From: Candidatus Bathyarchaeia archaeon | GTDB lineage: Archaea; Thermoproteota; Bathyarchaeia; Hecatellales; Hecatellaceae | DNA length: 64,000 nucleotides | NCBI GenBank assembly: GCA_038883335.1 | Contig: JAVZMI010000006.1 | Coordinates: forward strand, 16,811 to 80,810 | Direction: 5' to 3' | Shown: one piece after another, positions 1 through 64,000 of the stretch | Numbering within the stretch: the stretch's first letter is position 1 | How the letters are laid out: each line of letters starts with the position of its first letter | The notes under the pieces: generated by a model | Database searches by the model: none | Told to the model about the DNA's origin: nothing | Seen by the model: the letters and a program-made list of their open reading frames with translations, nothing else | Made by a program: the position numbers and the translations under genes

Positions 1-874
1 TATAGGAGACTGCCACCAAAGCGCCCGCTAGGCTCTTAGGTTTAGGGCAGTAAGGTAACAGCAGACTTGTTTCGAGGGCACCTAGATCCTTTGAGAGGAA
101 ATATCTCAGGTCATGGTAGATGCCACGGGGCTTTAACACCCAAGAACTCGGTTGGCATATGTATATTTGACCGGAGAGGTGAGCGTCGGCAATCTCTTTT
201 GGGAGAATTTTTAGAAGCATATACTCGGTCATCACTTGGCCGCCCGCCGCCGAGTATACGTCCTCAACTGTCCTTGACTCCTTAGCTGCCTCTCGAAACA
301 GCACCGTAACGTCGTAGACTGGCATCCCCAGCCTCGTCAGCTTATGTCTATAGTCCTCAAGCCCCTTCTCTATCAGGATGGCATTTACAAACTCCCTTAT
401 GAGGGGAGCAGTCAGATACTTGGCCGGAACCTTTAAGAGACGCTCCTCAGCTTCAAGAGAGATTTTTTCAGCCAAGTCTTGGGGAAGCTCAGCCTCTTCC
501 ACTAGTGCCTTGGTGATCTTACTTCTTTCGAAACCTTCAATTGTGTGGCGGGAGGTTCTCACCAAGAGTTTCCCAGACTTTTTGAGTGAGTACTCCTCGA
601 GACTTTGAGAAAAGTTGACAACTATAGTGCCGAGTTCAGTTATCTTATACTTCTTGGTGGCTGTATCCACATCTATGAGATCTGCACTTAGTAGGCTTCG
701 GAGGTGATACACGAATTTACCAGCATCCTTGGCCGGTTCAAGGTTGAGCATCTCCATGATCTCACTATAGGCGAGTGGTCCCCTCATATTGAGAAGCTTG
801 AGTACCTGAAGCCTTGTAGGCGCAGACGCTGCATTAAATATATCTGCGCTAATTTTCTGCGGCTTCCTTGGCAT
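1..874 (-). CDS. 5' part of a gene for a wHTH + ATP-cone protein, probably a class III-like (anaerobic) ribonucleotide reductase. The gene continues beyond the window start.
   Basis: My own translation of the minus strand from the ATG at 874..872. It is absent from the ORF track because there is no stop inside the window. MPRKPQKISADIFNAASAPTRLQVLKLLNMRGPLAYSEIMEML... looks like an ArsR-type wHTH. LVRTSRHTIEGFERSKITKALVEEAELPQDLAEKISLEAEERLLK is ATP-cone-like. ...EIADAHLSGQIYICQ...IYHDLRYFL is reminiscent of the NrdD N-terminal region. The + strand ORFs 67..907 are antisense shadows. Confidence 0.6.
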   Translation of the reverse strand, partial: MPRKPQKISADIFNAASAPTRLQVLKLLNMRGPLAYSEIMEMLNLEPAKDAGKFVYHLRSLLSADLIDVDTATKKYKITELGTIVVNFSQSLEEYSLKKSGKLLVRTSRHTIEGFERSKITKALVEEAELPQDLAEKISLEAEERLLKVPAKYLTAPLIREFVNAILIEKGLEDYRHKLTRLGMPVYDVTVLFREAAKESRTVEDVYSAAGGQVMTEYMLLKILPKEIADAHLSGQIYICQPSSWVLKPRGIYHDLRYFLSKDLGALETSLLLPYCPKPKSLAGALVAVSY

Positions 875-999
875 CTGTCCTTCCCCGTTACGGGTGAGTT
901 TGTCTAATTTTTTAAACCCAACCCTTAAATTACCATTAACGTGTTTGTAGCATATAAGCCTGAATCTCACGTGTTCTTATGTAGAGGTTTGACGGAGGT

Positions 1000-2283
1000 T
1001 TGGACTTGGAGAAAACATCTCAACTTCCAGGATTCTATAAGTTAAGCTACGAGAGAAGGCTGGAGATAATCAAGAAGTTCGCGGAACTCACTGAGGAGGA
1101 GACGCGGTTGCTTAGTTCAACCTCACCTCTGAAAATCGAGGTTGCGGAGAGGATGATAGAGAACTTGATTGGAGTTATGCCGGTACCCTTAGGGGTTGCC
1201 GTGAACTTCCTCATCAACGGTAAAGACTATCTAATTCCCATGGCTACTGAGGAGCCTTCAGTAGTAGCTGCCGCCAGCCATGCGGCGAAACTTGCGAGGG
1301 ATGGGGGGGGATTCCTGACGGATAGTACGGATCCTGTGATGATCGGCCAAATTCAAGTCGTAGACGTCAAGGATCCTTACGGTGCGAGAGTAGCCGTCCT
1401 TAAAGAGAAAGGGAAGATTCTCTCGAAGGCGAATGAACAAGACCCACTCCTAGTATCACTTGGCGGGGGTGCAAAGGATCTTGAGGCGAGGGTGATCCAA
1501 ACTTCGTCAGGCCCCATGGTTATCGCCGAGCTATTAGTAGATTGCAAGGATGCTATGGGGGCTAACGTCATCAACACGATGGCTGAAGCTGTGGCGCCGA
1601 TAATAGAGGAAACAACTCGCGGGAGAGCCCTCCTGAGGATAGTCTCAAACCTTGCCACGAGACGGCTGGCCAGGGCTACAGTAGTCATCCCAAAAGAGAC
1701 CCTAGGTGGGGAGAATGTGGTGGACGACATAATTGCAGCTTACGCCTTCGCGGCGGCTGATCAGTATAGATGCGCAACCCATAACAAAGGAGTAATGAAC
1801 GGAATTACCGCCGTGGTACTCGCGACTGGGAACGACACGAGAGCCGTGGAGGCTGGTGCACATGCCTACGCCAGTAGGGGGGGACAATACAGCCCCTTGA
1901 CTGTTTGGGAGAAGAGCGTCGAAGGCGATCTCGTCGGCAGCATAGAACTCCCTGTTGCAGTAGGACTGGTGGGTGGAGCCACAGCCTCGAATCCGATAGC
2001 AAAGGTGGCGGTTAAGATTTTAGGAGTAAAGACTGCCCGCGAGTTGGGGGAAGTTCTAGCCGCCGTGGGTTTAGCTCAGAACTTAGCCGCGTTGAGGGCG
2101 CTAGCTACTGAGGGGATACAGGAGGGACACATGAAGCTTCACGCTCGAAATATTGCTTTCGCCGCCGGGGCGAGGGGTGAAATGATCGATAGGGTTGCGG
2201 AAAGGATGATCTCAGAGCACAGAATCAGGTTAGACAGGGCTAAAGAAATTTTGAGCGAATTGACACTGGAGAAGGAAAGCTAA
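1000..2283 (+). CDS. hmgA: HMG-CoA reductase, class II type
   Basis: 427 aa, collinear with Pseudomonas mevalonii-type class II HMGR. Motifs seen: ENLIGVMPVPLGVA, PMATEEPSVVAAAS, DAMGANVINTMAEAVAP, THNKGVMNG, ATGNDTRAVEAGAHAYA, EGIQEGHMKLHARN (the catalytic E/K/D/H positions are present). The start is a TTG at 1000 or 1006, with GGAGG at 994..998. Confidence 0.9.
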   Translation: MDLEKTSQLPGFYKLSYERRLEIIKKFAELTEEETRLLSSTSPLKIEVAERMIENLIGVMPVPLGVAVNFLINGKDYLIPMATEEPSVVAAASHAAKLARDGGGFLTDSTDPVMIGQIQVVDVKDPYGARVAVLKEKGKILSKANEQDPLLVSLGGGAKDLEARVIQTSSGPMVIAELLVDCKDAMGANVINTMAEAVAPIIEETTRGRALLRIVSNLATRRLARATVVIPKETLGGENVVDDIIAAYAFAAADQYRCATHNKGVMNGITAVVLATGNDTRAVEAGAHAYASRGGQYSPLTVWEKSVEGDLVGSIELPVAVGLVGGATASNPIAKVAVKILGVKTARELGEVLAAVGLAQNLAALRALATEGIQEGHMKLHARNIAFAAGARGEMIDRVAERMISEHRIRLDRAKEILSELTLEKES

Positions 2284-2296
2284 TGCAGTCTGTGGA

Positions 2297-2375
2297 GGGG
2301 TGGTAGTCCAGATTGGTCTAAGATTCCTGGCTCGGGCCCAGGAGATCGTGGGTTCAAATCCCACCCACCCCACCA
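2297..2375 (+). tRNA. tRNA-Pro (anticodon CGG), with a genomically encoded 3' CCA
   Basis: Hand-folded cloverleaf. Acceptor stem GGGGTGG/CCACCCC, D arm GTCC-AGATTGGTCTA-AGAT, anticodon stem CCTGG/CCAGG with loop CTCGGGC (CGG, G37), variable loop AGATC, T arm GTGGG-TTCAAAT-CCCAC, discriminator A, then CCA. Confidence 0.85.
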
Positions 2376-2632
2376 AACCTATCTCCAGCGATGGTTTATA
2401 GTTTAACTTCCGTTTTGCAGAGGGGCCTCGTACCCAGAATTTTACCTCTTGAAAATTATTACTAAGATCGGTGCGGTGATGTGCATAATTAGTCCGTATA
2501 GGGCAGAAGGTAATGCATCTTCAGGGTTGGAGAATTGTAAGACCGCGGCTGTTCCTACGCTAAGCTCTTTAATCCTTATAGTTAAGATGGACGCTATAAA
2601 TCAATTAACTCCGAAAATATTCGGCTATGAGC

Positions 2633-3868
2633 CTAGGGGGAGGGGCGTTCCCCCAGATTTAGTGGAATTGTAAGTTTTACGCCGTGTCTCAAAATGGTCA
2701 CGTTTATTGTATCGCCGGGGGATTTATACTCATCTAGGTATGCTCCAAGGTCCTCAAGGGTCCTAACCTCAACACCGTCAACTTGTACTATGATGTCACC
2801 GCCGATCTCCATCGTTTGGCCTAGAATAGTAATCGGATGAGTTCCACCTCTTAACCCCGCGGACTCAGCTGGGCTGCCCTCCACAACATCTACTATTAGG
2901 ACGCCGCGAGTGACGTTCAAATTCATAGCCTCCGCTATTTTTAAGTCTAGAGAGAGAGCGACAATACCGATCCAAGGATGCTTAAATTCTCCTCTCTCAA
3001 CAAGAGAGGTAGCGACTCTCTTTACCATATTTGATGGCACCGCGAACCCTAAACCTTCACCATACAATTTCGGAACAGTAGCTGTTGTAATGCCGATAAC
3101 TTCCTCTCGATAGTTTAAAAGCGGCCCCCCAGAGTTTCCTGGATTAACAGCGGCATCAAACTGGATTACATTGTAGATCGAGAAACCCTCCCTCATTTCG
3201 AGGCTTCTGTGAGTTTGGCTCACGACGCCGGTGGTTAGAGAGCCCCCCAGACCTAGAGGGTTACCAATGGCTATTACAGGTTCTCCAACCTTTACTGAAG
3301 ATGAATTACCTAAGGTGAGCGGCCTAACTCCACTAGGCAGATCTACTTTTAACACCGCAATGTCGCTATAGGGATCTGCAGATACAAACCGGCCTCTAAC
3401 TGTTGTCCCATCCATAAAAATGACTTCAATCCCTAGTTGAGCCTCAAAACCCTCAACTACGTGATTGTTGGTTAGGATGTAGCCTTCATCGCTGAATACG
3501 AAACCTGACCCTTCAGACTCGCTCACCAATCCATCCTGCATGACGCCTACCTTTATTGAGACAATAGACCCTGCAACGGCCTCAAATACCCTGTCCGCTG
3601 TCTTAATTTTGCCTTGTAACTCTGAGAGGTTTGCAGATATACCTTCAATTTTCTCTTTTAAAACTTCCTGGTCACTTTTGATCTGGGATAGTTTCTCTGA
3701 TAGAACTTCGACATGCTCTTTAAGTTGATTTATTTCTAGCCGAGATGGGTTGAGAACCCAGGTAAGGTAGTTGCCAGCAAGTACGCCTGCAACCAGTGCT
3801 ACAGAGACTATCAGAACAACCACTTTAACAGAGAGCTCTCTCTTTGCCTCTTGCTCCATGCCAAACAC
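2633..3868 (-). CDS. htrA: HtrA/DegP-family serine protease with an N-terminal TM anchor, a coiled coil and a C-terminal PDZ domain
   Basis: Catalytic motifs TNNHVV (His) and GNSGGPL (Ser). PDZ-like VVEGSPAESAGLRGGT...GDIIVQVDG. N-terminal hydrophobic helix VVVLIVSVALVAGVLAG. Confidence 0.85.
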   Translation of the reverse strand: MFGMEQEAKRELSVKVVVLIVSVALVAGVLAGNYLTWVLNPSRLEINQLKEHVEVLSEKLSQIKSDQEVLKEKIEGISANLSELQGKIKTADRVFEAVAGSIVSIKVGVMQDGLVSESEGSGFVFSDEGYILTNNHVVEGFEAQLGIEVIFMDGTTVRGRFVSADPYSDIAVLKVDLPSGVRPLTLGNSSSVKVGEPVIAIGNPLGLGGSLTTGVVSQTHRSLEMREGFSIYNVIQFDAAVNPGNSGGPLLNYREEVIGITTATVPKLYGEGLGFAVPSNMVKRVATSLVERGEFKHPWIGIVALSLDLKIAEAMNLNVTRGVLIVDVVEGSPAESAGLRGGTHPITILGQTMEIGGDIIVQVDGVEVRTLEDLGAYLDEYKSPGDTINVTILRHGVKLTIPLNLGERPSP

Positions 3869-3919
3869 TACTGAGATGTCAATGTCTATCCAGATAAATA
3901 TTTCAATGCCCCTTCAGAC

Positions 3920-4366
3920 TTAATCCGTCAAACTAGCTTCCGCGGTGTGTCCCAACTCCCCGTCTATCCTGGCTAGGTTCGGCTTCCATGTGAGCGCCAA
4001 AAACCCTCCTACCACGCCAAGAACAAAACCCACGATAACACCCCCACCTACGACTATACTAAGTGTTGAGAACACGGAGATGACGATGCCCCATAACCTC
4101 TTCTGTGAAGGGTTGCGGTATAACATAGACGCCCCCAGCAACACGATGACACCGAACATCGCCCCAGCAGCCATCAGCATGTTTAGGAGCAACAGAGCAA
4201 CGGCCGAGGTGGTTATGTAGAAGTGAGAAGGAGGTATCAGTCCGGCTATGCCAAACTCGACAATAAAGGATCTGATGACGCCCAGAAGCACCACATTGAA
4301 CAGTATAAGAGAACCCGCAGCGAAGGAGAGAACACATGCCGCCATTGGCCTCTCATTTCTACTCAT
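3920..4366 (-). CDS. Small integral membrane protein of unknown function
   Basis: 148 aa with about 4 hydrophobic segments (for example FAAGSLILFNVVLLGVI and VGGGVIVGFVLGVVGGFLAL). I recognise no motif. Confidence 0.5.
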   Translation of the reverse strand: MSRNERPMAACVLSFAAGSLILFNVVLLGVIRSFIVEFGIAGLIPPSHFYITTSAVALLLLNMLMAAGAMFGVIVLLGASMLYRNPSQKRLWGIVISVFSTLSIVVGGGVIVGFVLGVVGGFLALTWKPNLARIDGELGHTAEASLTD

Positions 4367-4433
4367 AAAATCTACCTAGTTCAGGTTTAACACCTGATGC
4401 ATATAATCCATGCTCCATTTGTAGGTTAGACTA

Positions 4434-4670
4434 TCAATCAGCTAAGATTTGGTTGGTCAAGAAGCTCTCAACCGCCTTCACTAACTCTTCCCTGGAGCAG
4501 TCTGTCCTCCACATACTCTCTGGGAGGGTGAGCATCTCTCTCCTCTCAATTCTCCTGCCGACGATGATTACGAAGTTCCCAGCTTCATCCTCGGAAATCT
4601 CGATTGCACCCTTATTCTTCAGGCCGCGTATTCCAACTCTATCCCGAACTCTGATCTCTTTAATCTCCAC
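4434..4670 (-). CDS. Hypothetical small protein
   Basis: 78-aa ORF in an otherwise empty interval. No recognisable motif. An antisense ORF of similar size exists, so coding status is uncertain. Confidence 0.35.
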   Translation of the reverse strand: MEIKEIRVRDRVGIRGLKNKGAIEISEDEAGNFVIIVGRRIERREMLTLPESMWRTDCSREELVKAVESFLTNQILAD

Positions 4671-4804
4671 ACCTAAACTCTCTGTTGAGGGGATGTAACT
4701 TCTCAGCCTTATATAAATACGCCAGAACTCTTCCGCAGCTTAGGTGAGATAGACAGCCCCTGACAGAATAGAGGCTGTAATAACTTTTATACGCATTACT
4801 ACGT

Positions 4805-5119
4805 ATGAATAAGGTTAAATTGACGATAACAGTCGACGGCGCCGTCCTAAGGAGCGCCGAGAAGGTAGCCGCGGAGAGGCGAACGCCGCTATCCAGAGCG
4901 GTAGAAAGCTTCCTGCTGTTCTATTCAAAGATTAAGGTTTACTGTTTCAAATGCGGGGAGAAGATCAATATAGCTGAGGCCATGGTGTGTCCCAGCTGCG
5001 GCTGGGTAGCTTGCCCAAGCTGTGAATCCTGCAGGTGCGCCCTAGGCGAGGACGCAGCTGTGGCTGTCTACCATATTAGGAGAACCTACGAGGAGCTTTT
5101 GAGTTGGAGAGTGAAATAG
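4805..5119 (+). CDS. Small protein with an RHH-like N-terminus and a cysteine zinc-ribbon C-terminus (possible regulator)
   Basis: KLTITVDGAVLRSAEKVAAERRTPLSRAVESFL resembles a ribbon-helix-helix. It is followed by CFKCG...CPSCGWVACPSCESCRC. It sits first in a co-directional run with the next three genes. Confidence 0.5.
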   Translation: MNKVKLTITVDGAVLRSAEKVAAERRTPLSRAVESFLLFYSKIKVYCFKCGEKINIAEAMVCPSCGWVACPSCESCRCALGEDAAVAVYHIRRTYEELLSWRVK

Positions 5120-5850
5120 CAGTGTTCCCTATAGTTTGGGTATATTGGGCGGTCAGCCTCACAGTAGTGACCTATGCGAGCAGTTATATAGTAAGAAGAT
5201 TCCCGGAACACGGCTTCGCTGCGCTCACCGCTTTTTACACAATCTACTTAGGCGCATCTCAGATAATTGCCAGTAGGATTGTGGCTTTTGACTTGGGTGT
5301 TTACTCATTTTTCGCGCCAGCCGCTGTATTTGTCTACCCATTCATCGCACAGGCGATTGATATGGTAAATGAGACCTATGGGAGGGGCAAAGCCCATCTA
5401 GCGATCCTAATAGCCTTCATAACGCAGGTGTTGTTAGTGGTATTTATAGCAATGGTTAACAGTCTACCTCCAGCACCATTCTTCCAGTTTGAGGAGGCAT
5501 GGCAGAGTCTATTCAGCCTGTCCATAAGGATAACTGTAGCCTCCTGGGTAGCGTTTCTAATCTGCCAGAATATAGATGCGTATGTCTTTGCTTGGCTAAA
5601 GAGAAAGTATGAGACAAAGATTCTGTTGCGGAGCACAGTAAGCGACATTTTAGATTTAACTTTGGACAGTGTGATCTTTGTAACCTTAGCCTTCTACGGG
5701 GTTATGCCTATAGTTCCCCTGATTATAGGTCAAATAGTTAGTAAGAACCTTATCGGGATTCTAGATAACCCGTGGTTTATATGGTATAAACGGATGACTG
5801 GGAAAGCTGAGGTGGAGTGGAGCAGCATAACAGTGACACAGCAAGCATAG
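5104..5850 (+). CDS. YhhQ/VUT-family membrane transporter (queuosine/7-deazaguanine precursor transporter family)
   Basis: 248 aa, about 6 TM segments. The signature-like stretch VYPFIAQAIDMVNETYGRGKA matches the YhhQ/DUF165 pattern as I remember it. The neighbours have archaeosine-related motifs. Confidence 0.6.
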   Translation: MESEIAVFPIVWVYWAVSLTVVTYASSYIVRRFPEHGFAALTAFYTIYLGASQIIASRIVAFDLGVYSFFAPAAVFVYPFIAQAIDMVNETYGRGKAHLAILIAFITQVLLVVFIAMVNSLPPAPFFQFEEAWQSLFSLSIRITVASWVAFLICQNIDAYVFAWLKRKYETKILLRSTVSDILDLTLDSVIFVTLAFYGVMPIVPLIIGQIVSKNLIGILDNPWFIWYKRMTGKAEVEWSSITVTQQA

Positions 5851-5929
5851 CCTTTGACTATTAGCAACCAACCCGAGCGCCATACAGGTATGTCTTGTAA
5901 TGAGTAACTGATTAGCGGTTACATGTGAA

Positions 5930-6625
5930 TTGGGGGAGATGACAGTGAAGACAGGAGCAACGTGGAATGGGACAGACTTGGTATGGTCAGGTGACGGTAA
6001 GACCTACCTCCGCGGCGTTGGAGCTGAGTATCTCCTTCACCCCTTCTTCGAGGAGGGTTATAGGAGAGTAATTCAAGGGTATAAGCTTGGGAGGCACTAT
6101 AAATTGGGGCTTTTCATTCCGTGCGCTTACGGAAAACCCTACAGCCAATCATACATTCATTACTTCATAATTAAGGCTTTGAAGAGGCTTGGTAAGGCAT
6201 ACGCGGACATCCACCAAATAGTGGTTTCCAATGCCGGAGTAATCCCGCGTGAGCTTGAAGAACACTACCCATATTGCTGCTATGACTGGAACCCCAGGTA
6301 TGAGAACCCTGAGATAAAAGAGCTGTACACTGAAACCCTCAGCCGACGCTTGAGGCAGTACGTCGAGAGGTTCAATCTGTTCTATGATAGGTTCGCCTGT
6401 TACCTGAGATGGGATTCTGAAAGCTACCGCGCGATAAGAATGTTGGAGGAGGACATGAAGCTTAAGGTGAAGATACCTAACCTGTCCCTACGCCCTGAGA
6501 AGATACCGAAGAGCGAGGTGAAGCAGGCATCTTTTGGGGTCTACGACTATGAGGACGACATAGTCCTGATAACGCCGTCTAACCTACGCAGTCTGCAATC
6601 ATCTATTAGAGGACTCTTGAGATGA
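5930..6625 (+). CDS. Stand-alone ArcS-type catalytic domain protein (DUF5591-like), archaeosine synthesis
   Basis: Exact match to the ArcS motif PC-X3-KPY-X2-S-X2-H: PCAYGKPYSQSYIH (nt 6119..6160). The protein is only 231 aa and has no TGT or PUA domains. Confidence 0.65.
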   Translation: MGEMTVKTGATWNGTDLVWSGDGKTYLRGVGAEYLLHPFFEEGYRRVIQGYKLGRHYKLGLFIPCAYGKPYSQSYIHYFIIKALKRLGKAYADIHQIVVSNAGVIPRELEEHYPYCCYDWNPRYENPEIKELYTETLSRRLRQYVERFNLFYDRFACYLRWDSESYRAIRMLEEDMKLKVKIPNLSLRPEKIPKSEVKQASFGVYDYEDDIVLITPSNLRSLQSSIRGLLR

Positions 6626-7344
6626 TAGGGGTCGACTACGACGAGAAGAGTAAGAGACTGGTAGCGATCCTCAAAGGGTTCCCCTGCTCGTGGGGACGGT
6701 GTATCTTCTGCAATCTATCCAAAGAATCTACAACTGATCTAGAGGAGCTTTTGAAGACAGATTTACATATCATCGAAGAGATAGCAAGGTATAACGCAAC
6801 ATGCGAGGTGAGGCGGCTTTCAATCTTCAACGGCGGATCATTCTTTGAGCTGCCCCTCTATGTAGTACAGCAGCTCTCAAATGTCACTAAGGGCAGATAC
6901 GTCGACATAGAGTCGCTTCCACACTTCGTCAATGAAGACTCCGTAAAATGCACCTTAAGCCTTCTGCAGCCCAGTACCTTGGAGATACGTTTCGGCTTTG
7001 AGAGCAGCAACGAGTCTATTAGGCGTAGCTTGGGGAAATGCATAACCGAGTCTGAGGTGGCGAGAATCTCTGAGCTTAGAAAAACTGTGAGGGACAGCAT
7101 GGGTGGGCGTATACGCTTCGTCGTGTATGTTCTTTTCGGGATGGAAGGTATAAGTGAGGAGAGCGTTATCGAGAGTGTGACATCATTTAAACAGTTATTC
7201 GACGGTGTGGTAGCTATTCGATATCGAAGGTACACCCCAGAGATGCCGAACACCAAGCCGATATCTCGTAGGCTCATGACCTTTTTATCCGAAAACTGCC
7301 TAGATGTGGATCTGACTGAAGGTAGGGTGTGGGAGATAGAATAG
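6622..7344 (+). CDS. Radical-SAM-like protein (possible RaSEA-type partner of ArcS)
   Basis: Cysteine triad near the N-terminus, GFPCSWGRCIFCNL (C-X4-C-X2-C, nt 6685..6711). There is a 4-nt start/stop overlap with the upstream ArcS-motif gene. The remainder looks TIM-barrel-like. At 240 aa it is shorter than typical RaSEA. Confidence 0.45.
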   Translation: MIGVDYDEKSKRLVAILKGFPCSWGRCIFCNLSKESTTDLEELLKTDLHIIEEIARYNATCEVRRLSIFNGGSFFELPLYVVQQLSNVTKGRYVDIESLPHFVNEDSVKCTLSLLQPSTLEIRFGFESSNESIRRSLGKCITESEVARISELRKTVRDSMGGRIRFVVYVLFGMEGISEESVIESVTSFKQLFDGVVAIRYRRYTPEMPNTKPISRRLMTFLSENCLDVDLTEGRVWEIE

Positions 7345-7434
7345 CGAGAGGTTGCTGGCTTAGAAAGTTAGGGGCAGAAGAGGTGAGTTTTGATAGTCCA
7401 ATTCTGATAGTGAAAGTACCATGCTGTTCATTTT

Positions 7435-7806
7435 TCAGACTTCCATGTCTGGGTACATGCCTAATGTTCTCCTGAGGTCGTTCTTCAATCCTTTCTTCTC
7501 CACCTCTTTTATTAGCTCCGCAATAGAGGTTTCAAACCATACAGGTCTATCCATATCTTCCGAGATGATGAATATACTGTTACGCTCGTCCTTCAACCCA
7601 AACCTTATCAGATCGCCGAGGAGTTTCTCATCTACCTTGAAGTTGATCTCATAATCTTCACCATTTTCCAAGCTTCTGCAGTCAAATCTAGCGCTCAAAC
7701 CCTGAATCGTTAGGCTCTTTACCTTATAGAAGACATCATTGAACTTTAAGTATAACCTGCCTTCACTGAGAACCTTATCAACGACTTTCAAGTATTTTTC
7801 AGCCAA
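7435..7806 (-). CDS. Hypothetical protein
   Basis: 123-aa ORF with no recognisable motif. Confidence 0.4.
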   Translation of the reverse strand: MAEKYLKVVDKVLSEGRLYLKFNDVFYKVKSLTIQGLSARFDCRSLENGEDYEINFKVDEKLLGDLIRFGLKDERNSIFIISEDMDRPVWFETSIAELIKEVEKKGLKNDLRRTLGMYPDMEV

Positions 7807-7963
7807 TGTTTAACACCGAGCTGAGTAGCGTTTTATGTTGAGGATAGATCAAACTCGACTTGGGCTGCCCCTCCAAGCTGGCAAGTCGCCGGATGTTTCC
7901 TCCGAACGCGGTTGATTAAGCTAATTATTGCTGATTGGTTATATGAAATTTTTCCAACACCCC

Positions 7964-8561
7964 CTAAAATTTAACGTTTAATATTTTTCTCAACTTCCCA
8001 AAGTCTTCTATAACGAATTCTCTAATATTTGGGAACCTCAATCCAGCCGAAGGATGGTAGGTTACAAAAAATTTTTCGGCTACTGATCACTAGTGTTTCA
8101 CCGTGAAGATGGCTTACGCTCCCTCCCCCCAACACTGCCTTAAGTGCCACGTCCCCAAGCAGAACCACAACCTCAGGGTTTATGATTGACAGCTGCCTTT
8201 CTAAGTAAGGCATGCAGGCCTCAACCTCATCTTTCCTAGGCTTTCTGTTATTCGGTGTAAGGCATTTGACGCAGGATGTGAGATAAACCTCATCCCTGCC
8301 AAGCCCGGTGAGATTTAAAAGATCACCTAAAAAACGCCCCGCTCTACCTATAAAGGGTCTGCCAGCGGCGTCTTCACTCCTACCTGGACTTTGACCTACA
8401 AAGAGCACCCTTGCATCGAGGGCTCCCTCACCTGGTACCGCGTGAGTTCTATACGTGTGAAGACGACACTTTAGGCATGTTGAGACTTTGAGGTTTAACG
8501 CCTCGACCTGTATTTTCTTGATGGACAGAATCTCGGCCATATTACATGCACCCTGAAGCAA
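7964..8561 (-). pseudogene. udg: Family-4 uracil-DNA glycosylase whose reading frame is broken by a 1-nt frameshift in an A/T homopolymer (a true pseudogene or an assembly error)
   Basis: ORF 8022..8561 carries CLKCRL...VPGEGALDARVLFVGQSPGRSEDAAGRPFIGRAGRFL (UDG4 motif A plus Fe-S cysteines). It ends aberrantly with ...SSRKIFCNLPSFGWIEVPKY. Shifting frame at the minus-strand run AAAAATTTTTT (plus strand A6 at 8066..8071, T5 at 8072..8076) gives ...KIFVTYHPSAGLRFPNIREFVIEDFGKLRKILNVKF, with a stop at 7964..7966. That restores the canonical HPS motif B. Confidence 0.7.
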
Positions 8562-8781
8562 GTTATACCTTAGCTAATCTCGAAGGGGTGGTTTTTGCTT
8601 TGACAAATGCTTTAACGACTGTAAGGGTGTTTACCATGAATGGCAGATTTGTACACTGAACTACATATATTCCTTCTTGAGAGTAGTAGACTTCCCTAAA
8701 ACTACGGAAAGCTGCCAAACGTTTATGGTGTAGACAGCATCCTTGGAAAAGTGGGGAGTGTGTTTGAGAGAAGACCCCAGT

Positions 8782-9468
8782 TTAGAGGAGGTTGATGAGC
8801 CTAGCCTTTTCATTTTTTTCTATGTAAACCTCTTCACCCTCCCGCATCTCAGTTATCCTCTCATCCTCATTATCAGCTGCAAGAAAGGCTGTCTCCCTCA
8901 GCACTTTGACCCTTACCTTCGAATCCTCCGAGACCACGAAGCTTCTTTCACATGTAGAGAAGGGATTGTTCAGGCAGACTCCAATCCCTTGGTCGAAGGG
9001 TTCTCCTCCAGCCGCATGATAGTAACCTGAGGAGCCAAATGGGGTTGACACAATTACGCCGTCACCGATCAAATATGGATAAATTTTGTCGTTGACTGCA
9101 AGCGAAAACCTCAGTGCTCTCGTTGGGAGTTTATTACGAACCTGTATCTCGTTCAAGGCTACGAAAACTTGATTCTTGAAAATGGCTCTAAGCTTCATTT
9201 CTTCTTTCACTTCATATAATCCATCCCTGAGTTTTAGAAGAGACTCATTCAGGTTGTTTATGGGGTATTCGCACCTCCTACAAACTCGAGTTCGCTTAAA
9301 AGCCAACTTCGGGATTGATGGGAATAACCTCTCACTGTAGAGAATGCTCCCATCGCCGCCACTCACTATAACCAGATCAGGATCCTTATGGACTACGTCA
9401 AAGCCTAACCTGGTTAGAGCATTTCTGATGAGTGCAACATCGCGGAGGCTAACTATCACGACCTTCAT
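8782..9468 (-). CDS. nadK: NAD kinase
   Basis: Motifs seen: VIVSGGDGSILY (GGDG), NEIQV, and DGVIVSTPFGSSGYYHAAGG. I place the start at MKVVIVSL (ATG 9468). The 53-aa upstream extension in the ORF track (to 9627) looks non-coding. Confidence 0.8.
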   Translation of the reverse strand: MKVVIVSLRDVALIRNALTRLGFDVVHKDPDLVIVSGGDGSILYSERLFPSIPKLAFKRTRVCRRCEYPINNLNESLLKLRDGLYEVKEEMKLRAIFKNQVFVALNEIQVRNKLPTRALRFSLAVNDKIYPYLIGDGVIVSTPFGSSGYYHAAGGEPFDQGIGVCLNNPFSTCERSFVVSEDSKVRVKVLRETAFLAADNEDERITEMREGEEVYIEKNEKARLINLL

Positions 9469-9795
9469 ACGGCTACCAGAAAAAATGGTGGCTTCAAGTA
9501 TATTAGAATAATTATTAACAGATTTAGGGTGTGCTAGATTTTCGACGCCTGTCAATAAATAGACTAGCAGCAATCTGTGTCTAACGGGTGGGAGCGTAAG
9601 GCTGCTCGGAATGTAAAACCTCTGCAAGCACGATCATTAAACTTCAATGTTTAACCGACCACTCTGATTATGAACCGCAGGGAAGAAGATCCCCAGCCAT
9701 ATTTAAAAAGGAGACACCTATAATAGGTGAATAAGTTTAACTGGAGAAGCATTGTAAAGCGTACCATGATGGAACACTTCTAGGGATGGTGAAAA

Positions 9796-10944
9796 GTGTC
9801 CGGGATTAAATCCGTCCAAGCTGCGCAACAGTCTCCAACCCGCAAACCGAAGACCTTCGGAACCTTACTCTCAGAGGTTATAAGGAAGAACCTCTGCGTC
9901 AGTTGTGGTGCATGCGCAGCCGCCTGCCCAGTCTCCGTCGTGGTAATGAAAGATCAAACACCGACATTGATAGGTAAATGTATACTCTGCGAGTTCTGTT
10001 ACTACCAATGCCCCAGGACTGAACCCTCCCCAGAGGAACTCGAGGAGTTGGTCTTTGGACGACGTAGACTTGAGACTGAAACCTTTGGAGTTCACTTAGA
10101 CTGTTATACGGCGAGATCTAAGAGGGAGGATATACTGGAAGTAGCTGCAGATGGTGGGGTTGTGACGGCGCTACTATCTTACGCCTTTGACAAAGGTATT
10201 ATAGACTGCGCTGTGGTATCCGGGGTTTCAGATAATGAGCCCTGGAAAGCCATACCGAAGGTGGCCGTTACATCTGAGGAGCTTAAGAAATTTGCGGGAA
10301 CACGATACACAACCAGCCAAACGCTTCTTGGAGTTAGTGAGGCTGTAGAGAACTATGGAAGGAGTAGGATAGCCGTCGTTGGAGTTCCATGCCAGATCAG
10401 GGCAATCCGCAAGATGCAGACTACGCCTATGGGAGTCTTAAAGCTGGGAGAGAGGGTAGTGTTGAGTGTAGGTTTGTTCTGCATGGAGTGCTTCAGCTAC
10501 GAAGGGTTAATTCGCGAATATCTACAAGGCAAGAAGGGGCTAGACCTCTCAAAGATCAGGAAGTTCGCGATAAAAAAAGGCAAATTTGTCGTAAAGCTTG
10601 AAGGCAAAGATGTAATTGAGGTTCCCCTAGAAGAGGTGAAACCTTACGTAAAGCCAAGTTGCCTCCAGTGCGGGGACTTCGCCGCCGAGCTTGCAGATGT
10701 CTCGGTGGGATCCGTCGGCTCAGCTGAAGGGTGGTCTACAACAATACTTAGGACCGAGGCTGGTAAAAGACTATTCGAGGCTGCAGCCTCTGATGGGTAT
10801 ATTGAGTACCAAACTATAGATCAGGTTAAGAAAGGGTTGGAGCGCCTTACAAAGATTGTCGCCCTGAAGAGGGAGCATAGCGGAGGGAAACAGTTCGTCA
10901 CAGTCCAGGATCTTAAGGTTATGCTAGGCCAGGGGCAAACCTGA
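9796..10944 (+). CDS. FrhB/FdhB/FpoF-family protein (F420-reducing hydrogenase beta-like) with an N-terminal 2x[4Fe-4S] ferredoxin domain
   Basis: CVSCGACAAACP and CILCEFCYYQCP cluster motifs. The body resembles FrhB (VVGVPCQIRAIRK, CLQCGDFAAELADVSVGS). GTG start. It is convergent with the 3' end of the nuo operon. Confidence 0.7.
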   Translation: MSGIKSVQAAQQSPTRKPKTFGTLLSEVIRKNLCVSCGACAAACPVSVVVMKDQTPTLIGKCILCEFCYYQCPRTEPSPEELEELVFGRRRLETETFGVHLDCYTARSKREDILEVAADGGVVTALLSYAFDKGIIDCAVVSGVSDNEPWKAIPKVAVTSEELKKFAGTRYTTSQTLLGVSEAVENYGRSRIAVVGVPCQIRAIRKMQTTPMGVLKLGERVVLSVGLFCMECFSYEGLIREYLQGKKGLDLSKIRKFAIKKGKFVVKLEGKDVIEVPLEEVKPYVKPSCLQCGDFAAELADVSVGSVGSAEGWSTTILRTEAGKRLFEAAASDGYIEYQTIDQVKKGLERLTKIVALKREHSGGKQFVTVQDLKVMLGQGQT

Positions 10945-10962
10945 TGCAGAGCCTTCTTTCAT

Positions 10963-12480
10963 TTATGCTGTTGGCACTATACGAGACACTGAAGGCGCCA
11001 CTGTTACCGTGATGAAAGTTGGGTATAGCCCAAGCAGTATTGTGATGACCGTTAGAACAATTACGGGTGCAACCATAAGCCGCGGGCCCTCTTTCACACC
11101 TGATAACTGCGGAGGGGTTTGGCCGAAGAAGATCCGCCTAATCGTCCAGAGGCCGTAGCCAGCGGTCAAAGCTGAAAAGATGACGGCGACGCTGGTTACG
11201 AGTACTCGCGTTAAGTCAGTGTTCGTCTCGCTGATGAAACCAGCATACATGGAGCCGCTGAAGGTCAGGAATTCCCCCCAGAAGCCTATGAGAGGAGGAG
11301 CTCCCATTAATGTTAGGAACCCTACCATGGCGGCGGTGGCGGAGTAAGGCATCTTCCCCCCAAGCCCGCCGAGGCTCTTTATGTTTCTAGTATTGAGTGA
11401 ATGGATGAATATGCCAGCTATGAGGAATAGGATAGCCTTACCTAAACCATGGCTAACGTATATGAGCACAGCGCCGGTGAGGCCCAAGGTAGAAACGGAT
11501 ACTACGCCGAAGAGGAGATACCCCATCTGACTAATGCTAGAGTAGGCTAGCAATCTTTTAATATCATCTTGAGCCAACGCCATGTAGCCGCCATAGATCA
11601 TCGTTACCACGGCCAAGACTACCAAGGATGTTGTTAGCTGCCAATTGCCAAGAACCGTTGGGAAGCAAGTATAGATTATACGGATGGCAGCATACCCACC
11701 TATCCCCACCATCGCAGGCGAGAGCAGCGCACTTATTGGGGTCGGAGCTTCGGCGTGAGCGTCAGGCAACCATGTATGAAGTGGAAAGATAGCCATCTTA
11801 ACGAAGAGCCCTATCAGTATGGCCAACGCGATGGCTATGGTGGTTGTGGGGTTTACGCCATGCATCCCGGTAGCCACATCGAAGACGTCGAATGTTCCAG
11901 AGATGAAGCGGGTTGTCACTATCCCAGCGAGTAAAGCTAGAGCACCGGACTCTGTGAACATGAAGTATTTGAATGCTATCCTCTCCCTCTGGCCCGTACC
12001 CCAGAACCCTATTAGAGCCCAAGAAGGGAGGAGCATCAACTCGAAGAAGATGAAGAAACTCGCAAGGTTTGTAGTTAACACAGTCCCCAGCATCCCCCCC
12101 GCATAGAGCAGATAAAGAGCAAAATAGTGGCCTAGTGCATGCTCACGCTCCATGTAGGGGATTGAGTAGACAGCTATTAGAGCGGAGAGCATGGCGATGA
12201 GTAAGGCGAACGGTGCACTGAGTCCGTCGGCGACTAGAGTAAAATCCCCCACAAAGGCGCCCCAACTGTAAGATGCTTCAAGGCTCCCCCCCCAAGCTGG
12301 GAGACTGAAGGAGATGAAGGTGAGGATTGCCGTGCTGTAAGCCATGACGACGAAAGCCAGCCACCCCACATATTTACCCAATACCTTACTTGTGGCAAGA
12401 GACACAGCAGAGAAAACAATCGGAGCAAATACCACTTGAAGGAGTAGACCTCCGCCGTCGATCATTCTACCACCATCCAT
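10963..12480 (-). CDS. nuoN: Complex I antiporter-like subunit (NuoN or NuoM type)
   Basis: 505 aa, polytopic. Motif HTWLPDAHAEAPTPISALLS. It is the last gene of the nuo operon. I cannot resolve the M versus N assignment by eye. Confidence 0.8.
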   Translation of the reverse strand: MDGGRMIDGGGLLLQVVFAPIVFSAVSLATSKVLGKYVGWLAFVVMAYSTAILTFISFSLPAWGGSLEASYSWGAFVGDFTLVADGLSAPFALLIAMLSALIAVYSIPYMEREHALGHYFALYLLYAGGMLGTVLTTNLASFFIFFELMLLPSWALIGFWGTGQRERIAFKYFMFTESGALALLAGIVTTRFISGTFDVFDVATGMHGVNPTTTIAIALAILIGLFVKMAIFPLHTWLPDAHAEAPTPISALLSPAMVGIGGYAAIRIIYTCFPTVLGNWQLTTSLVVLAVVTMIYGGYMALAQDDIKRLLAYSSISQMGYLLFGVVSVSTLGLTGAVLIYVSHGLGKAILFLIAGIFIHSLNTRNIKSLGGLGGKMPYSATAAMVGFLTLMGAPPLIGFWGEFLTFSGSMYAGFISETNTDLTRVLVTSVAVIFSALTAGYGLWTIRRIFFGQTPPQLSGVKEGPRLMVAPVIVLTVITILLGLYPTFITVTVAPSVSRIVPTA

Positions 12481-14560
12481 TAGCGATAACTATTGCCAAG
12501 AGGAAAAATACAAATCCGAAGACTACAGCGACCATGTTGTAACTTAAAACTCCGGTGTGGCTCCTCCGGAAACTACTGGCTAAACCTTTAGTTGCACCAG
12601 CCAACAAATAATTGAAACGGTCGATTCCTTTCAATTCCACATTCTCCAAGACCCAACGGCTGAAATCTAAAGTGGGATATACGAAAAGCCGGTAGGCGAC
12701 GCGATTAATGTACCACCTGTTAAGGACAAATTCCCTTAGAACCTTTAGGGCAGTGTAACGCTCAAGGATAGCAGCGGGGTCGATTCTCCTTCTCACGTAT
12801 AAGAGGTAAGCTGGAAAGGCCCCTGCCACTAAGGCGGCTAAGGATACAGTGGTTGTCACCCATACGGCCTCCTCCGGAGGCACTCCCGCTATGGCGGAGG
12901 GCTCAACCCCATTCGGAGAGCTGCCATGACCCAGCATACCTGTAACACTTACAAGGTAATCGCTGAAGACCTCTTCTAGCCACCCTTTAATGAGGCTACC
13001 AGTGGCGCCGAAGGCTATGGTTCCGGCTACGAGTGCCATGAAGGGCCCCCACATGATTACTCCAGTTTCATGCACATGATGACCCTTCGTCTCCAAGTTT
13101 TGGATATGGTTGCTCTTAGAGCCGAAGAAGGTCAGGCCGAGCATTCTTACACTGTAGAAGCTGGTGACAGCTACTGTGATGGAGGCTAGGGCGAAGATCC
13201 AGTATTGTCCGGCTTCAAGCGATGCCTCCAATATCATGTCCTTACTCCAGAAGCCGCTGAAGAGGAGGGGGACACCCATGAGAGAGAAAACTGCTAGACT
13301 CATACCCCAGAAGGTTATCGGCATATGCCGCCTAAGCCCTCCCATATGGTACATGAACCTCGACTCGCATGCGTGGATCACCGCCCCAGCGGAGAGGAAT
13401 AACGCAGCCTTGAACATAGCGTGGCTCATAAGGTGGAAGACACCAGCCGTATAGCCAACTAAAAACTCGGCAGTTGACCCTGCAACACCTAATGCAAGCA
13501 TCATATAACCGAGTTGGCTGACAGTCGAGTAAGCTAGAACCTTCTTGATCTCCCCCGACACCATCCCCTGGCTGCCAGCCACAAACGCGGTGATTGCGCC
13601 CACCCAAGCCACGACATAGAAGAAGTTAACCAGCCCGTTGGGTCCCCCGTGCCAAGCTGCTAAGTAGAACATCGGGAAGATCCTACCAACAAGGTACACC
13701 CCCGCGTTAACCATGGTTGCAGCGTGGATTAGGGCGCTGACAGTTGTAGGACCGCTCATCGCGTCTGGTAACCACTCCATTAGAGGCAGTTGCGCTGATT
13801 TGCCGATGGGGCCCCCAAGTAGGAGGAATACTGCAGGGATCAGGAAAGCTGCTGGAACCCGCAGTATGCTGCCATTCTGAAGGTCGAGGAAGTTTACCGT
13901 GCCGGTGAAGACTAGAATCACGAAGATCCCCAATAGGAGGAAGAGGTCGCCTATTCGAGTTGTAATAAACGCCTTCATCCCGCAGTGGGATGGAGGGTAT
14001 GCCTCGGCTCCCTCTCCAACCCAGCATTTTAGCCAGTCCTCCTTAGCGTCCCGATACCAGAAGCCTATTAAAGCGTATGAGCAAAGGCCGACGCCCTCCC
14101 AACCGAAGAGAAGCTGTATGAAGTTATCGGAGAGGACGAGAAGCAACATGCTCCCTATGAAGAGGTTCATGAAGAACCAGTACCTCGTCAAACTTGGGTC
14201 GCCACGCATGTAGCCAAGACTGTAGACCATGATGAGGAAGCCTATTATGGAGACCACATTAGCCATGATAACGCTGAGTGGATCTACGATCAAACCGGCC
14301 ATCAGCTTACTCAAAATCGGCGCGCCTGGTAAGAGAAGCCACTCAACTTGAGTATGGAGCAACCTGCCCTCCAAGATGTATGGTATCATAGCTACAGTCA
14401 TCACGACAGCAAAAAAAGCGAACGCGACGGCGCCGTAATCTCTAAGCCTAGAATGTATCTTAGCAAGAAGGGGTGTCAACACTGCCCCGAGGATTGGGAA
14501 AACCCAAGCCAGCCAAGCAGTCCAAACGAACTCTGCGATATACCCCATAACCTTCACCAC
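12467..14560 (-). CDS. nuoL: Complex I subunit NuoL (long antiporter-like subunit with a C-terminal lateral extension)
   Basis: 697 aa. Motifs seen: GWEGVGLCSYALIGFW, MEWLPDAMSGPTTVSALIHAATMV, KKVLAYSTVSQLGYM. It has a long C-terminal extension ending in a TM helix. Confidence 0.9.
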   Translation of the reverse strand: MVKVMGYIAEFVWTAWLAWVFPILGAVLTPLLAKIHSRLRDYGAVAFAFFAVVMTVAMIPYILEGRLLHTQVEWLLLPGAPILSKLMAGLIVDPLSVIMANVVSIIGFLIMVYSLGYMRGDPSLTRYWFFMNLFIGSMLLLVLSDNFIQLLFGWEGVGLCSYALIGFWYRDAKEDWLKCWVGEGAEAYPPSHCGMKAFITTRIGDLFLLLGIFVILVFTGTVNFLDLQNGSILRVPAAFLIPAVFLLLGGPIGKSAQLPLMEWLPDAMSGPTTVSALIHAATMVNAGVYLVGRIFPMFYLAAWHGGPNGLVNFFYVVAWVGAITAFVAGSQGMVSGEIKKVLAYSTVSQLGYMMLALGVAGSTAEFLVGYTAGVFHLMSHAMFKAALFLSAGAVIHACESRFMYHMGGLRRHMPITFWGMSLAVFSLMGVPLLFSGFWSKDMILEASLEAGQYWIFALASITVAVTSFYSVRMLGLTFFGSKSNHIQNLETKGHHVHETGVIMWGPFMALVAGTIAFGATGSLIKGWLEEVFSDYLVSVTGMLGHGSSPNGVEPSAIAGVPPEEAVWVTTTVSLAALVAGAFPAYLLYVRRRIDPAAILERYTALKVLREFVLNRWYINRVAYRLFVYPTLDFSRWVLENVELKGIDRFNYLLAGATKGLASSFRRSHTGVLSYNMVAVVFGFVFFLLAIVIANGWW

Positions 14561-16053
14561 CCAATTAAAGCGCGGGTCGCACTCTCAACAGCATTGATGA
14601 CCAAACCCGGCCAAACACCTGCCAAGATGGTGATAACTGCTAATATAACTATGGGCGCTACCATGATAGGGGAAACCTCCCTGGCCATCTCGATCGCCGG
14701 CCTCGGAGCCTTAATAACTAGCCGTTGGAGAACCCAGAGGTAATACACGGCTGCAAGTATGCTGTTTAAGACTATCACGATTGTAGCGCCAACCAGGAAT
14801 GGGCTCTGAGCCAGGTTGAAGCCAGCTAGAATGATGAAGAGCTTGCTCCAGAAGCCGCTAAACGGTGGAACACCGGCGAGGGTCAGTAGCCCTATAGAGA
14901 AGGAGAACCCTGTCCAAGGCATTCTCCTGCCTATGCCTTCCAACTCTGAGAGATCTCTTGATTTGGCTTCGTGGATGAAACAACCGGTGCCGAGGAAGAG
15001 AAGCCCTTTCCCCACAGCGTGGTTGAAGATGTGGAAGAGGGAGCCCTCAATTGCCAACACCGCCACGAGCGCCGCAACCGTTGGGGTCGTGGGGTAGTAG
15101 TTGCTTAGCGCGTAGGCGCCGATTCCTACCCCTGCTAAGATGTATCCTATGTTGACGACGCTTGAGTACGCCAGTAGCCTCTTCACGTCGCTCTGCAATA
15201 GTGCCATGAGGTTCGCAACAGTCATCGTAACCAATCCGAAGAGTATTAAAACAGTCCCGAAGTCGAAGGAGAACGGATCGAAGACGGTGAATAGAACCCT
15301 GTATACCGCATATACTCCAACCTTGATTACAACTCCTGAAAGCATAGCACTTATGGAGGCTGGAGCTGCTGGGTGAGCGTCAGGAAGCCATGTATGGAAC
15401 GGAACTATTGAAGCTGTGACACCGAAACCACAGATGAACATCGCCGCCAACGCCAGCAAAACAATGCCAGAAGGTTTAACCAGCGCTAAACCCTCAGCCA
15501 CATATGTCATATCAAGGGTGCCAGTGAGACCGTAAAGGAAAGACATCGCGTAGAGAAATAGGATCGAACCGAAGGTGCTCATCACGAGATATTTGAAGCT
15601 TGCCTCAACAGGCTCCCAGTGATGTTTACGGTAGGCTACGAGGACATAAGCGGATATAGACATTACCTCCCAGAAGATGAAGAGGTTGAAGAGGTCGCCG
15701 GCAAAAGAGACACCAACCATGCCTCCAACCATAGCGAGAAGGAGCGCGTAGTATTTCTCCACACCTATGTCGTGCTCCATATACTTCAACGAGTACACCG
15801 CCACCAGAAGACCAACCCCCACGAAAAGGTACGCCATGAAGATGCTTAGATGGTCGGCACGATAGCTAACCCCTAGAGGCGGGCTATATGCCGCCAGATG
15901 ATAGACCACAACTTTGCTTGGTGAAGCCTCAACATACCCTTGAAGCCTATGTATATAATATACGGTTACCGCGAGTACGCTTATGGAGAAGAGGTCCTTC
16001 AACTTCTCTAGACGAAATGCTCTCCCAAACAGAGCTACGATCGGAACTAACAT
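14554..16053 (-). CDS. nuoM: Complex I antiporter-like subunit (NuoM or NuoN type)
   Basis: 499 aa. Motifs seen: HTWLPDAHPAAPASISAMLSGVVIKVG and KRLLAYSSVVNIGY. Its position between nuoK and nuoL matches the archaeal K-M-L-N order. Confidence 0.8.
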   Translation of the reverse strand: MLVPIVALFGRAFRLEKLKDLFSISVLAVTVYYIHRLQGYVEASPSKVVVYHLAAYSPPLGVSYRADHLSIFMAYLFVGVGLLVAVYSLKYMEHDIGVEKYYALLLAMVGGMVGVSFAGDLFNLFIFWEVMSISAYVLVAYRKHHWEPVEASFKYLVMSTFGSILFLYAMSFLYGLTGTLDMTYVAEGLALVKPSGIVLLALAAMFICGFGVTASIVPFHTWLPDAHPAAPASISAMLSGVVIKVGVYAVYRVLFTVFDPFSFDFGTVLILFGLVTMTVANLMALLQSDVKRLLAYSSVVNIGYILAGVGIGAYALSNYYPTTPTVAALVAVLAIEGSLFHIFNHAVGKGLLFLGTGCFIHEAKSRDLSELEGIGRRMPWTGFSFSIGLLTLAGVPPFSGFWSKLFIILAGFNLAQSPFLVGATIVIVLNSILAAVYYLWVLQRLVIKAPRPAIEMAREVSPIMVAPIVILAVITILAGVWPGLVINAVESATRALIGW

Positions 16054-16104
16054 CGCACCGGCTACGAGTGTGATAATTGGGAATAACGCTGGTACGGTTA
16101 TAGC

Positions 16105-16434
16105 TTACCACCTCAGCCTTCGAAGCTTTTTTACGTCAAGGGTAGCATAATGCCTATAAGCATTTATGACGAGGAGAACCGCTATAGTGGCCACAGCAGC
16201 GGCTATCACGATCGAGACAATAACTACACTCTGAGCTAATGCGTCTGTGAATGGTGGGGACGAGATCGCGAACCCAAGAGCTACAAAGTTTAGATGGACT
16301 GCGGACGTTAGAATCTCTATGCCTATAACGATTTTTATCATATTCCTCTTCACCGTTATGCAGTAGGTGCCCAGAATGAAGAGGCCAACTGCTGCAACCA
16401 TGTACCAACTGGCCTCCAAAACCATTCGTCTCAC
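16105..16434 (-). CDS. nuoK: Complex I subunit NuoK
   Basis: 109 aa, 3 TM segments, GIEILTSAVHLNFVALG pattern, operon position. Confidence 0.85.
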   Translation of the reverse strand: MRRMVLEASWYMVAAVGLFILGTYCITVKRNMIKIVIGIEILTSAVHLNFVALGFAISSPPFTDALAQSVVIVSIVIAAAVATIAVLLVINAYRHYATLDVKKLRRLRW

Positions 16435-16724
16435 TCCTCCTCTTCCTCTTCCACCTTAGCCTCCTCGATTGTTGCCTCCTCCAAAGCAGTCGCATATCTC
16501 TTCTCTTCGAATAGTACAGCTGCGCCCACAACTGACACGAATATTAGGAAACATAGGAGTATGACATCGAATCCGCGGAATGTCCAGAGCGAAAGCACGT
16601 CGGGCATTAGTGAACGGGACAATATTGAGTGCCGAAAAGTGGAGAGGACACCAACTAAACCCAACATCACCATTGCAAATGTTACCACAGCGGCTAAGCT
16701 GACGATTTTATTTATGCGTCTCAT
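16431..16724 (-). CDS. nuoJ: C-terminal fragment of split NuoJ (J2)
   Basis: 97 aa with 2 TM segments and an acidic tail. It is in the same frame as the upstream 84-aa NuoJ N-terminal ORF, separated only by TAA (16730..16728) plus one codon. Confidence 0.55.
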   Translation of the reverse strand: MRRINKIVSLAAVVTFAMVMLGLVGVLSTFRHSILSRSLMPDVLSLWTFRGFDVILLCFLIFVSVVGAAVLFEEKRYATALEEATIEEAKVEEEEEE

Positions 16725-16727
16725 TGT

Positions 16728-16982
16728 TTACAGTCTCCTAACAGTTCGGAAGGTTACCAGTAGAAGGACGACGACTGCCCCCGCGTAGACCAATAATTGA
16801 ACAGCTGCTGCGAAGGGAGCGCCTAGGATGAAGAATATAACCGCCAACAGGACACTCATGAAAAAGAAGGCAGCGATCGCCTTCAGTATATTACGAATCT
16901 CCACGGCTATAAAGGCGCTAACTACCGTTAGGATGATTAACACCAGTTGGGAAATTGCCGACAGATCCAAAATCTCACTCAA
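16728..16982 (-). CDS. nuoJ: N-terminal fragment of split NuoJ (J1)
   Basis: 84 aa. AVEIRNILKAIAAFFFMSVLLAVIFFILGAPFAAAVQLLVYAGAVVVLLLV matches the conserved NuoJ N-terminal core (..Y.GA..VL..F). Confidence 0.7.
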   Translation of the reverse strand: MSEILDLSAISQLVLIILTVVSAFIAVEIRNILKAIAAFFFMSVLLAVIFFILGAPFAAAVQLLVYAGAVVVLLLVTFRTVRRL

Positions 16983-17032
16983 GGTTCATCAGCCCTTCCA
17001 ACGCTGACGCTGGAAAGTCGACAGATAACGTT

Positions 17033-17491
17033 TCATTGATGTGCGGCACCTCTCTTATCAATCTGCAGTGAAACCAGCTTCCGGCGGGACTCTTTGGGTG
17101 GAAGTGCGAGCCGTGAGGGTGAATATTTTAGGTTAGGTCGTTGATACTCAGCTAACTCCTGGTCGGGGCTCATGCTAAGAGCCAGCCTCGGGCAGTAGTC
17201 CACGCAGAAGCCGCAGAAACAGCACCGCCCAATATCTACAGCGGGGAACTTCCGTTCGTCGATCATAACGATCTCGACTGCTTTATTTGGGCATATGTAG
17301 GCGCAGACGCCGCAACCTACGCACCGATCCATGTCGAGTTTTAAGCGACCTCTAGCCCTCTCGACCGGTTTGAGAGCCTCATATGGATGGAAGACAGTGA
17401 ACGACCTCTTTACGAAGTGCTCAGCGATCACCTTTAGAGGTTTCACCACAGCGGACATGCGAACCACACCTCTCCCATAACTTTTAGACAC
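17033..17491 (-). CDS. nuoI: Complex I subunit NuoI (2x[4Fe-4S])
   Basis: CVGCGVCAYICP and CCFCGFCVDYCP motifs, operon position. Confidence 0.9.
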   Translation of the reverse strand: MSKSYGRGVVRMSAVVKPLKVIAEHFVKRSFTVFHPYEALKPVERARGRLKLDMDRCVGCGVCAYICPNKAVEIVMIDERKFPAVDIGRCCFCGFCVDYCPRLALSMSPDQELAEYQRPNLKYSPSRLALPPKESRRKLVSLQIDKRGAAHQ

Positions 17492-18569
17492 CTACTAGTG
17501 TTGGGGTAAATTGCACCAACGCTAAAGTTATTAGAACCTGTATGAGCGCCAACGGTATCAGGTATGCCCACCCTGCGCTGAGCAGCTGATCTATTCTAAC
17601 GCGGGGGAATACCCCCCTGAGCAGCAGAATAATCATCATCACGATGCTCGTTTTAAAGAGGAACCAGAAGATGGGAGGCAAGAAGCTGGGGCCGAGCCAA
17701 CCCCCCATAAACAGAGCCGTCAATAGGAGTGATACTGTCGTTAGGTCGAGGTACTCAGCCATCATGAAACATCCGTAGAGTACGCCGCTGTACTCTGTGA
17801 ACCAACCATATATCACCTCCTGCTCTGCATGTGGTAGATCAAAGGGGCGCCTAGCCACCTCCGCCAACATAGCCACAAAGAAAACCGCAAAGCCGATAGG
17901 CTGGATAACCCCAAACCATACCTTTTCCTGACTTTCAACAATTTCTACAAGGTCGAATGATCCAACTACCAGAACCACGCTAGCCACAGCTATTAGTAGC
18001 GGAATCTCATAGGCTAACAGTTGGAAGGCAGCCCTCAGCGCACCCAAAGTACAGAACTTGTTTCGAGACGCCCAACCTGCAGCAATCATAATGAATGGAC
18101 GCATCGTCAGGAGCAGAATTATTACGAGTAAGCTGAGTTCAGAGTAGTAGATCACCCAGTAACGCTCAGGCTGATCTGGAACGAAGGGGATGAGACCTGG
18201 CCGATATAGCCCGAAGGGCATGAAGGCCACAGGTAACACCGATAGGGTTAAGGCTGCGATTGGTGCTGCCTTGAACAGAAGTTTATGGGCATTGTCCGGA
18301 ATTATAATCTCCTTCCCCAGCAGCTTGACGAAATCAGCTATAGGTTGGAAGAGGCCCATAACTGGGCCTACATGGTATGGCCCTACTCGGAGGTGGATTC
18401 GCGCGTTAACCTTCCTCTCGAACCAGACTGCCAATAGCACCGCTAGAGACAGAAAGATCAATCCAGGGAAGATTATGATTTTCACGAAAAGCTCCGCTAT
18501 ATAGCCTGCCTTCCAGAGTGCCCACACCCAGTTTAAGAGCTCTTCAGGCGATAGTACTATGTAGACCAT
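17484..18569 (-). CDS. nuoH: Complex I subunit NuoH
   Basis: 361 aa, polytopic. Motifs seen: RVGPYHVGPVMGLFQPIADFVKL and VARRPFDLPHAEQEVIYGWFTEYSG. Confidence 0.9.
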   Translation of the reverse strand: MVYIVLSPEELLNWVWALWKAGYIAELFVKIIIFPGLIFLSLAVLLAVWFERKVNARIHLRVGPYHVGPVMGLFQPIADFVKLLGKEIIIPDNAHKLLFKAAPIAALTLSVLPVAFMPFGLYRPGLIPFVPDQPERYWVIYYSELSLLVIILLLTMRPFIMIAAGWASRNKFCTLGALRAAFQLLAYEIPLLIAVASVVLVVGSFDLVEIVESQEKVWFGVIQPIGFAVFFVAMLAEVARRPFDLPHAEQEVIYGWFTEYSGVLYGCFMMAEYLDLTTVSLLLTALFMGGWLGPSFLPPIFWFLFKTSIVMMIILLLRGVFPRVRIDQLLSAGWAYLIPLALIQVLITLALVQFTPTLVGV

Positions 18570-18576
18570 TGGGCTT

Positions 18577-19668
18577 CTACCTGTCTATATCCAGCGGCCA
18601 GAGGTCGAGACTCCAGAGTATGGCTGGAACGTCCGCGTAGGGGACGCCTCTACATAGATGGGCTAGTGCTTCCAAGTTTCTGAATGACGGTGTGCTCATC
18701 TTCAACCGGTAAGGACGATTGGATCCGTCGCCGACAAGATAATATCCAAGCTCCCCCCTAGCTGACTCAACCCGGCTATAGACCTCACCAACTGGAGCTG
18801 AAGGTGGCGCCGGAGACTTAATTGGCCCTTCGGGTAACGCGGAGAGAGCTTGTCTAATTATCGAGACGCTCTGCTCCATCTCCCTGAGCCTTACCAGAGA
18901 GCGATCGTAAGAGTCTCCAACTGCGCCCACAGGCACCTCGAAATCGAACCGATCGTAGACGCCATACGGCTCATCCTTTCGAACATCGACCTTTAGACCC
19001 GAGCCCCTAAGGTTAGGCCCAGCTATACCAAGCCTCACAGCCTCCTCAAGTCGAAGTTTGCCTACACCTCTAGTTCTGATCTGAAAGGTGTAACTCTCAT
19101 AGAGCATTTCATAGTATACCTTCAGCCGCTCCTCAAAATAACTCAATCTCTTTAGAGCTTGCTCTGTAAAGCCCCGAGGGAGGTCTTTACGGATGCCACC
19201 CGGTACAAAAAATGAGTATGTCACCCTTGCGCCGGTATGCATCTCAAGAAGGTCGAGGAATAGCTCCCTATCGTTTATGGGCCACATGAGCATAGTTTCA
19301 AGTCCTACCGAGGTTGACATAAGGCAAAGCCAGTAGAGGTGGCTTGTAATTCTGCTTAGTTCAGCCATAATAACCCGTATAAACTCAGCTCGCTCAGGAA
19401 CCTTTACGCCCATAAGCTCCTCGGCAGCAGCTACATACCCCCAGACCACGTGTACAGGGTCGATTATGTTCGCCCTCTCAAGGGGCGGAATTATGTTCAT
19501 GTATGTGCGGTTCTCCGCGATCTTCTCTATGCCCCGATGTGTATAACCTACATCTGGCTCCACGCCTACAACAATATCACCGTCGACATCGAGGACTACA
19601 CAGAGGTGCCCGCTGATTGGATGTTGAGGGCCGAGCTTTACACGCATAACCGCCAAAAGAAACCTCAC
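18577..19668 (-). CDS. nuoD: Complex I subunit NuoD
   Basis: Motifs seen: LGPQHP, RGIEKIAENRTY, RITSHLYWL, and the C-terminal DIDR. GTG start overlapping the nuoC stop (GTGA). Confidence 0.9.
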   Translation of the reverse strand: MRFLLAVMRVKLGPQHPISGHLCVVLDVDGDIVVGVEPDVGYTHRGIEKIAENRTYMNIIPPLERANIIDPVHVVWGYVAAAEELMGVKVPERAEFIRVIMAELSRITSHLYWLCLMSTSVGLETMLMWPINDRELFLDLLEMHTGARVTYSFFVPGGIRKDLPRGFTEQALKRLSYFEERLKVYYEMLYESYTFQIRTRGVGKLRLEEAVRLGIAGPNLRGSGLKVDVRKDEPYGVYDRFDFEVPVGAVGDSYDRSLVRLREMEQSVSIIRQALSALPEGPIKSPAPPSAPVGEVYSRVESARGELGYYLVGDGSNRPYRLKMSTPSFRNLEALAHLCRGVPYADVPAILWSLDLWPLDIDR

Positions 19669-20141
19669 CCCTGAGGTCCGGTTGGCAACTTGAAGTCCTT
19701 TCTGAGTGGGTAACCCTTATCCCAGCCTTCTGGAAGCAGAAGCCCTTTAAGGTTCGGATGACCTTCGAACTCTAATCCAAGCATCTCATAGGTCTCCCGC
19801 TCATGAAGGTTAGCGCTCTCCCAAACCTGAGAGAGCGTGTCTATCCGTGGTTGATCCTTTGGTACAGCAGTCTTTAATGCTAGCAATATCTTGCCTGAAA
19901 TCGACCAAACGTGATATATAACCTCAAACTCATTTCTGGCAGGGTAATCTACACCAGTGACGGATACTGCGTAATCAAAGCCAAGACTCTCTTTAAGGAA
20001 GGAAGCAACCTCAACCAGCCCCTCTCTCATCACCTTAACCTCTACTCTGTACTTTCTCTGGACTTTAGCCTCAAGAACAACTTCAGGGAAGCTCTTTCGA
20101 AGCTCTTCTACCAAGCTCACCTCGCGAGTGACAGCCTCCAT
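19665..20141 (-). CDS. nuoC: Complex I subunit NuoC
   Basis: 158 aa. The ANLHERETYEMLGLEFEGHPNL motif is typical of NuoC. Confidence 0.85.
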   Translation of the reverse strand: MEAVTREVSLVEELRKSFPEVVLEAKVQRKYRVEVKVMREGLVEVASFLKESLGFDYAVSVTGVDYPARNEFEVIYHVWSISGKILLALKTAVPKDQPRIDTLSQVWESANLHERETYEMLGLEFEGHPNLKGLLLPEGWDKGYPLRKDFKLPTGPQG

Positions 20142-20148
20142 TAAACAG

Positions 20149-20625
20149 TTACCCCTTAGACTGATTCGATTGGATTTTCTTCTGCAGCATCATTATGCCT
20201 TGAATGAACGCTTCAGGCCGCGGTGGGCATCCTGGTACATACACGTCTACTGGGACGATCTTGTCTACTCCCTGAACTACACAGTAAGAGTCCCACCATA
20301 AACCCCCAGATATGGCACAGTCACCTAGAGCTATCACATACTTCGGGTCAGGCATCTGGTCATAAACCAGCCTAACCCTTTTCGCCATTTTATTGGATAC
20401 AACACCCAAGATGAAGAGGAGGTCACACTGCCTAGCCGCTGGGAATGGTAGAGTACCAAATCTCTCAGCATCAAACCGGGAGCAGGAGACAGCCATAAGC
20501 TCAGGGCTACAACAGCCAGTACAGAGGTGGACAGACCAGAGTGACCAAGCGCGACCCCATCCCAAGATCTTATTCTTGTAGACCTTAAAGGTCTCCATGC
20601 CTTTATCTAAGATGTTCAACCCCAA
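20149..20625 (-). CDS. nuoB: Complex I subunit NuoB
   Basis: Motifs seen: CCSPELMAV, RFDAERFG, YDQMPDPKYVIALGDCAISGG, PVDVYVPGCPPRPEA. The start is a TTG at 20625 or an ATG at 20598. Confidence 0.9.
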   Translation of the reverse strand: MGLNILDKGMETFKVYKNKILGWGRAWSLWSVHLCTGCCSPELMAVSCSRFDAERFGTLPFPAARQCDLLFILGVVSNKMAKRVRLVYDQMPDPKYVIALGDCAISGGLWWDSYCVVQGVDKIVPVDVYVPGCPPRPEAFIQGIMMLQKKIQSNQSKG

Positions 20626-20999
20626 ATCTTACACCTGACTGAGCGTAGGGAGATTACTGCACTAACTAGGGCTAGGGCGAGTATAGCTACGAATGCCAAG
20701 ATAACGCCCGCCGCGTCACCGCCCATCCTAGCGATCGCGGTGAGTGCTGGTGCAGTTAAGAGTAGGAATACTGCCATAGCGCCGAAGATTGCATAGATCA
20801 TCGCGTAGGGGTAATATTGGATGGTGAAACGCGTGTGGGCACTGCCTTCGGGAGGATGCCCGCACTCGAAGGTCATATTCTTTTTTGGATTCGGGTTTGA
20901 AGGGCCGAGGACCTTTCCAGCTAATACGAGTGAGAGGGGGAAGATTACCATAATCAAAACATAGACACCTAACCCCAACACGTCGGGTGTTTGAACCAT
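20616..20999 (-). CDS. nuoA: Complex I subunit NuoA
   Basis: 127 aa, 3 TM segments, FECGHPPEGSAHTRFTIQYYPYAMIYAIF motif. First gene of the operon, below an AT-rich 277-bp intergenic region. Confidence 0.85.
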   Translation of the reverse strand: MVQTPDVLGLGVYVLIMVIFPLSLVLAGKVLGPSNPNPKKNMTFECGHPPEGSAHTRFTIQYYPYAMIYAIFGAMAVFLLLTAPALTAIARMGGDAAGVILAFVAILALALVSAVISLRSVRCKIWG

Positions 21000-21276
21000 G
21001 TCACCATCCCAAGCTGTTTATACTTTTGTTTTATCTCCTACCAGTTATTTTTAAATTTAAATTTCCTTGATTGAGATGATGGCAGCGGCGTTAGGCTAAC
21101 CCTAGTGATATATTAAATATAAACTTTATGTAGAAACTTATTGTCATATATATGAGCCTATAGATCTACGGTGGAGTCTCCGCCTTTGTAATTTATGTTG
21201 CAGTGTTACATCCGATATTCTCTAAGCGTGAAACCAGTCTAAAGAGCTCATCAAAATATATAATCATACAGCAGTT

Positions 21277-22974
21277 TCAACAAAGCCTCTTCAAGAGACT
21301 ACGAGCTTCCAACAGGACGCTGGGGATGACGAGGGGCACAAATTTATTCACGTAAAGGTGGGAGGTAATTTTCTTGACATGATCTTTAGAGCCACCACCA
21401 GCGATATAGCCCTCAGAGAAACTGGAGATTATATCGTCAATTCCTTTCATCGGATCTGTTGGTAGTGCGTAGTGTGCCGAGTAATATACGAACTCGGCTA
21501 GATCCCAGGGCTTATTTCCACCCTTCCCAGCCTGTTCTAAATCTACGAAGTAGATCCTCCCATCCTCACAAGCTACAATGTTCTCAGGCTTGTTATCTCC
21601 GATAGTGAAATCAACGCTGTGAATCTCAGCCAACGTCTTCCCAGCTCTCCAAAGTATAGACTTCACATCATCAGCGATCGCGCCACTTCTAATTACGCCT
21701 TTTATAAGTTTGTCAAGCCGTTGACCGTCGATGAATTCCTTGAAAAGTAGAGACCTATTCCAGCTTACACGCAAGATTGATGGTGTAGCGAACTTATGCT
21801 CCCTAAGGTAAAGGCTTGCTGCACACTCGCGGGCGAGTCTAGACTTAGCTCTGACGGAAAAGTTCTGAGCGCCTATAGCCCACATGGCTATGGGTAGCCA
21901 TTTGAAATCCGCCCACTCTTCAAACTTTTTTACGACTACCCGTGAGACTCCGTCATCCCGAAATAAAAGTAGATATACATTATTAAGCACCCCTCCCAGC
22001 TTCCTGATTTCGACGGCTTTGCCGCTGAATGCGCCCTCTCTCTCAACGTAATCTTCTATGGATGTTTCATCGCAGAGCCTTATGAAACCGTCTTTTGATG
22101 GCAATATGAGGAACCGTTTAGGGTCAAGTATTTCGCCTTCAGCAGCCTTTTCTGAGAGCCTCAACTCAAAGCCTATCTCGGATATTAATTCCCTCAACAA
22201 ATCGAGTGGAGAGGTTACTCCGGCGTAACCCCGAAATATTCGGCTACGCAAAACCTTTTCAAGCGATTTTATGAGAGCTACTTTTGGGAAACGTTTACTT
22301 AAGCATTGGGTCACGAAATCCTCTTTGACCTTCACCAGATCGCCGAGAAAAGTTATTTTCCCCTCGCCCTCAAGCTCCTTCAGGGCTACTTTATATCCCT
22401 CCTCAACTTGGGAGAGACAGGTATCGCGCTCATTACCGCTGAGCGACCTGTAGAAGCCCCACCACATGGCCGGGTGCATCTTTAACCTCCTCGCGATCTC
22501 ATCGAATACGAAAAACCTATTCTCGATTAGAATCTCACCCGCGAGACTGGAGTATTCCTTTACCAGGTTTTCGATGCTTCTAAGGATTATTTCCTTCTTT
22601 AACCTAATTTCTTTCTCCTTAAGGTAGGATGGGTTCTTAAGGGGGATATAGGGTAGCGATAGCCATCCAGCTGCGAGCTCGCCAAGCGTTGCCCCGGTAA
22701 CATCCTCCTCAAAAAGAACACGGTCAACTTGCAGAACTCTAATTCTGGAGCCTTCCAATTTATGGTGGGCGATTTTTATGCCCCTCAAAAAATCCTCGAG
22801 TACCACTAGAAGCAGGTTATCAGTTCCCAAACCTTGAAGACTCTCTGAGCCAATTAGGCAGACGGCGACTATCTTAGATGGGGCTGATAGACTCTGACAT
22901 AGTGATTCAATCTTTGATTGGAGTTGTTGATCCATGGTATGCGGCAAGCCCTTTTGAAAGAGCCGAAAGACCAT
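21277..22974 (-). CDS. Two-part protein: an N-terminal nucleotidyltransferase-like region and a C-terminal RIO/Bud32-like atypical protein kinase fold
   Basis: N-terminus: VCLIGSESLQGLGTDNLLLVVLED (pol-beta NTase-like GS...D.D pattern). C-terminus: VVKKFEE (VAIK-like Lys), IHSVDFTIGDNKPENIV (catalytic-loop-like D..K..N), YFVDLEQAG (the metal-binding D as in RIO 'IDxxQA'). Confidence 0.5.
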   Translation of the reverse strand: MVFRLFQKGLPHTMDQQLQSKIESLCQSLSAPSKIVAVCLIGSESLQGLGTDNLLLVVLEDFLRGIKIAHHKLEGSRIRVLQVDRVLFEEDVTGATLGELAAGWLSLPYIPLKNPSYLKEKEIRLKKEIILRSIENLVKEYSSLAGEILIENRFFVFDEIARRLKMHPAMWWGFYRSLSGNERDTCLSQVEEGYKVALKELEGEGKITFLGDLVKVKEDFVTQCLSKRFPKVALIKSLEKVLRSRIFRGYAGVTSPLDLLRELISEIGFELRLSEKAAEGEILDPKRFLILPSKDGFIRLCDETSIEDYVEREGAFSGKAVEIRKLGGVLNNVYLLLFRDDGVSRVVVKKFEEWADFKWLPIAMWAIGAQNFSVRAKSRLARECAASLYLREHKFATPSILRVSWNRSLLFKEFIDGQRLDKLIKGVIRSGAIADDVKSILWRAGKTLAEIHSVDFTIGDNKPENIVACEDGRIYFVDLEQAGKGGNKPWDLAEFVYYSAHYALPTDPMKGIDDIISSFSEGYIAGGGSKDHVKKITSHLYVNKFVPLVIPSVLLEARSLLKRLC

Positions 22975-23033
22975 TAGGAGGGTTACCTCTCGGCTGTGAT
23001 AAACCTTCCCCAGCAGTAGGAAGAGATATCACC

Positions 23034-23756
23034 CTAACCTTGGGGGAGGTAAAACTCAAAGAGACAACTCTGGCTTTCAGGCCTCTTATGCAACCTCTGG
23101 AAAGCTACAGTCTCCTTCAAGTTCCCAAGGAGAGAATTTACTAGGGATATGCAACTCTTCTCGCACCAGTCGTTGTAAACTTTGTATATGGGGCAGTTTA
23201 CACCTACTCTGACTTTTCCATCCTTCTTCTCGACTTGTAGAAGCTCCTTCAACTCAATAGAGGTTAGGAAGGGCAGTCGAGCATTCTCTAGAAAACTCTC
23301 AAGCTCTCCGATGCTCAGCTTCCTCGGCAAACCGCTATTAATTAGGGCTCTGGCGAACGAGTTGGCACTTAAGCTCTTCCATTCCGTCAAGGTTTTAGGG
23401 GGCTCTAGCTTAATTCTCAGACAGCCCTCTGGCGGCTCCCTCTCACTATATTCGATGCGGAATTTTTTGAGCAAATCCAGTATCCAAGGGTGGCCCGGCC
23501 GACTTGGTTCATTGGCATGTTCCGCGTAGATCCACCTCAATTCAACCTCTGAGTGTAAACAGCCGTCCTCATAGCCGCGAATGTGCAACTGCCATACATC
23601 ATCAAGTTCCTTAGATAACCCGAAGACTTGTCTTCCCTTAACCAGTTGCGGTGGTTCAGTAAAACCACAGTCCCTGAGGTTCCTCTCGAATCTAGCTAAA
23701 TCCTCCATCCGAATCTTGAAACAGTCACAGCGCTCAGCCGTTGAAGTGAACTCCAC
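23034..23756 (-). CDS. Hypothetical protein
   Basis: 240-aa ORF with no recognisable motif. It is co-directional with the flanking methyltransferase and kinase-like genes. Confidence 0.5.
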   Translation of the reverse strand: MEFTSTAERCDCFKIRMEDLARFERNLRDCGFTEPPQLVKGRQVFGLSKELDDVWQLHIRGYEDGCLHSEVELRWIYAEHANEPSRPGHPWILDLLKKFRIEYSEREPPEGCLRIKLEPPKTLTEWKSLSANSFARALINSGLPRKLSIGELESFLENARLPFLTSIELKELLQVEKKDGKVRVGVNCPIYKVYNDWCEKSCISLVNSLLGNLKETVAFQRLHKRPESQSCLFEFYLPQG

Positions 23757-23798
23757 TATTTAGCACCACCGCAATAAGTATGCATTGGTTTAGGTCTG

Positions 23799-24260
23799 TC
23801 AGGATTTACCTTTAACATATAGGTAAAGGGTATGGCATCCCATGTTCTCAACTTTGACAGGCTTCCACTTTGAGATCTCATAATCGTGAGATACCACCCT
23901 CGCCCCGTCCCTAAGTTCTTTCTCCAGCTTTGGCCTCACATGCTCGTTAGCCGAGGTTGTTAAGAATAAGGTCACAATATCAGCTTCGCCTATAGGCTCT
24001 TCAAGCATATCTCCACAAAGGATGAAGATTCTATCCTCGAGCCCAAGCTTCCTTATCGCCTCTCTTGCCATCTTGACAAGATCCTCTCTGATCTCTATCC
24101 CTACAGCCTTCTTTACATTGAATTGCTGAACGGCGGCCAATAAAATTCTACCATCGCCAGCTCCGAGATCAAAGAGAGTTTCACCCGCTCGCACCTCTGC
24201 GAGCTCCAACATCCTCTTTACCACCTCAGGAGGTGACGAGATAAAAGGTACGTACACCAC
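23799..24260 (-). CDS. Small class I SAM-dependent methyltransferase
   Basis: Motif I is LFDLGAGDGRILLAA, followed by an acidic post-I residue (GIEIRED) and CGDMLE. Confidence 0.75.
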   Translation of the reverse strand: MVYVPFISSPPEVVKRMLELAEVRAGETLFDLGAGDGRILLAAVQQFNVKKAVGIEIREDLVKMAREAIRKLGLEDRIFILCGDMLEEPIGEADIVTLFLTTSANEHVRPKLEKELRDGARVVSHDYEISKWKPVKVENMGCHTLYLYVKGKS

Positions 24261-24364
24261 GGTTTGTCACTCTAATTTATCTTAAATCCTTAAAGCGGCG
24301 ACTATTAAAAGTTCCCCAGCCATTTTACGGAAACAATATAAACCACTCTATTTATCCCCTGCTT

Positions 24365-24664
24365 ATGGGTTCGAGAGTGAGAGACATAATAACGCCATAT
24401 TATTGCAGTCTAGCGCTAATGTTATGTAAGCGAGCAAGAGAGATGTTGCAAGATGAGACGGCGTACTCTCAAGCCTCCCAGTTGTGTAATTTCATCTCCA
24501 CCCTCTGCGTGGAGAGTGAGCTTGATGAGTGCCACAAAGAGTCCAGTCTCTGCTCATCTGTCGCAAACTACTGCTTAGACGAGTCGAGAAGGAAGGAGAC
24601 AAGGGAAACCTGCAATATTGCAAAGAAACTTTGCCCTAAGAATTATCTAATTGACGGGAGTTGA
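24365..24664 (+). CDS. Small cysteine-rich helical protein (possible metal-binding helical bundle)
   Basis: 99 aa with 9 Cys, mostly 7 residues apart (C14/C21, C41/C48/C56/C63/C70, C83/C90). Each sits in an xxLCxx context. Confidence 0.45.
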   Translation: MGSRVRDIITPYYCSLALMLCKRAREMLQDETAYSQASQLCNFISTLCVESELDECHKESSLCSSVANYCLDESRRKETRETCNIAKKLCPKNYLIDGS

Positions 24665-25439
24665 TTTGAGGATGCCCGCGTGGGTAGAGATCTGTGTGCT
24701 CAATGAACCCGATTTAGAAAACCCAACATTGATCCAAGGTTTGCCCGGGCTTGGGTTCGTGGGGAAGATAGCTGTAGACTATTTGATTGAGGAACTTAAA
24801 CCTAAGAGCTTCGCTGAGCTGTACTCCACTTATCTTGCCATGCCTGATGGGAGCCTTGGAATTCAAGTAAACTCGGATGGCACATATACTCTCCCAAAGT
24901 TTGAGTTTTACGCCTACACACACTCTAAACCTCATCTGATCCTTCTAACGGGGAACATGCAACCGGTAGCATCTGGCCAGTATGAGGTAATGGACAGTAT
25001 TCTTGATTTCGTCCAGAGGTATGGGTGTAAACGGGTCATAGCAGTTGGCGGTTTTCGAACCCATACCGAGCAGATGTTAGGTCAAGTTTATGGCGTTTTC
25101 AGCGATGAGAGGACTGCTAAGGAGGTATGCAGTCTAGGTGTCTCTGCTAGTAGAGGAGGTTCGGTAACCGGTGCTTGTGGACTCATCTTAGGTTTGGGGT
25201 GGAGGAGGAAACTCAACTGTATAGGTTTGCTTGGAGCTACGAAGGGGGAGTATCCTGATGCACTTGCAGCTAAGGCGGTAATAGACGTTGTAGCCAGGCT
25301 GGTGGGACTCCAGATAAACTTCCGCCGGTTGGATGATGAGATAGAGAATCTGCGAGCAAAGTTAGAGATCATCAACAAACTTCAGAGCGCCAGCCTTAAA
25401 AAAGTTCTAAGAGACGAGAAGGAGTCATTCTACGTGTAG
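24651..25439 (+). CDS. PAC2-family protein (archaeal proteasome-assembly-chaperone-like, PbaA/B type)
   Basis: The N-terminal LIQGLPGLGFVGKIAVDYLIEEL is characteristic of the PAC2/COG1938 family. It has a C-terminal helical tail. The likely true start is MPAWVEI at 24672. Confidence 0.6.
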   Translation: MTGVDLRMPAWVEICVLNEPDLENPTLIQGLPGLGFVGKIAVDYLIEELKPKSFAELYSTYLAMPDGSLGIQVNSDGTYTLPKFEFYAYTHSKPHLILLTGNMQPVASGQYEVMDSILDFVQRYGCKRVIAVGGFRTHTEQMLGQVYGVFSDERTAKEVCSLGVSASRGGSVTGACGLILGLGWRRKLNCIGLLGATKGEYPDALAAKAVIDVVARLVGLQINFRRLDDEIENLRAKLEIINKLQSASLKKVLRDEKESFYV

Positions 25440-25504
25440 TCTACTAGGGCTAAGCTGAAACTCCACTCCTAATACGTGTCAGGCTTGACTGAGGTGGATC
25501 AGGA

Positions 25505-26653
25505 TTGTATGAGTTGTCGAAAGAAGAAATGCGGTTGATGGCCGAATCTTTGGTAACTCGTTCTATGCGAATAGGGAGGAAACCTGACGGCGGCCACGAG
25601 TCGGTTAGGATAACCTATAATTCTACGGACCCCAGCTGTGAGGAGTTCGCATTCATGGTGGAAGAGGAGTGCTGGAAAGTCGGCGCTCACACCCTACTGG
25701 TTCCTTACCGCTCATCAAGAGAGAGAACCCGCTACATCCTAACTCCTGAGGACTCTCTGAAAGAGATGAGCCCTCTCGCTAAGGCTATAGCTAAAACTGT
25801 CGACGTCACCGTTTTCATAGGAGAGCAGGACAACCCACGTTGGTCCTATGACCTAGGAGAAAAAGTTAGGCTCACAGGTCCCATAAGACAAAAGCTCAGG
25901 GAGATCTTAGACCGTAGGAGAGTTAGGTGGGTATACTTCGGGTGGCCTATACCCGGGGCGGCGGAGGGGTACGGATGTGAGATCGGAGAGTTCAGGCGAA
26001 TATTCTTTAACAGCATACGGAGTTCCTTCTCCGAAGAGGTAAGACGACTCTGCGAGTATTATAGGGCTGCCTTAGAGGTGTGCCATGTCGTGTTGATAGA
26101 GGCGGAAGACTCGACCAAGTTAAGCTTGAGAGTTGAGGGCAGACCTATTCTTGTAGACAACGGGGTGATTTCGGAGGACGATGTGGCAAAGGGAGATGTA
26201 GGGTTGAATATACCCACAGGGGAAGTCTTCGTAGCCCCCATCGAAACCTCGGCTGATGGCGTTATCCTGTTCGACGTTGTGGCCGTCCCTGGATTCGGCA
26301 AAATTAAGGGTCTACGATTAAAGTTCTCTGGTGGGAAGGTTGTAGACTACGACGCCGAAGAGGGGCGGGATGTCTTCAAGCGGTTCCTCGACGCTAACAC
26401 TGGAGAAAAAGATCGAATAGCCGAGTTAGGCATTGGATGCAACCCCGGCGCCGATTATACGGGTGGATGCATAATAGTTGACGAGAAGATCTATAGAACT
26501 CTACACATAGCAATCGGAAGCAACACTGGCTCCTACCACGGGAAGAATAAGGCCTCCAGCCATCTTGACATGATCAAAGATATGCGGCGTGGCCGTCTAT
26601 ACTTTGACGGTAAGCTGGTAATGGAGAAGGGCGAGCCGATCAGGACGGTTTAG
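25505..26653 (+). CDS. M29-family (AmpS/PepS-type) aminopeptidase
   Basis: Motifs seen: NIPTGEVFVAPIE, ELGIGCNPGA, VDEKIYRTLHIAIGSN. Together they match the thermophilic metallo-aminopeptidase layout. Confidence 0.7.
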   Translation: MYELSKEEMRLMAESLVTRSMRIGRKPDGGHESVRITYNSTDPSCEEFAFMVEEECWKVGAHTLLVPYRSSRERTRYILTPEDSLKEMSPLAKAIAKTVDVTVFIGEQDNPRWSYDLGEKVRLTGPIRQKLREILDRRRVRWVYFGWPIPGAAEGYGCEIGEFRRIFFNSIRSSFSEEVRRLCEYYRAALEVCHVVLIEAEDSTKLSLRVEGRPILVDNGVISEDDVAKGDVGLNIPTGEVFVAPIETSADGVILFDVVAVPGFGKIKGLRLKFSGGKVVDYDAEEGRDVFKRFLDANTGEKDRIAELGIGCNPGADYTGGCIIVDEKIYRTLHIAIGSNTGSYHGKNKASSHLDMIKDMRRGRLYFDGKLVMEKGEPIRTV

Positions 26654-26655
26654 CC

Positions 26656-27495
26656 TCAGCTTACATAAGGCCAAATTATACGCTCCATACAAGTGTATAC
26701 GTTCATCCTTTGGCCCCTCACGAAGCCTATTAGCGTAATATGGGTCTTCTCGGCGGCATAGACTCCAGAGTATAGAGGGCATGCTACAGAAGCCACTATA
26801 GGTATGTCAGTTCGCGCCGCCTTCAACACAATATCTCCAGAGAGGCGGCCGGTGCTGACGAGCAAGCAACCCTGTAAATTAACTCTTACTAATAGTGCCC
26901 CCCCTATTGCTTTATCGACAGCCGTATGGCGCCCCACATCCTCCGCGAACGAGATGCACCTCCCATCTGCTGTGAATACTGCTGCAGCATGCACTCCCCC
27001 AGTTGCCTTGAAGGTAAGACACCGCCGGTTAAGCTCTCTCAGCGCTTGGAGGATCATCCTTGGGTGAACTTTGAGGGCTGATGTAACCTTCGGCGCTGCC
27101 AAGTTGTCGAGCAGTTTAAGGAAAGAATCGAGAGAGTCGCAGGCGGCGTTAACAAATCTCGCTATCCCATACACCTTCGGTCCTAACTTGACATTCTTAG
27201 CTGTTTGAACCTTTACACACAGATCGTCCACTAAGATGTCTTGGATCTCCTCTATCGTTGTTATAATACCTTCATCCACTAAAAAACCCACCGCGAGTTC
27301 TTTCACTTTGACTGGAGAGGCAATTATAGTTGTGAGGTGTTCTCCATTGAGGTAAAGGTTGATAGGCCCCTCAACAACCACTACCTCAGCCTCCCTTCTA
27401 AATAGCTTGGTTCGCAGATTTAGCTTTAGGGCGTCAACTTTTCTAGTGGACAATTCTATCTCAACGAAGATCTTGTAGACGCCACTATTAAACAA
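26656..27495 (-). CDS. fdhD: FdhD-type sulfurtransferase (formate dehydrogenase accessory protein)
   Basis: Motifs seen: GGVHAAA, EDVGRHTAVDKAIG, SGRLSGDIVLKAARTDIPIVASVACP, LIGFVRGQRMNVY. Confidence 0.85.
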   Translation of the reverse strand: MFNSGVYKIFVEIELSTRKVDALKLNLRTKLFRREAEVVVVEGPINLYLNGEHLTTIIASPVKVKELAVGFLVDEGIITTIEEIQDILVDDLCVKVQTAKNVKLGPKVYGIARFVNAACDSLDSFLKLLDNLAAPKVTSALKVHPRMILQALRELNRRCLTFKATGGVHAAAVFTADGRCISFAEDVGRHTAVDKAIGGALLVRVNLQGCLLVSTGRLSGDIVLKAARTDIPIVASVACPLYSGVYAAEKTHITLIGFVRGQRMNVYTCMERIIWPYVS

Positions 27496-27584
27496 GTGCG
27501 GTGTAATAGAAGTGATAAAACTGCGAAATGAAACTCGCGCGCATAGATTCTGAGTTCAACGAAGGTGGGCGTCGAAACTGAATG

Positions 27585-28493
27585 TTAGAAGATAGGGCAG
27601 TAACCTGACCTGCAGAAGAAGGTTGCATCCTCACGGAACTTCTTCAAATCCTCCTCGGTGACGGTGGGTTTATGGTTTTCGATCGCACGAAGTAGATCCT
27701 GCGTGGAAACCTTATAGTCACGCCCAGAGGTGAACTCCGCTTCGAAGGCGAGATGCGCCACCTCCATGCAGACATACTGAATATCTGCCGGAGTATAGCG
27801 TTCCGTTTTCTCAGCCAACGCGTCTATATCTACCTCTCCCACATTCAGGCTGCTGATATATTTCTCAAAAATCTTCTTACGTGCATCCCTATTGAGGGGG
27901 CCGATTGGCATTATAATGTCAAATCTTCCTGGGCGTAGTAGAGCGGGATTCAGGTGCCGCACATTATTTGTGGCACAGATTAGAAGCGCCCTTTCATTTT
28001 CCTTGAATACAGGCAGTTGCTTAAGCATCTCATTCGAGATAAGCCTCTGGCTCTCGCTGGCAAGCTCAGGCCGTAAAGCTAACTCTTCGAACTCGTCAAA
28101 GAAAACAACCATCTCTTCTACACCAACCAAGCGCTCGAAGAGGTGTTTTATTCTATGCGCAACCTGTTCGAGGCTACTAGTAGCCAGCTCGCTGGGGTGG
28201 ATCTCCACGAAGCTCCAGCCGAGTTTTCCAGCTATCGCCTTGGCGAAGATTGTTTTACCAGTTCCTGGAGGACCAAAAAGCAAAATTGTTTTGGGGGTTA
28301 TAACCCCGTGCTTCTTTGCTAGTTCCTTATGTAGGAGTGGATGGAGGATTCTCTGCTCGATTAACCTTTTCTCGTTTTCCATGTCAGCTATCTCGTCCCA
28401 CAGCGAATAGGGAGGTTTCTGAACTATGTGGCCACCTATCTCCTGCAAACTCTTCCTCATGATAGCCCCGCTACTGAACCGCGAAACTACCAT
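27585..28493 (-). CDS. Single-domain AAA+ ATPase (classic AAA clade)
   Basis: Walker A is LLFGPPGTGKT. Walker B is VVFFDEFE. The second region of homology is ATNNVRHLNPALLRPGRFD. Confidence 0.8.
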   Translation of the reverse strand: MVVSRFSSGAIMRKSLQEIGGHIVQKPPYSLWDEIADMENEKRLIEQRILHPLLHKELAKKHGVITPKTILLFGPPGTGKTIFAKAIAGKLGWSFVEIHPSELATSSLEQVAHRIKHLFERLVGVEEMVVFFDEFEELALRPELASESQRLISNEMLKQLPVFKENERALLICATNNVRHLNPALLRPGRFDIIMPIGPLNRDARKKIFEKYISSLNVGEVDIDALAEKTERYTPADIQYVCMEVAHLAFEAEFTSGRDYKVSTQDLLRAIENHKPTVTEEDLKKFREDATFFCRSGYCPIF

Positions 28494-28664
28494 TTAGCTT
28501 TTATTCCTTTCACAAACCGAAAACTAGGCCATTTATGAGGGCGCTGCAAAACTGCGGAAATCTTGACAGTCTCATGTTGCCACTCCCGACGTGAAAAACT
28601 ATCCGCCTAGGAGGTCGGGTAGGGCTTCGGAGAAGCCAGCAACCGATCAAAAGCTTTGGCGTGA

Positions 28665-28865
28665 TTATCCCAAGACTGAGAGGACCTCTCCTTTTAAAAG
28701 TGCCTTTCCGCCAGTGGGCACAACAAGTGGTGCGTTGCAGATGTTACAGTGTACGGTGATGCTTGCCCTCTCAAAAACTGCCTGTTCGTTACCACATTCG
28801 GGGCATTTTACTTTGATGAAGTTGCTTCTGGGTTTAGGGATCATTTCCATTCTACGCTTCTTCAA
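28665..28865 (-). CDS. rps27e: Ribosomal protein S27e
   Basis: 66 aa with FIKVKCPECGNEQAVFERASITVHCNICNAPLVVPTGGKA. Confidence 0.9.
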   Translation of the reverse strand: MKKRRMEMIPKPRSNFIKVKCPECGNEQAVFERASITVHCNICNAPLVVPTGGKALLKGEVLSVLG

Positions 28866-28878
28866 ACCAGAGACACCT

Positions 28879-29154
28879 CTACTTCAATTCAGCTTTCCTT
28901 AAACGGACACCATACCGCTGCAACACATACCCACACTTCTTGCATGCCAGTTTAAGGGTGGTCTTTTTAGTGGTTTTTGCAGTCCTCTTCAGCTCAGGGA
29001 ACTTCTGTCCACCATACCCGTGCTTATCCCTTTCATGGTGCCTAGCACCAGCCGCTAGAGCTCGGTCTTTACCCTTCTTATACAGCGAAACACCGTGTTC
29101 AGTGTGGCCTTTGCACTTCGGGCAGTAAGTGTTTAAAGTTTTAGGAATTTTCAT
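28879..29154 (-). CDS. rpl44e: Ribosomal protein L44e
   Basis: 91 aa with YCPKCKGHTEH...YKKGKDRALAAGARHHERDKHGYGGQ...CKKCG. Confidence 0.9.
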   Translation of the reverse strand: MKIPKTLNTYCPKCKGHTEHGVSLYKKGKDRALAAGARHHERDKHGYGGQKFPELKRTAKTTKKTTLKLACKKCGYVLQRYGVRLRKAELK

Positions 29155-29705
29155 CGGACATCTATCCTCCTACAGACGCCATGTTTGATGAGCCCTTCCG
29201 CATTCGAGGATGGTAGAGAGGCTACATCCTCAGCGTCAAAGGGCCCGTATACCTTCATGTCCCCTCCCACCAGCGCCGGAACTTCCTTAAGGAAGCGTAG
29301 TACCCACCTACGCTCTAAGTCTACGCTTGGCTTCTCGGTTACTACACCGTGGAGAGTAGCTTCTAACATAGCCCTAGCCATATTTGTGGCGTTCTTGACA
29401 TGTTGATAGAGCCTCTCCTCTTCCATTGTTAACGCAGCTTCGTCTATGTTTTTACTCTCCAGAGAGATGTTCATTTTTCTCAGCCTAAGCTCTATCAGCT
29501 CTCTTAGTAGGTGAGCTGATCTCTCATCCTCCAGCCGTAGCAGGGAGGCTTCAAGAGATTCATCATCTGGACTTATTTTTTCTCTCAGCCGCTTCCTATA
29601 CACACCGACATTCACATAAAAATCTTTAGGTAAAGGTTGAAGTTCCTTCTCACTACTCTCCCGCAGCCAGGACTCATATAATGCTGCATACATGGGCCCT
29701 CTCAC
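29151..29705 (-). CDS. Probable GINS subunit Gins51 (Gins15)
   Basis: 184 aa. N-terminus is LYESWLRESSEKELQPLPKDFYVNVGVY. The C-terminal B-domain-like stretch is FLKEVPALVGGDMKVYGPFDAEDVASLPSSNAEGLIKHG. It lies immediately downstream of priS and overlaps rpl44e by 4 nt, the conserved archaeal context for this subunit. Confidence 0.55.
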   Translation of the reverse strand: MRGPMYAALYESWLRESSEKELQPLPKDFYVNVGVYRKRLREKISPDDESLEASLLRLEDERSAHLLRELIELRLRKMNISLESKNIDEAALTMEEERLYQHVKNATNMARAMLEATLHGVVTEKPSVDLERRWVLRFLKEVPALVGGDMKVYGPFDAEDVASLPSSNAEGLIKHGVCRRIDVR

Positions 29706-29736
29706 TCAACAAGGTAAGGGAAACCAATAAATCTTC

Positions 29737-30981
29737 TCATAGAGGGGATGCCTTGTTCCTACAGATAAGGAAGATGGCAACTGCGGAGGGTAACACTGCT
29801 TCTTCATCTAGAAATGGCCCATAGGAGTGCCCACCGAGTCTTATCTTTGGGGCTTTATAGACCTTGACTAGTATATCACCTTCAGTAAAGGCTATAGCGT
29901 CTCTCAATGGTTCGAAGGCTGCGAGTTTATGAATTGGCATTGCGATAACCTTCAGACCTGTCTTTCCATGTAGCGTAGTGGGTAGACGGATGAGGCGGTG
30001 GATATCTGTTGTCACCACTGTGTCTACTGAAGCTGCCATGAATGTTAAGGCTTTACTCAAGATTCTCTCCAATGTCTTCGGTCCCGCAAATTCCCTGAGA
30101 GACGCCCACACACCCCCTCTCTCCCAAGCTTCGATTATACGCCCTCTATTGTTTTCGATCATTTTAGCTAGGCGACCATCAACCCCTGCCTCCTTCAACT
30201 CTTGGGGAGTTTTCAACGCTAAAGTGTAGATTGCACGGGCAAGGCGCCCTCCCCAACCGATGTCAGCTGGAGAGGGCCCTATCAGAGGGCGTTCACTCAT
30301 CGTGACGCCGTGATACACCGGATTCAAACCTGTCGCCGTGACATAATCGACGACTTCCTTCCTCTCGATGGAACTCATACTCTTAACGGTGTCACTCTCT
30401 ACGTGAAGGTGGTACCCTCTATGCCCAGAGAAGACCGCAAACATCTCTCTATCGCTTATACCGAAGTCTTCTTCGAGTATACAGATTAGCTTTAGCAATT
30501 CTTGTTTAGTGGCTTCGAGACATTTATCGCAGATCCACATATCCGCTTTAAGTCTCTCACCACCACATTCGGGGCACCTCGTTGGAGGTCTACCTCTGCC
30601 GAACCTGCCACATACGGTGCATCGCCACTCATCATGCTCCGCTTTGCATGTTGTAGGAAGATGGTCGCAGTCGACATCGAAGATTAGATCAGCCCCCATC
30701 CAATTCTTCTCTCCCATGGTTTCAGCATCAGGCTTTTGGTAGTAGGCTGAGGAGTAGTATGCATCTGAGGGAACGAGAACCTTTATGAAGTCTCTCAACT
30801 GGCCTATTGTTTTGAAGCTCTTATGTCGAACCGGCTTTTTATTGAATGTAAAAAATCCGAACTCCCTCCTCTCCATATCTGAGGGAGCATCAATCTCGTC
30901 GATGCTCCCCCAATAGTACTCCCGGAATTTACTCTGGATGAACCAGAGGTTCGACCGGTCTTCTGCCGTCTCCACTGTCAT
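29737..30981 (-). CDS. priS: DNA primase small (catalytic) subunit PriS
   Basis: Catalytic motifs GADLIFDVDCDH and FSGHRGYHLHV, zinc motif CTVCG...CPECG, and RLIRLPTTLHGKTG. Confidence 0.9.
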   Translation of the reverse strand: MTVETAEDRSNLWFIQSKFREYYWGSIDEIDAPSDMERREFGFFTFNKKPVRHKSFKTIGQLRDFIKVLVPSDAYYSSAYYQKPDAETMGEKNWMGADLIFDVDCDHLPTTCKAEHDEWRCTVCGRFGRGRPPTRCPECGGERLKADMWICDKCLEATKQELLKLICILEEDFGISDREMFAVFSGHRGYHLHVESDTVKSMSSIERKEVVDYVTATGLNPVYHGVTMSERPLIGPSPADIGWGGRLARAIYTLALKTPQELKEAGVDGRLAKMIENNRGRIIEAWERGGVWASLREFAGPKTLERILSKALTFMAASVDTVVTTDIHRLIRLPTTLHGKTGLKVIAMPIHKLAAFEPLRDAIAFTEGDILVKVYKAPKIRLGGHSYGPFLDEEAVLPSAVAIFLICRNKASPL

Positions 30982-31060
30982 ATTTGGAATCTACAACCTA
31001 CGATATAGGCTTAAGAGTATCAAAGTTGGAAGGATGCTTGCTGGAGGGCTGGCGAGAACA

Positions 31061-32116
31061 TCACTCCTTATGTCTTTTGGCGCCTTTTTCTAGTTCCCTA
31101 AGCTTTATTGCGTAAAAAGTTAGGGGGCTTCTAACTTTGAAGCAGCCCCCCGTAACCTCTTTACAGAGGTTGTGGGTACGCATTTTACCACAGCTTAAAG
31201 GTTTATAACTGGTGCGGCTTCTGGTCATGCCAGCGATGTGTTGAACTTGATACCGTGTCATCTTCTCATCGAAGTCCGTTGCCATCGAATATAGTTTTAC
31301 CAAATCCTCAACACCCATACCAATTTTGAGTAGGAACGCTGTCAAGGTGAATCTACCCATGTGTGATAGATCTTTGCCTGTCAGCAACTCCCTGTAAAGG
31401 GAGGACATACAGGGTGGAAAGGCTTCAACATTTAGACTACCCGAGATTTCAACTGAAGGCGCTTGCTTGACATTCTCTTTAAAAAACGAACTAACCTCCC
31501 CTATGGCTCTCTCTAAGTATTCAGGCAACTTCGCCGACATTGCCGCCTCGAGTTTATTCTCGATGTGCCGTCTAATCTCCTCTTCCATCAGCCTAGATGC
31601 CTCCTTTAGTGTAACGTACACCTCACCACTATCCAACCGCCTGTTAACCAGTTTCCACCGATCCTCATTGAACCTTGAGGCATTTCTAAGATAGTCTGTG
31701 AACCAAAGTTTGACCTCACTGGGCCGATCCGGGTTGGTTAAGTTGACCTCCCACCCAAAGCTTTCTGCTACCTTGAGAAACACCTCGCAAGGCTCGCTTT
31801 CTAGATGCGCAGAGGCTTTCTTCGCTTCAGCCAAAGCGTAGCGTCTGCGTAGGTAGGGGTCCCCTACCTTTCCAGCGATCAACACCGCTAGGGGGAAGGA
31901 TAGGATCTCTATCTCGTCGCTGACATCTTCGGATTCTGTGATTCTACCCAAGACAGCTTGTCGGACCCTGGAGACAGCTCTCCTTAGAATAGGCTCGTAG
32001 TCTCCATCCGCCAATTCTTCGAGTTTTATTCCAAAATCCCCAACGTAATCATATCCATCCCTCGTGAAAGGATACTTGGCGATATACGATGAGAGGCGGT
32101 CCAACTTGTTCAACAT
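31061..32116 (-). CDS. priL: DNA primase large subunit PriL
   Basis: 351 aa. FPPCMSSLYRELLTGKDLSHMGRFTLTAFLLKIGM plus C-terminal cysteines (C..C...C) for the Fe-S cluster. Confidence 0.85.
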   Translation of the reverse strand: MLNKLDRLSSYIAKYPFTRDGYDYVGDFGIKLEELADGDYEPILRRAVSRVRQAVLGRITESEDVSDEIEILSFPLAVLIAGKVGDPYLRRRYALAEAKKASAHLESEPCEVFLKVAESFGWEVNLTNPDRPSEVKLWFTDYLRNASRFNEDRWKLVNRRLDSGEVYVTLKEASRLMEEEIRRHIENKLEAAMSAKLPEYLERAIGEVSSFFKENVKQAPSVEISGSLNVEAFPPCMSSLYRELLTGKDLSHMGRFTLTAFLLKIGMGVEDLVKLYSMATDFDEKMTRYQVQHIAGMTRSRTSYKPLSCGKMRTHNLCKEVTGGCFKVRSPLTFYAIKLRELEKGAKRHKE

Positions 32117-32137
32117 GAAACTTCCTAAAGAGGGACA

Positions 32138-32893
32138 TTACTCCAGTCGTGGGGCTAGGTAGTAGGTTAGCTTACCTTTTAGGGGTAGCTCAAAGTCTAA
32201 CCTGACTGGTTTATCGGTTGAGAACTCTACTGTGACTATCTTGGACGTGGAAGTCCCAGCCCTAATAATGTCCTGAAGGAATGAAACACCATATAGAGCC
32301 TTAACCTCAGTCTGCACACCGAACTCGAGAACTGCCTCATTCGACTTCTCAAACTCCACAACAATATTCCCAGTCTCGCTTAGGCCAGTCATTGTAAACC
32401 TGTCGGGGTTAGCCTCAAATCTTACCTGCTCACTGACCCCACCGATGTCGGAGATGGCGTCATTGAGACAGTCGGCGTCCATCTTAATCTTGGCGTCGAA
32501 AGACAGTTTAGGGACCGGTATATCTGAGGTTGCCGGTTGGAGTAGAGGCAATGAGAAGCGGCGGACATATTTCCCACGAAGCTTCATAGACAGATGCCCC
32601 CTCTCAGGGTCATGGGTTAACTCTAATGTCTCCCCACTCTCTACTCTCCGCATCAATTTTAACACGTCGCCAACATCTATGCAGAGTTTCGGTCTCACAG
32701 GCTCGTCGCAAACATACTCTTGAAAGGTTTGGGCTGGTAGCTCAAAGTCAACCATTGCAACGTGTGAGGGATCCATAGCACGGAGGGATATCCCCTCCGG
32801 TTTTATGTCGAATGTTGCTTCCTCCACCAAAGTGGCGATGGCTGACATATAATTCTTCCAAGTCTTGGCATCCGAGACGACTATTTTAAACAT
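32138..32893 (-). CDS. pcn: PCNA sliding clamp
   Basis: 251 aa. The typical N-terminus is FKIVVSDAKTWKNYMSAIATLVEEATFDIKPEGISLRAMDPSHVAMVDFEL. It has a two-domain repeat architecture and sits upstream of priL. Confidence 0.85.
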   Translation of the reverse strand: MFKIVVSDAKTWKNYMSAIATLVEEATFDIKPEGISLRAMDPSHVAMVDFELPAQTFQEYVCDEPVRPKLCIDVGDVLKLMRRVESGETLELTHDPERGHLSMKLRGKYVRRFSLPLLQPATSDIPVPKLSFDAKIKMDADCLNDAISDIGGVSEQVRFEANPDRFTMTGLSETGNIVVEFEKSNEAVLEFGVQTEVKALYGVSFLQDIIRAGTSTSKIVTVEFSTDKPVRLDFELPLKGKLTYYLAPRLE

Positions 32894-32997
32894 GACTACT
32901 CATCCCCTCATCTACCTATGAGATGTAAAATCACTAATAAATTAATAAGCCACTCGCCGCTCAGTATCCAGTAACTGTAACTCTGTAAGGTGGAAAA

Positions 32998-34188
32998 GTG
33001 AAGCTCTTCCACACAGCAACGGATGAGGAAGTAAAGGCGGGAGAGACTACTGACGTATATTTCATCAGAACTAGAGAAATCCTCAAAGCAAAAGGGCTCA
33101 GCGGGGTTAGAGTTGTAGCTGAAGTTACTTCAGGTGAGCTGCCAGCTGGGTGGCCATGGGCAATTCTCTGCGGTATCGAAGAGGTAGCCCACCTTTTTGA
33201 GGGATTCCCAGTAGACGTATATGCCCCTCCTGAGGGGAGCGTCATCTATCCCACGGATCACTACGGTGTGAAAGTGCCTCATCTGGTGGTTGAAGGCGCA
33301 TACGGAGATTTCTGCCACCTAGAGACCCCGATGCTTGGATTCTTATGCCAAGCCTCTGGAGCCGCAACGATGGCCGCCAGAATCAGGAAGATAGTTGGCG
33401 ACAAACTGCTAATCTCCTTTGGGATCAGGAGGATGCACCCTGCACTATGCCCGATGATAGACAGGGCTGCATACATCGGAGGTTTTGACGGGGCGTCTAG
33501 TCTTGCTGGGGCGAAGATCATAGGCAGGACACCGACGGGGACCATGCCTCATGCCCTCATAATAGCCTTCGGTGACCAAGTTGAGGCTTGGAAGGCTTTC
33601 GACGAGATTGTAGACCCTAAAGTTCCCCGTGTAGCGTTAGTGGATACCTACTATGACGAGAAGACTGAGGCTGTAATGGCGGCTGATGCTCTTGGGAGCA
33701 GACTTTATGGTGTGAGGCTGGATACCCCGAAGACTAGGAGAGGCAACTTTGCCGACATAATCCGGGAGGTAAGATGGGAACTTGATATCCGAGGCTACAA
33801 GAATGTTAAGATAATAGTTTCAGGTGGCATCGATGACAAGAACATAAAGCCATTATGTGATGCGGGAGCTGACGGCTTCGGGGTAGGAACCTCCATAAGT
33901 GGGGCGCCAACAATAGACTTTGCATTCGACATCGTTGAGAGAGAAGGCAAACCCGCGGCGAAACGCGGTAAACTCGGGGGCAAGAAGGAAGTTTGGAGGT
34001 GCCCCAACTGCCTTAGGGACATAGTGTGCTGGGCTGGCGTGCAACAGCCTAGATGCCCATGCTGCCTATCCGAGATGGAGCCATTATTGAAACCCCTAAT
34101 AAAAGGCGGGAGGATCGTCGGCGAACTACCCAAGCCAGACGAGATAAGGAGTTTCGTACTCGACCAATTGCGGCGGGTCAATCTGTGA
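32998..34188 (+). CDS. Nicotinate phosphoribosyltransferase (archaeal type with a C-terminal zinc-knuckle domain)
   Basis: N-terminal TDVYFIRT, then GTMPHALIIAFGD, RLDTP, VSGGID, and C-terminal CPNC-x13-CPCC. GTG start. Confidence 0.8.
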   Translation: MKLFHTATDEEVKAGETTDVYFIRTREILKAKGLSGVRVVAEVTSGELPAGWPWAILCGIEEVAHLFEGFPVDVYAPPEGSVIYPTDHYGVKVPHLVVEGAYGDFCHLETPMLGFLCQASGAATMAARIRKIVGDKLLISFGIRRMHPALCPMIDRAAYIGGFDGASSLAGAKIIGRTPTGTMPHALIIAFGDQVEAWKAFDEIVDPKVPRVALVDTYYDEKTEAVMAADALGSRLYGVRLDTPKTRRGNFADIIREVRWELDIRGYKNVKIIVSGGIDDKNIKPLCDAGADGFGVGTSISGAPTIDFAFDIVEREGKPAAKRGKLGGKKEVWRCPNCLRDIVCWAGVQQPRCPCCLSEMEPLLKPLIKGGRIVGELPKPDEIRSFVLDQLRRVNL

Positions 34189-34254
34189 ATCTTGGCGCTG
34201 ATACGCAATTCCGAGGAGAAAAGATACTAAACTTCAGGCTTAACCAACTATTTT

Positions 34255-34626
34255 TCAAGAGTACTCACGCCACGTCTCACCACAGCGTGTACACCTGAAG
34301 AACTGTGTGGAAGATTCGTCGGCGCCCCTAGTTTGAACGAGCCATACGTAAGCTAACATGTTACCACATTTAGGGCACTCAGCTTTTTCCGTAGGCAGAG
34401 TCTTCAACTTGGCCTCTTTCTCACTTACGATTACTATGGGTTCTTTCGCCTCTACGGAAGACCGATCAACCTTGGCCACAACTGGTAAAGTGCTCTTTTT
34501 GGTTGCTTTATATCCGCAATTTGGACATTTCAACGAAACCTTATCGGTGACAGCCATAGTTAACCGCATTCCGCATTTTGGGCAAAATTCCATCCTCGCA
34601 GACCCCAAAGCTGATGAAACAGCCAC
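34255..34626 (-). CDS. tfs: Transcription factor S (TFS/RpoM, TFIIS-like cleavage factor)
   Basis: N-terminal ribbon is CPKCG...CPNCG. C-terminal ribbon is CPKCGN...LVQTRGADESSTQFFRCTRCGETW, with the acidic QTR.ADE loop. The likely start is MEFCPKCG. Confidence 0.85.
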   Translation of the reverse strand: MAVSSALGSARMEFCPKCGMRLTMAVTDKVSLKCPNCGYKATKKSTLPVVAKVDRSSVEAKEPIVIVSEKEAKLKTLPTEKAECPKCGNMLAYVWLVQTRGADESSTQFFRCTRCGETWREYS

Positions 34627-34800
34627 GATTGAATTTAAACGTTTTGTATGCTAAGCTGAGGTTACCACTAAATTGAAAGTCAAAGTTCGCTTCTGCCACT
34701 ATTTGAGGGTTTATCGAACTTAGGCGTACTAGTTTGCAAGAAAAATTACAAGCGTCCACAGCGGATATTGTAAATAAACTCTTCAAACTGTTTTTCAGTT

Positions 34801-36321
34801 TTAAGAAACTCTCAACCAAGATCTAGGCATGAAGAGTATTAGTACCGGAATTATCTCCAGCCGGCCAGCCCACATCTCAAAAATTAGGATAGCCTTGGGT
34901 ATGGGAGGCAGCGCATTAAGAGGGAGGAAGTTTGGGCCTATATTACTCTGTGCAGATAGAACCGCTGAGAATGAGCTGAAGGGGTCGAGATCGCACGCTG
35001 TCATGCATAAACAGCCCACCGTAAGAAGTAATGTGTAAATTGCAAAAAAGCCGGCTACACGGAGAGCGTCCTCCTCATGTAGCAGGCTGCTGCCTATCCT
35101 TATGGGCGTTACGACACCAAGTGGCAACTTTAACTTCAGGAGGAGGTGATGTCCCAGCTTTGCCAGGATAATTAACCGCATAACCTTGATAGCCCCGCTA
35201 GTAGACCCTACACAACCACCAATAAGCATCAAAAATAGGAGTAACACCTGAGAGAACGGGGGAAATATCTCTATGTTTGCGGTTGTATAGCCTGTACTCG
35301 TGATGATTGAGACTGCCTGGAATATTGCGACCCTCAACGCGCCGAAGAAGTCGGTGAAGCCGTGGGCTATCAGGTCAAGACTGATCAGAGAGAAACTGGC
35401 CGCCAAAATCGAGAGAAAAACAAGAACCTCTTTATTATCTATAAGCGCCTTGGGCCCTACCCTGAAGACTCTTAAGTGGACTAGAAAGCTTATGGCGCCG
35501 ATGATCATGAATAGAACTAATACCGCTTCCGCAGCAGGGTTGTTGAGGGCTCCTATGCTCAGATTATGCGTCGAGAAGCCACCTGTCGCTAAAGCTGTGA
35601 GAGAGTGATTGATGGCGTCGAATGGTTCGATGCCTACAAGCATTAGCGAAGAGGCACATGCCACCGTGTAAAAGAGGTATATCTGCCAGATCCGCGTGAC
35701 CGTCGCCCTCGTGGAAGCAGCCAATCGCTCCTCCCTAGACTCTGCTGCATACAACCTCCAAACACCTACGCCTAATCCTTCCGGAGTTAAGAAGAGTATG
35801 AATAAAACTAGGACGCCAACACCGCCGATCCACTGTGTGAAAGACCTCCAGAAAAGGAGGCTACGAGGTAAACCCTCAACATCGCGAATTAAAGTCATAC
35901 CGGTAGTTGTGAATCCTGACATTGCTTCAAAGTAGGCGTCAAGAGGAGACAGCCCACCAATTGTTATGTATGGAATAGCTCCAACCCCTGCAACCACAAG
36001 CCACACTAAGGCGGCGATTGCCATAGCCTCCGGCGTGGAAACTTCTTGTAAAGGCAACTTTCTCCTCAAGAAGAAACCGAGTGTGGTAAGGGCCGCAGCT
36101 AAGCCTAAAAAATGAGAGAAAGAGTGCTCCGAATAGATTAAGCCGACTAGTGCTGGTGGTAAGAACATCAGACCAAGAATCATAATGATACTGGCAAGGT
36201 GACCTACTATGTTCTTCACTGCGACCACGCACCAAACTAGCAGCCTATAGGCGTAGTTACTGTCTTTCCAGCAAGCGACGCCCGCAATTAGTGACACCTG
36301 AATTATGAAGACCGCCTTCAA
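34801..36321 (-). CDS. trkH: TrkH/KtrB-family K+ transporter membrane subunit
   Basis: 506 aa, polytopic, with four selectivity-filter-like repeats: SGFTTTG, TGGFSTH, TSTGYTT, GSTSGAIK. Confidence 0.85.
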   Translation of the reverse strand: MKAVFIIQVSLIAGVACWKDSNYAYRLLVWCVVAVKNIVGHLASIIMILGLMFLPPALVGLIYSEHSFSHFLGLAAALTTLGFFLRRKLPLQEVSTPEAMAIAALVWLVVAGVGAIPYITIGGLSPLDAYFEAMSGFTTTGMTLIRDVEGLPRSLLFWRSFTQWIGGVGVLVLFILFLTPEGLGVGVWRLYAAESREERLAASTRATVTRIWQIYLFYTVACASSLMLVGIEPFDAINHSLTALATGGFSTHNLSIGALNNPAAEAVLVLFMIIGAISFLVHLRVFRVGPKALIDNKEVLVFLSILAASFSLISLDLIAHGFTDFFGALRVAIFQAVSIITSTGYTTANIEIFPPFSQVLLLFLMLIGGCVGSTSGAIKVMRLIILAKLGHHLLLKLKLPLGVVTPIRIGSSLLHEEDALRVAGFFAIYTLLLTVGCLCMTACDLDPFSSFSAVLSAQSNIGPNFLPLNALPPIPKAILIFEMWAGRLEIIPVLILFMPRSWLRVS

Positions 36322-36607
36322 TTATAAAAAGCAATACAAAAATGGATGAGCTCAGATTGCTCTTAACGAGCTTGTTTAAAGGGGCTACAATGCTGCCACT
36401 GCGGCAGCGCGATCAACAACCCGTCACAGATTCTAGTGAGGCACATTAAATCGACCAGCTTATTAACAGTAGTTTGCATGAGCTAAAGTCGATGACGGCT
36501 ATCAGCGGCAACCTAAAGCTGTTAGGAGACATGAGATTTGAGATACGCAATAAACTGGTTTACTGATCTGAAATGTCTAAAGGGCAATTGGCTAATTACA
36601 TACAGTG

Positions 36608-36621
36608 GAAATGTACATTTC
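36608..36621. repeat. Perfect 14-bp palindrome GAAATGTACATTTC in the ORF-free region upstream of the rRNA operon
   Basis: Read directly. GAAATGT is the reverse complement of ACATTTC. It is preceded by ACAGTGGAAAT. Confidence 0.9.
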
Positions 36622-37072
36622 TCTCTATATAGGGGCCGATACCCATCCGAGCACTAGTATTGCGTACGCCTTAGTGATGTAAACTGACCGTCCTTAAACG
36701 TCGCTCCGCTTGTGAGGCAACTTTGAACTCTTTCGTCTCTGGCGCCTCTGGCGTCCTCTAAATTGAGGGATTAATGGGCATGTAAAAAAACGCTTTAAAG
36801 GGATGATTTTTTCACAGTTTTTGAAAGTAATCCTTATATGAGCCCCTATACTCATAGATGTTTGCGTAACAAACTTTACGCTGCCCGTGGCCTCTCATGC
36901 GGCGGCGTCAAGTGGACGTTGAAGACGAAAGTCTGAGGATGAAACACTTTGACCTCCGGCCGCGGGAACATCATGAAGACCTGAAGAAGCCCTCTAGGGC
37001 TTTAGGTCCGATGTGGGTTTGCTACACTACCGCCAATCCCAGCCAACTTGTGGCTATGCTCTCCAATCGTCA

Positions 37073-38566
<1,494 letters not shown>

Positions 38567-38745
38567 AAGAAAACGACCACAATGGCTGGGGCGAAAGTAG
38601 TGGCAAACCCACAAGAGCAATAGATGCGATTCCGGAGCGAAAGCTTCGGGATTAAGGGCAGAGTGGACCTTTAACGGGTTCGCGGTGAATGCCGTGCAGA
38701 GTTGCACAAACTGGGTGTGGCTTCAAAGGATAGGCCCGACATGAG

Positions 38746-41792
<3,047 letters not shown>

Positions 41793-41848
41793 CGGGCTGA
41801 TATTTGAGGCTGCGCCCAGGTGAAATGACTCTGCACGGTGTTCTCTAA

Positions 41849-41855
41849 TTTTTTT
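41849..41855 (+). terminator. T7 run just after the 23S processing helix; candidate archaeal oligo-T terminator of the rRNA operon
   Basis: AATTTTTTTCCC read directly, 10 nt after the 3' strand of the 23S flanking helix. Confidence 0.4.
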
Positions 41856-41974
41856 CCCTAGTGTTTTAAAGGCTTAGCCTATGTCCTAAAAAAGATGTTT
41901 CAGACTCTTTACTCTTACAGGTCGTTTTATCCGTTAGCCGATTGCGTAAGGTATAAACAACTCGGCATGTTTTT

Positions 41975-44074
41975 TTGTCTTTGGCTGTTCACCTCTGTAA
42001 GCCGTCAAGCACTGAAGGTATCCGGGTGGTGAGAGAGATCTCAAGCGTGAGTACTAAGGGGAGAGCGCTGGTTAAAGAGATAATCTTAGAGGACTTCATG
42101 TCCTATGAGTATGCGAGAATACCCTTAAAGCCAGGTCTTAACATGATCTGCGGCCCTAATGGGTCAGGTAAGTCCTCGATTTTGCTGGCTTTGGCGGTGG
42201 CCTTAGGCCAGGCGTACACGGAGCGTTCGAGGAGGCTTAGCGACCTCATCAGGCGCGGGAAGGATCTAGCCAGGGCGACTATCCTTCTAGACAATACACC
42301 CATTGGAAGCAGCAGACCGATCAAGAGTTACGATTCCGACCTTGTTAGGATCTCCAGATACCTTAGGAGAGATGGCGTATACTGGTATGAAGCTGAGTAT
42401 AGGAATGTAACCAAAGCCGAGATAGTCAGGCTCCTATCAGATCTAGGAATAAACCCTGACAACATGTTAATCATCATGCACCAAAACATGGTAGAAGAAT
42501 TCAGCGTGCTCAACCCTCCTCAAAGATTGAAGATGGTGGAGGACGCCATCGGATTCCAACCTTACCGGGAGAGAATACTTGAAGCCTACAACCAGCTTAC
42601 TAATCTTCTTAGCGAGGAGGAATCTCTAGCCAACCTGATAAACAATGCTGAACAGACCCTCAACTATTGGAGGGGTGAGTATGAAAAATTCCTCCGCAGA
42701 AATGAACTCCTCGAGAGGAGGAGAGAACTCGAAAGCGAACAAGCATGGGCTGAGGTGATTAGAGTTGAGAAAGCACTCAAAGCTCTTAGAGAGAACGCCG
42801 AGAGAAGTGAGAATAGGTTAAAGCAGATCACCCTAGAGCTCAACGAGGCGAAATCCAGAGTTGAGGAAAATAGATCCTACCTCAACAACCTCTGTTTCGA
42901 ACAGAAAAAAGCTTTCCTCACACTTCTGGAGCGGGAGAAAGAGAAAACTGGCAACGAAACTGCACTAACCATAGTGAAAGATCAAATCTCAAGGCTGGAA
43001 GAATGCCGAACCCTGTTAGAAAAAACAGCAAAAGAGCTACAGCGTAAATTTAAAGAGGAGAATGTTGATGTGGAAATGGCAATTCGCTCTCTTAAAGACG
43101 GTGCAGAGGTTCTCTCTAGCTATAGCCACTCTCTGAGAGACTATCTGAAAACAGTCGAGCAGAAGATCCCCAACCTAGAGAGCGCAATAGCTGAAGCCCA
43201 GTCGAGGATAGGTCTAATAGAGGAAGAGAACATTTCAATTCAGGAGAAGTTTGTCGAGGCTAAAGTGGACGAGGTGGTGAAGACTTTTAGAAAGGAGCTC
43301 CTTGAAGAGGAGGTAGCTAAGGTCACTAAAGAGATCAAATCCACAGCAGAGGAGTTAGAGAACCTAACAGCACTTGCGGAGAAAATATCCCCAAGGGTAG
43401 AGACCGAAAGAAGCCCTGCTGAGATCGCTGACGAGATCAAAATGACGCTAGCCAAGCTAGCCTCTATCGGTGAGGTCTCTGAAGATTCTGAGAAAGCTTA
43501 CAGAAACTATCTGCGCCTCTACGAAGAGTTGAAAGGGAAGATTGAGGTAGTCTCGGAGAACCGCCGAAAAGCCCTAGAGGAGGTCGAAGTCAGGAAGCAG
43601 ACATGGAGGCGAATCATCCAGAACTTCATCGAAAAAGTAGACTTGGCATATCAGGAGATACTCTCCAAAATAGGCGCCAGCGGCGGCGTCAGACTTGTAA
43701 ACTTGGACGACATAGAGAGTGCAGGTTTGGAGTTAGTTGTAGGCTTCAGGGGCGCAGCCCCCACCATTTTGGATGCTTACACACAGAGTGGAGGAGAAAG
43801 AACTACCGCCATCATGGCATTCCTCCTAGCTTTGCAACAACATGTCCGCTCGCCAATAAGGGCCGTAGACGAGTTCGAGACACATATGGATCCACGGAAT
43901 CGGGAGATAATCTCAAAACTGATACTCTCCTCTGTTAAGAGCCAGATGGATTTTCAATACATTATAATTACACCTGGGCAGATACTCACCCCAGATCCGG
44001 ATGTTCACGTGATCACCGTCCAAAATATCCAAGGAAGATCCGAGGTGAGAGTTGGTGGCACAGTCGCCGACTAG
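41975..44074 (+). CDS. Short, hinge-less SMC/Rad50-superfamily ATPase (about 660-699 aa)
   Basis: Motifs seen: N-terminal LVKEIILEDFMSYEY, Walker A GPNGSGKSS (nt 42152..), a Q-loop-like IIMHQN, about 370 aa of heptad-rich coiled coil, ABC signature QSGGERT (nt 43784..), and Walker B/D-loop IRAVDEFETHMD. I see no globular hinge and no Rad50 CxxC hook. The true start is probably an internal GTG (about 42026-42047). Confidence 0.8.
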   Translation: MSLAVHLCKPSSTEGIRVVREISSVSTKGRALVKEIILEDFMSYEYARIPLKPGLNMICGPNGSGKSSILLALAVALGQAYTERSRRLSDLIRRGKDLARATILLDNTPIGSSRPIKSYDSDLVRISRYLRRDGVYWYEAEYRNVTKAEIVRLLSDLGINPDNMLIIMHQNMVEEFSVLNPPQRLKMVEDAIGFQPYRERILEAYNQLTNLLSEEESLANLINNAEQTLNYWRGEYEKFLRRNELLERRRELESEQAWAEVIRVEKALKALRENAERSENRLKQITLELNEAKSRVEENRSYLNNLCFEQKKAFLTLLEREKEKTGNETALTIVKDQISRLEECRTLLEKTAKELQRKFKEENVDVEMAIRSLKDGAEVLSSYSHSLRDYLKTVEQKIPNLESAIAEAQSRIGLIEEENISIQEKFVEAKVDEVVKTFRKELLEEEVAKVTKEIKSTAEELENLTALAEKISPRVETERSPAEIADEIKMTLAKLASIGEVSEDSEKAYRNYLRLYEELKGKIEVVSENRRKALEEVEVRKQTWRRIIQNFIEKVDLAYQEILSKIGASGGVRLVNLDDIESAGLELVVGFRGAAPTILDAYTQSGGERTTAIMAFLLALQQHVRSPIRAVDEFETHMDPRNREIISKLILSSVKSQMDFQYIIITPGQILTPDPDVHVITVQNIQGRSEVRVGGTVAD

Positions 44075-44891
44075 CTCTCGGGATGACGGATTAGAATTAC
44101 TCCGGAGAATTATCTCTCTCTGCGAAGACGCACAGCGTCGAAGGTTCAACCCTTTCGAGGTAGAGGTCAAGGAGGCTCTTGAAAAAATTCGCCGATACCT
44201 CCCACGTTGGAGAACCTTCGAGGAGTTCTGCTTGGATAGCGAGGCTGTTAATGGCCTCTCAAAGGTGATAAGGCTTCAGGGTGACTGGATAAAATATAGG
44301 GCTTCTCCAGTCTATGTGGACTCAGACCTGGTGAAGTTTAAGATCAAAGTCTTAACCACCGAGCAGTTAGCGGGATTGTTCCTCGAGGCTTGGCGTCCCA
44401 TCCTAACTATAGAACAGATATCCACCACGAAGTTGAGAGAGGCGCTGGAATACTGGAATCTACTCCCACTTCTTGAGGATAAGTCCCTGAAGCTTAGAGA
44501 ACCCCAACCTGCCTCTTCTGAGCCTTTAAAGGTGGACGAACTACTTCGCCTAGGACTACTCCCAAGCAAAGAATTTAATGATATATTGATGGCTATGTGG
44601 CAGGAGCTGAAGGAAAAGGCTGGGGGTGACGGTAGGATTTCGTACTGGGATTTCATCTGTGCTGAAACCTATGACGAGACATTAGCCCGAGCCTATATGA
44701 CTAGCTTTCTCGTCACCTACGGCTACGCCAACTTGGAGGTTAACCCCTTAGAGGACTCCATACTCATAATTCCTTATGAGAGACAGAAGACACCTGAGCC
44801 TGGGCAACCATCCGTATCGGTTACTATCCCGGTAAACTATGAAGTGTGGAGGCGTTGGAAGTTGGGAGGTGAAAGACGCCAAGTTGGGTGA
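44052..44891 (+). CDS. Kleisin-like (ScpA-like) protein
   Basis: It overlaps the SMC-like gene's end. The N-terminal helical segment is LELLRRIISLCEDAQRRRFNPFEVEVKEALEKIRRYL. The C-terminal segment, YDETLARAYMTSFLVTYGYANLEVNPLEDSILIIP, resembles the kleisin C-terminal winged helix (ScpA 'FLALLEL.k.g.v.l.Q'). Confidence 0.5.
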   Translation: MVAQSPTSSRDDGLELLRRIISLCEDAQRRRFNPFEVEVKEALEKIRRYLPRWRTFEEFCLDSEAVNGLSKVIRLQGDWIKYRASPVYVDSDLVKFKIKVLTTEQLAGLFLEAWRPILTIEQISTTKLREALEYWNLLPLLEDKSLKLREPQPASSEPLKVDELLRLGLLPSKEFNDILMAMWQELKEKAGGDGRISYWDFICAETYDETLARAYMTSFLVTYGYANLEVNPLEDSILIIPYERQKTPEPGQPSVSVTIPVNYEVWRRWKLGGERRQVG

Positions 44892-45483
44892 AGAAGATGT
44901 TACCTATGCTAGAAAGGTGAAGAGAGCTGCTCAGCTCCTCCTCTTCCAGAGGCACAGAAAGCCAGGTATGAAGGGGTGGGAGCTAAAGAAGAACCTGGGG
45001 CGAGACTATATGAAGATTATAGAGCTTCTCAACCTCCAATTGGAGAGGCTAGGGCTTCGTGTTAAGACTGTGTATGAAGAGCCTTCAACACCGGCTAGTC
45101 CGAGCGATGAACAGCTGGAAAGGGCACGATTCTTTGTTACATTGGACGAACCCATGACTACTGGTGATATGTCTTCAAGTGGTCTGAGGATAGATGATAT
45201 AGCTGTCCTCTCGGTGGCGATAGCCTATATAATCTCCAAGCAGGGGAAGGCGTTGAGGAGAGAGGTTAAGGAGCTCCTAACGGATAAGATACCGGAGTGG
45301 AGGGTTGACCTTAATCTTGACAGGTTCATAAAGAGAGGCTACCTCTTCGAGGATGAGGAGGGCCTCCTCCACCTCGACTGGAGAACTAGGGCTGAGGTTG
45401 ACCTCAACGCCCTAACTGAACTAATGCTGGCGAAGCAGCCACCTGCCAGAAAAAAGGAAGATGTAGGGGATATAACTGCCTAG
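44839..45483 (+). CDS. ScpB/KITE-like tandem winged-helix protein
   Basis: KRAAQLLLFQRHRKPGMKGWELKKNL...IIELLNLQLERLGLRVKTV resembles ScpB WH1. IAVLSVAIAYIISKQGKALRREVKELL...FIKRGYL resembles ScpB WH2. The likely start is the TTG at 44884, overlapping the kleisin stop. Confidence 0.45.
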   Translation: MKCGGVGSWEVKDAKLGEEDVTYARKVKRAAQLLLFQRHRKPGMKGWELKKNLGRDYMKIIELLNLQLERLGLRVKTVYEEPSTPASPSDEQLERARFFVTLDEPMTTGDMSSSGLRIDDIAVLSVAIAYIISKQGKALRREVKELLTDKIPEWRVDLNLDRFIKRGYLFEDEEGLLHLDWRTRAEVDLNALTELMLAKQPPARKKEDVGDITA

Positions 45484-45494
45484 ACAATTACGCA

Positions 45495-46061
45495 TTACTC
45501 TTTAGCTATCATAACCTCGGTGGACTTCACAACCGCCCTCACAGAGTCGCCCACTTTGAGACACAACTCCTCAACGGCTTCCTTGGTGATAACGGCTGTA
45601 ATGAGTGTTGGAGTTAAGATCTCCACCTCTATCTTAGCTGTTACAGCCCCCACCTCCACCCTCCTCACGACACCTTCTAACTGGTTTCTGGCACTCAATT
45701 TCAAACTTACCGCCTCCCAGTATTCTCTATCTCTCAACGCATCTGAGACATACCTCTCGACACGGCGGTACTCGTGAAGCAGAGCAATACCCACCTCTGT
45801 AAGCTCAGCCCCACCGCCACCAGCACTGCCGCCTCTTCGCGTCCGTATGATTGGCTGCCCCACCGCCTTCTCTATCTCCGCGAGGCGATCCCACACGTAT
45901 TTATAGGACATACCTATGCTCTCAGACGCTTTGGTTATAGAGCCAGTTTGTGCTATGGCTTCGAGAATCTCAGCGCCACCCTTACCTATAGCTGGTCTTC
46001 CCTCCTGCTCCAACCAGATTTTGAACGCTGGAGCCCATTTACCGCCGGGTTCTTTTGGCAT
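45495..46061 (-). CDS. modE: ModE-like molybdate/tungstate-responsive regulator (HTH plus one Mop/TOBE domain)
   Basis: The N-terminal HTH is GKGGAEILEAIAQTGSITKASESIGMSYKYVWDRLAEIEK...GGAELTEVG. The C-terminal Mop domain is LSARNQLEGVVRRVEVGAVTAKIEVEI. It is divergent from tupABC. Confidence 0.75.
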   Translation of the reverse strand: MPKEPGGKWAPAFKIWLEQEGRPAIGKGGAEILEAIAQTGSITKASESIGMSYKYVWDRLAEIEKAVGQPIIRTRRGGSAGGGGAELTEVGIALLHEYRRVERYVSDALRDREYWEAVSLKLSARNQLEGVVRRVEVGAVTAKIEVEILTPTLITAVITKEAVEELCLKVGDSVRAVVKSTEVMIAKE

Positions 46062-46120
46062 CTTTTCGGGTAGTTTTTAATAGGAAATCATTGATATGAT
46101 TATTCCTTCGAAATATACAG

Positions 46121-47134
46121 GTGAACATAACGGTGAGCCACGTTACAAAGAAGCATATCGCCATAACAGTTTTTGTAATCGCATCTGTTTCGGCAACTGG
46201 AATCTTACTAAGTTTGAGCGGCTCGAGTGAGAGACCTAAGCTCATAGTGTCCACGACAACAAGCCTCTATGACACCGGGCTCCTCGACGCCCTCGAGGAC
46301 GATTTCGAAGACAGATATCGGATAGATGTATACTTTATTCCTGCCGGAACTGGTCTCGCTATAACACATGCAAGAAGAGGGGACTCTGACATGATACTTG
46401 TTCACGCTCCATCTCAGGAGCTTGAATTCATTGAAAGTGGCTACGGTGTTTGTAGGAAGATATTTGCCTATAACTTCTTCGCGATAGTTGGGCCACCTGA
46501 GGACCCTGCATCTATCTCGGGGCTCTCGACGCCCGAAGCGTTAGTAAAGATTTTTGAGGCTGGTAGGACTGATATTGCCCAATGGGTTTCTAGGGGAGAT
46601 GGATCTGGCACACACCTCAAGGAGGAAGAACTCTGGGCTGCTGCAGGTTACAATATCACCACTCTCAGGGATGAGAGGTGGTACCACGAGTCGGGCACAG
46701 GGATGGGGGATACCCTCCGCATCGCTAACGAAATGGGAGCGTACACGCTCACCGACATGGGCACATATTTAAAGTACAAGCGGGACGGGTTGATTGGGCT
46801 GGTGGTTTTGGTTGGGCAAGATAAAGAACTTCTCAACGCATATAGCGCCATCGCGGTTAGTCCGGATGTGAACCCTGAAGTTAACTTTGAGGGCGCCCTC
46901 ACTTTCATACGATACCTAACATCAGACGATGGGCAAGAGGTGATTGCCAACTATGGTCTGGAAGAATATGGAAAGCCCCTCTTTCAACCAGCTGTAAAAT
47001 TACTAAAAGAGAGAACTGACCCTACGTTAGCTGAGTGGGTTGAGCGATATGCCTGCTTCAATGGAACGGAATGCCCGTGCCAATGCTGCCGCAGTTATCC
47101 TGAGCTATACTTGAAGAGCGCCATTCTAAGTTAA
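46121..47134 (+). CDS. tupA: Tungstate ABC transporter substrate-binding protein (TupA type)
   Basis: An N-terminal signal/anchor helix, then VSTTTSLYDTGLLDALEDDFE...AGTGLAITHARRGDSDMILVHAPSQELEFIESGYG...FFAIVGPPEDPA. This matches the TupA TTTS...GTG...HA pattern. Confidence 0.75.
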   Translation: MNITVSHVTKKHIAITVFVIASVSATGILLSLSGSSERPKLIVSTTTSLYDTGLLDALEDDFEDRYRIDVYFIPAGTGLAITHARRGDSDMILVHAPSQELEFIESGYGVCRKIFAYNFFAIVGPPEDPASISGLSTPEALVKIFEAGRTDIAQWVSRGDGSGTHLKEEELWAAAGYNITTLRDERWYHESGTGMGDTLRIANEMGAYTLTDMGTYLKYKRDGLIGLVVLVGQDKELLNAYSAIAVSPDVNPEVNFEGALTFIRYLTSDDGQEVIANYGLEEYGKPLFQPAVKLLKERTDPTLAEWVERYACFNGTECPCQCCRSYPELYLKSAILS

Positions 47135-47136
47135 AG

Positions 47137-47826
47137 ATGAACTCAGATATACTTGAAGGCGTCTCCAAGGCTTGGGAGCTCATCGCTGCTGGAGATGCAA
47201 CACTTATCGAGATCACTTTGAGATCTATCTACGTCTCAACCTCTGCAACATTGTTAGCGGCGGCGTGGGGGCTCCCCATCGCAGCAGCCACCGCGATGAG
47301 AGATTTCTGGGGTAAACGTGCCTTAACCAGCCTGTTTAACGCCTTGCTGGGTTTACCGACTGTGGCGTTAGGGCTTGTCCTTTATCTAGCCTTCTCTCGG
47401 TCAGGGCCCCTAGGGTCTCTGGAGCTGCTCTATACTCCCACTTGCATAATTATAGGTCAAGCTTTACTGGTGACTCCCATCATGGTAAGTTTCACTATTA
47501 GCGCATTGGGTATGGTTGGCCGAGAGGTAAGGGATCTTGCCAGGACCCTCGGCGCCTCGGAGGGTAAAGCTTCTCTGGCTGTCTTGAGGGAAGCAGTGAG
47601 TGAGGTCACGTTGGCGGTGATTGCGTGCTTCAATAGGGCGATAGCTGAACTTGGCATAGCCCTCATGGTGGGTGGAAATATTCGAGGTCTTACGAGGGTC
47701 TTGACGACTACAATTGCTTTGGAGACAACCCGCGGGGAGATTGCACTCAGCATAGCCCTAACTCTGATACTCTTGCTCATAGTATTCGCCTTAAGCATTA
47801 CAGTCAACCTAATTCGGAGGTCTTGA
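47137..47826 (+). CDS. tupB: Tungstate ABC transporter permease (TupB type)
   Basis: 229 aa, about 5 TM segments, an EAA-like loop (LGASEGKASLAVLREA), operon position. Confidence 0.75.
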   Translation: MNSDILEGVSKAWELIAAGDATLIEITLRSIYVSTSATLLAAAWGLPIAAATAMRDFWGKRALTSLFNALLGLPTVALGLVLYLAFSRSGPLGSLELLYTPTCIIIGQALLVTPIMVSFTISALGMVGREVRDLARTLGASEGKASLAVLREAVSEVTLAVIACFNRAIAELGIALMVGGNIRGLTRVLTTTIALETTRGEIALSIALTLILLLIVFALSITVNLIRRS

Positions 47827-47829
47827 CTG

Positions 47830-48549
47830 GTGATTCAAGCCTTCCTCAAAAACGTCGTTAAACTTTATGGTGCAAACCCAGCGTTGGATGGTGTAACTCT
47901 CGAGGTGCGGAGGGGAGAGATCATGACGTTGATGGGGGCTAATGGGGCTGGAAAAACTACTCTACTAAGGATCTTGGCCGCCCTCGAAATTCCAACCCGA
48001 GGGGAGGTCTACTATAAGGGCGTAAGGCTGGACGAAGGCAATATAGGCCGCCTGAGAGGGCAGGCTACAATGGTATTCCAACAGGCGGTCATGTTCAGCA
48101 CAACAGTCTATAGGAATATCGCATACGGGTTGAGGCTTAGGGGCCTCCCTAGAGGTGAGGTGGATAGGAAGGTGAGAGATGCCATGAGGTTGATGGGGTT
48201 AGAAGGCTATGGTGATAGGCCAGCGAAGAAGCTTTCGAGTGGGGAACAGCAGAGGGTCGCCTTAGCTAGGGCTCTTGTACTAGAGCCGGAGATCCTAGCG
48301 TTGGACGAGCCTACGGCAAACTTGGATGCCAAAAACGCCGCCGTGATCGAGGAGGTGATCAAAACAAATAAAAAAACCTGTGCAACAGTTCTGGCAACTC
48401 ATAATCTCTTCCAAGCTAAGCGGCTCTCCGACAGGATCGCCTACCTGGCGGGTGGCAAGATCATCGAGGAGGGCACGGTCGATGAGGTAATAGAGAGACC
48501 GAGGGAAGAAGCGACAAGGAAGTTCATAAGAGGCGAGACGGCCTTTTAG
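47830..48549 (+). CDS. tupC: ABC transporter ATP-binding protein (TupC type)
   Basis: Walker A is GANGAGKTT. Signature is LSSGEQQRVALARAL. Walker B is ILALDEPT. Confidence 0.8.
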   Translation: MIQAFLKNVVKLYGANPALDGVTLEVRRGEIMTLMGANGAGKTTLLRILAALEIPTRGEVYYKGVRLDEGNIGRLRGQATMVFQQAVMFSTTVYRNIAYGLRLRGLPRGEVDRKVRDAMRLMGLEGYGDRPAKKLSSGEQQRVALARALVLEPEILALDEPTANLDAKNAAVIEEVIKTNKKTCATVLATHNLFQAKRLSDRIAYLAGGKIIEEGTVDEVIERPREEATRKFIRGETAF

Positions 48550-48599
48550 TTATAGGGCTTCATGGACAGGTCGCCGCTTCTTTTGGAGCCTTGGAGTTG

Positions 48600-49307
48600 T
48601 TACTGGTTTTCCTTTCCTAGGAGCTTCTTGCATAGAGGTATGGCGCCTACTGCGTCCTCACTGTAGCCATTGGCGCCAACTTCCTCTGCGTACTCTCTAG
48701 TGACGGCAGACCCGCCCACGATGACCTTCACATCGTCCTTCAAGCCGGCAGACTCAACCTCCTTGATGGTTTCGCGTATGCTCTTTAGGGAGGAAGTCAA
48801 GAGGGCTGATAGCCCCAAAATTTCGGCTTTCGTCTCTTTCACTTTCTCAACGAACTTCTTGGGTGGGACGTCGACCCCTATGTCGTGGACGGTGAAGCCT
48901 GCTGACTTGAGCATCGTTGCTACTATGTTTTTTCCTATGTCGTGGACGTCTCCTTCTACGGTGCCGATCACAATGGAGGCTAGGGATCTCACCTTCGAAT
49001 CTGATTGAAGGAGGGGTTCTATAAGTCTCAAGCCTTTGTTGAAGGTCTCAGCCGCCATTATGAGGTCTGCTAGGAAGTAGTCTCCTGCCTCAAATCGCTC
49101 TCCTACAGCCCGCATAGCCTCAGTCATCACCTCAAGAACCTTGATGGGTGCAGCTCCTTTATCGAGTGCGGCTTTCACAGCTGCCTCGACAATTTCGACC
49201 TCATGCTCCAGCACCGCTCTCCTCAACTCCTCTAGTTCGCCTTCGAACTCCAACCTGCTTACACCTCCAAGCGTAGGTAAGCTACCTGCGGGTCCATCAG
49301 TTCTCAT
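48600..49307 (-). CDS. Corrinoid (B12)-binding protein of the methyltransferase-cognate type
   Basis: N-terminal helical cap, then GTVEGDVHDIGKNIV (DxHxxG), GLSALLTSS (SxL) and VIVGGSAV (GG). Confidence 0.8.
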   Translation of the reverse strand: MRTDGPAGSLPTLGGVSRLEFEGELEELRRAVLEHEVEIVEAAVKAALDKGAAPIKVLEVMTEAMRAVGERFEAGDYFLADLIMAAETFNKGLRLIEPLLQSDSKVRSLASIVIGTVEGDVHDIGKNIVATMLKSAGFTVHDIGVDVPPKKFVEKVKETKAEILGLSALLTSSLKSIRETIKEVESAGLKDDVKVIVGGSAVTREYAEEVGANGYSEDAVGAIPLCKKLLGKENQ

Positions 49308-49372
49308 AAATAGGATGCGTTAGGTGTGTTATAAGAAAATCTTAAGTTCAATTACGCCTTTACATCCTGGTA

Positions 49373-49449
49373 GCCCAGGTAGCTCAGCTTGGGAGAGCGC
49401 CCGGCTGAAGACCGGGTTGTCGCAGGTTCAAGTCCTGCCCTGGGCACCA
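49373..49449 (+). tRNA. tRNA-Phe (anticodon GAA), with a genomically encoded 3' CCA
   Basis: Hand-folded cloverleaf. Acceptor stem GCCCAGG/CCTGGGC, D arm GCTC-AGCTTGGGA-GAGC, anticodon stem CCCGG/CCGGG with loop CTGAAGA, variable loop TTGTC, T arm GCAGG-TTCAAGT-CCTGC, discriminator A, then CCA. Confidence 0.9.
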
Positions 49450-49620
49450 TTCAGATTGACACGAGCAAATCTTTAGGTTTCTCTAACTGGGAGGAGAGTT
49501 TTACTATTCGCTATGCATGGTTCACGTCTATTATGTGCAAAGCCGCCGCAGTTAGCCTTAAATAGGCTATTAGCTTAGCTCTTTTATGAGTTTAAAAAGA
49601 TTTTTCTAAAGAGGTAGCTT

Positions 49621-51033
49621 ATGAGTTTAAAACGTACCAAGACTGGTATTAAGGGTTTAGACTCTTATACTGGCGGCTTTACAGAGGGCAGCCTAATTAT
49701 GCTGTCGGGCGAAGCTGGAACCGGTAAAACAATTTTTTCAGCCGAATTTATATATCGCGGCGCAGAGAACGGTGAGAACGGCGTATATCTCAGCTTCGCT
49801 GAGACGCGCGAGGTATTTTATAGTAACATGCGTAGCTTCGGCTGGGATTTTGAGAGGCTGGAAAAGGAGGGTAAATTCAAGTTTTTAGAAACGCCATCAA
49901 TGCGTGAGGAGGGGGTCTCCTCCATGCTGGAGATGGTTCTAGATGAAGTTCGCAGCTTAGGAGCGAAGAGACTCGCGGTAGACTCGTTCTCTGCATTGGC
50001 TCAAGCCTTTAAGGAGCGTATAGACGTCCGCATAGTGCTCCATACGGTTCTAGACAAAATAATCAAGCAAGCAAAGTGTACCACGGTTCTAATCGTCGAA
50101 ATACCCAAGGGCACAAACCAGTTAGGGCTAGGTATGGAGGAGTTTGTCGCAGACTGCATAATCAAACTTTCGAGGCGAGAGTTTGAGGGACAGCTGCTTA
50201 GAGAGTTAGAGTTACTGAAGCTTCGCGGAGCTGAGATCAGACAGTCTAAAATCGCCTTCACCCTCAAAGGCGGATTCAAAATGTTAACCCCTCTGACCTC
50301 GGAAGGCGATATAGAAGAGCCCAAGAGGTATAGACCCATTCCCAACACTGAAACTCACATCTCATCGGGCGTTCGAGACTTGGACGAGATTATTGGGGGA
50401 GGAGCTAGGATTGGAACCTATAATCTATTTGAGGTTGGTAGAGATGTACCCTTCTCCATAACCCGCCTCGTACGGTCGATGATCTATAACTGCGTCAGCC
50501 AAGACTATGGTGTAGTCATCCTTCCGCCGAGAGGAGTAAGTGCACACAGAGTTAAAGCCCGTATGGCACCCATGCTAGGGGATGAAGCTTTCGAGCACTA
50601 CGTTAGAATAGTTGATTTCGGCGAGGAGGCTAAGGCTCCCTATATTGTGAATTTGGAGGGTAAATCCATCCGTGAAGACTTTGAACTGTTCTGGGGTGCA
50701 ACCTCCAAGCTTAGAGAAAAGACAGGCAAGCCTGTGTTTTCCGTTGTTGGATTCGACTCTCTTGAGTACATGTATGGCCGAGATGAGGCATTGAAGATCC
50801 TCGGCCGAGATGTTACACTTACCAGAAACTTTAACGATGTGAGGCTTAACATCATAAGACCGACTATCACCCTTGCGGATCAACTCAGAGCCCTAGCTGA
50901 CATCTACTTCAAAGTCGACGAGATCGACGGAGCTATATTTCTACGCGGTGTGAAACCAAAGACGCCTTTATACAGTTTCAATGTGTCAACATGTCAGGGC
51001 GTATCTGAGGTGAAACTTATACCGGTGGTATAG
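49621..51033 (+). CDS. KaiC-like/RecA-superfamily ATPase; the second domain lacks a P-loop
   Basis: The N-terminal domain has IKGLDSYTGGFTEGSLIMLSGEAGTGKT (Walker A) and TTVLIVEIP (Walker B-like). The second half starts with a KaiC-like ISSGVRDLDEIIGGG but has no GxxGxGKT. Confidence 0.75.
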   Translation: MSLKRTKTGIKGLDSYTGGFTEGSLIMLSGEAGTGKTIFSAEFIYRGAENGENGVYLSFAETREVFYSNMRSFGWDFERLEKEGKFKFLETPSMREEGVSSMLEMVLDEVRSLGAKRLAVDSFSALAQAFKERIDVRIVLHTVLDKIIKQAKCTTVLIVEIPKGTNQLGLGMEEFVADCIIKLSRREFEGQLLRELELLKLRGAEIRQSKIAFTLKGGFKMLTPLTSEGDIEEPKRYRPIPNTETHISSGVRDLDEIIGGGARIGTYNLFEVGRDVPFSITRLVRSMIYNCVSQDYGVVILPPRGVSAHRVKARMAPMLGDEAFEHYVRIVDFGEEAKAPYIVNLEGKSIREDFELFWGATSKLREKTGKPVFSVVGFDSLEYMYGRDEALKILGRDVTLTRNFNDVRLNIIRPTITLADQLRALADIYFKVDEIDGAIFLRGVKPKTPLYSFNVSTCQGVSEVKLIPVV

Positions 51034-51066
51034 CCAACTCGCCAGGTAGAAGTATATGGTGAAAGT

Positions 51067-51441
51067 ATGGGAAGACTGCTTTCAAATTTTTCCTCACTGG
51101 ACGGAGGCCGCTGGAGCATGGAAGGACTAAGACAGAAAAGGTTCAATGGGCTTCTGCGTGAGGCGATCGACGAAGGCTTGGTAAGCACTCTTGGAGAATC
51201 CGCAGCCAAGGCAGTATACTACCATCTGCAGAAGAATTTCGCATTCAAGAATGGAGGCACCCCAGATCCCGAAGCCTTTGCTGAAGGTTTAGAGCACCTA
51301 TTCGGCTATGGGGCAAAGTTCCTTGAAAAGGCAATCTTAAAGAAGCTTTACTCGAAGGCGGGAATAAACTTTGAGGAGAAGGAAAACTACACATTTACCG
51401 ATTACGTGAATGCCGCCAAGAAAAAGTTAGCTGGACATTGA
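51067..51441 (+). CDS. Small helical hypothetical protein downstream of the KaiC-like gene
   Basis: 124-aa ORF, co-directional, 33 nt after the KaiC-like stop. No recognisable motif. Confidence 0.4.
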   Translation: MGRLLSNFSSLDGGRWSMEGLRQKRFNGLLREAIDEGLVSTLGESAAKAVYYHLQKNFAFKNGGTPDPEAFAEGLEHLFGYGAKFLEKAILKKLYSKAGINFEEKENYTFTDYVNAAKKKLAGH

Positions 51442-51501
51442 ACCTAAGAAGGGTAGCACTCTTAAGTTCTGATACGCGTGTCTGATCGAATAAAAAGATA
51501 C

Positions 51502-52227
51502 TCACCCTCTAAACTTTTGAAGTCTCCCCAAAAGCTCTTTATCGCCCTCAATATCTCCGGCGCATGTCGCAATCACACCATCCACGAGACCTTCCAGCTT
51601 ACCAGCATACTCTTCCACATGATCCATAGTTGCAGTGATCGGCCACCCGATCATCTTCACGGTCTCCGAATTTCTAGGCGTCCCAACTACAAAATAAGAA
51701 TAAACTGGCTTGTTTAAACGCCTACACTCTCTAGCCACCTCCCCCAAGAGCGGGAGAGATTTATCATCGAGCCTCATAAAGAAGATAAAGTCCCACGCAT
51801 CCCTAACCCGGCAAAGTGTATCATCTAAAGACCGTCGTGCTGTAAGTAAACATCCTAGTTTCAAATTTTTTAAACGTATTTGTGAACGTAGGAAATCTCG
51901 AGCCTCCTCAGAAGACTTAAACATCTTTATGGGCTCCCCATACTTGGGAACATCGCCCATGGTAATTGCAAGCCCGTCAAGACCTACCGCATCAGCCGCT
52001 AAAGCCAAACTTCCAACTTCAACTGGACCTTTATAGTGCAGTATGAATATTGGTATTATCATCTTATCAGGATATTTGACCTTGAGTAAACAACTTACGG
52101 CTGTGCCACTAGGCGCTGGAATTCCAGCGGCACCGTCAGTAACATTCCACCCATCAACCAAATCCTTAGTATCTTCAGCGAGTTTCAGGAATTTACGTGT
52201 GGGAACGAACTCGTGTAAGATTTTCAT
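51502..52227 (-). CDS. Hypothetical protein with a weak resemblance to the methylene-tetrahydrofolate reductase (MetF-like) TIM-barrel family
   Basis: 241 aa. HEFVPTR...WNVTDGAAG...LAADAVGLDGLAITMGDVPKYG loosely follows the MTHFR 'E..PP...vTd.....Gi..lL.l.GD.P' layout. This is a low-confidence functional guess. Confidence 0.35.
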   Translation of the reverse strand: MKILHEFVPTRKFLKLAEDTKDLVDGWNVTDGAAGIPAPSGTAVSCLLKVKYPDKMIIPIFILHYKGPVEVGSLALAADAVGLDGLAITMGDVPKYGEPIKMFKSSEEARDFLRSQIRLKNLKLGCLLTARRSLDDTLCRVRDAWDFIFFMRLDDKSLPLLGEVARECRRLNKPVYSYFVVGTPRNSETVKMIGWPITATMDHVEEYAGKLEGLVDGVIATCAGDIEGDKELLGRLQKFRG

Positions 52228-52337
52228 CGAGACACCACCTCAACCAAGAGAATCAAAATATTTTGAGAACCCTACCTATTAGCCTTTCGCCATGAATACT
52301 CCCGTGGTAAAGAAGGGATTGGAAGCAAATGTTCCCC

Positions 52338-52877
52338 TCACCAGTGTTCGCGGTGGAGGATCATTGTGAGGGGCTTTCTATCAGTGACTTCACCCTTCTC
52401 CTCGTCGGGGTAGCCCAGCGGAGTCATGGCCACCACTCGTATGTTAGACGGTATGCCTAATATTTCCTTTACGAGGGATTCCTTAAAGTCAGCGACCCAG
52501 CAGGTCCCCAACCCCTCTTCAGTGGCTGCGAGAATCATATTTTGCAGAGCTATCGCCGCATCCACCTTCCAGTACTCCTCCCCATCCGCACGAACCCATG
52601 CCACCTCCGGGTCGGCGCACACCACTAGGATGACTGGGGCGCTGACGAACCAATCCTTAGCATAACTGTGATACAGCCTCCCCCTCGTCGCCGGATCGGT
52701 CACCACAACAAGATGCCAGGGTTGCCTGTTGCGGGCTGAAGGAGCCAGCCTCCCAGCCTCCAAAATCCGCATGAGCTTCTCCCCCTCCACAGGTTGAGGT
52801 TTATACTTTCTTATACTCCGCCTTAATCGGATTGCCTTTGAAACATCCATACTAACCCCTCTCGAGCGAGAGACCAC
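52338..52877 (-). CDS. Nitroreductase-family flavoprotein
   Basis: AIRLRRSIRKYKPQPVEGEKLMRILEAGRLAPSARNRQPWHLVVV. Confidence 0.8.
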   Translation of the reverse strand: MVSRSRGVSMDVSKAIRLRRSIRKYKPQPVEGEKLMRILEAGRLAPSARNRQPWHLVVVTDPATRGRLYHSYAKDWFVSAPVILVVCADPEVAWVRADGEEYWKVDAAIALQNMILAATEEGLGTCWVADFKESLVKEILGIPSNIRVVAMTPLGYPDEEKGEVTDRKPLTMILHREHW

Positions 52878-52940
52878 ACTAAACGTTTAACACCTACGGC
52901 AACATTTAATTGATTATTTGCCCAGTTTGGGCAAGTCAAC

Positions 52941-53291
52941 CTATGCCCCCCCAGACCCCTTCGCCTCCTCAGAAAGCTTCCTCAACACTTCACCCATAAA
53001 CTTCTTACCTCCCTCCAGCACCCAGCGGCCCCTATCAGTTATCTCATAGTAGACCCTGCTCGGCTTAGTTGAAAGGGGTTTGCCTTCTCTCTTCCTAATC
53101 AACCCCTCCCTTGCCATCTTGTAAAGTACGACGTACGTTGTGACCGTAGCTACCTGTATCTCATATTTCACTTTAAGCGCTCTAGCCAGCTCATAAGCGT
53201 ACATAGGCTGTCTCACAAGTTCTGTAAGTATGTAGAGCCAGAGGTTCTCCTTCGTGAGTTTCGCCACAAACCTATTGTAAGTCATAGCCAC
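52941..53291 (-). CDS. PadR-family transcriptional regulator
   Basis: 116 aa. LYILTELVRQPMYAYELARALK...VTTYVVLYKMAREGLI...YYEITDRG. Confidence 0.8.
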   Translation of the reverse strand: MAMTYNRFVAKLTKENLWLYILTELVRQPMYAYELARALKVKYEIQVATVTTYVVLYKMAREGLIRKREGKPLSTKPSRVYYEITDRGRWVLEGGKKFMGEVLRKLSEEAKGSGGA

Positions 53292-53295
53292 CAGC

Positions 53296-54159
53296 TTACC
53301 TATTTAGCGCGCGATGTGAAATCAGAGCGCCCGCCACTATGAAAAGAACCGTATAGGCGACTAGAACTGCAAAGTTCACGGTGAGACTCATCAAAGTCGC
53401 GGGATCCATAAATTCGCTCAGGATGAAAGTACGCACATTATCAACCGCGTAGGTGATTGGGTTGAAGGCAGCTATCATCTGAAGCCAAGCTGGCATCTGT
53501 CTTACTGGGAGGAGGGCACTACTAGCGAACATGAGAGGCAGGTTAAGGAGGTTTGATATGGCGATCACGGTCTCATGGCTCGTTATCATGGTAGCTATTC
53601 CCACAAAGAGGGCTGAGAGCCCTAGACCCAATAAAATGAGCACCGAAATTATGCCTAAGAGGTTTAGGGCGCCGAAGTTACTGCTCACCTTAAGTCCACC
53701 TGCAAACGCCACCGATAGTAGTATAATGGACTGAATAGCTCCCTTCGTCAAGCTGGCTAAGACCTTTGACATAAAGATAGAGCTTCGAGGTATGGGCGCT
53801 ACAAGAAACTTGTTGAGGTAACCCAGCCTCCTATCCCAGACTACACTCATCCCACTGAACATAGAGGTGAACATGATGATTATGACCAGCATCCCTCCAG
53901 CCATGAATGTGAAGTAATCCGCGGTTCCAAACAGAGAGACAACCGCACCCTCCAGAGTTCGTTGGAGTTCAGCCGCTACAGCCGCGGGGAGACCAGCCAG
54001 AGAGTCGGGGGGAATTGTTATCATCTTGGAGAGGTTCATAGCTCTACCGAAGAGCAGGAGCCAAATTATAGGTTGGAAGAGGGTTGTGAAGATTAAGAGG
54101 GGGGTCCTATACCATTTCTTGAGTTCCCTGCTAGTCAGGGCGAGAGTTCCCTCCATCAC
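53296..54159 (-). CDS. ABC-2-type transporter permease
   Basis: 287 aa, about 6 TM segments, 4-nt overlap with the upstream ATPase gene. Confidence 0.8.
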   Translation of the reverse strand: MMEGTLALTSRELKKWYRTPLLIFTTLFQPIIWLLLFGRAMNLSKMITIPPDSLAGLPAAVAAELQRTLEGAVVSLFGTADYFTFMAGGMLVIIIMFTSMFSGMSVVWDRRLGYLNKFLVAPIPRSSIFMSKVLASLTKGAIQSIILLSVAFAGGLKVSSNFGALNLLGIISVLILLGLGLSALFVGIATMITSHETVIAISNLLNLPLMFASSALLPVRQMPAWLQMIAAFNPITYAVDNVRTFILSEFMDPATLMSLTVNFAVLVAYTVLFIVAGALISHRALNR

Positions 54160-55196
54160 GATGCCCTAAGCCTCCTCATCACAAACCTCGTCCTAAAGAA
54201 GTCCTCTGCCCCCTGCTGCTCATCCCGAAGCGATCTACCTGTATACTCCAAGAACACCTGGTCTAAGCTTGGTTTCACAAGCGAAACACGCTTCACCTGA
54301 ACCCCTGCGCCGAGCAACTTCCCCAGTATAAGGGGTAGAGCCTCCTCACCTCTGCTAACCTTAACTCTATAGACGCCACCTACTTTTTTTACCTCGTGAA
54401 CGTTGATAATCTCAGCAAAGGATACCGAAATCTCAGGGCGATCATCCGCTAAGCCTACCTCGATAACATCCCCGCCGAGGCTGTCCTTCAGTTCGCTGGG
54501 GGTCCCCGCTTTTACAATCTGCCCATGGTCTATTATTGCTATCCTGTCGCAGAGTTGATCTGCCTCATCCATATAGTGAGTAGTTAAGAAGATAGTGATC
54601 CCCTCCTCACGGTTGAGCTTGTGGATGTAATCCCAGATTATTGCACGGGTTTGGACGTCAAGCCCCAAAGTTGGCTCGTCAAGAAAGAGAAGCCTAGGGC
54701 GATGTATTAGGCCACCTATGAGCTCAAGGCGTTTCCGCATACCACCGGAATACGTCTTGACAACCCTTCTAGCAAAGTCCCTCAAGCCGACCAAGTCTAG
54801 AAGCTCATTTATCCGCGCCTCAGCCTCTCTTCCAGAAAGCCTATACAGTTTCGCTTGAAGCATTAGGTTGTCGACGCCAGTCAGGTCGTCGTCGACTGTA
54901 AGTTCCTGAGGAACTAAACCTATTAGAGACCTAACTTTTTCAGGGTGCGATCTAACGTCAACCCCGCAAACAGATGCTCTGCCCTCAGTTGGCTTGGTAA
55001 GGGTGGTTAGCATCTTAATGGTAGTAGTCTTACCTGCACCGTTAGGCCCTAGAAACCCGAAGACCTCCCCATCCTCGACGCTGAAAGATATGTGATTCAC
55101 TGCAAAGTGGGTCTTATTATAGATCTTAGTCAGACCCTCAGCCTCTATGACCCTCAGCCTCTGCCACACTCCAACCAGTGAAAGCCACTCGTGCAA
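54156..55196 (-). CDS. ABC transporter ATP-binding protein (DrrA/ABC-2 exporter type)
   Basis: Walker A is GPNGAGKTT. Signature is YSGGMRKRL. Walker B is LLFLDEPT. H-loop is TTHYMDEA. Confidence 0.85.
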   Translation of the reverse strand: MHEWLSLVGVWQRLRVIEAEGLTKIYNKTHFAVNHISFSVEDGEVFGFLGPNGAGKTTTIKMLTTLTKPTEGRASVCGVDVRSHPEKVRSLIGLVPQELTVDDDLTGVDNLMLQAKLYRLSGREAEARINELLDLVGLRDFARRVVKTYSGGMRKRLELIGGLIHRPRLLFLDEPTLGLDVQTRAIIWDYIHKLNREEGITIFLTTHYMDEADQLCDRIAIIDHGQIVKAGTPSELKDSLGGDVIEVGLADDRPEISVSFAEIINVHEVKKVGGVYRVKVSRGEEALPLILGKLLGAGVQVKRVSLVKPSLDQVFLEYTGRSLRDEQQGAEDFFRTRFVMRRLRAS

Positions 55197-55596
55197 GCTT
55201 TAAATGTAATACCCGGCATACCGCCGAGCCGCTCTAAAGTGAACGATACAGCGAGACACCTAAACATCAGCTTAGTTCTTTGAGAGACCACGTCTCACAC
55301 AAGCTTTTCGGCTGTTTCTGTTTTTCTGTTGGGTAAAGATCATTTTGCCTATAGATAAATGATTACGAGACACAGACTACAGCATACTGGGGACAGCTAT
55401 ACAACAAACCTTTTTATTGATGGAGCTCAAATTTTTAGTTCGGGCTGTGACGAGTCTGGCCCGGCTGAACTGGTAATGATGTAGATCTTGAGTTCCGAGC
55501 CCTCCATAACTATTAGCCTCGACGCAGCGCCCTAAACTCAGGATGACCACGCGGCCACTAGGATCGATACTTATTTATCCTTCCGACGGTTAAAAG

Positions 55597-58479
55597 ATGT
55601 GCAGGTCCTCTCTCATGGCCTCAACTGCGAAGAATTATTCACTCCACCTTGTAGGCTTGGGTGGGGCAGGTAGCAACATCTTAGAAGCGTTCTTTAAAAG
55701 TTCTAAGATCTTCCAATTTTTACAGCTCAGAGGCGTCAAACTTACGTGCTTAGCGCTGGATGTCGCTGATCATGATATCCTGCGGCTTATTCAAGCTTAT
55801 GAGGAGTTTAAAGAAGAATTACGGGTGCGCCACATCCCGGCTGATAAGGCCTACCTTAATGCGCGGTCAGTTAAATTTCCTACGCCACAAGCTATGTTCG
55901 AGTATATACAGAAGCTTCCAGAGTACATTAAACTCGAGGGTGGAAATCCGCCGGAGAACTACAAGCCATGGCTCTCCTCAGCAGTAGAGATCCCTCCTCT
56001 GTCTGGGGGTGTAGCTAGGAGGAGAGCCCTCGCTAAAGCCATCTACGGTCTCAACTACCACTATCTTCGGCTATTGGACAGCTACATTGAGAACTTCAAA
56101 GAGAATGTATCGTCTTCTATTCTTCAGCCTCTCATCTTTGTGTTCTTTGGAGTGGGGGGTGGCAGTGGTAGCGGAATGGTAATGGACTTTGTCCGCCACC
56201 TCCGAAAGAAGATAGGGACAGGCTTTCCCATAATAGGGGTGGGAATACTGCCCTGTCAGGGCGATGACCACAGAGCGAAGGGCGCCTCTGCATATGCTGC
56301 CATAAACGAGTTAGAACTACTTATAGAGGGAGGCAAGAATAAGATAATCAGGGAGACCTACGGGGAGACTTATGGAAATCCTTTCACAGCCTTTCTAATG
56401 ATGCCTCTAGCTCCGCCCTACAAGAAGACTGGCAACCTCCTTGAGGCTCAAAGGTTTTTCGACGAGGCAGTAGTAGACATTGTGCTGAACACGATGAAGT
56501 TTGACATGGCTGACATGTTAGATGGAATTGGGGCGAACCTAGATTATGGCGAGAATGCCATTCACATCATGACCACGCTACGTGTAACCTATCCAATCCT
56601 CGAGCATATAGCCCTAGCTAAACTCTACCTAGAGAAACTGTCCAAGCTCAAGGTCTTGAGAAGGGAGCGCATGGAGATATTAGCTGGCTCTGAGGAGAAG
56701 GGATTCGGCGGGCTTGAGCAACTCATAAACCTATGTTACGCGGAGTTAGCTGAGATCTTCTGGCGGCTACAGCGTTCGAGGGGGGCATACGATCCAGCTA
56801 AGAAGGATGAGAGTATAAGAGGTTTCATCTACAGCGACAAATCCGTTGAATCCAATTATAGAATTCAAATACGGGGGCTGGAGGAAGCTATTCGAGACTC
56901 AGTGGACGAGATTGTAACACCAGTACTCGCTATAGGTTTAGAGGCACCTGAGGCGACGCCTGAGGCTAGGTTGAGGACGCACATCAGCCAGATAATAGAT
57001 CACACGCGGCATGTAGCTTCAACATACCTAACTTTCCATGAAGATATTTCAAACCTCATAAACGAATTAAATAGTAACGTTACGGCTACTCAACGTTTAA
57101 CCTTCAGAGAAAGGACACAGTTAAACGATTTCCTAGAGTTTGTGAAGTTCATAGAAAAATACATCTCAGTGCTTAAGAGATATGTAGAGACAAAGGTTCT
57201 CGCCGACAAGTTGGTGACAGAGCTTAGGACAGGTGAAGCCGCCGAGTGGAAGGATCAGCTTGGGAACATCGCCGAGAAAATCGCCAATGTAGAACTTAAA
57301 CTCATATTCAACACGCTGACCGGACTCTTCAGGTCGGGCAAGGCTGAAATTTCAACTATAGAATCCTACAGTAAGGAAGTTTCCAGTTTGACGAAGACGC
57401 TGAGAGAAGACCTCTCACAGACGGCAACGCTGAGGGATCAACTAGCAGCGGAGATTAAAAACTCTGAGGAGGAGATTGAAACCTCTTTAAAGGAGGCTGA
57501 GAGGTTCAGCGTCAGAGTATTTCGCCCTAGCAAAGGGAAGAAGCTGAAAGAGAAGGCCGCCTCTCTGCAGAAGGAAGTCGAAGATAAGAAGACAAGCCTC
57601 CAAGAAGTAGCGACCTATATCTCGAGTGTTGAGGGGAGGGTGAAAGAGTACACAATAATTGAGAGAAGGGTTGACATCGACTCGGATTACCGTAGACTGT
57701 TGATGAACATAGTCGACATCGACAACCAATACTACGAGAAACTGTCAGAGGTTAGCAGGGATCGAGGATACTATGATAGAGTAATGGACATAACAGAGGG
57801 AGAGAAGTTACGGATAATGAGCAAGATTCTACAGGAAGAAGAGTATGCCCTGACGAGGGAGAACATACTCAAAGAGATAATCGACCTTAAACGGTTTAGA
57901 GAGTGCCTCATCGGCGCTATAAGAGTTCTCCAGGTTCCAAGTAGCATAGGCGTCGAGAGCAGCTACAAGAGCGACTACATGTGGGTGACCGTGGTTGCTC
58001 CTGAAGGGATATGGGATCCCGAGTTGGATGCAGAACTCAAAGCTACACTAGCCGGGTACCTCTCAACTGGCGCAGCAAGAAGCATACACGTGTCGCATGT
58101 AGAGGCTGAAGATCCATGGACGATAAGAATACTCTTGGTCGCAGGTAAGGCTAGCAAGAAGGATCTGGACTTGTACTTGGAGATGAAGTCACTGTACGAG
58201 CAGGCTTCTTACAGCGACAAGATTCTAGCACACTCTCTACTCTTAGAGCACGGCATACTCGCAGCTGAGGCCCCAGTATATATCCCTCAGCAACGTTTGG
58301 CGAGCAAACCAGTTGGCACACCCTCGATCTCTGTATGCCCAAACTGCAAGAGCACAAATACGTCCATGCTCAAGGAGTGGAATATGTCAACTAAGAGTGG
58401 TAAAGGCCTACCTTTACATGTTGCATTATATAACTGTAGCGAGTGCAATAAAAAGTTCAGAGTCGTTACAAAGGTTTAG
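55597..58479 (+). CDS. 960-aa tubulin/FtsZ-superfamily GTPase-like protein fused to a long helical region, a globular domain and a C-terminal zinc ribbon
   Basis: Motifs seen: VGLGGAGSN (aa 19-27, T1-like), SGGVARRRALAKA (T3-like), GVGGGSGSG (aa 185-193, nt 56149..56175, T4 signature-like), LPCQGDDHRAKGASAYAAINEL (T5/H5-like), NTMKFDMADM (aa 298-307, T7-like). Then about 430 aa of charged helical sequence, followed by CPNC-x29-CSEC at the C-terminus. Confidence 0.7.
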   Translation: MCRSSLMASTAKNYSLHLVGLGGAGSNILEAFFKSSKIFQFLQLRGVKLTCLALDVADHDILRLIQAYEEFKEELRVRHIPADKAYLNARSVKFPTPQAMFEYIQKLPEYIKLEGGNPPENYKPWLSSAVEIPPLSGGVARRRALAKAIYGLNYHYLRLLDSYIENFKENVSSSILQPLIFVFFGVGGGSGSGMVMDFVRHLRKKIGTGFPIIGVGILPCQGDDHRAKGASAYAAINELELLIEGGKNKIIRETYGETYGNPFTAFLMMPLAPPYKKTGNLLEAQRFFDEAVVDIVLNTMKFDMADMLDGIGANLDYGENAIHIMTTLRVTYPILEHIALAKLYLEKLSKLKVLRRERMEILAGSEEKGFGGLEQLINLCYAELAEIFWRLQRSRGAYDPAKKDESIRGFIYSDKSVESNYRIQIRGLEEAIRDSVDEIVTPVLAIGLEAPEATPEARLRTHISQIIDHTRHVASTYLTFHEDISNLINELNSNVTATQRLTFRERTQLNDFLEFVKFIEKYISVLKRYVETKVLADKLVTELRTGEAAEWKDQLGNIAEKIANVELKLIFNTLTGLFRSGKAEISTIESYSKEVSSLTKTLREDLSQTATLRDQLAAEIKNSEEEIETSLKEAERFSVRVFRPSKGKKLKEKAASLQKEVEDKKTSLQEVATYISSVEGRVKEYTIIERRVDIDSDYRRLLMNIVDIDNQYYEKLSEVSRDRGYYDRVMDITEGEKLRIMSKILQEEEYALTRENILKEIIDLKRFRECLIGAIRVLQVPSSIGVESSYKSDYMWVTVVAPEGIWDPELDAELKATLAGYLSTGAARSIHVSHVEAEDPWTIRILLVAGKASKKDLDLYLEMKSLYEQASYSDKILAHSLLLEHGILAAEAPVYIPQQRLASKPVGTPSISVCPNCKSTNTSMLKEWNMSTKSGKGLPLHVALYNCSECNKKFRVVTKV

Positions 58480-58608
58480 TCCAGCTTTTTTCCTAGTTGC
58501 TAATTGAGCTATCGCGTCCTTAATAGTTTTACCCGCCTCTATAGTTTTTATCTTCAAAAGAAGACATAAACTAAGTAGCACAGTGAAAGTATTTTGAGGC
58601 GAGCAGAC

Positions 58609-59826
58609 ATGGTGGGCTCTATAGTGGAGGAGGAACTCTCAAAGGCTTCCATCATAAAAGATGAGGCAAAACTCTCCCTCGACTATGTGCCAACCCGCCT
58701 CCCCCACAGGGAAGAAGAGTTAAGGACATTGGTGCGTCTTTTCAGTTCGCTCGTTAAGACACCCGGCAAAATTGCTCCTAAGGTTATCATTCGCGGCAGC
58801 ATCGGAACTGGGAAGACTGCCCTCTCGAAACGGTTTGGAGAGGATTTCGAAAAATATGTGAGAAAAAGGGGCCTCAACCTTCGTTTTATTCATGTAAACT
58901 GCAGAGAGGAGGGAAGTTTCTTTAACATCTTGAAGGGCATAATCACCAACACCTTTGAGCACGGCTTTCCCCAAAGAGGCTACTCCTCACAGGAACTCTT
59001 AAACATCCTGCTAGAGGTCTTAGACCGCAATAGGGCTTACATCCTAATCGCCCTCGACGAATTGGAGGACTTGATAAGAAAGGAAGGCGCCGACCCGCTC
59101 TTCTGTCTCACCCGGGTCCAAGAGAGCAGACCGCCAAGTGCACAACAGAGAGTCTCTCTATTATGTATATTTAGGGACCCAGAGTGCGAAGAAGTTTACA
59201 GGCTGCTTGACAAGAGCACCCAGAGCACCCTAGGAGGAAACGTAGTCTTACTTGACAAGTACACCGTAGACCAGCTGAGGGATATTCTGGAGGACAGAGT
59301 CAAGGAGGCATTCCTAGAAGACACCGTACTCCCGGAGTCCTTAGAGTTAATCGCCGATCTGGCTGGCAAGCATGGCGATGCACGGTTTGCAATTGAACTC
59401 CTATGGCTGAGCGGGAAACTCGCCGATGCATCAAACACCTCTAAACTACTGCCTGAGCATGTGAGATACGCCCAGACACGAACTCACCCGACACTGAGGG
59501 TTGAGGACTTGAAACTCCTTAGACTACATGAGAAACTACTACTCCTCGCCGTAGCGAGGGGGTTAAGGAGCGAGGGAACAGCTTATCTAAGCTTCGGCTA
59601 CGTTAAGGAAAGCTACAGGTTGGTATGTGAAGAGTACAGAGAGAAGCCGCGGGCACATACACAAGTTTGGAAGTATATGAAGAGCCTTCAAGTGGCGGGT
59701 CTACTCTCGGCGAAGATCTCTGGGAAAGGTCAGAGAGGCAAGACTACCTTGATTGGCCTCTATGCTCCCTCTGAGAAGCTTGAGGAGACACTCTACAAAT
59801 TGTTGGAGGTTAAGAGGCATGGGTAG
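58609..59826 (+). CDS. orc1: Orc1/Cdc6 replication initiator
   Basis: Motifs seen: LSLDYVPTRLPHREEEL, Walker A GSIGTGKTA, Walker B ILIALDELE, sensor and C-terminal wHTH (LLLLAVARG...YMKSLQVAGLL). I take the ATG at 58609; the ORF track offers a TTG at 58594. Confidence 0.9.
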   Translation: MVGSIVEEELSKASIIKDEAKLSLDYVPTRLPHREEELRTLVRLFSSLVKTPGKIAPKVIIRGSIGTGKTALSKRFGEDFEKYVRKRGLNLRFIHVNCREEGSFFNILKGIITNTFEHGFPQRGYSSQELLNILLEVLDRNRAYILIALDELEDLIRKEGADPLFCLTRVQESRPPSAQQRVSLLCIFRDPECEEVYRLLDKSTQSTLGGNVVLLDKYTVDQLRDILEDRVKEAFLEDTVLPESLELIADLAGKHGDARFAIELLWLSGKLADASNTSKLLPEHVRYAQTRTHPTLRVEDLKLLRLHEKLLLLAVARGLRSEGTAYLSFGYVKESYRLVCEEYREKPRAHTQVWKYMKSLQVAGLLSAKISGKGQRGKTTLIGLYAPSEKLEETLYKLLEVKRHG

Positions 59827-60100
59827 TGGAGAGCTAAACCTTGAGGATGTCATTACCTCCAAGGGAAGGTTCAAGATCCTAAAACTTCTCGCAGAGGTTG
59901 GAGAGCTTAACATCACGGAGATTACGAGAAAAACCAATATCGCATACACTTCAGCTGAGAGACATCTCACACTTTTGAAGATGGCAGGTTTGGTTGAGGA
60001 GAAAGTCTTCGGGAAAAAAATAAGGATCTTCAGGTTTAAGGATGAGAACAGGAGATGCCGGTTGCTGAAACGTTTCTTCGAAGAATGCCAGTCACTATAA
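59819..60100 (+). CDS. Small ArsR-like winged-helix protein, translationally coupled to orc1
   Basis: MGSGELNLEDVITSKGRFKILKLLAEVGELNITEITRKTNIAYTSAERHLTLLKMAGLVEEKVFGK. Its ATG (59819) overlaps the orc1 stop (ATGGGTAG). Confidence 0.65.
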   Translation: MGSGELNLEDVITSKGRFKILKLLAEVGELNITEITRKTNIAYTSAERHLTLLKMAGLVEEKVFGKKIRIFRFKDENRRCRLLKRFFEECQSL

Positions 60101-60188
60101 ATGAGTAAGCCATCATCTACCTTAAATACTCATTAGCTGAACTCGGGCTGGAGGATTGGGAGTGTTAGCTCCAAAATGAGACCTCAAA

Positions 60189-60386
60189 TCATCGGCGTCT
60201 AAGCTGCCCCCCGAACCTCCCATGCTCCCTTACATTTTGGCCAGCCGCCCTCTTCAAGGTAACCCGTTTCTCATAGTTCCTCCTCACCCTGAAACGTGGG
60301 ATGGGCGAAGCTCTCTCAGCGGACTGCAGCTTGGGAGTCTGGGAGCGTACCTTTCCAGCCTTTGTGAGTGAACCGTGCGTAGGCAT
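60189..60386 (-). CDS. rps30e: Ribosomal protein S30e
   Basis: [20 protein letters not shown]... is the typical S30e N-terminus. The protein is 65 aa and basic. Confidence 0.8.
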
Positions 60387-60444
60387 GTATGTCGCCTAAG
60401 CTAATACTCAAAGCCCACTACTTAAATTTTAGGGCGAGAAGCTT

Positions 60445-61269
60445 CTAGACCGGTACTGATTTACCTGTAGCATCTCTCTTCCAGAAGCCGAACTCCTCGA
60501 TTTTACTGAGGAGCACACCTGAAAATACGGGGCCATCCCGACAAACCCTATACTTGCCCAACATGCAACTACCACATATGCCAACCCCACATTTCATATA
60601 ACGCTCGAGACTCACCTGAACTGGGATACTATATCTGACTGCGAGATCTACAACCTCTTTCAGCATGAGTTCAGAGCCGCAGGCATATACTTGTTTGATG
60701 CGGCGGCGCTCTTCCAGCACCTTTGCTAAGGTTTGGGTCACGACGCCCTTCAACCCGTATGTCCCATCCTCGGTGGTCGCTATAACTTCACCGACTCTCT
60801 TGAAATTCCTCAAGAAGAGGAGTTCAGTCTTAGTTTTCGCTCCAGCTAGGATGGTTACCTTGGCGCCTGCGTTTGCGAGATTCTCTGCTAGGGGTAGAAG
60901 TGGCGATAGACCAGTCCCTCCGCCGACGATCAGAGATGCACCCCGCTGCATGCCGAAGCCATTCCCGTAGGGACCTCTTACTCCTATCACCGCTTCCCCC
61001 CTCAACTGATGTAGTGCCTCCGTAGTCTCACCAACCTTCTTAACAGCGAAAGATGCCACCCCCCTCCTCCAATCCATTAAGGTGAGACTCATCGGAACCT
61101 CTTCAGCACCGGGGACCCAAACCATGATGAACTGCCCAGGCTTCGCCTCAGCGCAGAGTTGATCCTTGAAGGTGAAAACTTTGACGTACTCACTCTCACT
61201 TCTAACAGCCCGAAGTCTAACCATTCTAGGCCTGTTCGGTGTTGAAGGTAGTTGGCTTCCATTGTTCAC
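60445..61269 (-). CDS. pyrK: Dihydroorotate dehydrogenase electron-transfer subunit PyrK
   Basis: FAD/NAD-binding layout (GQFIMVW, RGPYGNGF, GGGTGLSPL) and a C-terminal 2Fe-2S motif (CGVGICGSCMLGKYRVCRDGPVF). It overlaps pyrD by 4 nt. Confidence 0.85.
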   Translation of the reverse strand: MNNGSQLPSTPNRPRMVRLRAVRSESEYVKVFTFKDQLCAEAKPGQFIMVWVPGAEEVPMSLTLMDWRRGVASFAVKKVGETTEALHQLRGEAVIGVRGPYGNGFGMQRGASLIVGGGTGLSPLLPLAENLANAGAKVTILAGAKTKTELLFLRNFKRVGEVIATTEDGTYGLKGVVTQTLAKVLEERRRIKQVYACGSELMLKEVVDLAVRYSIPVQVSLERYMKCGVGICGSCMLGKYRVCRDGPVFSGVLLSKIEEFGFWKRDATGKSVPV

Positions 61270-62174
61270 CTGTGCGCAACCCCGATTATATCGGATGGGC
61301 TACGTAACCCTTTCCTGTTTAGGTATCTGCTGAGGCCGGCGAGTATCTCTCTAAATACCCTCAAGTCTTTGTGCACAATGGCGGTTCCGATCTGGAGGGC
61401 GGATGCCCCAGCCATCATGAACTCCACAGCATCTTCCCACGTGGTTACCCCGCCGCACCCTATTATCGGAATCTTCACAGTCTCAAAGATCTCGTAAACG
61501 CATCTGAGGGCTATCGGCTTAATGGCTGGGCCTGATAAACCACCAAACTTCCCCCCCAGTATTGGCCTACCTGCCTCCACGTCTATAGCCATAGCCTTGA
61601 CAGTGTTAATCGCTACCAATCCGTCAGCTCCTGCTTCTTCTGCGGCCTTTGCGAAGGTGGTTATTCTGGATACGTTTGGACTTAGTTTCACAAATACTGG
61701 CACATTTACAGCCGCCTTGACTGCCTTGATGACCTCAGATAGAAGCTCAACGTTCTGCCCAACCTCAGCTCCCACCTCCTTTACGTGAGGGCAGGATACA
61801 TTCAACTCGACAGCAGACGCTCCTCTCGCGCACATCATCGTAGACACATATCGGTAGTCCTCGGGTGAGCAACCATAAACGCTTGCTATAAGAGGCACTT
61901 TCAACGCCTCCAAAGCTCGATCCAGTTCCTTGACATATTCATCGACACCTGGGTTAGGCAACCCCATAGAATTGATCAAGCCAACCTCAAGCTCCACTAT
62001 GTTGGGGGCCTTAAAGCCTGGGCGAGGCTCTCGGCCTATCGACTTGGTCACTACAGCCCCCACTCCAGCCTGAGCTAACCTCAGCAGCGAATTAGATGTC
62101 AAGCCTAAGATGCCTGAGGCGTTCATGAGGGGGTTACCCATCCTCACCCCAGCTAACTCAACAGACAGATTCAT
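61266..62174 (-). CDS. pyrD: Dihydroorotate dehydrogenase (class 1B catalytic subunit)
   Basis: Motifs seen: NASGILG, GLPNPG, ELNVSCPH, VKLSPN, INT, GGLSGPAIKPIALR, IIGCGGV. Confidence 0.9.
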   Translation of the reverse strand: MNLSVELAGVRMGNPLMNASGILGLTSNSLLRLAQAGVGAVVTKSIGREPRPGFKAPNIVELEVGLINSMGLPNPGVDEYVKELDRALEALKVPLIASVYGCSPEDYRYVSTMMCARGASAVELNVSCPHVKEVGAEVGQNVELLSEVIKAVKAAVNVPVFVKLSPNVSRITTFAKAAEEAGADGLVAINTVKAMAIDVEAGRPILGGKFGGLSGPAIKPIALRCVYEIFETVKIPIIGCGGVTTWEDAVEFMMAGASALQIGTAIVHKDLRVFREILAGLSRYLNRKGLRSPSDIIGVAHR

Positions 62175-62258
62175 CCCTGCGCACCCGAAGGAGGATTTAT
62201 CATAATTGGAGCGGGACAGCTACATTACCATTATTCATAACCAGTTAAAGGGTTTAGT

Positions 62259-62279
62259 AGTTCTCTTTAGAGTTCTCTT
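62259..62279. repeat. Tandem direct repeat AGTTCTCTT-tag-AGTTCTCTT in the pyrD/rhomboid intergenic region
   Basis: Read directly: copies at 62259..62267 and 62271..62279, period 12. Confidence 0.85.
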
Positions 62280-62333
62280 GGAATCCCACTTAGCCATATA
62301 TCTTAGGCCGTATAGCATTATTTTGAGCTACCA

Positions 62334-62888
62334 TTGGTGGGTTGGTCGTTTATCTTTATCGGTGTGAACTTCGCCGCTTTTATCCTCCAGAACATCCTAG
62401 GCACCCCTCTGATATTCATGTTCATACCAGCGTTGGCGTTGGAGATGCCTTGGATGTTTGTCACCTCAATCTTCCTTCACGGAGGGCTAACTCATCTCAT
62501 AATCAACTTAATCGCGCTGGCCTTCCTAGGGGCGGTGCTGGAGGGCATGCTCGGAGCGAAAAGGTTCTTACTCTTATATCTCTCAGCAGGGGTTGTTGGC
62601 AACCTACTGTACATGGTAACCGCGTTAAACCCTTTCACCCCAGCTGTAGGGGCATCTGGTGCCATTTACGGGATTATGGGTACTCTGGCCACATTGCGAC
62701 CGCGAATGTTGGTGTTGGTAGGCATTATTCCCCTTCCCATAATAGTTGTGGCGTTGGGCTATGCAATAATAGACATCACTGGCATGTTCGCACAGTCACA
62801 GATTGCCCACGGCGCACATCTGGGAGGATTGATCCTAGGGGTAGCTTATGGGCTACACCTCAGAAGAAAGGTGAAGAGGAGCCTTTAA
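62334..62888 (+). CDS. Rhomboid-family intramembrane serine protease
   Basis: 184 aa, 6 TM segments, HGGLTHLIINL, catalytic GASGAIYG and HGAHLGGLILG. Confidence 0.85.
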   Translation: MVGWSFIFIGVNFAAFILQNILGTPLIFMFIPALALEMPWMFVTSIFLHGGLTHLIINLIALAFLGAVLEGMLGAKRFLLLYLSAGVVGNLLYMVTALNPFTPAVGASGAIYGIMGTLATLRPRMLVLVGIIPLPIIVVALGYAIIDITGMFAQSQIAHGAHLGGLILGVAYGLHLRRKVKRSL

Positions 62889-62995
62889 AGCTCGTATTTC
62901 CAAACTGGAAAGATGTTGCGATTTAGTAACGACATTAGGAAACTACTTAATACCCGACTAGGCGATCTCTACCATGTGGACTCACACTTAGAGGG

Positions 62996-64000
62996 ATGCG
63001 GATGGAGGAGCTGTCAATAGTAGACTCTATAGCCGGAATTCTGGCCGTAGACAAGGGGAACAGAGTAATCGATAAGGCTGTATTCCCAAAAGATCCGGTT
63101 AAGATAGCTGAGAAGATAGCCCGAATTGAGGCTGGCAGTCTAGTTGAGGAGGCTGAACAGCTTATCCAGCGGCTTAGGAAACATTGCAAACGCTTCATTT
63201 TTGAGAGCGAAGCCGTGGCTGCCAATGCTAGGAAGACTTTGAAAGTCAAGGTGAAAGTGTCCAAGCCAAGCGAGGCTGGCGAGTATGTCCGATCTAATCT
63301 GGGCGATATCGCAGCTGCTATAGGCTTTGTCGAGAAGCCAGGAGACGTCTTCAGCGTTATGCGAGAGGTCTCCACCATCCTGACCAAGCTGAGGGTTAAA
63401 GCAGCTGCCTCGAAGAGGGATCAGATAGTTATTCAGATGATAAACTCTATCGATGAGCTGGACAAGATTATGAACCTCCTAGCTGGGCGGATGAGGGAGT
63501 GGTATGGACTCCATTTTCCTGAGATGTCTCGGCTAATCGATTCACATGACACTTATGCCAAGCTGGTGACTGAGCTAGGGTTGAGAGAGAATTTCAACTT
63601 GGAAGCTTTGGAGAGACTTGGAATAGCTGGTGAGAAGGCAAGGCGGCTTGTCGAGGTGGCTGGCTCCTCGCTGGGAGGGATGCTGAACGAAGGGGATATG
63701 GCAGCTCTACAGTCGCTCTCACATCTTTACATGGAAGCGTCGAGGCTGAGGTGCCACTTCGTTGATAGGATGGAAACCCTGATGGAGGAGGTCTCTCCGA
63801 ACTTGAAGGCTGTGACAGGGGCTACGCTGGGAGCGCGACTGATAGCCTTGGCTGGAGGGCTTGAGAGGCTGTCCAGGTTTCCAGCTAGCACCGTGCAGGT
63901 TTTGGGAGCTGAAAAAGCTCTCTTCCGATCTCTAAAAACTGGAACTCGCCCCCCAAAACATGGCATAATATTCCAACACCACCTAATTCATAAGGCGCCT
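62996..64000 (+). CDS. nop5: Nop5 (Nop56/58) C/D-box RNP core protein; the 3' end lies beyond the window
   Basis: My own translation; it is absent from the ORF track because there is no stop inside the window. M(R)MEELSIVDSIAGILAVDKGN..., a coiled coil, then the NOP domain: MREWYGLHFPEMSRLI...VSPNLKAVTGATLGARLIALAGGLERLSRFPASTVQVLGAEKALFRSLKTGTRPPKHGIIFQH. The frame is open from 62951, with ATGs at 62996 and 63002. Confidence 0.85.
   Translation, partial: MRMEELSIVDSIAGILAVDKGNRVIDKAVFPKDPVKIAEKIARIEAGSLVEEAEQLIQRLRKHCKRFIFESEAVAANARKTLKVKVKVSKPSEAGEYVRSNLGDIAAAIGFVEKPGDVFSVMREVSTILTKLRVKAAASKRDQIVIQMINSIDELDKIMNLLAGRMREWYGLHFPEMSRLIDSHDTYAKLVTELGLRENFNLEALERLGIAGEKARRLVEVAGSSLGGMLNEGDMAALQSLSHLYMEASRLRCHFVDRMETLMEEVSPNLKAVTGATLGARLIALAGGLERLSRFPASTVQVLGAEKALFRSLKTGTRPPKHGIIFQHHLIHKAP

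Follow-up and report, generated by a model that had tools for sequence, protein, structure and literature searches.

A predicted hingeless, short-armed SMC5/6-related SMC-kleisin-KITE operon in Bathyarchaeia

Can an SMC ATPase with shortened arms and no hinge belong to a complete SMC complex and, if so, to which one? The question is raised by a locus from a Bathyarchaeia archaeon, lying in a stretch of 64,000 nucleotides that was analysed as a whole (the window). Downstream of an rRNA operon (16S, 37073-38566; 23S, 38732-41799), an ORF scan finds three plus-strand reading frames at 41975-44074 (699 aa), 44052-44891 (279 aa) and 44839-45483 (214 aa). A previous interpretation of the bare DNA, here called the sequence-only reading, had placed three overlapping plus-strand genes at these positions, as the scan bears out. 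It had also proposed that they form a complete SMC-kleisin-KITE set, possibly an archaeal SMC-related complex of a class of its own, leaving its relation to other systems undecided. Our comparisons support the complete set and allow the relation to be settled: the three genes are predicted from sequence and fold to be an archaeal relative of eukaryotic Smc5/6. The notion of a distinct class fails, as the locus is the archaeal SMC5/6-related operon already published (PMC8665677; bioRxiv 10.1101/2024.01.07.573240).

The three genes are co-oriented and overlapping, each with an SD-like site, and all of their features given below lie on the plus strand. The longest ORF of the SMC gene begins at TTG 41975; the true start is probably GTG 42047 (42047..44074, 675 aa), because it is preceded by the SD-like sequence GGTGGTGA and 675 aa fits the 640-680 aa of the homologues. 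An ATPase of '699 aa (or shorter)' had been anticipated. The kleisin gene (44052..44891), defined by its 279-aa ORF and the junction sequence, has a start preceded by GAGGTGA and overlaps the end of the SMC gene by 23 nt. For the KITE gene the longest ORF opens at ATG 44839, although TTG 44884 (44884..45483, ~199 aa) is the likely start, since the SD-like GGAGGTGA precedes it and the family N-terminus fits.

The ATPase has the split head of the SMC superfamily, with Walker A, Q-loop, signature, Walker B and D-loop arranged around an antiparallel coiled coil, and it matches Pfam SMC_N at 1e-32 over residues 33-667. In the AlphaFold2 (AF2) model, the N-terminal head half comprises residues 1-170 (42047..42556) and holds the Walker A GPNGSGKSS (42152-42178) and the Q-loop; G36-S43 and the Q-loop glutamine Q146 are invariant columns in a 57-sequence alignment. 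The C-terminal half, residues 542-675 (43670..44071), carries the signature QSGGERT (43784-43804) and the Walker B/D-loop AVDEFETHMD (43862-43891). All three motifs are present as the sequence-only reading had listed them; the head motifs do not vary among 57 homologues, and the set is intact, including the Walker B glutamate (DEFE). In an alignment with yeast Smc5 the counterparts there read 'TQSGGER', 'FRVVDEINQGMD' and 'QYFLITP', and the C-terminal half has 'IITP' at the position of the bacterial Smc ITH.

A head-only phmmer comparison ranks yeast Smc5 (132.6 bits) above archaeal Smc (95.5) and Smc2 (~70), and a full-length search of PDB sequences returns the same ranking, with Smc5 and Smc6 best. 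Yeast Smc6 and Smc5 likewise head the Foldseek results for the ATPase model, followed in third place by the P. yayanosii Smc head with coiled coil and joint (5xei). Among 1.84 billion representatives, the search reaches, beyond the archaeal family, eukaryotic SMC5/6-type proteins (1,050-1,130 aa, for example sponge SMC6) at ~195-220 bits; Asgard SMC-family proteins of 1,126-1,196 aa, one of them named chromosome segregation protein SMC, attain the same range. Judged by ranked scores and a rough NJ tree, the head thus appears to lie nearer Smc5/6 than either Smc1-4 or the prokaryotic Smc, in agreement with the Smc5/6-type head suspected earlier.

The partner genes point the same way. Residues 196-268 of the kleisin (44637..44855) form a C-terminal winged-helix domain, presumed to bind the SMC cap, that matches Pfam Nse4_C with E=0.0066; the domain is found in 44 of 51 family members (best 5.7e-6). 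Searched against the PDB, a profile of the 51 orthologues retrieves Nse4 only (yeast, 9e-5; human EID3, 5.6e-4), and none of the 51 matches ScpA (PF02616), even at E<=1. The proposal of a 279-aa protein ending in a kleisin winged helix is upheld by these Nse4 matches. The KITE model (AF2, pLDDT 75) consists of tandem winged helices encoded at 44890-45144 and 45190-45375. Its Foldseek matches, at low TM-scores of ~0.33, are led by Nse3, JetB (rank 2), MAGE-G1, Nse1 and MAGEA4, with ScpB at rank 15. Pfam SMC_Nse1 and MAGE match weakly in 6 and 5 of 50 members, respectively, ScpB (PF04079) matches none of the 50 orthologues even at E<=1, and the ~199-aa protein has no RING domain. As modelled, the KITE would therefore be Nse1/Nse3/MAGE-like rather than ScpB-like: the earlier description of a ~200-aa protein with two ScpB-like winged helices was right as to the tandem winged-helix KITE and wrong as to ScpB. 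That the second and third genes might have no kleisin or KITE similarity is countered by the Nse4 profile matches and the Nse3/MAGE/Nse1 fold matches.

The association of the three genes is far beyond chance, given more than 4,000 homologues of the ATPase and the synteny of 80 related loci, mostly from Bathyarchaeia: the kleisin lies directly 3' of the SMC gene in 72 of them and the KITE gene is adjacent in 69. These two are the sole conserved neighbours of the SMC gene across the 80 loci. At ANME-1 loci the SMC gene stands by itself, so that in some lineages its product may work independently of kleisin and KITE. Around the operon in the window lie rRNA genes, a ModE-like regulator and an ABC transporter; NusA, L30e, rpoA and rpoB take that place in about 21 Bathyarchaeia loci. 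The 80 loci have no conserved nuclease or other effector gene near the operon; together with the core-gene neighbours, this suggests a housekeeping role. That the genes follow the rRNA operon directly, a point singled out in the sequence-only reading, is real but carries no significance, as 0 of the 80 related loci lie near rRNA. A published table of 21 sampled Bathyarchaeia genomes records an Nse1/3-related kite in 18 and, in 16 of the 21, a ScpB-like kite besides it; the co-occurrence of both types in 16 genomes points to a separate canonical complex that coexists in Bathyarchaeia.

In the AF2 model of the ATPase (pLDDT 85; like that of the KITE, a monomer) the head halves are joined by a single helical hairpin. 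The intervening stretch measures 371 residues, close to the ~370 aa of coiled coil estimated before. An ascending helix (residues 171-335; 42557..43051) runs uninterrupted for ~24 nm with pLDDT mostly 85-92, falling near the tip, where a polar 7-residue turn, KEENVDV (336-342; 43052..43072), leads into a descending helix (343-541; 43073..43669). The latter is broken only at a joint-like site, residues 448-456 and 475-480 (within 43388-43486). The strands are thus 165 and 199 residues long, and each arm has ~165 residues and ~24 nm. A canonical SMC has arms of ~300-350 residues (~45-50 nm) and a total of ~1,050-1,250 aa; members of this family span 548-685 aa, and every one keeps arms, with at least ~100 residues per strand.

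In place of a canonical hinge, the model has helix, turn and helix, with no globular domain between the head halves. Neither Pfam SMC_hinge (PF06470) nor the Rad50 zinc hook matches the window ATPase, and PF06470 is absent from the precomputed Pfam domains of its 120 closest homologues. The arms of 57 family members contain no CxxC, and the tip has no Cys. Conservation in the family is lowest over residues 316-360, an indel hot spot whose columns 331-345 are 87% gaps. The predicted structure accordingly shows arms of about half the canonical length, with a variable polar turn replacing hinge or zinc hook. The lack of both had been claimed from the sequence and stands; a middle that models as a normal hinge, which would have told against it, gave way to the hairpin.

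The hingeless form was probably derived by loss of the hinge, judging from the tree position of hinge-bearing relatives that share the operon. P0290, a 982-aa protein with a hinge-like middle, is encoded in the same SMC-kleisin-KITE arrangement, and Pfam SMC_hinge matches the Asgard protein P0322. In 65 of 100 NJ bootstraps, a moderate level of support, the two branch outside the short clade. A nested subclade appears to have regained long arms together with a Rad50-like CxxC and to have lost its link to kleisin and KITE.

Operons of an 'SMC5/6-related' SMC, an Nse4-related kleisin and an Nse1/3-related kite in TACK and Asgard archaea were described by Yoshinaga & Inagaki 2021 (PMC8665677) and by van Hooff et al. 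2025 (bioRxiv 10.1101/2024.01.07.573240). The window shares with them the taxa (Bathyarchaeota, Thaumarchaeota, other TACK), gene composition and order, and the types of head, kleisin and kite; with its Smc5/6-type head and the adjacent Nse4-related kleisin and Nse1/3-related kite, it is a typical member with no difference in kind. Both papers treat the SMC5/6-related proteins as ordinary hinge-dimerising SMCs, and their main texts and the supplements searched do not mention that the large clade of the Bathyarchaeia type is hingeless and short-armed (~640 aa). Natural SMC paralogues predicted to be hinge-less have been reported from marine Actinobacteria (bioRxiv 10.1101/2024.01.08.574615), but these are bacterial proteins of the canonical SMC lineage, confined to a small environmental cluster and unrelated to the archaeal Smc5/6-type family.

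Each of the three proteins finds its best match, in sequence and in fold, in the eukaryotic Smc5/6 core (Smc5-Smc6-Nse4-Nse1-Nse3). Shared features are the head motifs TQSGGER, DE(F/I)xxxMD and ITP and the use of a KITE rather than a HAWK partner. The eukaryotic holocomplex contains an Smc5-Smc6 heterodimer, the Nse1 RING, the Nse2 SUMO ligase and Nse5/6. The archaeal locus instead has one SMC and one KITE gene, the KITE without RING, so homodimers are presumed; Nse2 and Nse5/6 genes are missing from the conserved neighbourhood. The hinge is also lacking, and the arms reach ~24 nm against ~45-50 nm.

Other classes were considered and set aside. Smc-ScpAB has the same SMC2-kleisin-KITE2 logic, operon organization and joint in the arm, but the ATPase scores 181 bits with SMC_prok_A (TIGR02169; cut-off 729), has no hinge, and comes with no ScpA or ScpB Pfam match. 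The ASRP proteins (ClsN, Sph1/2) form a clade of their own and bear a zinc-hook motif in the arm; here NF045487 yields 47 bits, short of its cut-off of 300, and there is no CxxC. Wadjet and MukBEF systems combine a hinged JetC/MukB-type ATPase with a MukF-type kleisin, a MukE-type KITE and, in Wadjet, the JetD nuclease. For the Wadjet/MksBEF/MukBEF group the JetC match is weak (1.6e-6) and restricted to the coiled coil, JetD is absent, and JetB is a KITE match at the level of fold.

Taken together, the explanation that we favour, with a probability of roughly 0.7, is a chromosomal housekeeping-type operon that is the archaeal counterpart of the Smc5/6-Nse1/3/4 core, has lost the hinge and acts as a kleisin-bridged head clamp. 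Two SMC subunits could not be joined at the far ends of their arms and would be held at the heads instead. ATP would be sandwiched between both heads, and the kleisin would bridge them asymmetrically, binding one neck through its N-domain and the opposite cap through its C-terminal winged helix. By also carrying a KITE dimer, it would complete an SMC2-kleisin1-KITE2 particle. Function as an ATP-gated DNA clamp is most likely, by analogy with the DNA-clamped state of yeast Smc5/6; DNA would lie atop the engaged heads, gripped by kleisin and KITE, rather than within a hinge-closed tripartite ring.

A miniature closed ring is the first alternative. Here the hairpin arms would dimerize at or near their tips, through a lineage-variable helical bundle in the manner of RecN, or zip into a rod, enclosing a lumen of ~25 nm that would entrap DNA and perhaps translocate or extrude loops like Smc5/6. 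All other parts of a ring-forming SMC are present, including the cap-binding kleisin winged helix and the KITE; the joint-like break is conserved, the retention of arms in every member suggests that they are needed, and eukaryotic Smc5/6 is a loop extruder according to work cited in PMC11840125. A polar, gap-rich and least conserved tip with no conserved motif is nevertheless atypical for an obligate dimer interface, and the gain of CxxC in the related subclade suggests that the short forms have no strong one, making this arrangement unlikely in our judgement. We consider it improbable that the operon is an anti-plasmid or anti-virus module, in which a Lamassu-, Wadjet- or Smc5/6-restriction-like sensor would rely on an effector encoded elsewhere. 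PADLOC does match the ATPase (mad3, 3.6e-25; LmuB, 4.4e-20, over the full length), JetB ranks second for the KITE fold, and human Smc5/6 restricts episomal DNA (PMC10586767). LmuB and the Rad50/RecN-type ATPases, moreover, resemble the window protein in having ~650 aa, coiled coils of ~20 nm and no SMC hinge (PMC10586767). These proteins, however, rely on a zinc hook or coiled-coil dimerization and on nuclease or effector subunits, where the window has kleisin and KITE, and the window ATPase is far less similar to them, or to JetC, than to Smc5.

Assignment to Lamassu (LmuABC) was rejected, since PADLOC is silent on kleisin and KITE and no effector is nearby; neither LmuA, LmuC, JetD nor another nuclease or effector is conserved beside the SMC gene in the 80 loci. 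Defence is further opposed by the core-gene surroundings (rRNA, RNA polymerase, NusA, L30e), the presence of the kite in most sampled Bathyarchaeia genomes, a broad divergence (38-66% protein identity across the 80 loci and database matches) and the intact Walker B glutamate, which many LmuB proteins lack (PMC10586767). A Rad50/RecN-type ATPase for double-strand-break repair, with a remote nuclease and two unrelated winged-helix proteins downstream, is already disfavoured by the data, and we rate it as very improbable. The short coiled coil without hinge does recall RecN or a hookless Rad50, and NCBIfam Rad50 models match weakly (1e-11 to 2e-14). Yet these models reach 42-52 bits against cut-offs of 700-1087, PDB Rad50 scores far below Smc5 (~1e-7 versus 1e-37), CxxC is absent and Mre11 is not among the conserved neighbours. 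The grouping with Rad50 or RecN and a nuclease partner, against which the sequence-only reading had wished to be checked, is thus not what the scores indicate, and the two following genes are strictly syntenic and resemble Nse4 and Nse1/3 specifically.

The SMC5/6-related family is already known from phylogenies; what is added here is that a hingeless, half-arm 'mini' form is common and natural, an architecture that appears undescribed in the literature searched. The broader claim, that a very large, vertically inherited archaeal Smc5/6-type clade shed the hinge and half of the arms and retained kleisin, KITE and an intact ATPase, is more tentative, and we place it slightly short of an even chance. 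If true, KITE-type SMC complexes would not require a hinge-closed ring or an arm of 50 nm for their conserved core activity. The tip of the arm would be a module open to exchange, a hinge outside the clade, a bare hairpin within it and a CxxC hook in the nested subclade, and these archaea would offer a natural minimal system for sorting out which steps of clamping, entrapment and loop extrusion need a hinge.

The three plus-strand open reading frames (ORFs) that a sequence-only reading had placed here are all present in the window: the longest ORF of the SMC-type ATPase spans 41975-44074 (+), the kleisin ORF 44052-44891 (+) and the longest ORF of the KITE protein 44839-45483 (+). To judge from the start signals, the true ATPase and KITE genes probably begin later than their longest ORFs. 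For the ATPase, a GTG at 42047, preceded by GGTGGTGA, gives a protein of 675 residues, in agreement with the N-termini and lengths of its homologues; for the KITE protein, a TTG at 44884, preceded by GGAGGTGA, gives 199 residues and agrees with the family consensus. The kleisin starts at either TTG 44052 or GTG 44055, behind a GAGGTGA, so that its first codons fall within the last part of the SMC gene. Such overlaps, together with the Shine-Dalgarno-like sites, are consistent with translational coupling and a single operon. Archaeal 16S (37073-38566, +) and 23S (38732-41799, +) rRNA genes lie upstream; a T-rich stretch separates the end of the 23S gene from the SMC operon, for which, judged by sequence alone, a TATAAA at 41952-41957 may serve as its own promoter. 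No 5S rRNA gene was detected across the 64-kb window, despite the presence of the 16S-23S operon (37073-41799, +).

The ATPase matches Pfam SMC_N (1e-32) and has no Pfam match to SMC_hinge or to the zinc hook, while its NCBIfam scores as a canonical SMC, Rad50, ASRP, RecF or arcadin-4 fall far under the cut-offs; on these scores, assignment to the ASRP, Rad50, RecF or arcadin families was rejected. Among PDB sequences, the best matches to the full-length protein were yeast Smc5 (8e-36), human SMC6 (3e-28) and Pyrococcus Smc (6e-27). A second search, from which the coiled coil had been removed so that only the head remained, was led by yeast Smc5 (132.6 bits), followed by human SMC5 (97.6), P. 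yayanosii Smc (95.5), yeast Smc6 (86) and Smc2 (about 70), and the head-only alignment with yeast Smc5 reveals common TQSGGER, DE(F/I)xxxMD and 'ITP' motifs. The ATPase motifs are all intact and are invariant across the homologue alignment. When 1.84 billion representative proteins were searched with a profile, the next-best matches after the archaeal family, at approximately 195-220 bits, were proteins of the eukaryotic SMC5/6 type, sponge SMC6 among them, and Asgard SMC-family proteins. The Smc5/6-like head proposed in the sequence-only reading is thus borne out, with the PDB sequence scores favouring Smc5. Genes of this kind, now annotated as 'AAA family ATPase' or 'hypothetical protein', could be named.

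An AlphaFold2 monomer model of the ATPase, built from 57 homologues (pLDDT 85.3), predicts a simple hairpin. The head halves comprise residues 1-170 and 542-675; between them, an uninterrupted outgoing helix (171-335) leads through a seven-residue turn, KEENVDV, into a returning helix (343-541) that is broken only at 448-456 and 475-480, and these predicted breaks resemble the SMC 'joint'. The best Foldseek matches of the model were yeast Smc6, yeast Smc5 and a head-joint fragment of P. yayanosii Smc. No hinge is predicted and the model leaves no space for one; if each residue adds about 0.15 nm, the arm would measure about 24 nm, half as long as the arms of canonical SMC proteins. Conservation within the family is lowest at residues 316-360, and residues 331-345 align with gaps in 87% of the sequences. 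Nor does a CxxC motif occur in the arm of any of the 57 family members, arm cysteines never numbering more than two. Model, Pfam searches and the lack of an arm CxxC therefore agree with the earlier suggestion that both hinge and hook are missing.

That the operon joins an SMC protein to a kleisin and a KITE protein, as had also been proposed, is upheld by profile and fold matches, with one revision: genes 2 and 3 are indeed a kleisin and a KITE protein, of the Nse4 and Nse1/3 types rather than the ScpA/ScpB type. A kleisin profile of 51 orthologues matched Nse4 and nothing else among PDB sequences (yeast Nse4, 9e-5; human EID3/NSMCE4, 5.6e-4) through the C-terminal winged helix, and Pfam Nse4_C is present in 44 of the 51 orthologues. 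The KITE family profile yielded no significant match among PDB sequences, so that structure prediction was needed. The resulting AlphaFold2 monomer model is a tandem winged helix (pLDDT 74.6), for which Foldseek placed Nse3, JetB, MAGE-G1, Nse1 and MAGEA4 at the top and MukE at rank 18. A few KITE orthologues give weak Pfam matches to SMC_Nse1 or MAGE. A KITE protein of the ScpB type was rejected, since ScpB appears only at Foldseek rank 15 and has no Pfam match in any orthologue.

These assignments place the locus within a family already described, and not in the distinct class of archaeal complex that had been envisaged from the sequence. Archaeal SMC homologues branching with eukaryotic SMC5 and SMC6 have been reported from Crenarchaeota, Verstraetearchaeota, Thaumarchaeota, Bathyarchaeota and Korarchaeota (Yoshinaga & Inagaki 2021, PMC8665677), and van Hooff et al. 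(2025, bioRxiv 10.1101/2024.01.07.573240) described an operon with genes for an SMC5/6-related SMC, a kleisin related to Nse4 and a kite related to Nse1/3. Counting the entries of their Supplementary Table 3, we find the Nse1/3-related kite in 18 of 21 Bathyarchaeia genomes, the ScpB-like kite in 18 and both in 16, which makes a separate canonical Smc-ScpAB complex likely in Bathyarchaeia at the level of the class. Within the window itself, no second SMC-like ORF of SMC size was found. The main texts of both papers and the supplements searched make no mention of a missing hinge or short arms, and full-text literature searches for a hingeless archaeal SMC returned only an unrelated report, on hinge-less SMCs of marine Actinobacteria. 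The family is hence known from phylogenies, and it is the predicted build of the ATPase, hingeless and with arms of half length, and the plasticity of its tip that seem to be undescribed in the literature searched.

Database searching at E<=1e-5 recovered more than 4,000 relatives of the ATPase, of which the nearest 120 share 46-66% identity with it. These 120 belong to Bathyarchaeia, Nitrososphaerales, Hecatellales and related lineages, and nearly all are 624-726 residues long (one relative, P0080, has 1,042). Scanning a single genome for each species gave 80 loci, the majority from Bathyarchaeia and the remainder including Hadarchaeota, ANME-1/Methanophagales, Nitrososphaeria, Culexmicrobium and Methanomethylicia. 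The SMC gene is followed by the kleisin gene in 72 of these and by the KITE gene in 69; loci without the full set are mainly at contig ends, plus two from ANME-1 with the ATPase alone. In these two ANME-1/Methanophagales loci (L030:7995-9899 and L045), the short ATPase has 634 residues and is about 45% identical, and neither partner gene occurs within 8 kb of it. Kleisin and KITE may be encoded at another site, or else the ATPase, once transferred into a euryarchaeal lineage, works by itself.

Clustering of neighbouring ORFs over the 80 loci left SMC, kleisin and KITE as the sole conserved genes, the next commonest neighbours being an unannotated protein of 230 residues and a NusA-L30e-rpoA-rpoB cluster (about 21 loci). 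The former, which has no Pfam match, has its gene ahead of the operon and in divergent orientation in 32 of the 80 loci (for example L017:5876-6568, minus strand). From the window, the clustering took in 33000-54000, and the protein was not found there. The sequence-only reading had given weight to the adjacent rRNA genes; this adjacency is incidental, as no rRNA lies near any of the 80 loci, in which a blastn search with the window's 16S and 23S gave no match. The window's own neighbours encode a ModE-like regulator, an ABC transporter, a corrinoid protein and a KaiC-like ATPase. The last of these has a GvpD basic-region domain (2e-54 and 4e-12) and adjoins a tRNA gene and the B12-binding corrinoid protein, the features concerned lying at 49621-51033 (+) and 48600-49307 (-). 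Elsewhere in the window, a 960-residue ORF (55597-58479, +), unusually long for an archaeal tubulin-superfamily protein, bears at its N-terminus a GTPase domain resembling tubulin/FtsZ (Pfam Tubulin_2, 4.7e-8; Tubulin, 4.4e-8), and a 565-residue ORF (21277-22974, -) drew no Pfam match at E<=1e-4.

In the search of representative proteins, the family is mostly 548-685 residues long, with a few long relatives. Some of these bear a hinge: P0322 (835 residues), from the Asgard archaeon Ca. Freyarchaeum deiterrae, has a clear Pfam SMC_hinge, P0310 (928 residues) has a globular middle, and P0290 (982 residues) is globular and rich in Pro and Gly in its middle part, which matches Pfam SMC_hinge weakly (0.0064) and for which PDB sequences offered nothing useful. 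Downstream of P0290 (locus L082:4014-8261) lie kleisin and KITE orthologues (hhalign probabilities 99.7% and 98.7%). The hinges of these three relatives suggest that the hingeless form in the window arose by loss. Other long relatives, the bathyarchaeotal P0241, P0243, P0245 and P0080 (1,016-1,047 residues), have no hinge; P0241, P0243 and P0080 carry CDKCG halfway along the arm (positions 531-548), and P0245 also has a mid-arm CxxC. What looks like a secondary, Rad50-like hook is thereby set on an Smc5/6-type head, and no kleisin or KITE neighbours were found at the P0241 and P0243 loci; the contig of P0080 ends too soon to reveal neighbouring genes.

A crude tree (head-only neighbour-joining, 100 bootstraps) placed the hinge-bearing forms outside the clade of hingeless, short-armed ATPases (65/100) and the CxxC-bearing P0241, P0243 and P0245 inside it, as sister to a 646-residue protein (88/100). 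Two further short ATPases with arms free of Pro and Gly, P0325 and P0329 (633 and 628 residues), group with hinge-bearing Asgard and Aenigmatarchaeota forms (96/100), not with the main short clade, and may represent an independent hinge loss. On this tree, the simplest reading is a hinged ancestor, loss of hinge and distal arm in the now-dominant TACK lineage, and re-elongation of the arms with a hook-like motif in one subclade. Because Asgard and some other relatives retain a hinge, the ancestral state was probably not the short form, which would instead be a derived side branch.

The intact ATPase motifs, the retention of the kleisin's cap-binding winged helix and of the KITE fold, and the variable arm tip, which is polar and without conserved motifs, suggest subunits joined at the heads only. 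In such a complex, two ATPase subunits would be held together at their heads alone, with ATP sandwiched between them, while a single kleisin would bridge neck to cap and bear a KITE dimer, the resulting particle acting as an ATP-gated DNA clamp. The proposal, drawn on the archaeal side from genes and monomer models, may be likened to yeast Smc5/6 in its DNA-clamped state, where heads, necks and Nse1/3/4 encircle DNA and the hinge is uninvolved (PMC9191643).

The main mechanistic rival to this clamp is a small closed ring or rod, whose subunits would dimerize through lineage-specific contacts of the tip or arm. A defence role of the Lamassu, Wadjet or Smc5/6-restriction type is less likely, both the distribution and the genomic context counting against it: no nuclease or effector gene is associated with the operon in the 80 loci, a defence-island setting was not seen among their neighbours, and the context looks like that of a core chromosomal function. 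A role of the Rad50 or RecN type is unlikely in view of the sequence scores and of the kleisin and KITE partners. A head-joined clamp of the Smc5/6 type remains our preferred reading, and a complex of such small size is an inviting subject for biochemistry and cryo-EM.

Smc5/6 is the least understood of the eukaryotic SMC complexes and, to our knowledge, its archaeal relatives are known from phylogenies only. The dominant form in TACK archaea is a hairpin ATPase of 640-680 residues, without a hinge and still linked to an Nse4-like kleisin and an Nse1/3-like KITE protein. As predicted features, the hingeless architecture and the plasticity of its tip should be of real interest to SMC specialists. 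Models of loop extrusion and segment capture, as now framed, invoke a hinge and long arms; a hingeless operon bears on which parts of the SMC machine are indispensable and on the form of the ancestor of eukaryotic Smc5/6.

Follow-up and report, generated by a model that had tools for sequence, protein, structure and literature searches.

The question raised by this locus was what kind of protein is encoded by a giant open reading frame in a 64,000-nucleotide window (the whole stretch of DNA that was analysed) from a Candidatus Bathyarchaeia archaeon, and whether this protein has the complete fold of the tubulin/FtsZ superfamily. As originally stated, the frame is intact and runs over 960 codons plus stop (ORF list; 55597–58479, + strand, as for all features below). 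Translation probably starts at the ATG of M7 (55615; product 954 aa), because the N-termini of the homologues line up with M7 and a length of 954 aa is also recorded for the database copy (P0001); residues are numbered throughout according to the 960-aa product. A putative TATA-like box (TTATTTAT, 55571–55578) was read from the sequence about 37 nt upstream of the ATG at 55615; transcription directed by it would begin at about 55601, past the ATG at 55597. Compared with its orthologues, the gene is under purifying selection (overall pN/pS 0.18–0.19), which extends to every domain (0.09–0.32 in the folded parts, measured against two orthologues) and, as a pattern of substitutions, indicates a functional gene.

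The first ~330 aa had been predicted to be a tubulin/FtsZ GTPase domain, and Pfam scores above cut-off, the AF2 model and Foldseek matches all agree with this. The predicted N-terminal GTP-binding domain (55636–56493, aa 14–299) comprises strands S1–S6 and the core helix H7, with large family-specific inserts between T1 and T4. The motifs quoted in the original prediction were located where they had been placed, with T1, T4 and T7 in the right order: T1 (VGLGGAGSN, 55651–55677, aa 19–27, with the glycine-rich GLGGAGSN at aa 20–27), a T3-like PPLSGGVARRRALAKA block (SGGVARRRALAKA, 56002–56040, aa 136–148), the T4 signature (GVGGGSGSG, 56149–56175, aa 185–193, in which GGGSGSG at aa 187–193 is of the GGGTG[ST]G type) and a T5-like LPCQGDD block (LPCQGDDHRAKGASAYAAINEL, 56248–56313, aa 218–239). 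Pfam Tubulin (PF00091) was matched with 34.1 bits (cut-off 33, E = 4e-8) and Tubulin_2 (PF13809) with 33.1 bits (cut-off 27, E = 5e-8, aa 19–241); both scores barely exceed the gathering cut-offs. The AF2 model of the whole protein (pLDDT 89.9, pTM 0.76; N-domain pLDDT mostly >90) was compared with the PDB using Foldseek, and the top 50 matches were CetZ, FtsZ, TubZ or tubulin throughout (best E = 1e-6). A viral structure library gave two phage tubulins only, besides generic zinc-ribbon and coiled-coil noise, and the sole match of a single-sequence PDB search was a weak CetZ similarity at T4. The window protein is a member of the tubulin/FtsZ superfamily. Homologues were collected (329, the majority full length) and 102 sequences were aligned, which gave 25 invariant columns, among them parts of the T3-like, T5-like and T7-like motifs; invariant in the N-domain are D55, A57, W125, P133, P134, G137, G138, R141, R143, P219, C220 and D223, and the T4 residues G187, G188, G189, G191, S192 and G193 are conserved in ≥90% of the sequences. 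The T3-like block is invariant and Arg-rich, which is unusual for FtsZ and tubulin. Together with the N-domain inserts it could alter nucleotide handling or the longitudinal interface.

Among solved structures, the best structural and sequence match for the GTPase head was CetZ (PDB 3zid, 4b46, 4b45), an archaeal cell-shape protein of the tubulin family. Identity is only 13–15%, however, and sequence similarity is detectable around T1 and T4 only; moreover, CetZ is ~350–400 aa long with a contiguous C-domain and has neither a helical insertion nor a zinc ribbon.

The original prediction had also held that an FtsZ/tubulin C-terminal domain is absent, and this part had to be revised. A T7-like loop with H8 was found at 56488–56526 (aa 298–310, NTMKFDMADMLDG; NTMKFDMADM at aa 298–307). 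In the AF2 model H7 (281–299) is directly followed by the loop (300–303) and H8 (304–310), and D303 and D306 are the counterpart of the DxAD in the NxDFAD catalytic 'synergy' loop of FtsZ, so that both motif and predicted structure place a T7 loop with acidic residues behind H7. Across the 102 sequences F302 and D303 are invariant, and A305 and D306 are conserved in ≥90%. The first strand of an FtsZ-type C-terminal domain, S7, follows at 56560–56589 (aa 322–331; AF2 and conservation), is collinear in alignments with S7 of a group of short relatives and is succeeded by an invariant Y332 and a nearly invariant P333. The rest of the domain was recognized much further downstream, at 57967–58281 (aa 791–895), where the model has S8 (795–801), H10 (808–821), S9 (830–836), S10 (842–852) and then two helices; W796, W806 and W841 are invariant in the 102 sequences, and the segment is closed by the family-wide end motif AHSLLLEHG.

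The short relatives (~470–560 aa, Tubulin_2-type; P0146, P0148, P0149, P0161 and others) bear on how these two parts belong together. They are homologous to the N- and C-domains of the giant and collinear with its head, matching both flanks of the intervening helical region with only 70–95 aa between the matches; they correspond to the giant minus its stalk, the ~460-aa helical insertion being absent. Aa 791–895 are HMM-homologous to their C-domain (iE down to 2e-12), and when the spliced head was aligned with the short family by hhalign, 416 collinear columns were obtained with a seamless junction (probability 100%, E = 1.3e-68). The model of a short relative, of moderate confidence (pLDDT 72.8, built from 9 sequences), has the element order S7-H9-S8-H10-S9-S10 and can be aligned with FtsZ, TubZ and CetZ over their entire chains (450–530 columns, E ~1e-10 to 1e-11, TMt up to 0.64). 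Because the order of elements in the giant's model agrees, and the short relatives match both flanks, run collinearly over the junction and have an FtsZ-like whole fold, an FtsZ-type C-domain is very probably present in the window protein, split by the helical insertion into S7 (aa 322–331) and S8-H10-S9-S10 (aa 795–852). By homology and topology, aa 795–852 of the giant would pack against both S7 and its N-domain, and the full S7-H9-S8-H10-S9-S10 series is attributed to it by way of the short homologues. What had been described as a ~130-aa globular segment is an alpha/beta domain. A profile of the spliced head matched only FtsZ, CetZ and tubulin among PDB sequences; just T1 and T4 align, so this search is uninformative on the C-domain.

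The protein shares with canonical FtsZ the fold, the T1/T4/T7 logic and the C-domain topology, and differs from it by the large inserts and the split C-domain. Assignment to canonical FtsZ was rejected, as already foreseen in the original prediction (TIGR00065 11.4–14.5 bits against a cut-off of 295.2; no other NCBIfam family matched), and a role as a division protein is not expected.

Between the two parts of the C-domain, at the position of H9 between S7 and S8, lies an all-helical region of ~457 aa (56596–57966, aa 334–790), in agreement with the long helical region that had been read behind the head. In the AF2 model at least 14 helices were counted in aa 334–784 (pLDDT mostly 85–95), the longest forming a hairpin (581–639 and 644–691), and heptad-like 3.5-residue periodicity is significant in parts (z > 2 at 470–511, 568–637 and 652–721). 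The pN/pS of this region is 0.24–0.25. In tubulin, the H9 position is on the lateral (M-loop/H9) face.

The combination of head, helical region and C-terminal part is not new. FtsZl1, as described by Makarova & Koonin in 2010, has an FtsZ-like head, an extended coiled-coil/helical region and a C-terminal domain in 900–1100 aa, with a divergent head that carries inserts between T1 and T4 (PMC2875224). The window protein is of this FtsZl1 (Pfam Tubulin_2) architecture: it scores above the gathering cut-off of PF13809 and has the same tripartite organization, including the T1–T4 inserts. Since the architecture was published in 2010, the novelty originally suggested for it falls away, while the alternative then offered, membership of the poorly characterized FtsZ-like families, was correct. 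A relative (P0143) has a Tubulin_2 score of 89 bits and a full-length match to the family HMM (E = 2e-76), and similarity to classical Tubulin_2 proteins of ~1100 aa was found over the N-domain (E = 1e-16 to 1e-21). With 33 bits against 60–89 bits in classical members, the window protein belongs to a peripheral branch, which also departs from the published description in other respects. T7 is clearly recognizable in this branch, whereas in FtsZl1 the T6-H7 region and C-domain were not alignable (PMC2875224), and its C-terminal domain is alpha/beta and FtsZ-like instead of 'mostly alpha-helical'. Against the classical ~1100-aa FtsZl1 proteins, the C-domain HMM gave no more than collinear, motif-level similarity (iE 0.05–0.3). 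Literature searches returned no experimental study of FtsZl1 or of the subfamily of the window protein.

Genomic context was then compared across the family. Homologues are present in Bathyarchaeia, Nitrososphaeria and Dehalococcoidia, and the majority lie in a conserved cluster whose other genes encode two membrane proteins (one polytopic, one single-pass) and a second tubulin-like protein; partner families A319, C422 and D788 were found in 70–78 of 91 loci. Archaea and bacteria seem to have exchanged this multi-gene system. The neighbours listed for FtsZl1 in 2010 are different, namely a vWA-domain protein, a P-loop GTPase, a Ser/Thr kinase and OmpA (PMC2875224); none of these lies beside the window gene or belongs to a neighbour cluster that recurs across the 91 loci, and a Pfam scan of the partner proteins gave no vWA, GTPase, kinase or OmpA domains. 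The short relatives have yet another context, in which tandem paralogues are accompanied by CobW, CN_hydrolase and AAA genes.

The membrane proteins of the cluster would fit an explanation in which the protein is a non-polymerizing, dynamin-like or switch-type GTPase, its head dimerizing or cycling while the stalk works at a membrane or complex and no filament is formed. A GTPase head with a long helical hairpin stalk would suit such a function, as would the atypical invariant Arg-rich T3-like block, and the 2010 description of FtsZl1 left non-polymerizing behaviour possible and proposed membrane remodelling (PMC2875224). Nevertheless, the T7 DxAD is conserved, which in FtsZ and tubulin serves only across the polymer interface, and the FtsZ-type C-domain is apparently retained complete; by FtsZ/tubulin topology the insertion would be lateral, not longitudinal, and the window protein itself has no hydrophobic segment and no membrane partner nearby. 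We therefore regard this explanation as unlikely.

The window copy lacks the cluster altogether: HMMs of five partner families were searched against all window ORFs of at least 50 aa and gave no match at E ≤ 10. The partner-less copies, the window's included, form one clade, so that the window copy is a solitary paralogue, and one MAG carries both types (L012 and L016). Loss of all cluster partners within a paralogous clade might suggest that a cluster-type gene was duplicated and that the copy is decaying or without function; this is hardly credible for an intact frame that keeps 25 of 25 family-invariant residues, is constrained in all folded parts and has gained a new conserved four-Cys module. 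The variable contexts of the orphan copies, one of them beside a PIN-domain gene, might point to a role in an anti-virus or conflict system, as is frequent for giant coiled-coil NTPases in variable neighbourhoods. The patchy inter-domain distribution and weak PADLOC matches to LmuB and Ppl (best E = 7.6e-4) would also fit such a role, but these matches are confined to the coiled-coil region at a level expected from composition, there is no nuclease or effector domain, and the gene lies outside any defence island in a chromosomal window (rRNA operon, orc1, pyrD). As most relatives are in one stable membrane-protein cluster and the gene is under strong purifying selection with no hypervariable parts, a conflict role is considered very unlikely.

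The new module is located at the C-terminus. A disordered linker (58282–58326, aa 896–910, pLDDT <50), where constraint is weaker than anywhere else in the gene (pN/pS 0.35–0.61), leads to a predicted basic zinc-ribbon module (58327–58476, aa 911–960; pN/pS 0.25–0.32) with Cys 914, 917, 947 and 950. The terminal ribbon originally read from the sequence could be confirmed in its motif and its predicted structure: CPNC (aa 914–917) and CSEC (aa 947–950) are separated by 29 residues, and three strands were modelled (922–930, 940–947, 953–959), so that two CxxC knuckles surround a small beta-sheet. The tail (aa 896–960) has a pI of 9.8. When searched against Pfam, the ribbon gave only weak, generic Zn-ribbon matches (E ≥ 0.012) and no specific family at significance. 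It had been taken for a defining nucleic-acid module, a reading that found no support, as only 7 of the 102 aligned family members have a ribbon and all four Cys occur in just 3 of them. The zinc ribbon is a clade-specific add-on that arose inside the partner-less clade and is not family-wide, and together with the missing partners it further separates the window copy from FtsZl1. A Cys-rich C-terminal motif was also noted in several of the short relatives.

A DNA-positioning role had been proposed as well, and the neighbourhood was examined accordingly. The window gene is located 115 bp upstream of a co-oriented Orc1/Cdc6 gene, the other neighbour being an ABC transporter. This arrangement, which recurs in L095, the closest relative, would be in keeping with a TubZ-type positioning or segregation motor whose ribbon contacts DNA near the replication origin, either directly or through a DNA-bound adaptor, and whose polymer moves or positions the chromosome. 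The basic tail on its flexible linker and the presence of TubZ among the structural matches would suit such a motor too. Yet synteny between L095 and the window extends to both sides of the gene, as a close relative would be expected to show, and Orc1/Cdc6 does not adjoin the gene in the other ribbon-bearing or orphan relatives (L007, L008/9, L001, L010, L012); the linkage was rejected as a functional clue because it is not conserved. A search of 54900–60600 for origin-, centromere- or ORB-like repeat arrays gave only short, chance-level repeats. TubZ and PhuZ, the DNA-positioning tubulins of plasmids and phages, have a C-terminal extension that attaches cargo or neighbouring subunits and to which the ribbon tail may be functionally analogous, but their size and architecture are completely unlike those of the window protein, and the window gene is chromosomal and has no TubR-like adaptor gene or centromere repeats. 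As the ribbon resembles generic Zn-ribbons only, and without significance, a motor of this type is judged improbable. Support for the proposed role was weak and non-conserved, with Orc1/Cdc6 adjacency in the window and its closest relative only. The boldest version, a new kind of cytomotive filament subunit in which a complete tubulin/FtsZ fold with a ~460-residue lateral coiled-coil arm was uncoupled from the ancestral membrane machinery and retargeted by its basic ribbon to nucleic acid near the origin, which would amount to tubulin-based chromosomal DNA positioning in archaea, is rated a shade lower still, as a long shot.

The explanation that we favour, and think somewhat better than even, is that the window gene encodes a solitary, zinc-ribbon-tagged paralogue from a conserved TACK-archaeal and Chloroflexota branch of FtsZl1, with a complete head, a split C-domain and an inserted stalk, and that the protein would polymerize. 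In the proposed mechanism, GTP would be bound at T1/T4 and the heads would join head-to-tail, the T7 aspartates of each subunit completing the GTPase site of its neighbour. Stalks would point sideways from the protofilament and could serve lateral pairing or partner binding. The basic zinc ribbon, carried on a flexible linker, may fasten the polymer to an anchor or a cargo, much as the C-terminal tails do in FtsZ and TubZ. For most relatives, the co-encoded membrane proteins would presumably provide the anchor; in the window lineage, the membrane-partner linkage would have been lost and the ribbon gained.

New in this analysis are the probable split C-domain, the fixed partners of most homologues, the solitary window paralogue and the clade-specific ribbon; the tripartite architecture was already known. 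No other branch of the tubulin/FtsZ superfamily is as divergent or as poorly understood as the FtsZl1-type proteins, which have hitherto been regarded as devoid of the C-terminal domain and T7 region needed for polymerization-coupled GTP hydrolysis. If the split-domain reading is right, the giants have a complete tubulin fold that carries a very large insertion on its lateral face, and filament formation becomes a concrete, testable prediction. The analysis further defines a conserved multi-gene system of two tubulin-like and two membrane proteins, whose hosts are abundant uncultured lineages (Bathyarchaeia, ammonia-oxidizing Nitrososphaeria and Dehalococcoidia), and the derived, partner-less and ribbon-tagged window copy represents a natural experiment in retargeting such a polymer.

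The open reading frame at 55597..58479 on the plus strand was intact and comprised 960 codons. All motifs named in the original prediction were recovered from it in the stated order, namely the T1-like VGLGGAGSN (aa 19–27), SGGVARRRALAKA (aa 136–148), GVGGGSGSG (aa 185–193), LPCQGDDHRAKGASAYAAINEL (aa 218–239), NTMKFDMADM (aa 298–307) and, with a spacing of 29 residues, CPNC (aa 914–917) and CSEC (aa 947–950). Translation probably begins at the second ATG, 55615 (M7), because the database copy of the protein has 954 aa and all close homologues start there; a TATA-like TTATTTAT at 55571–55578 would fit a transcription start between the ATGs at 55597 and 55615. All family-invariant residues of a 102-sequence alignment were retained, and pN/pS against two orthologues, a comparison in which synonymous sites were near saturation, was 0.09–0.12 for the N-domain, 0.16–0.19 for the C-domain, 0.24–0.25 for the helical stalk and 0.25–0.32 for the C-terminal ribbon. 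As the invariant residues are kept and pN/pS is low, the gene appears functional as far as sequence can tell, and its being a decaying duplicate is hardly credible.

Assignment to the tubulin/FtsZ superfamily, as originally predicted, was borne out by profile and structure searches. Over aa 19–241, the scores for Pfam Tubulin (34.1 bits, cut-off 33) and Tubulin_2 (PF13809; 33.1 bits, cut-off 27) both exceeded their thresholds. An AlphaFold2 model computed from the alignment of 102 homologues was confident (mean pLDDT 89.9, pTM 0.76); its best 50 PDB matches were all CetZ, FtsZ, TubZ or tubulins, headed by CetZ 3zid (E = 1e-6) with alignments of ~330 columns. FtsZ, CetZ and tubulin were likewise the sole matches of the family profile against PDB sequences, and a viral structure library searched with the model returned two phage tubulins and no other tubulin-type match. 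Canonical FtsZ was ruled out (TIGR00065 11–14 bits, cut-off 295). Tubulin_2 is the FtsZ-like 1 (FtsZl1) group described by Makarova & Koonin in 2010 from diverse bacteria and a few archaea, with a predicted role in membrane remodelling (PMC2875224); the architecture suggested to be new was thus already published (PMC2875224), and the alternative offered beside it, a poorly characterised FtsZ-like family, is the one that held. The window protein belongs to a peripheral branch of FtsZl1/Tubulin_2: it passed the PF13809 cut-off, and P0143, a protein scoring 89 bits with Tubulin_2, matched the family profile of the window protein end to end (E = 2e-76). Classical Tubulin_2 proteins of ~1100 aa matched the N-domain (E = 1e-16 to 1e-21), and NCBI names the relatives 'tubulin-like domain-containing protein'. 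No experimental study of any member of FtsZl1 or the subfamily was found in a literature search.

A C-terminal domain, which the original prediction had failed to find, is very probably present and split by helices, as short relatives indicate. In the AlphaFold2 model, H7 (aa 281–299) is followed by the T7 loop (aa 300–303), H8 (aa 304–310), S7 (aa 322–331), an all-helical stretch (aa 334–784), a strand (795–801), a helix (808–821) and two further strands (830–836 and 842–852); this modelled order reproduces the S7-H9-S8-H10-S9-S10 topology of the FtsZ C-domain, except that ~460 residues replace H9. Short relatives of 473–561 aa from the exhaustive profile search gave two blocks of matches to the family HMM (profile ~5–290 and ~775–887), separated by 70–95 residues. 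When the spliced head of the giant protein was aligned with the short family (probability 100%, E = 1.3e-68), 416 collinear columns crossed the splice junction without a break. The AlphaFold2 model of one short relative, P0148 (pTM 0.81, pLDDT 72.8), had the elements S7-H9-S8-H10-S9-S10, and its alignments to FtsZ, CetZ and TubZ took in whole chains (450–530 columns, E ~1e-10 to 1e-11, TMt up to 0.64). From the two-block match, the junction alignment and the P0148 model, aa 791–895 are read, by way of natural short relatives, as homologous to the domain at the FtsZ C-domain position. Classical FtsZl1 proteins had a non-significant but collinear, motif-level likeness to this domain (PW-hhhhh-G, H-LLL-G).

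The FDMAD sequence at aa 302–306 stands directly after H7 and matches DxAD of the NxDFAD loop in FtsZ, whose aspartates work across the polymer interface. F302 and D303 were invariant, and A305 and D306 at least 90% conserved, in the 102 sequences, where the 25 invariant columns also covered LDVAD, W125, the PPLxGGxxRxR block, LPCxGDD and three tryptophans of the C-terminal domain. Since the T7 loop is conserved and the modelled fold complete, polymerisation-coupled GTPase activity is predicted; a dynamin-like GTPase that does not polymerise is the foremost alternative to it, and a rather improbable one.

The inserted stalk was modelled at high pLDDT as at least 14 helices, including a hairpin of 59 + 48 residues (aa 581–639 and 644–691), and heptad-like periodicity was significant at aa 470–511, 568–637 and 652–721. 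Among the folded parts it was the least conserved, yet constrained. The stalk is inserted between S7 and S8, which would put it on the M-loop/H9 face. In tubulin protofilaments that face is lateral, so the stalk should not block longitudinal contacts. After the C-domain, a disordered linker (aa 896–910, pLDDT < 50) led to a predicted three-stranded, putative zinc ribbon; the tail is basic (pI 9.8) and matched no specific ribbon family in Pfam or the viral structure library. The ribbon was confined to 7 of the 102 aligned sequences, three with four cysteines and four with CxxC...HC, and the others stopped ~45 residues sooner, shortly past a conserved SFLLEHG motif. The ribbon is under purifying selection.

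The protein search yielded 329 homologues, most of them full length (880–950 aa), and 283 matches, ~14 of them full-length 50%-identity clusters, came from an exhaustive profile search covering 1.84 billion representatives. At least 191 loci in species-representative genomes, all MAGs (some with megabase-scale scaffolds), encoded the giant protein in Bathyarchaeia, Nitrososphaeria/Nitrosopumilales and Dehalococcoidia/Chloroflexota. Across 91 loci, a ~319-aa protein with signal peptide, ectodomain and one TM helix lay directly upstream in 78, a ~790-aa protein with 6–10 TM helices and a soluble domain was present in 74, and a second tubulin-like protein (380–460 aa, matching PF00091 in some versions), encoded on the opposite strand in Bathyarchaeia, in 70; some loci also had soluble proteins of ~310–330 aa. 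These partners differ from those reported for FtsZl1 in 2010 (vWA, GTPase, kinase and OmpA); the tubulin domain in the second tubulin-like protein was the one significant Pfam match among the partners scanned, and no description of the cluster was found in a literature search. The cluster occurred at L003, L005, L013–L091 and L096 (e.g. L003:7045–15455, L096:6086–13654), which hold most homologues. Its five-gene version, which includes an extra E326 gene, occurred both in Dehalococcoidia/Chloroflexota (L017–L045) and in Nitrososphaeria (L027–L035, L064), and the two were sister groups in the tree; this sister relationship suggests transfer of the whole cluster between bacteria and archaea. Two contigs, L066 and L070, binned as Sulfotelmatobacter and Limnocylindrales, nested among the Bathyarchaeia sequences, which makes mis-binning probable. 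Several short Tubulin_2-type relatives ended in a conserved Cys-rich CEPSxRFxGxxGECIWGCACW. Short tandem paralogues (~470–560 aa; also P0146, P0149 and P0177) adjoined CobW, CN_hydrolase and AAA genes; one such pair, P0148 and its neighbour (510 aa and 561 aa, L094:4142–7686), illustrates an arrangement that could encode a heterodimeric tubulin-like pair.

HMMs of the cluster partners matched nothing in the window at E ≤ 10. Neighbour-joining grouped the partner-less copies (window, L007, L001, L008/9, L010/11 and L012) in one clade, sister to a cluster-bearing Nitrososphaeria-type clade; the ribbon arose within the partner-less clade. Partner-less L012 and cluster copy L016 coexist in one MAG, so the two types are paralogues. 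The second tubulin-like protein of the cluster (family C422; e.g. L002:6042–7376, L003:14079–15455, L022:14105–15463) carried a short N-terminal Cys/His motif, CPxxH...CxxC, in Nitrososphaeria and Dehalococcoidia versions; partner-less giants gained a C-terminal CxxC...CxxC instead, with different spacing.

The window is archaeal chromosomal DNA. It carries a complete 16S-23S rRNA operon (37073–41799, plus strand; G+C 0.57 against ~0.48 elsewhere in the window), a tRNA gene (49373–49446) and, just downstream of it, the gene for a KaiC-family ATPase of 470 aa that contains a GvpD 'basic region 2' domain (49621–51033, plus strand). A three-gene unit on the minus strand (PadR-family regulator, ABC-2 permease and DrrA-like ABC ATPase; 52941–55196) diverges from the giant gene across 400 bp; in L095, the closest relative, the gene next upstream likewise encodes the DrrA-like ATPase. 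Downstream follow Orc1/Cdc6 (Cdc6_lid, Cdc6_C; 58594–59826, plus strand, 115 bp past the giant gene), an ArsR-type HTH gene (59753–60100, plus strand), PyrK and PyrD. As listed, the HTH frame begins before orc1 has ended, so translation probably starts further downstream; the L095 counterpart has 85 aa. L095 shares synteny with the window on either flank, and Orc1/Cdc6 adjacency was common only to these two loci (75% identity) and not found at other partner-less loci. No origin- or centromere-like repeats flanked the giant gene and no ORB-like repeats were seen near orc1; a TubZ-like DNA-positioning role is unlikely, and a defence role very unlikely.

The giant protein is very probably a complete tubulin/FtsZ fold with a ~460-aa lateral helical insertion. 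It is a solitary, zinc-ribbon-tagged paralogue of the giant in the conserved cluster, which combines two tubulin-like with two membrane proteins, and a new variant within FtsZl1/Tubulin_2, a known but uncharacterised family. As the most likely mechanism, favoured with moderate confidence, heads would assemble head-to-tail in a GTP-dependent manner, stalks would project sideways and the ribbon would serve as a tether. The 2010 description gave FtsZl1 C-domains without similarity to those of FtsZ and tubulin (PMC2875224), and it is this description that the reading of a split C-domain refines.
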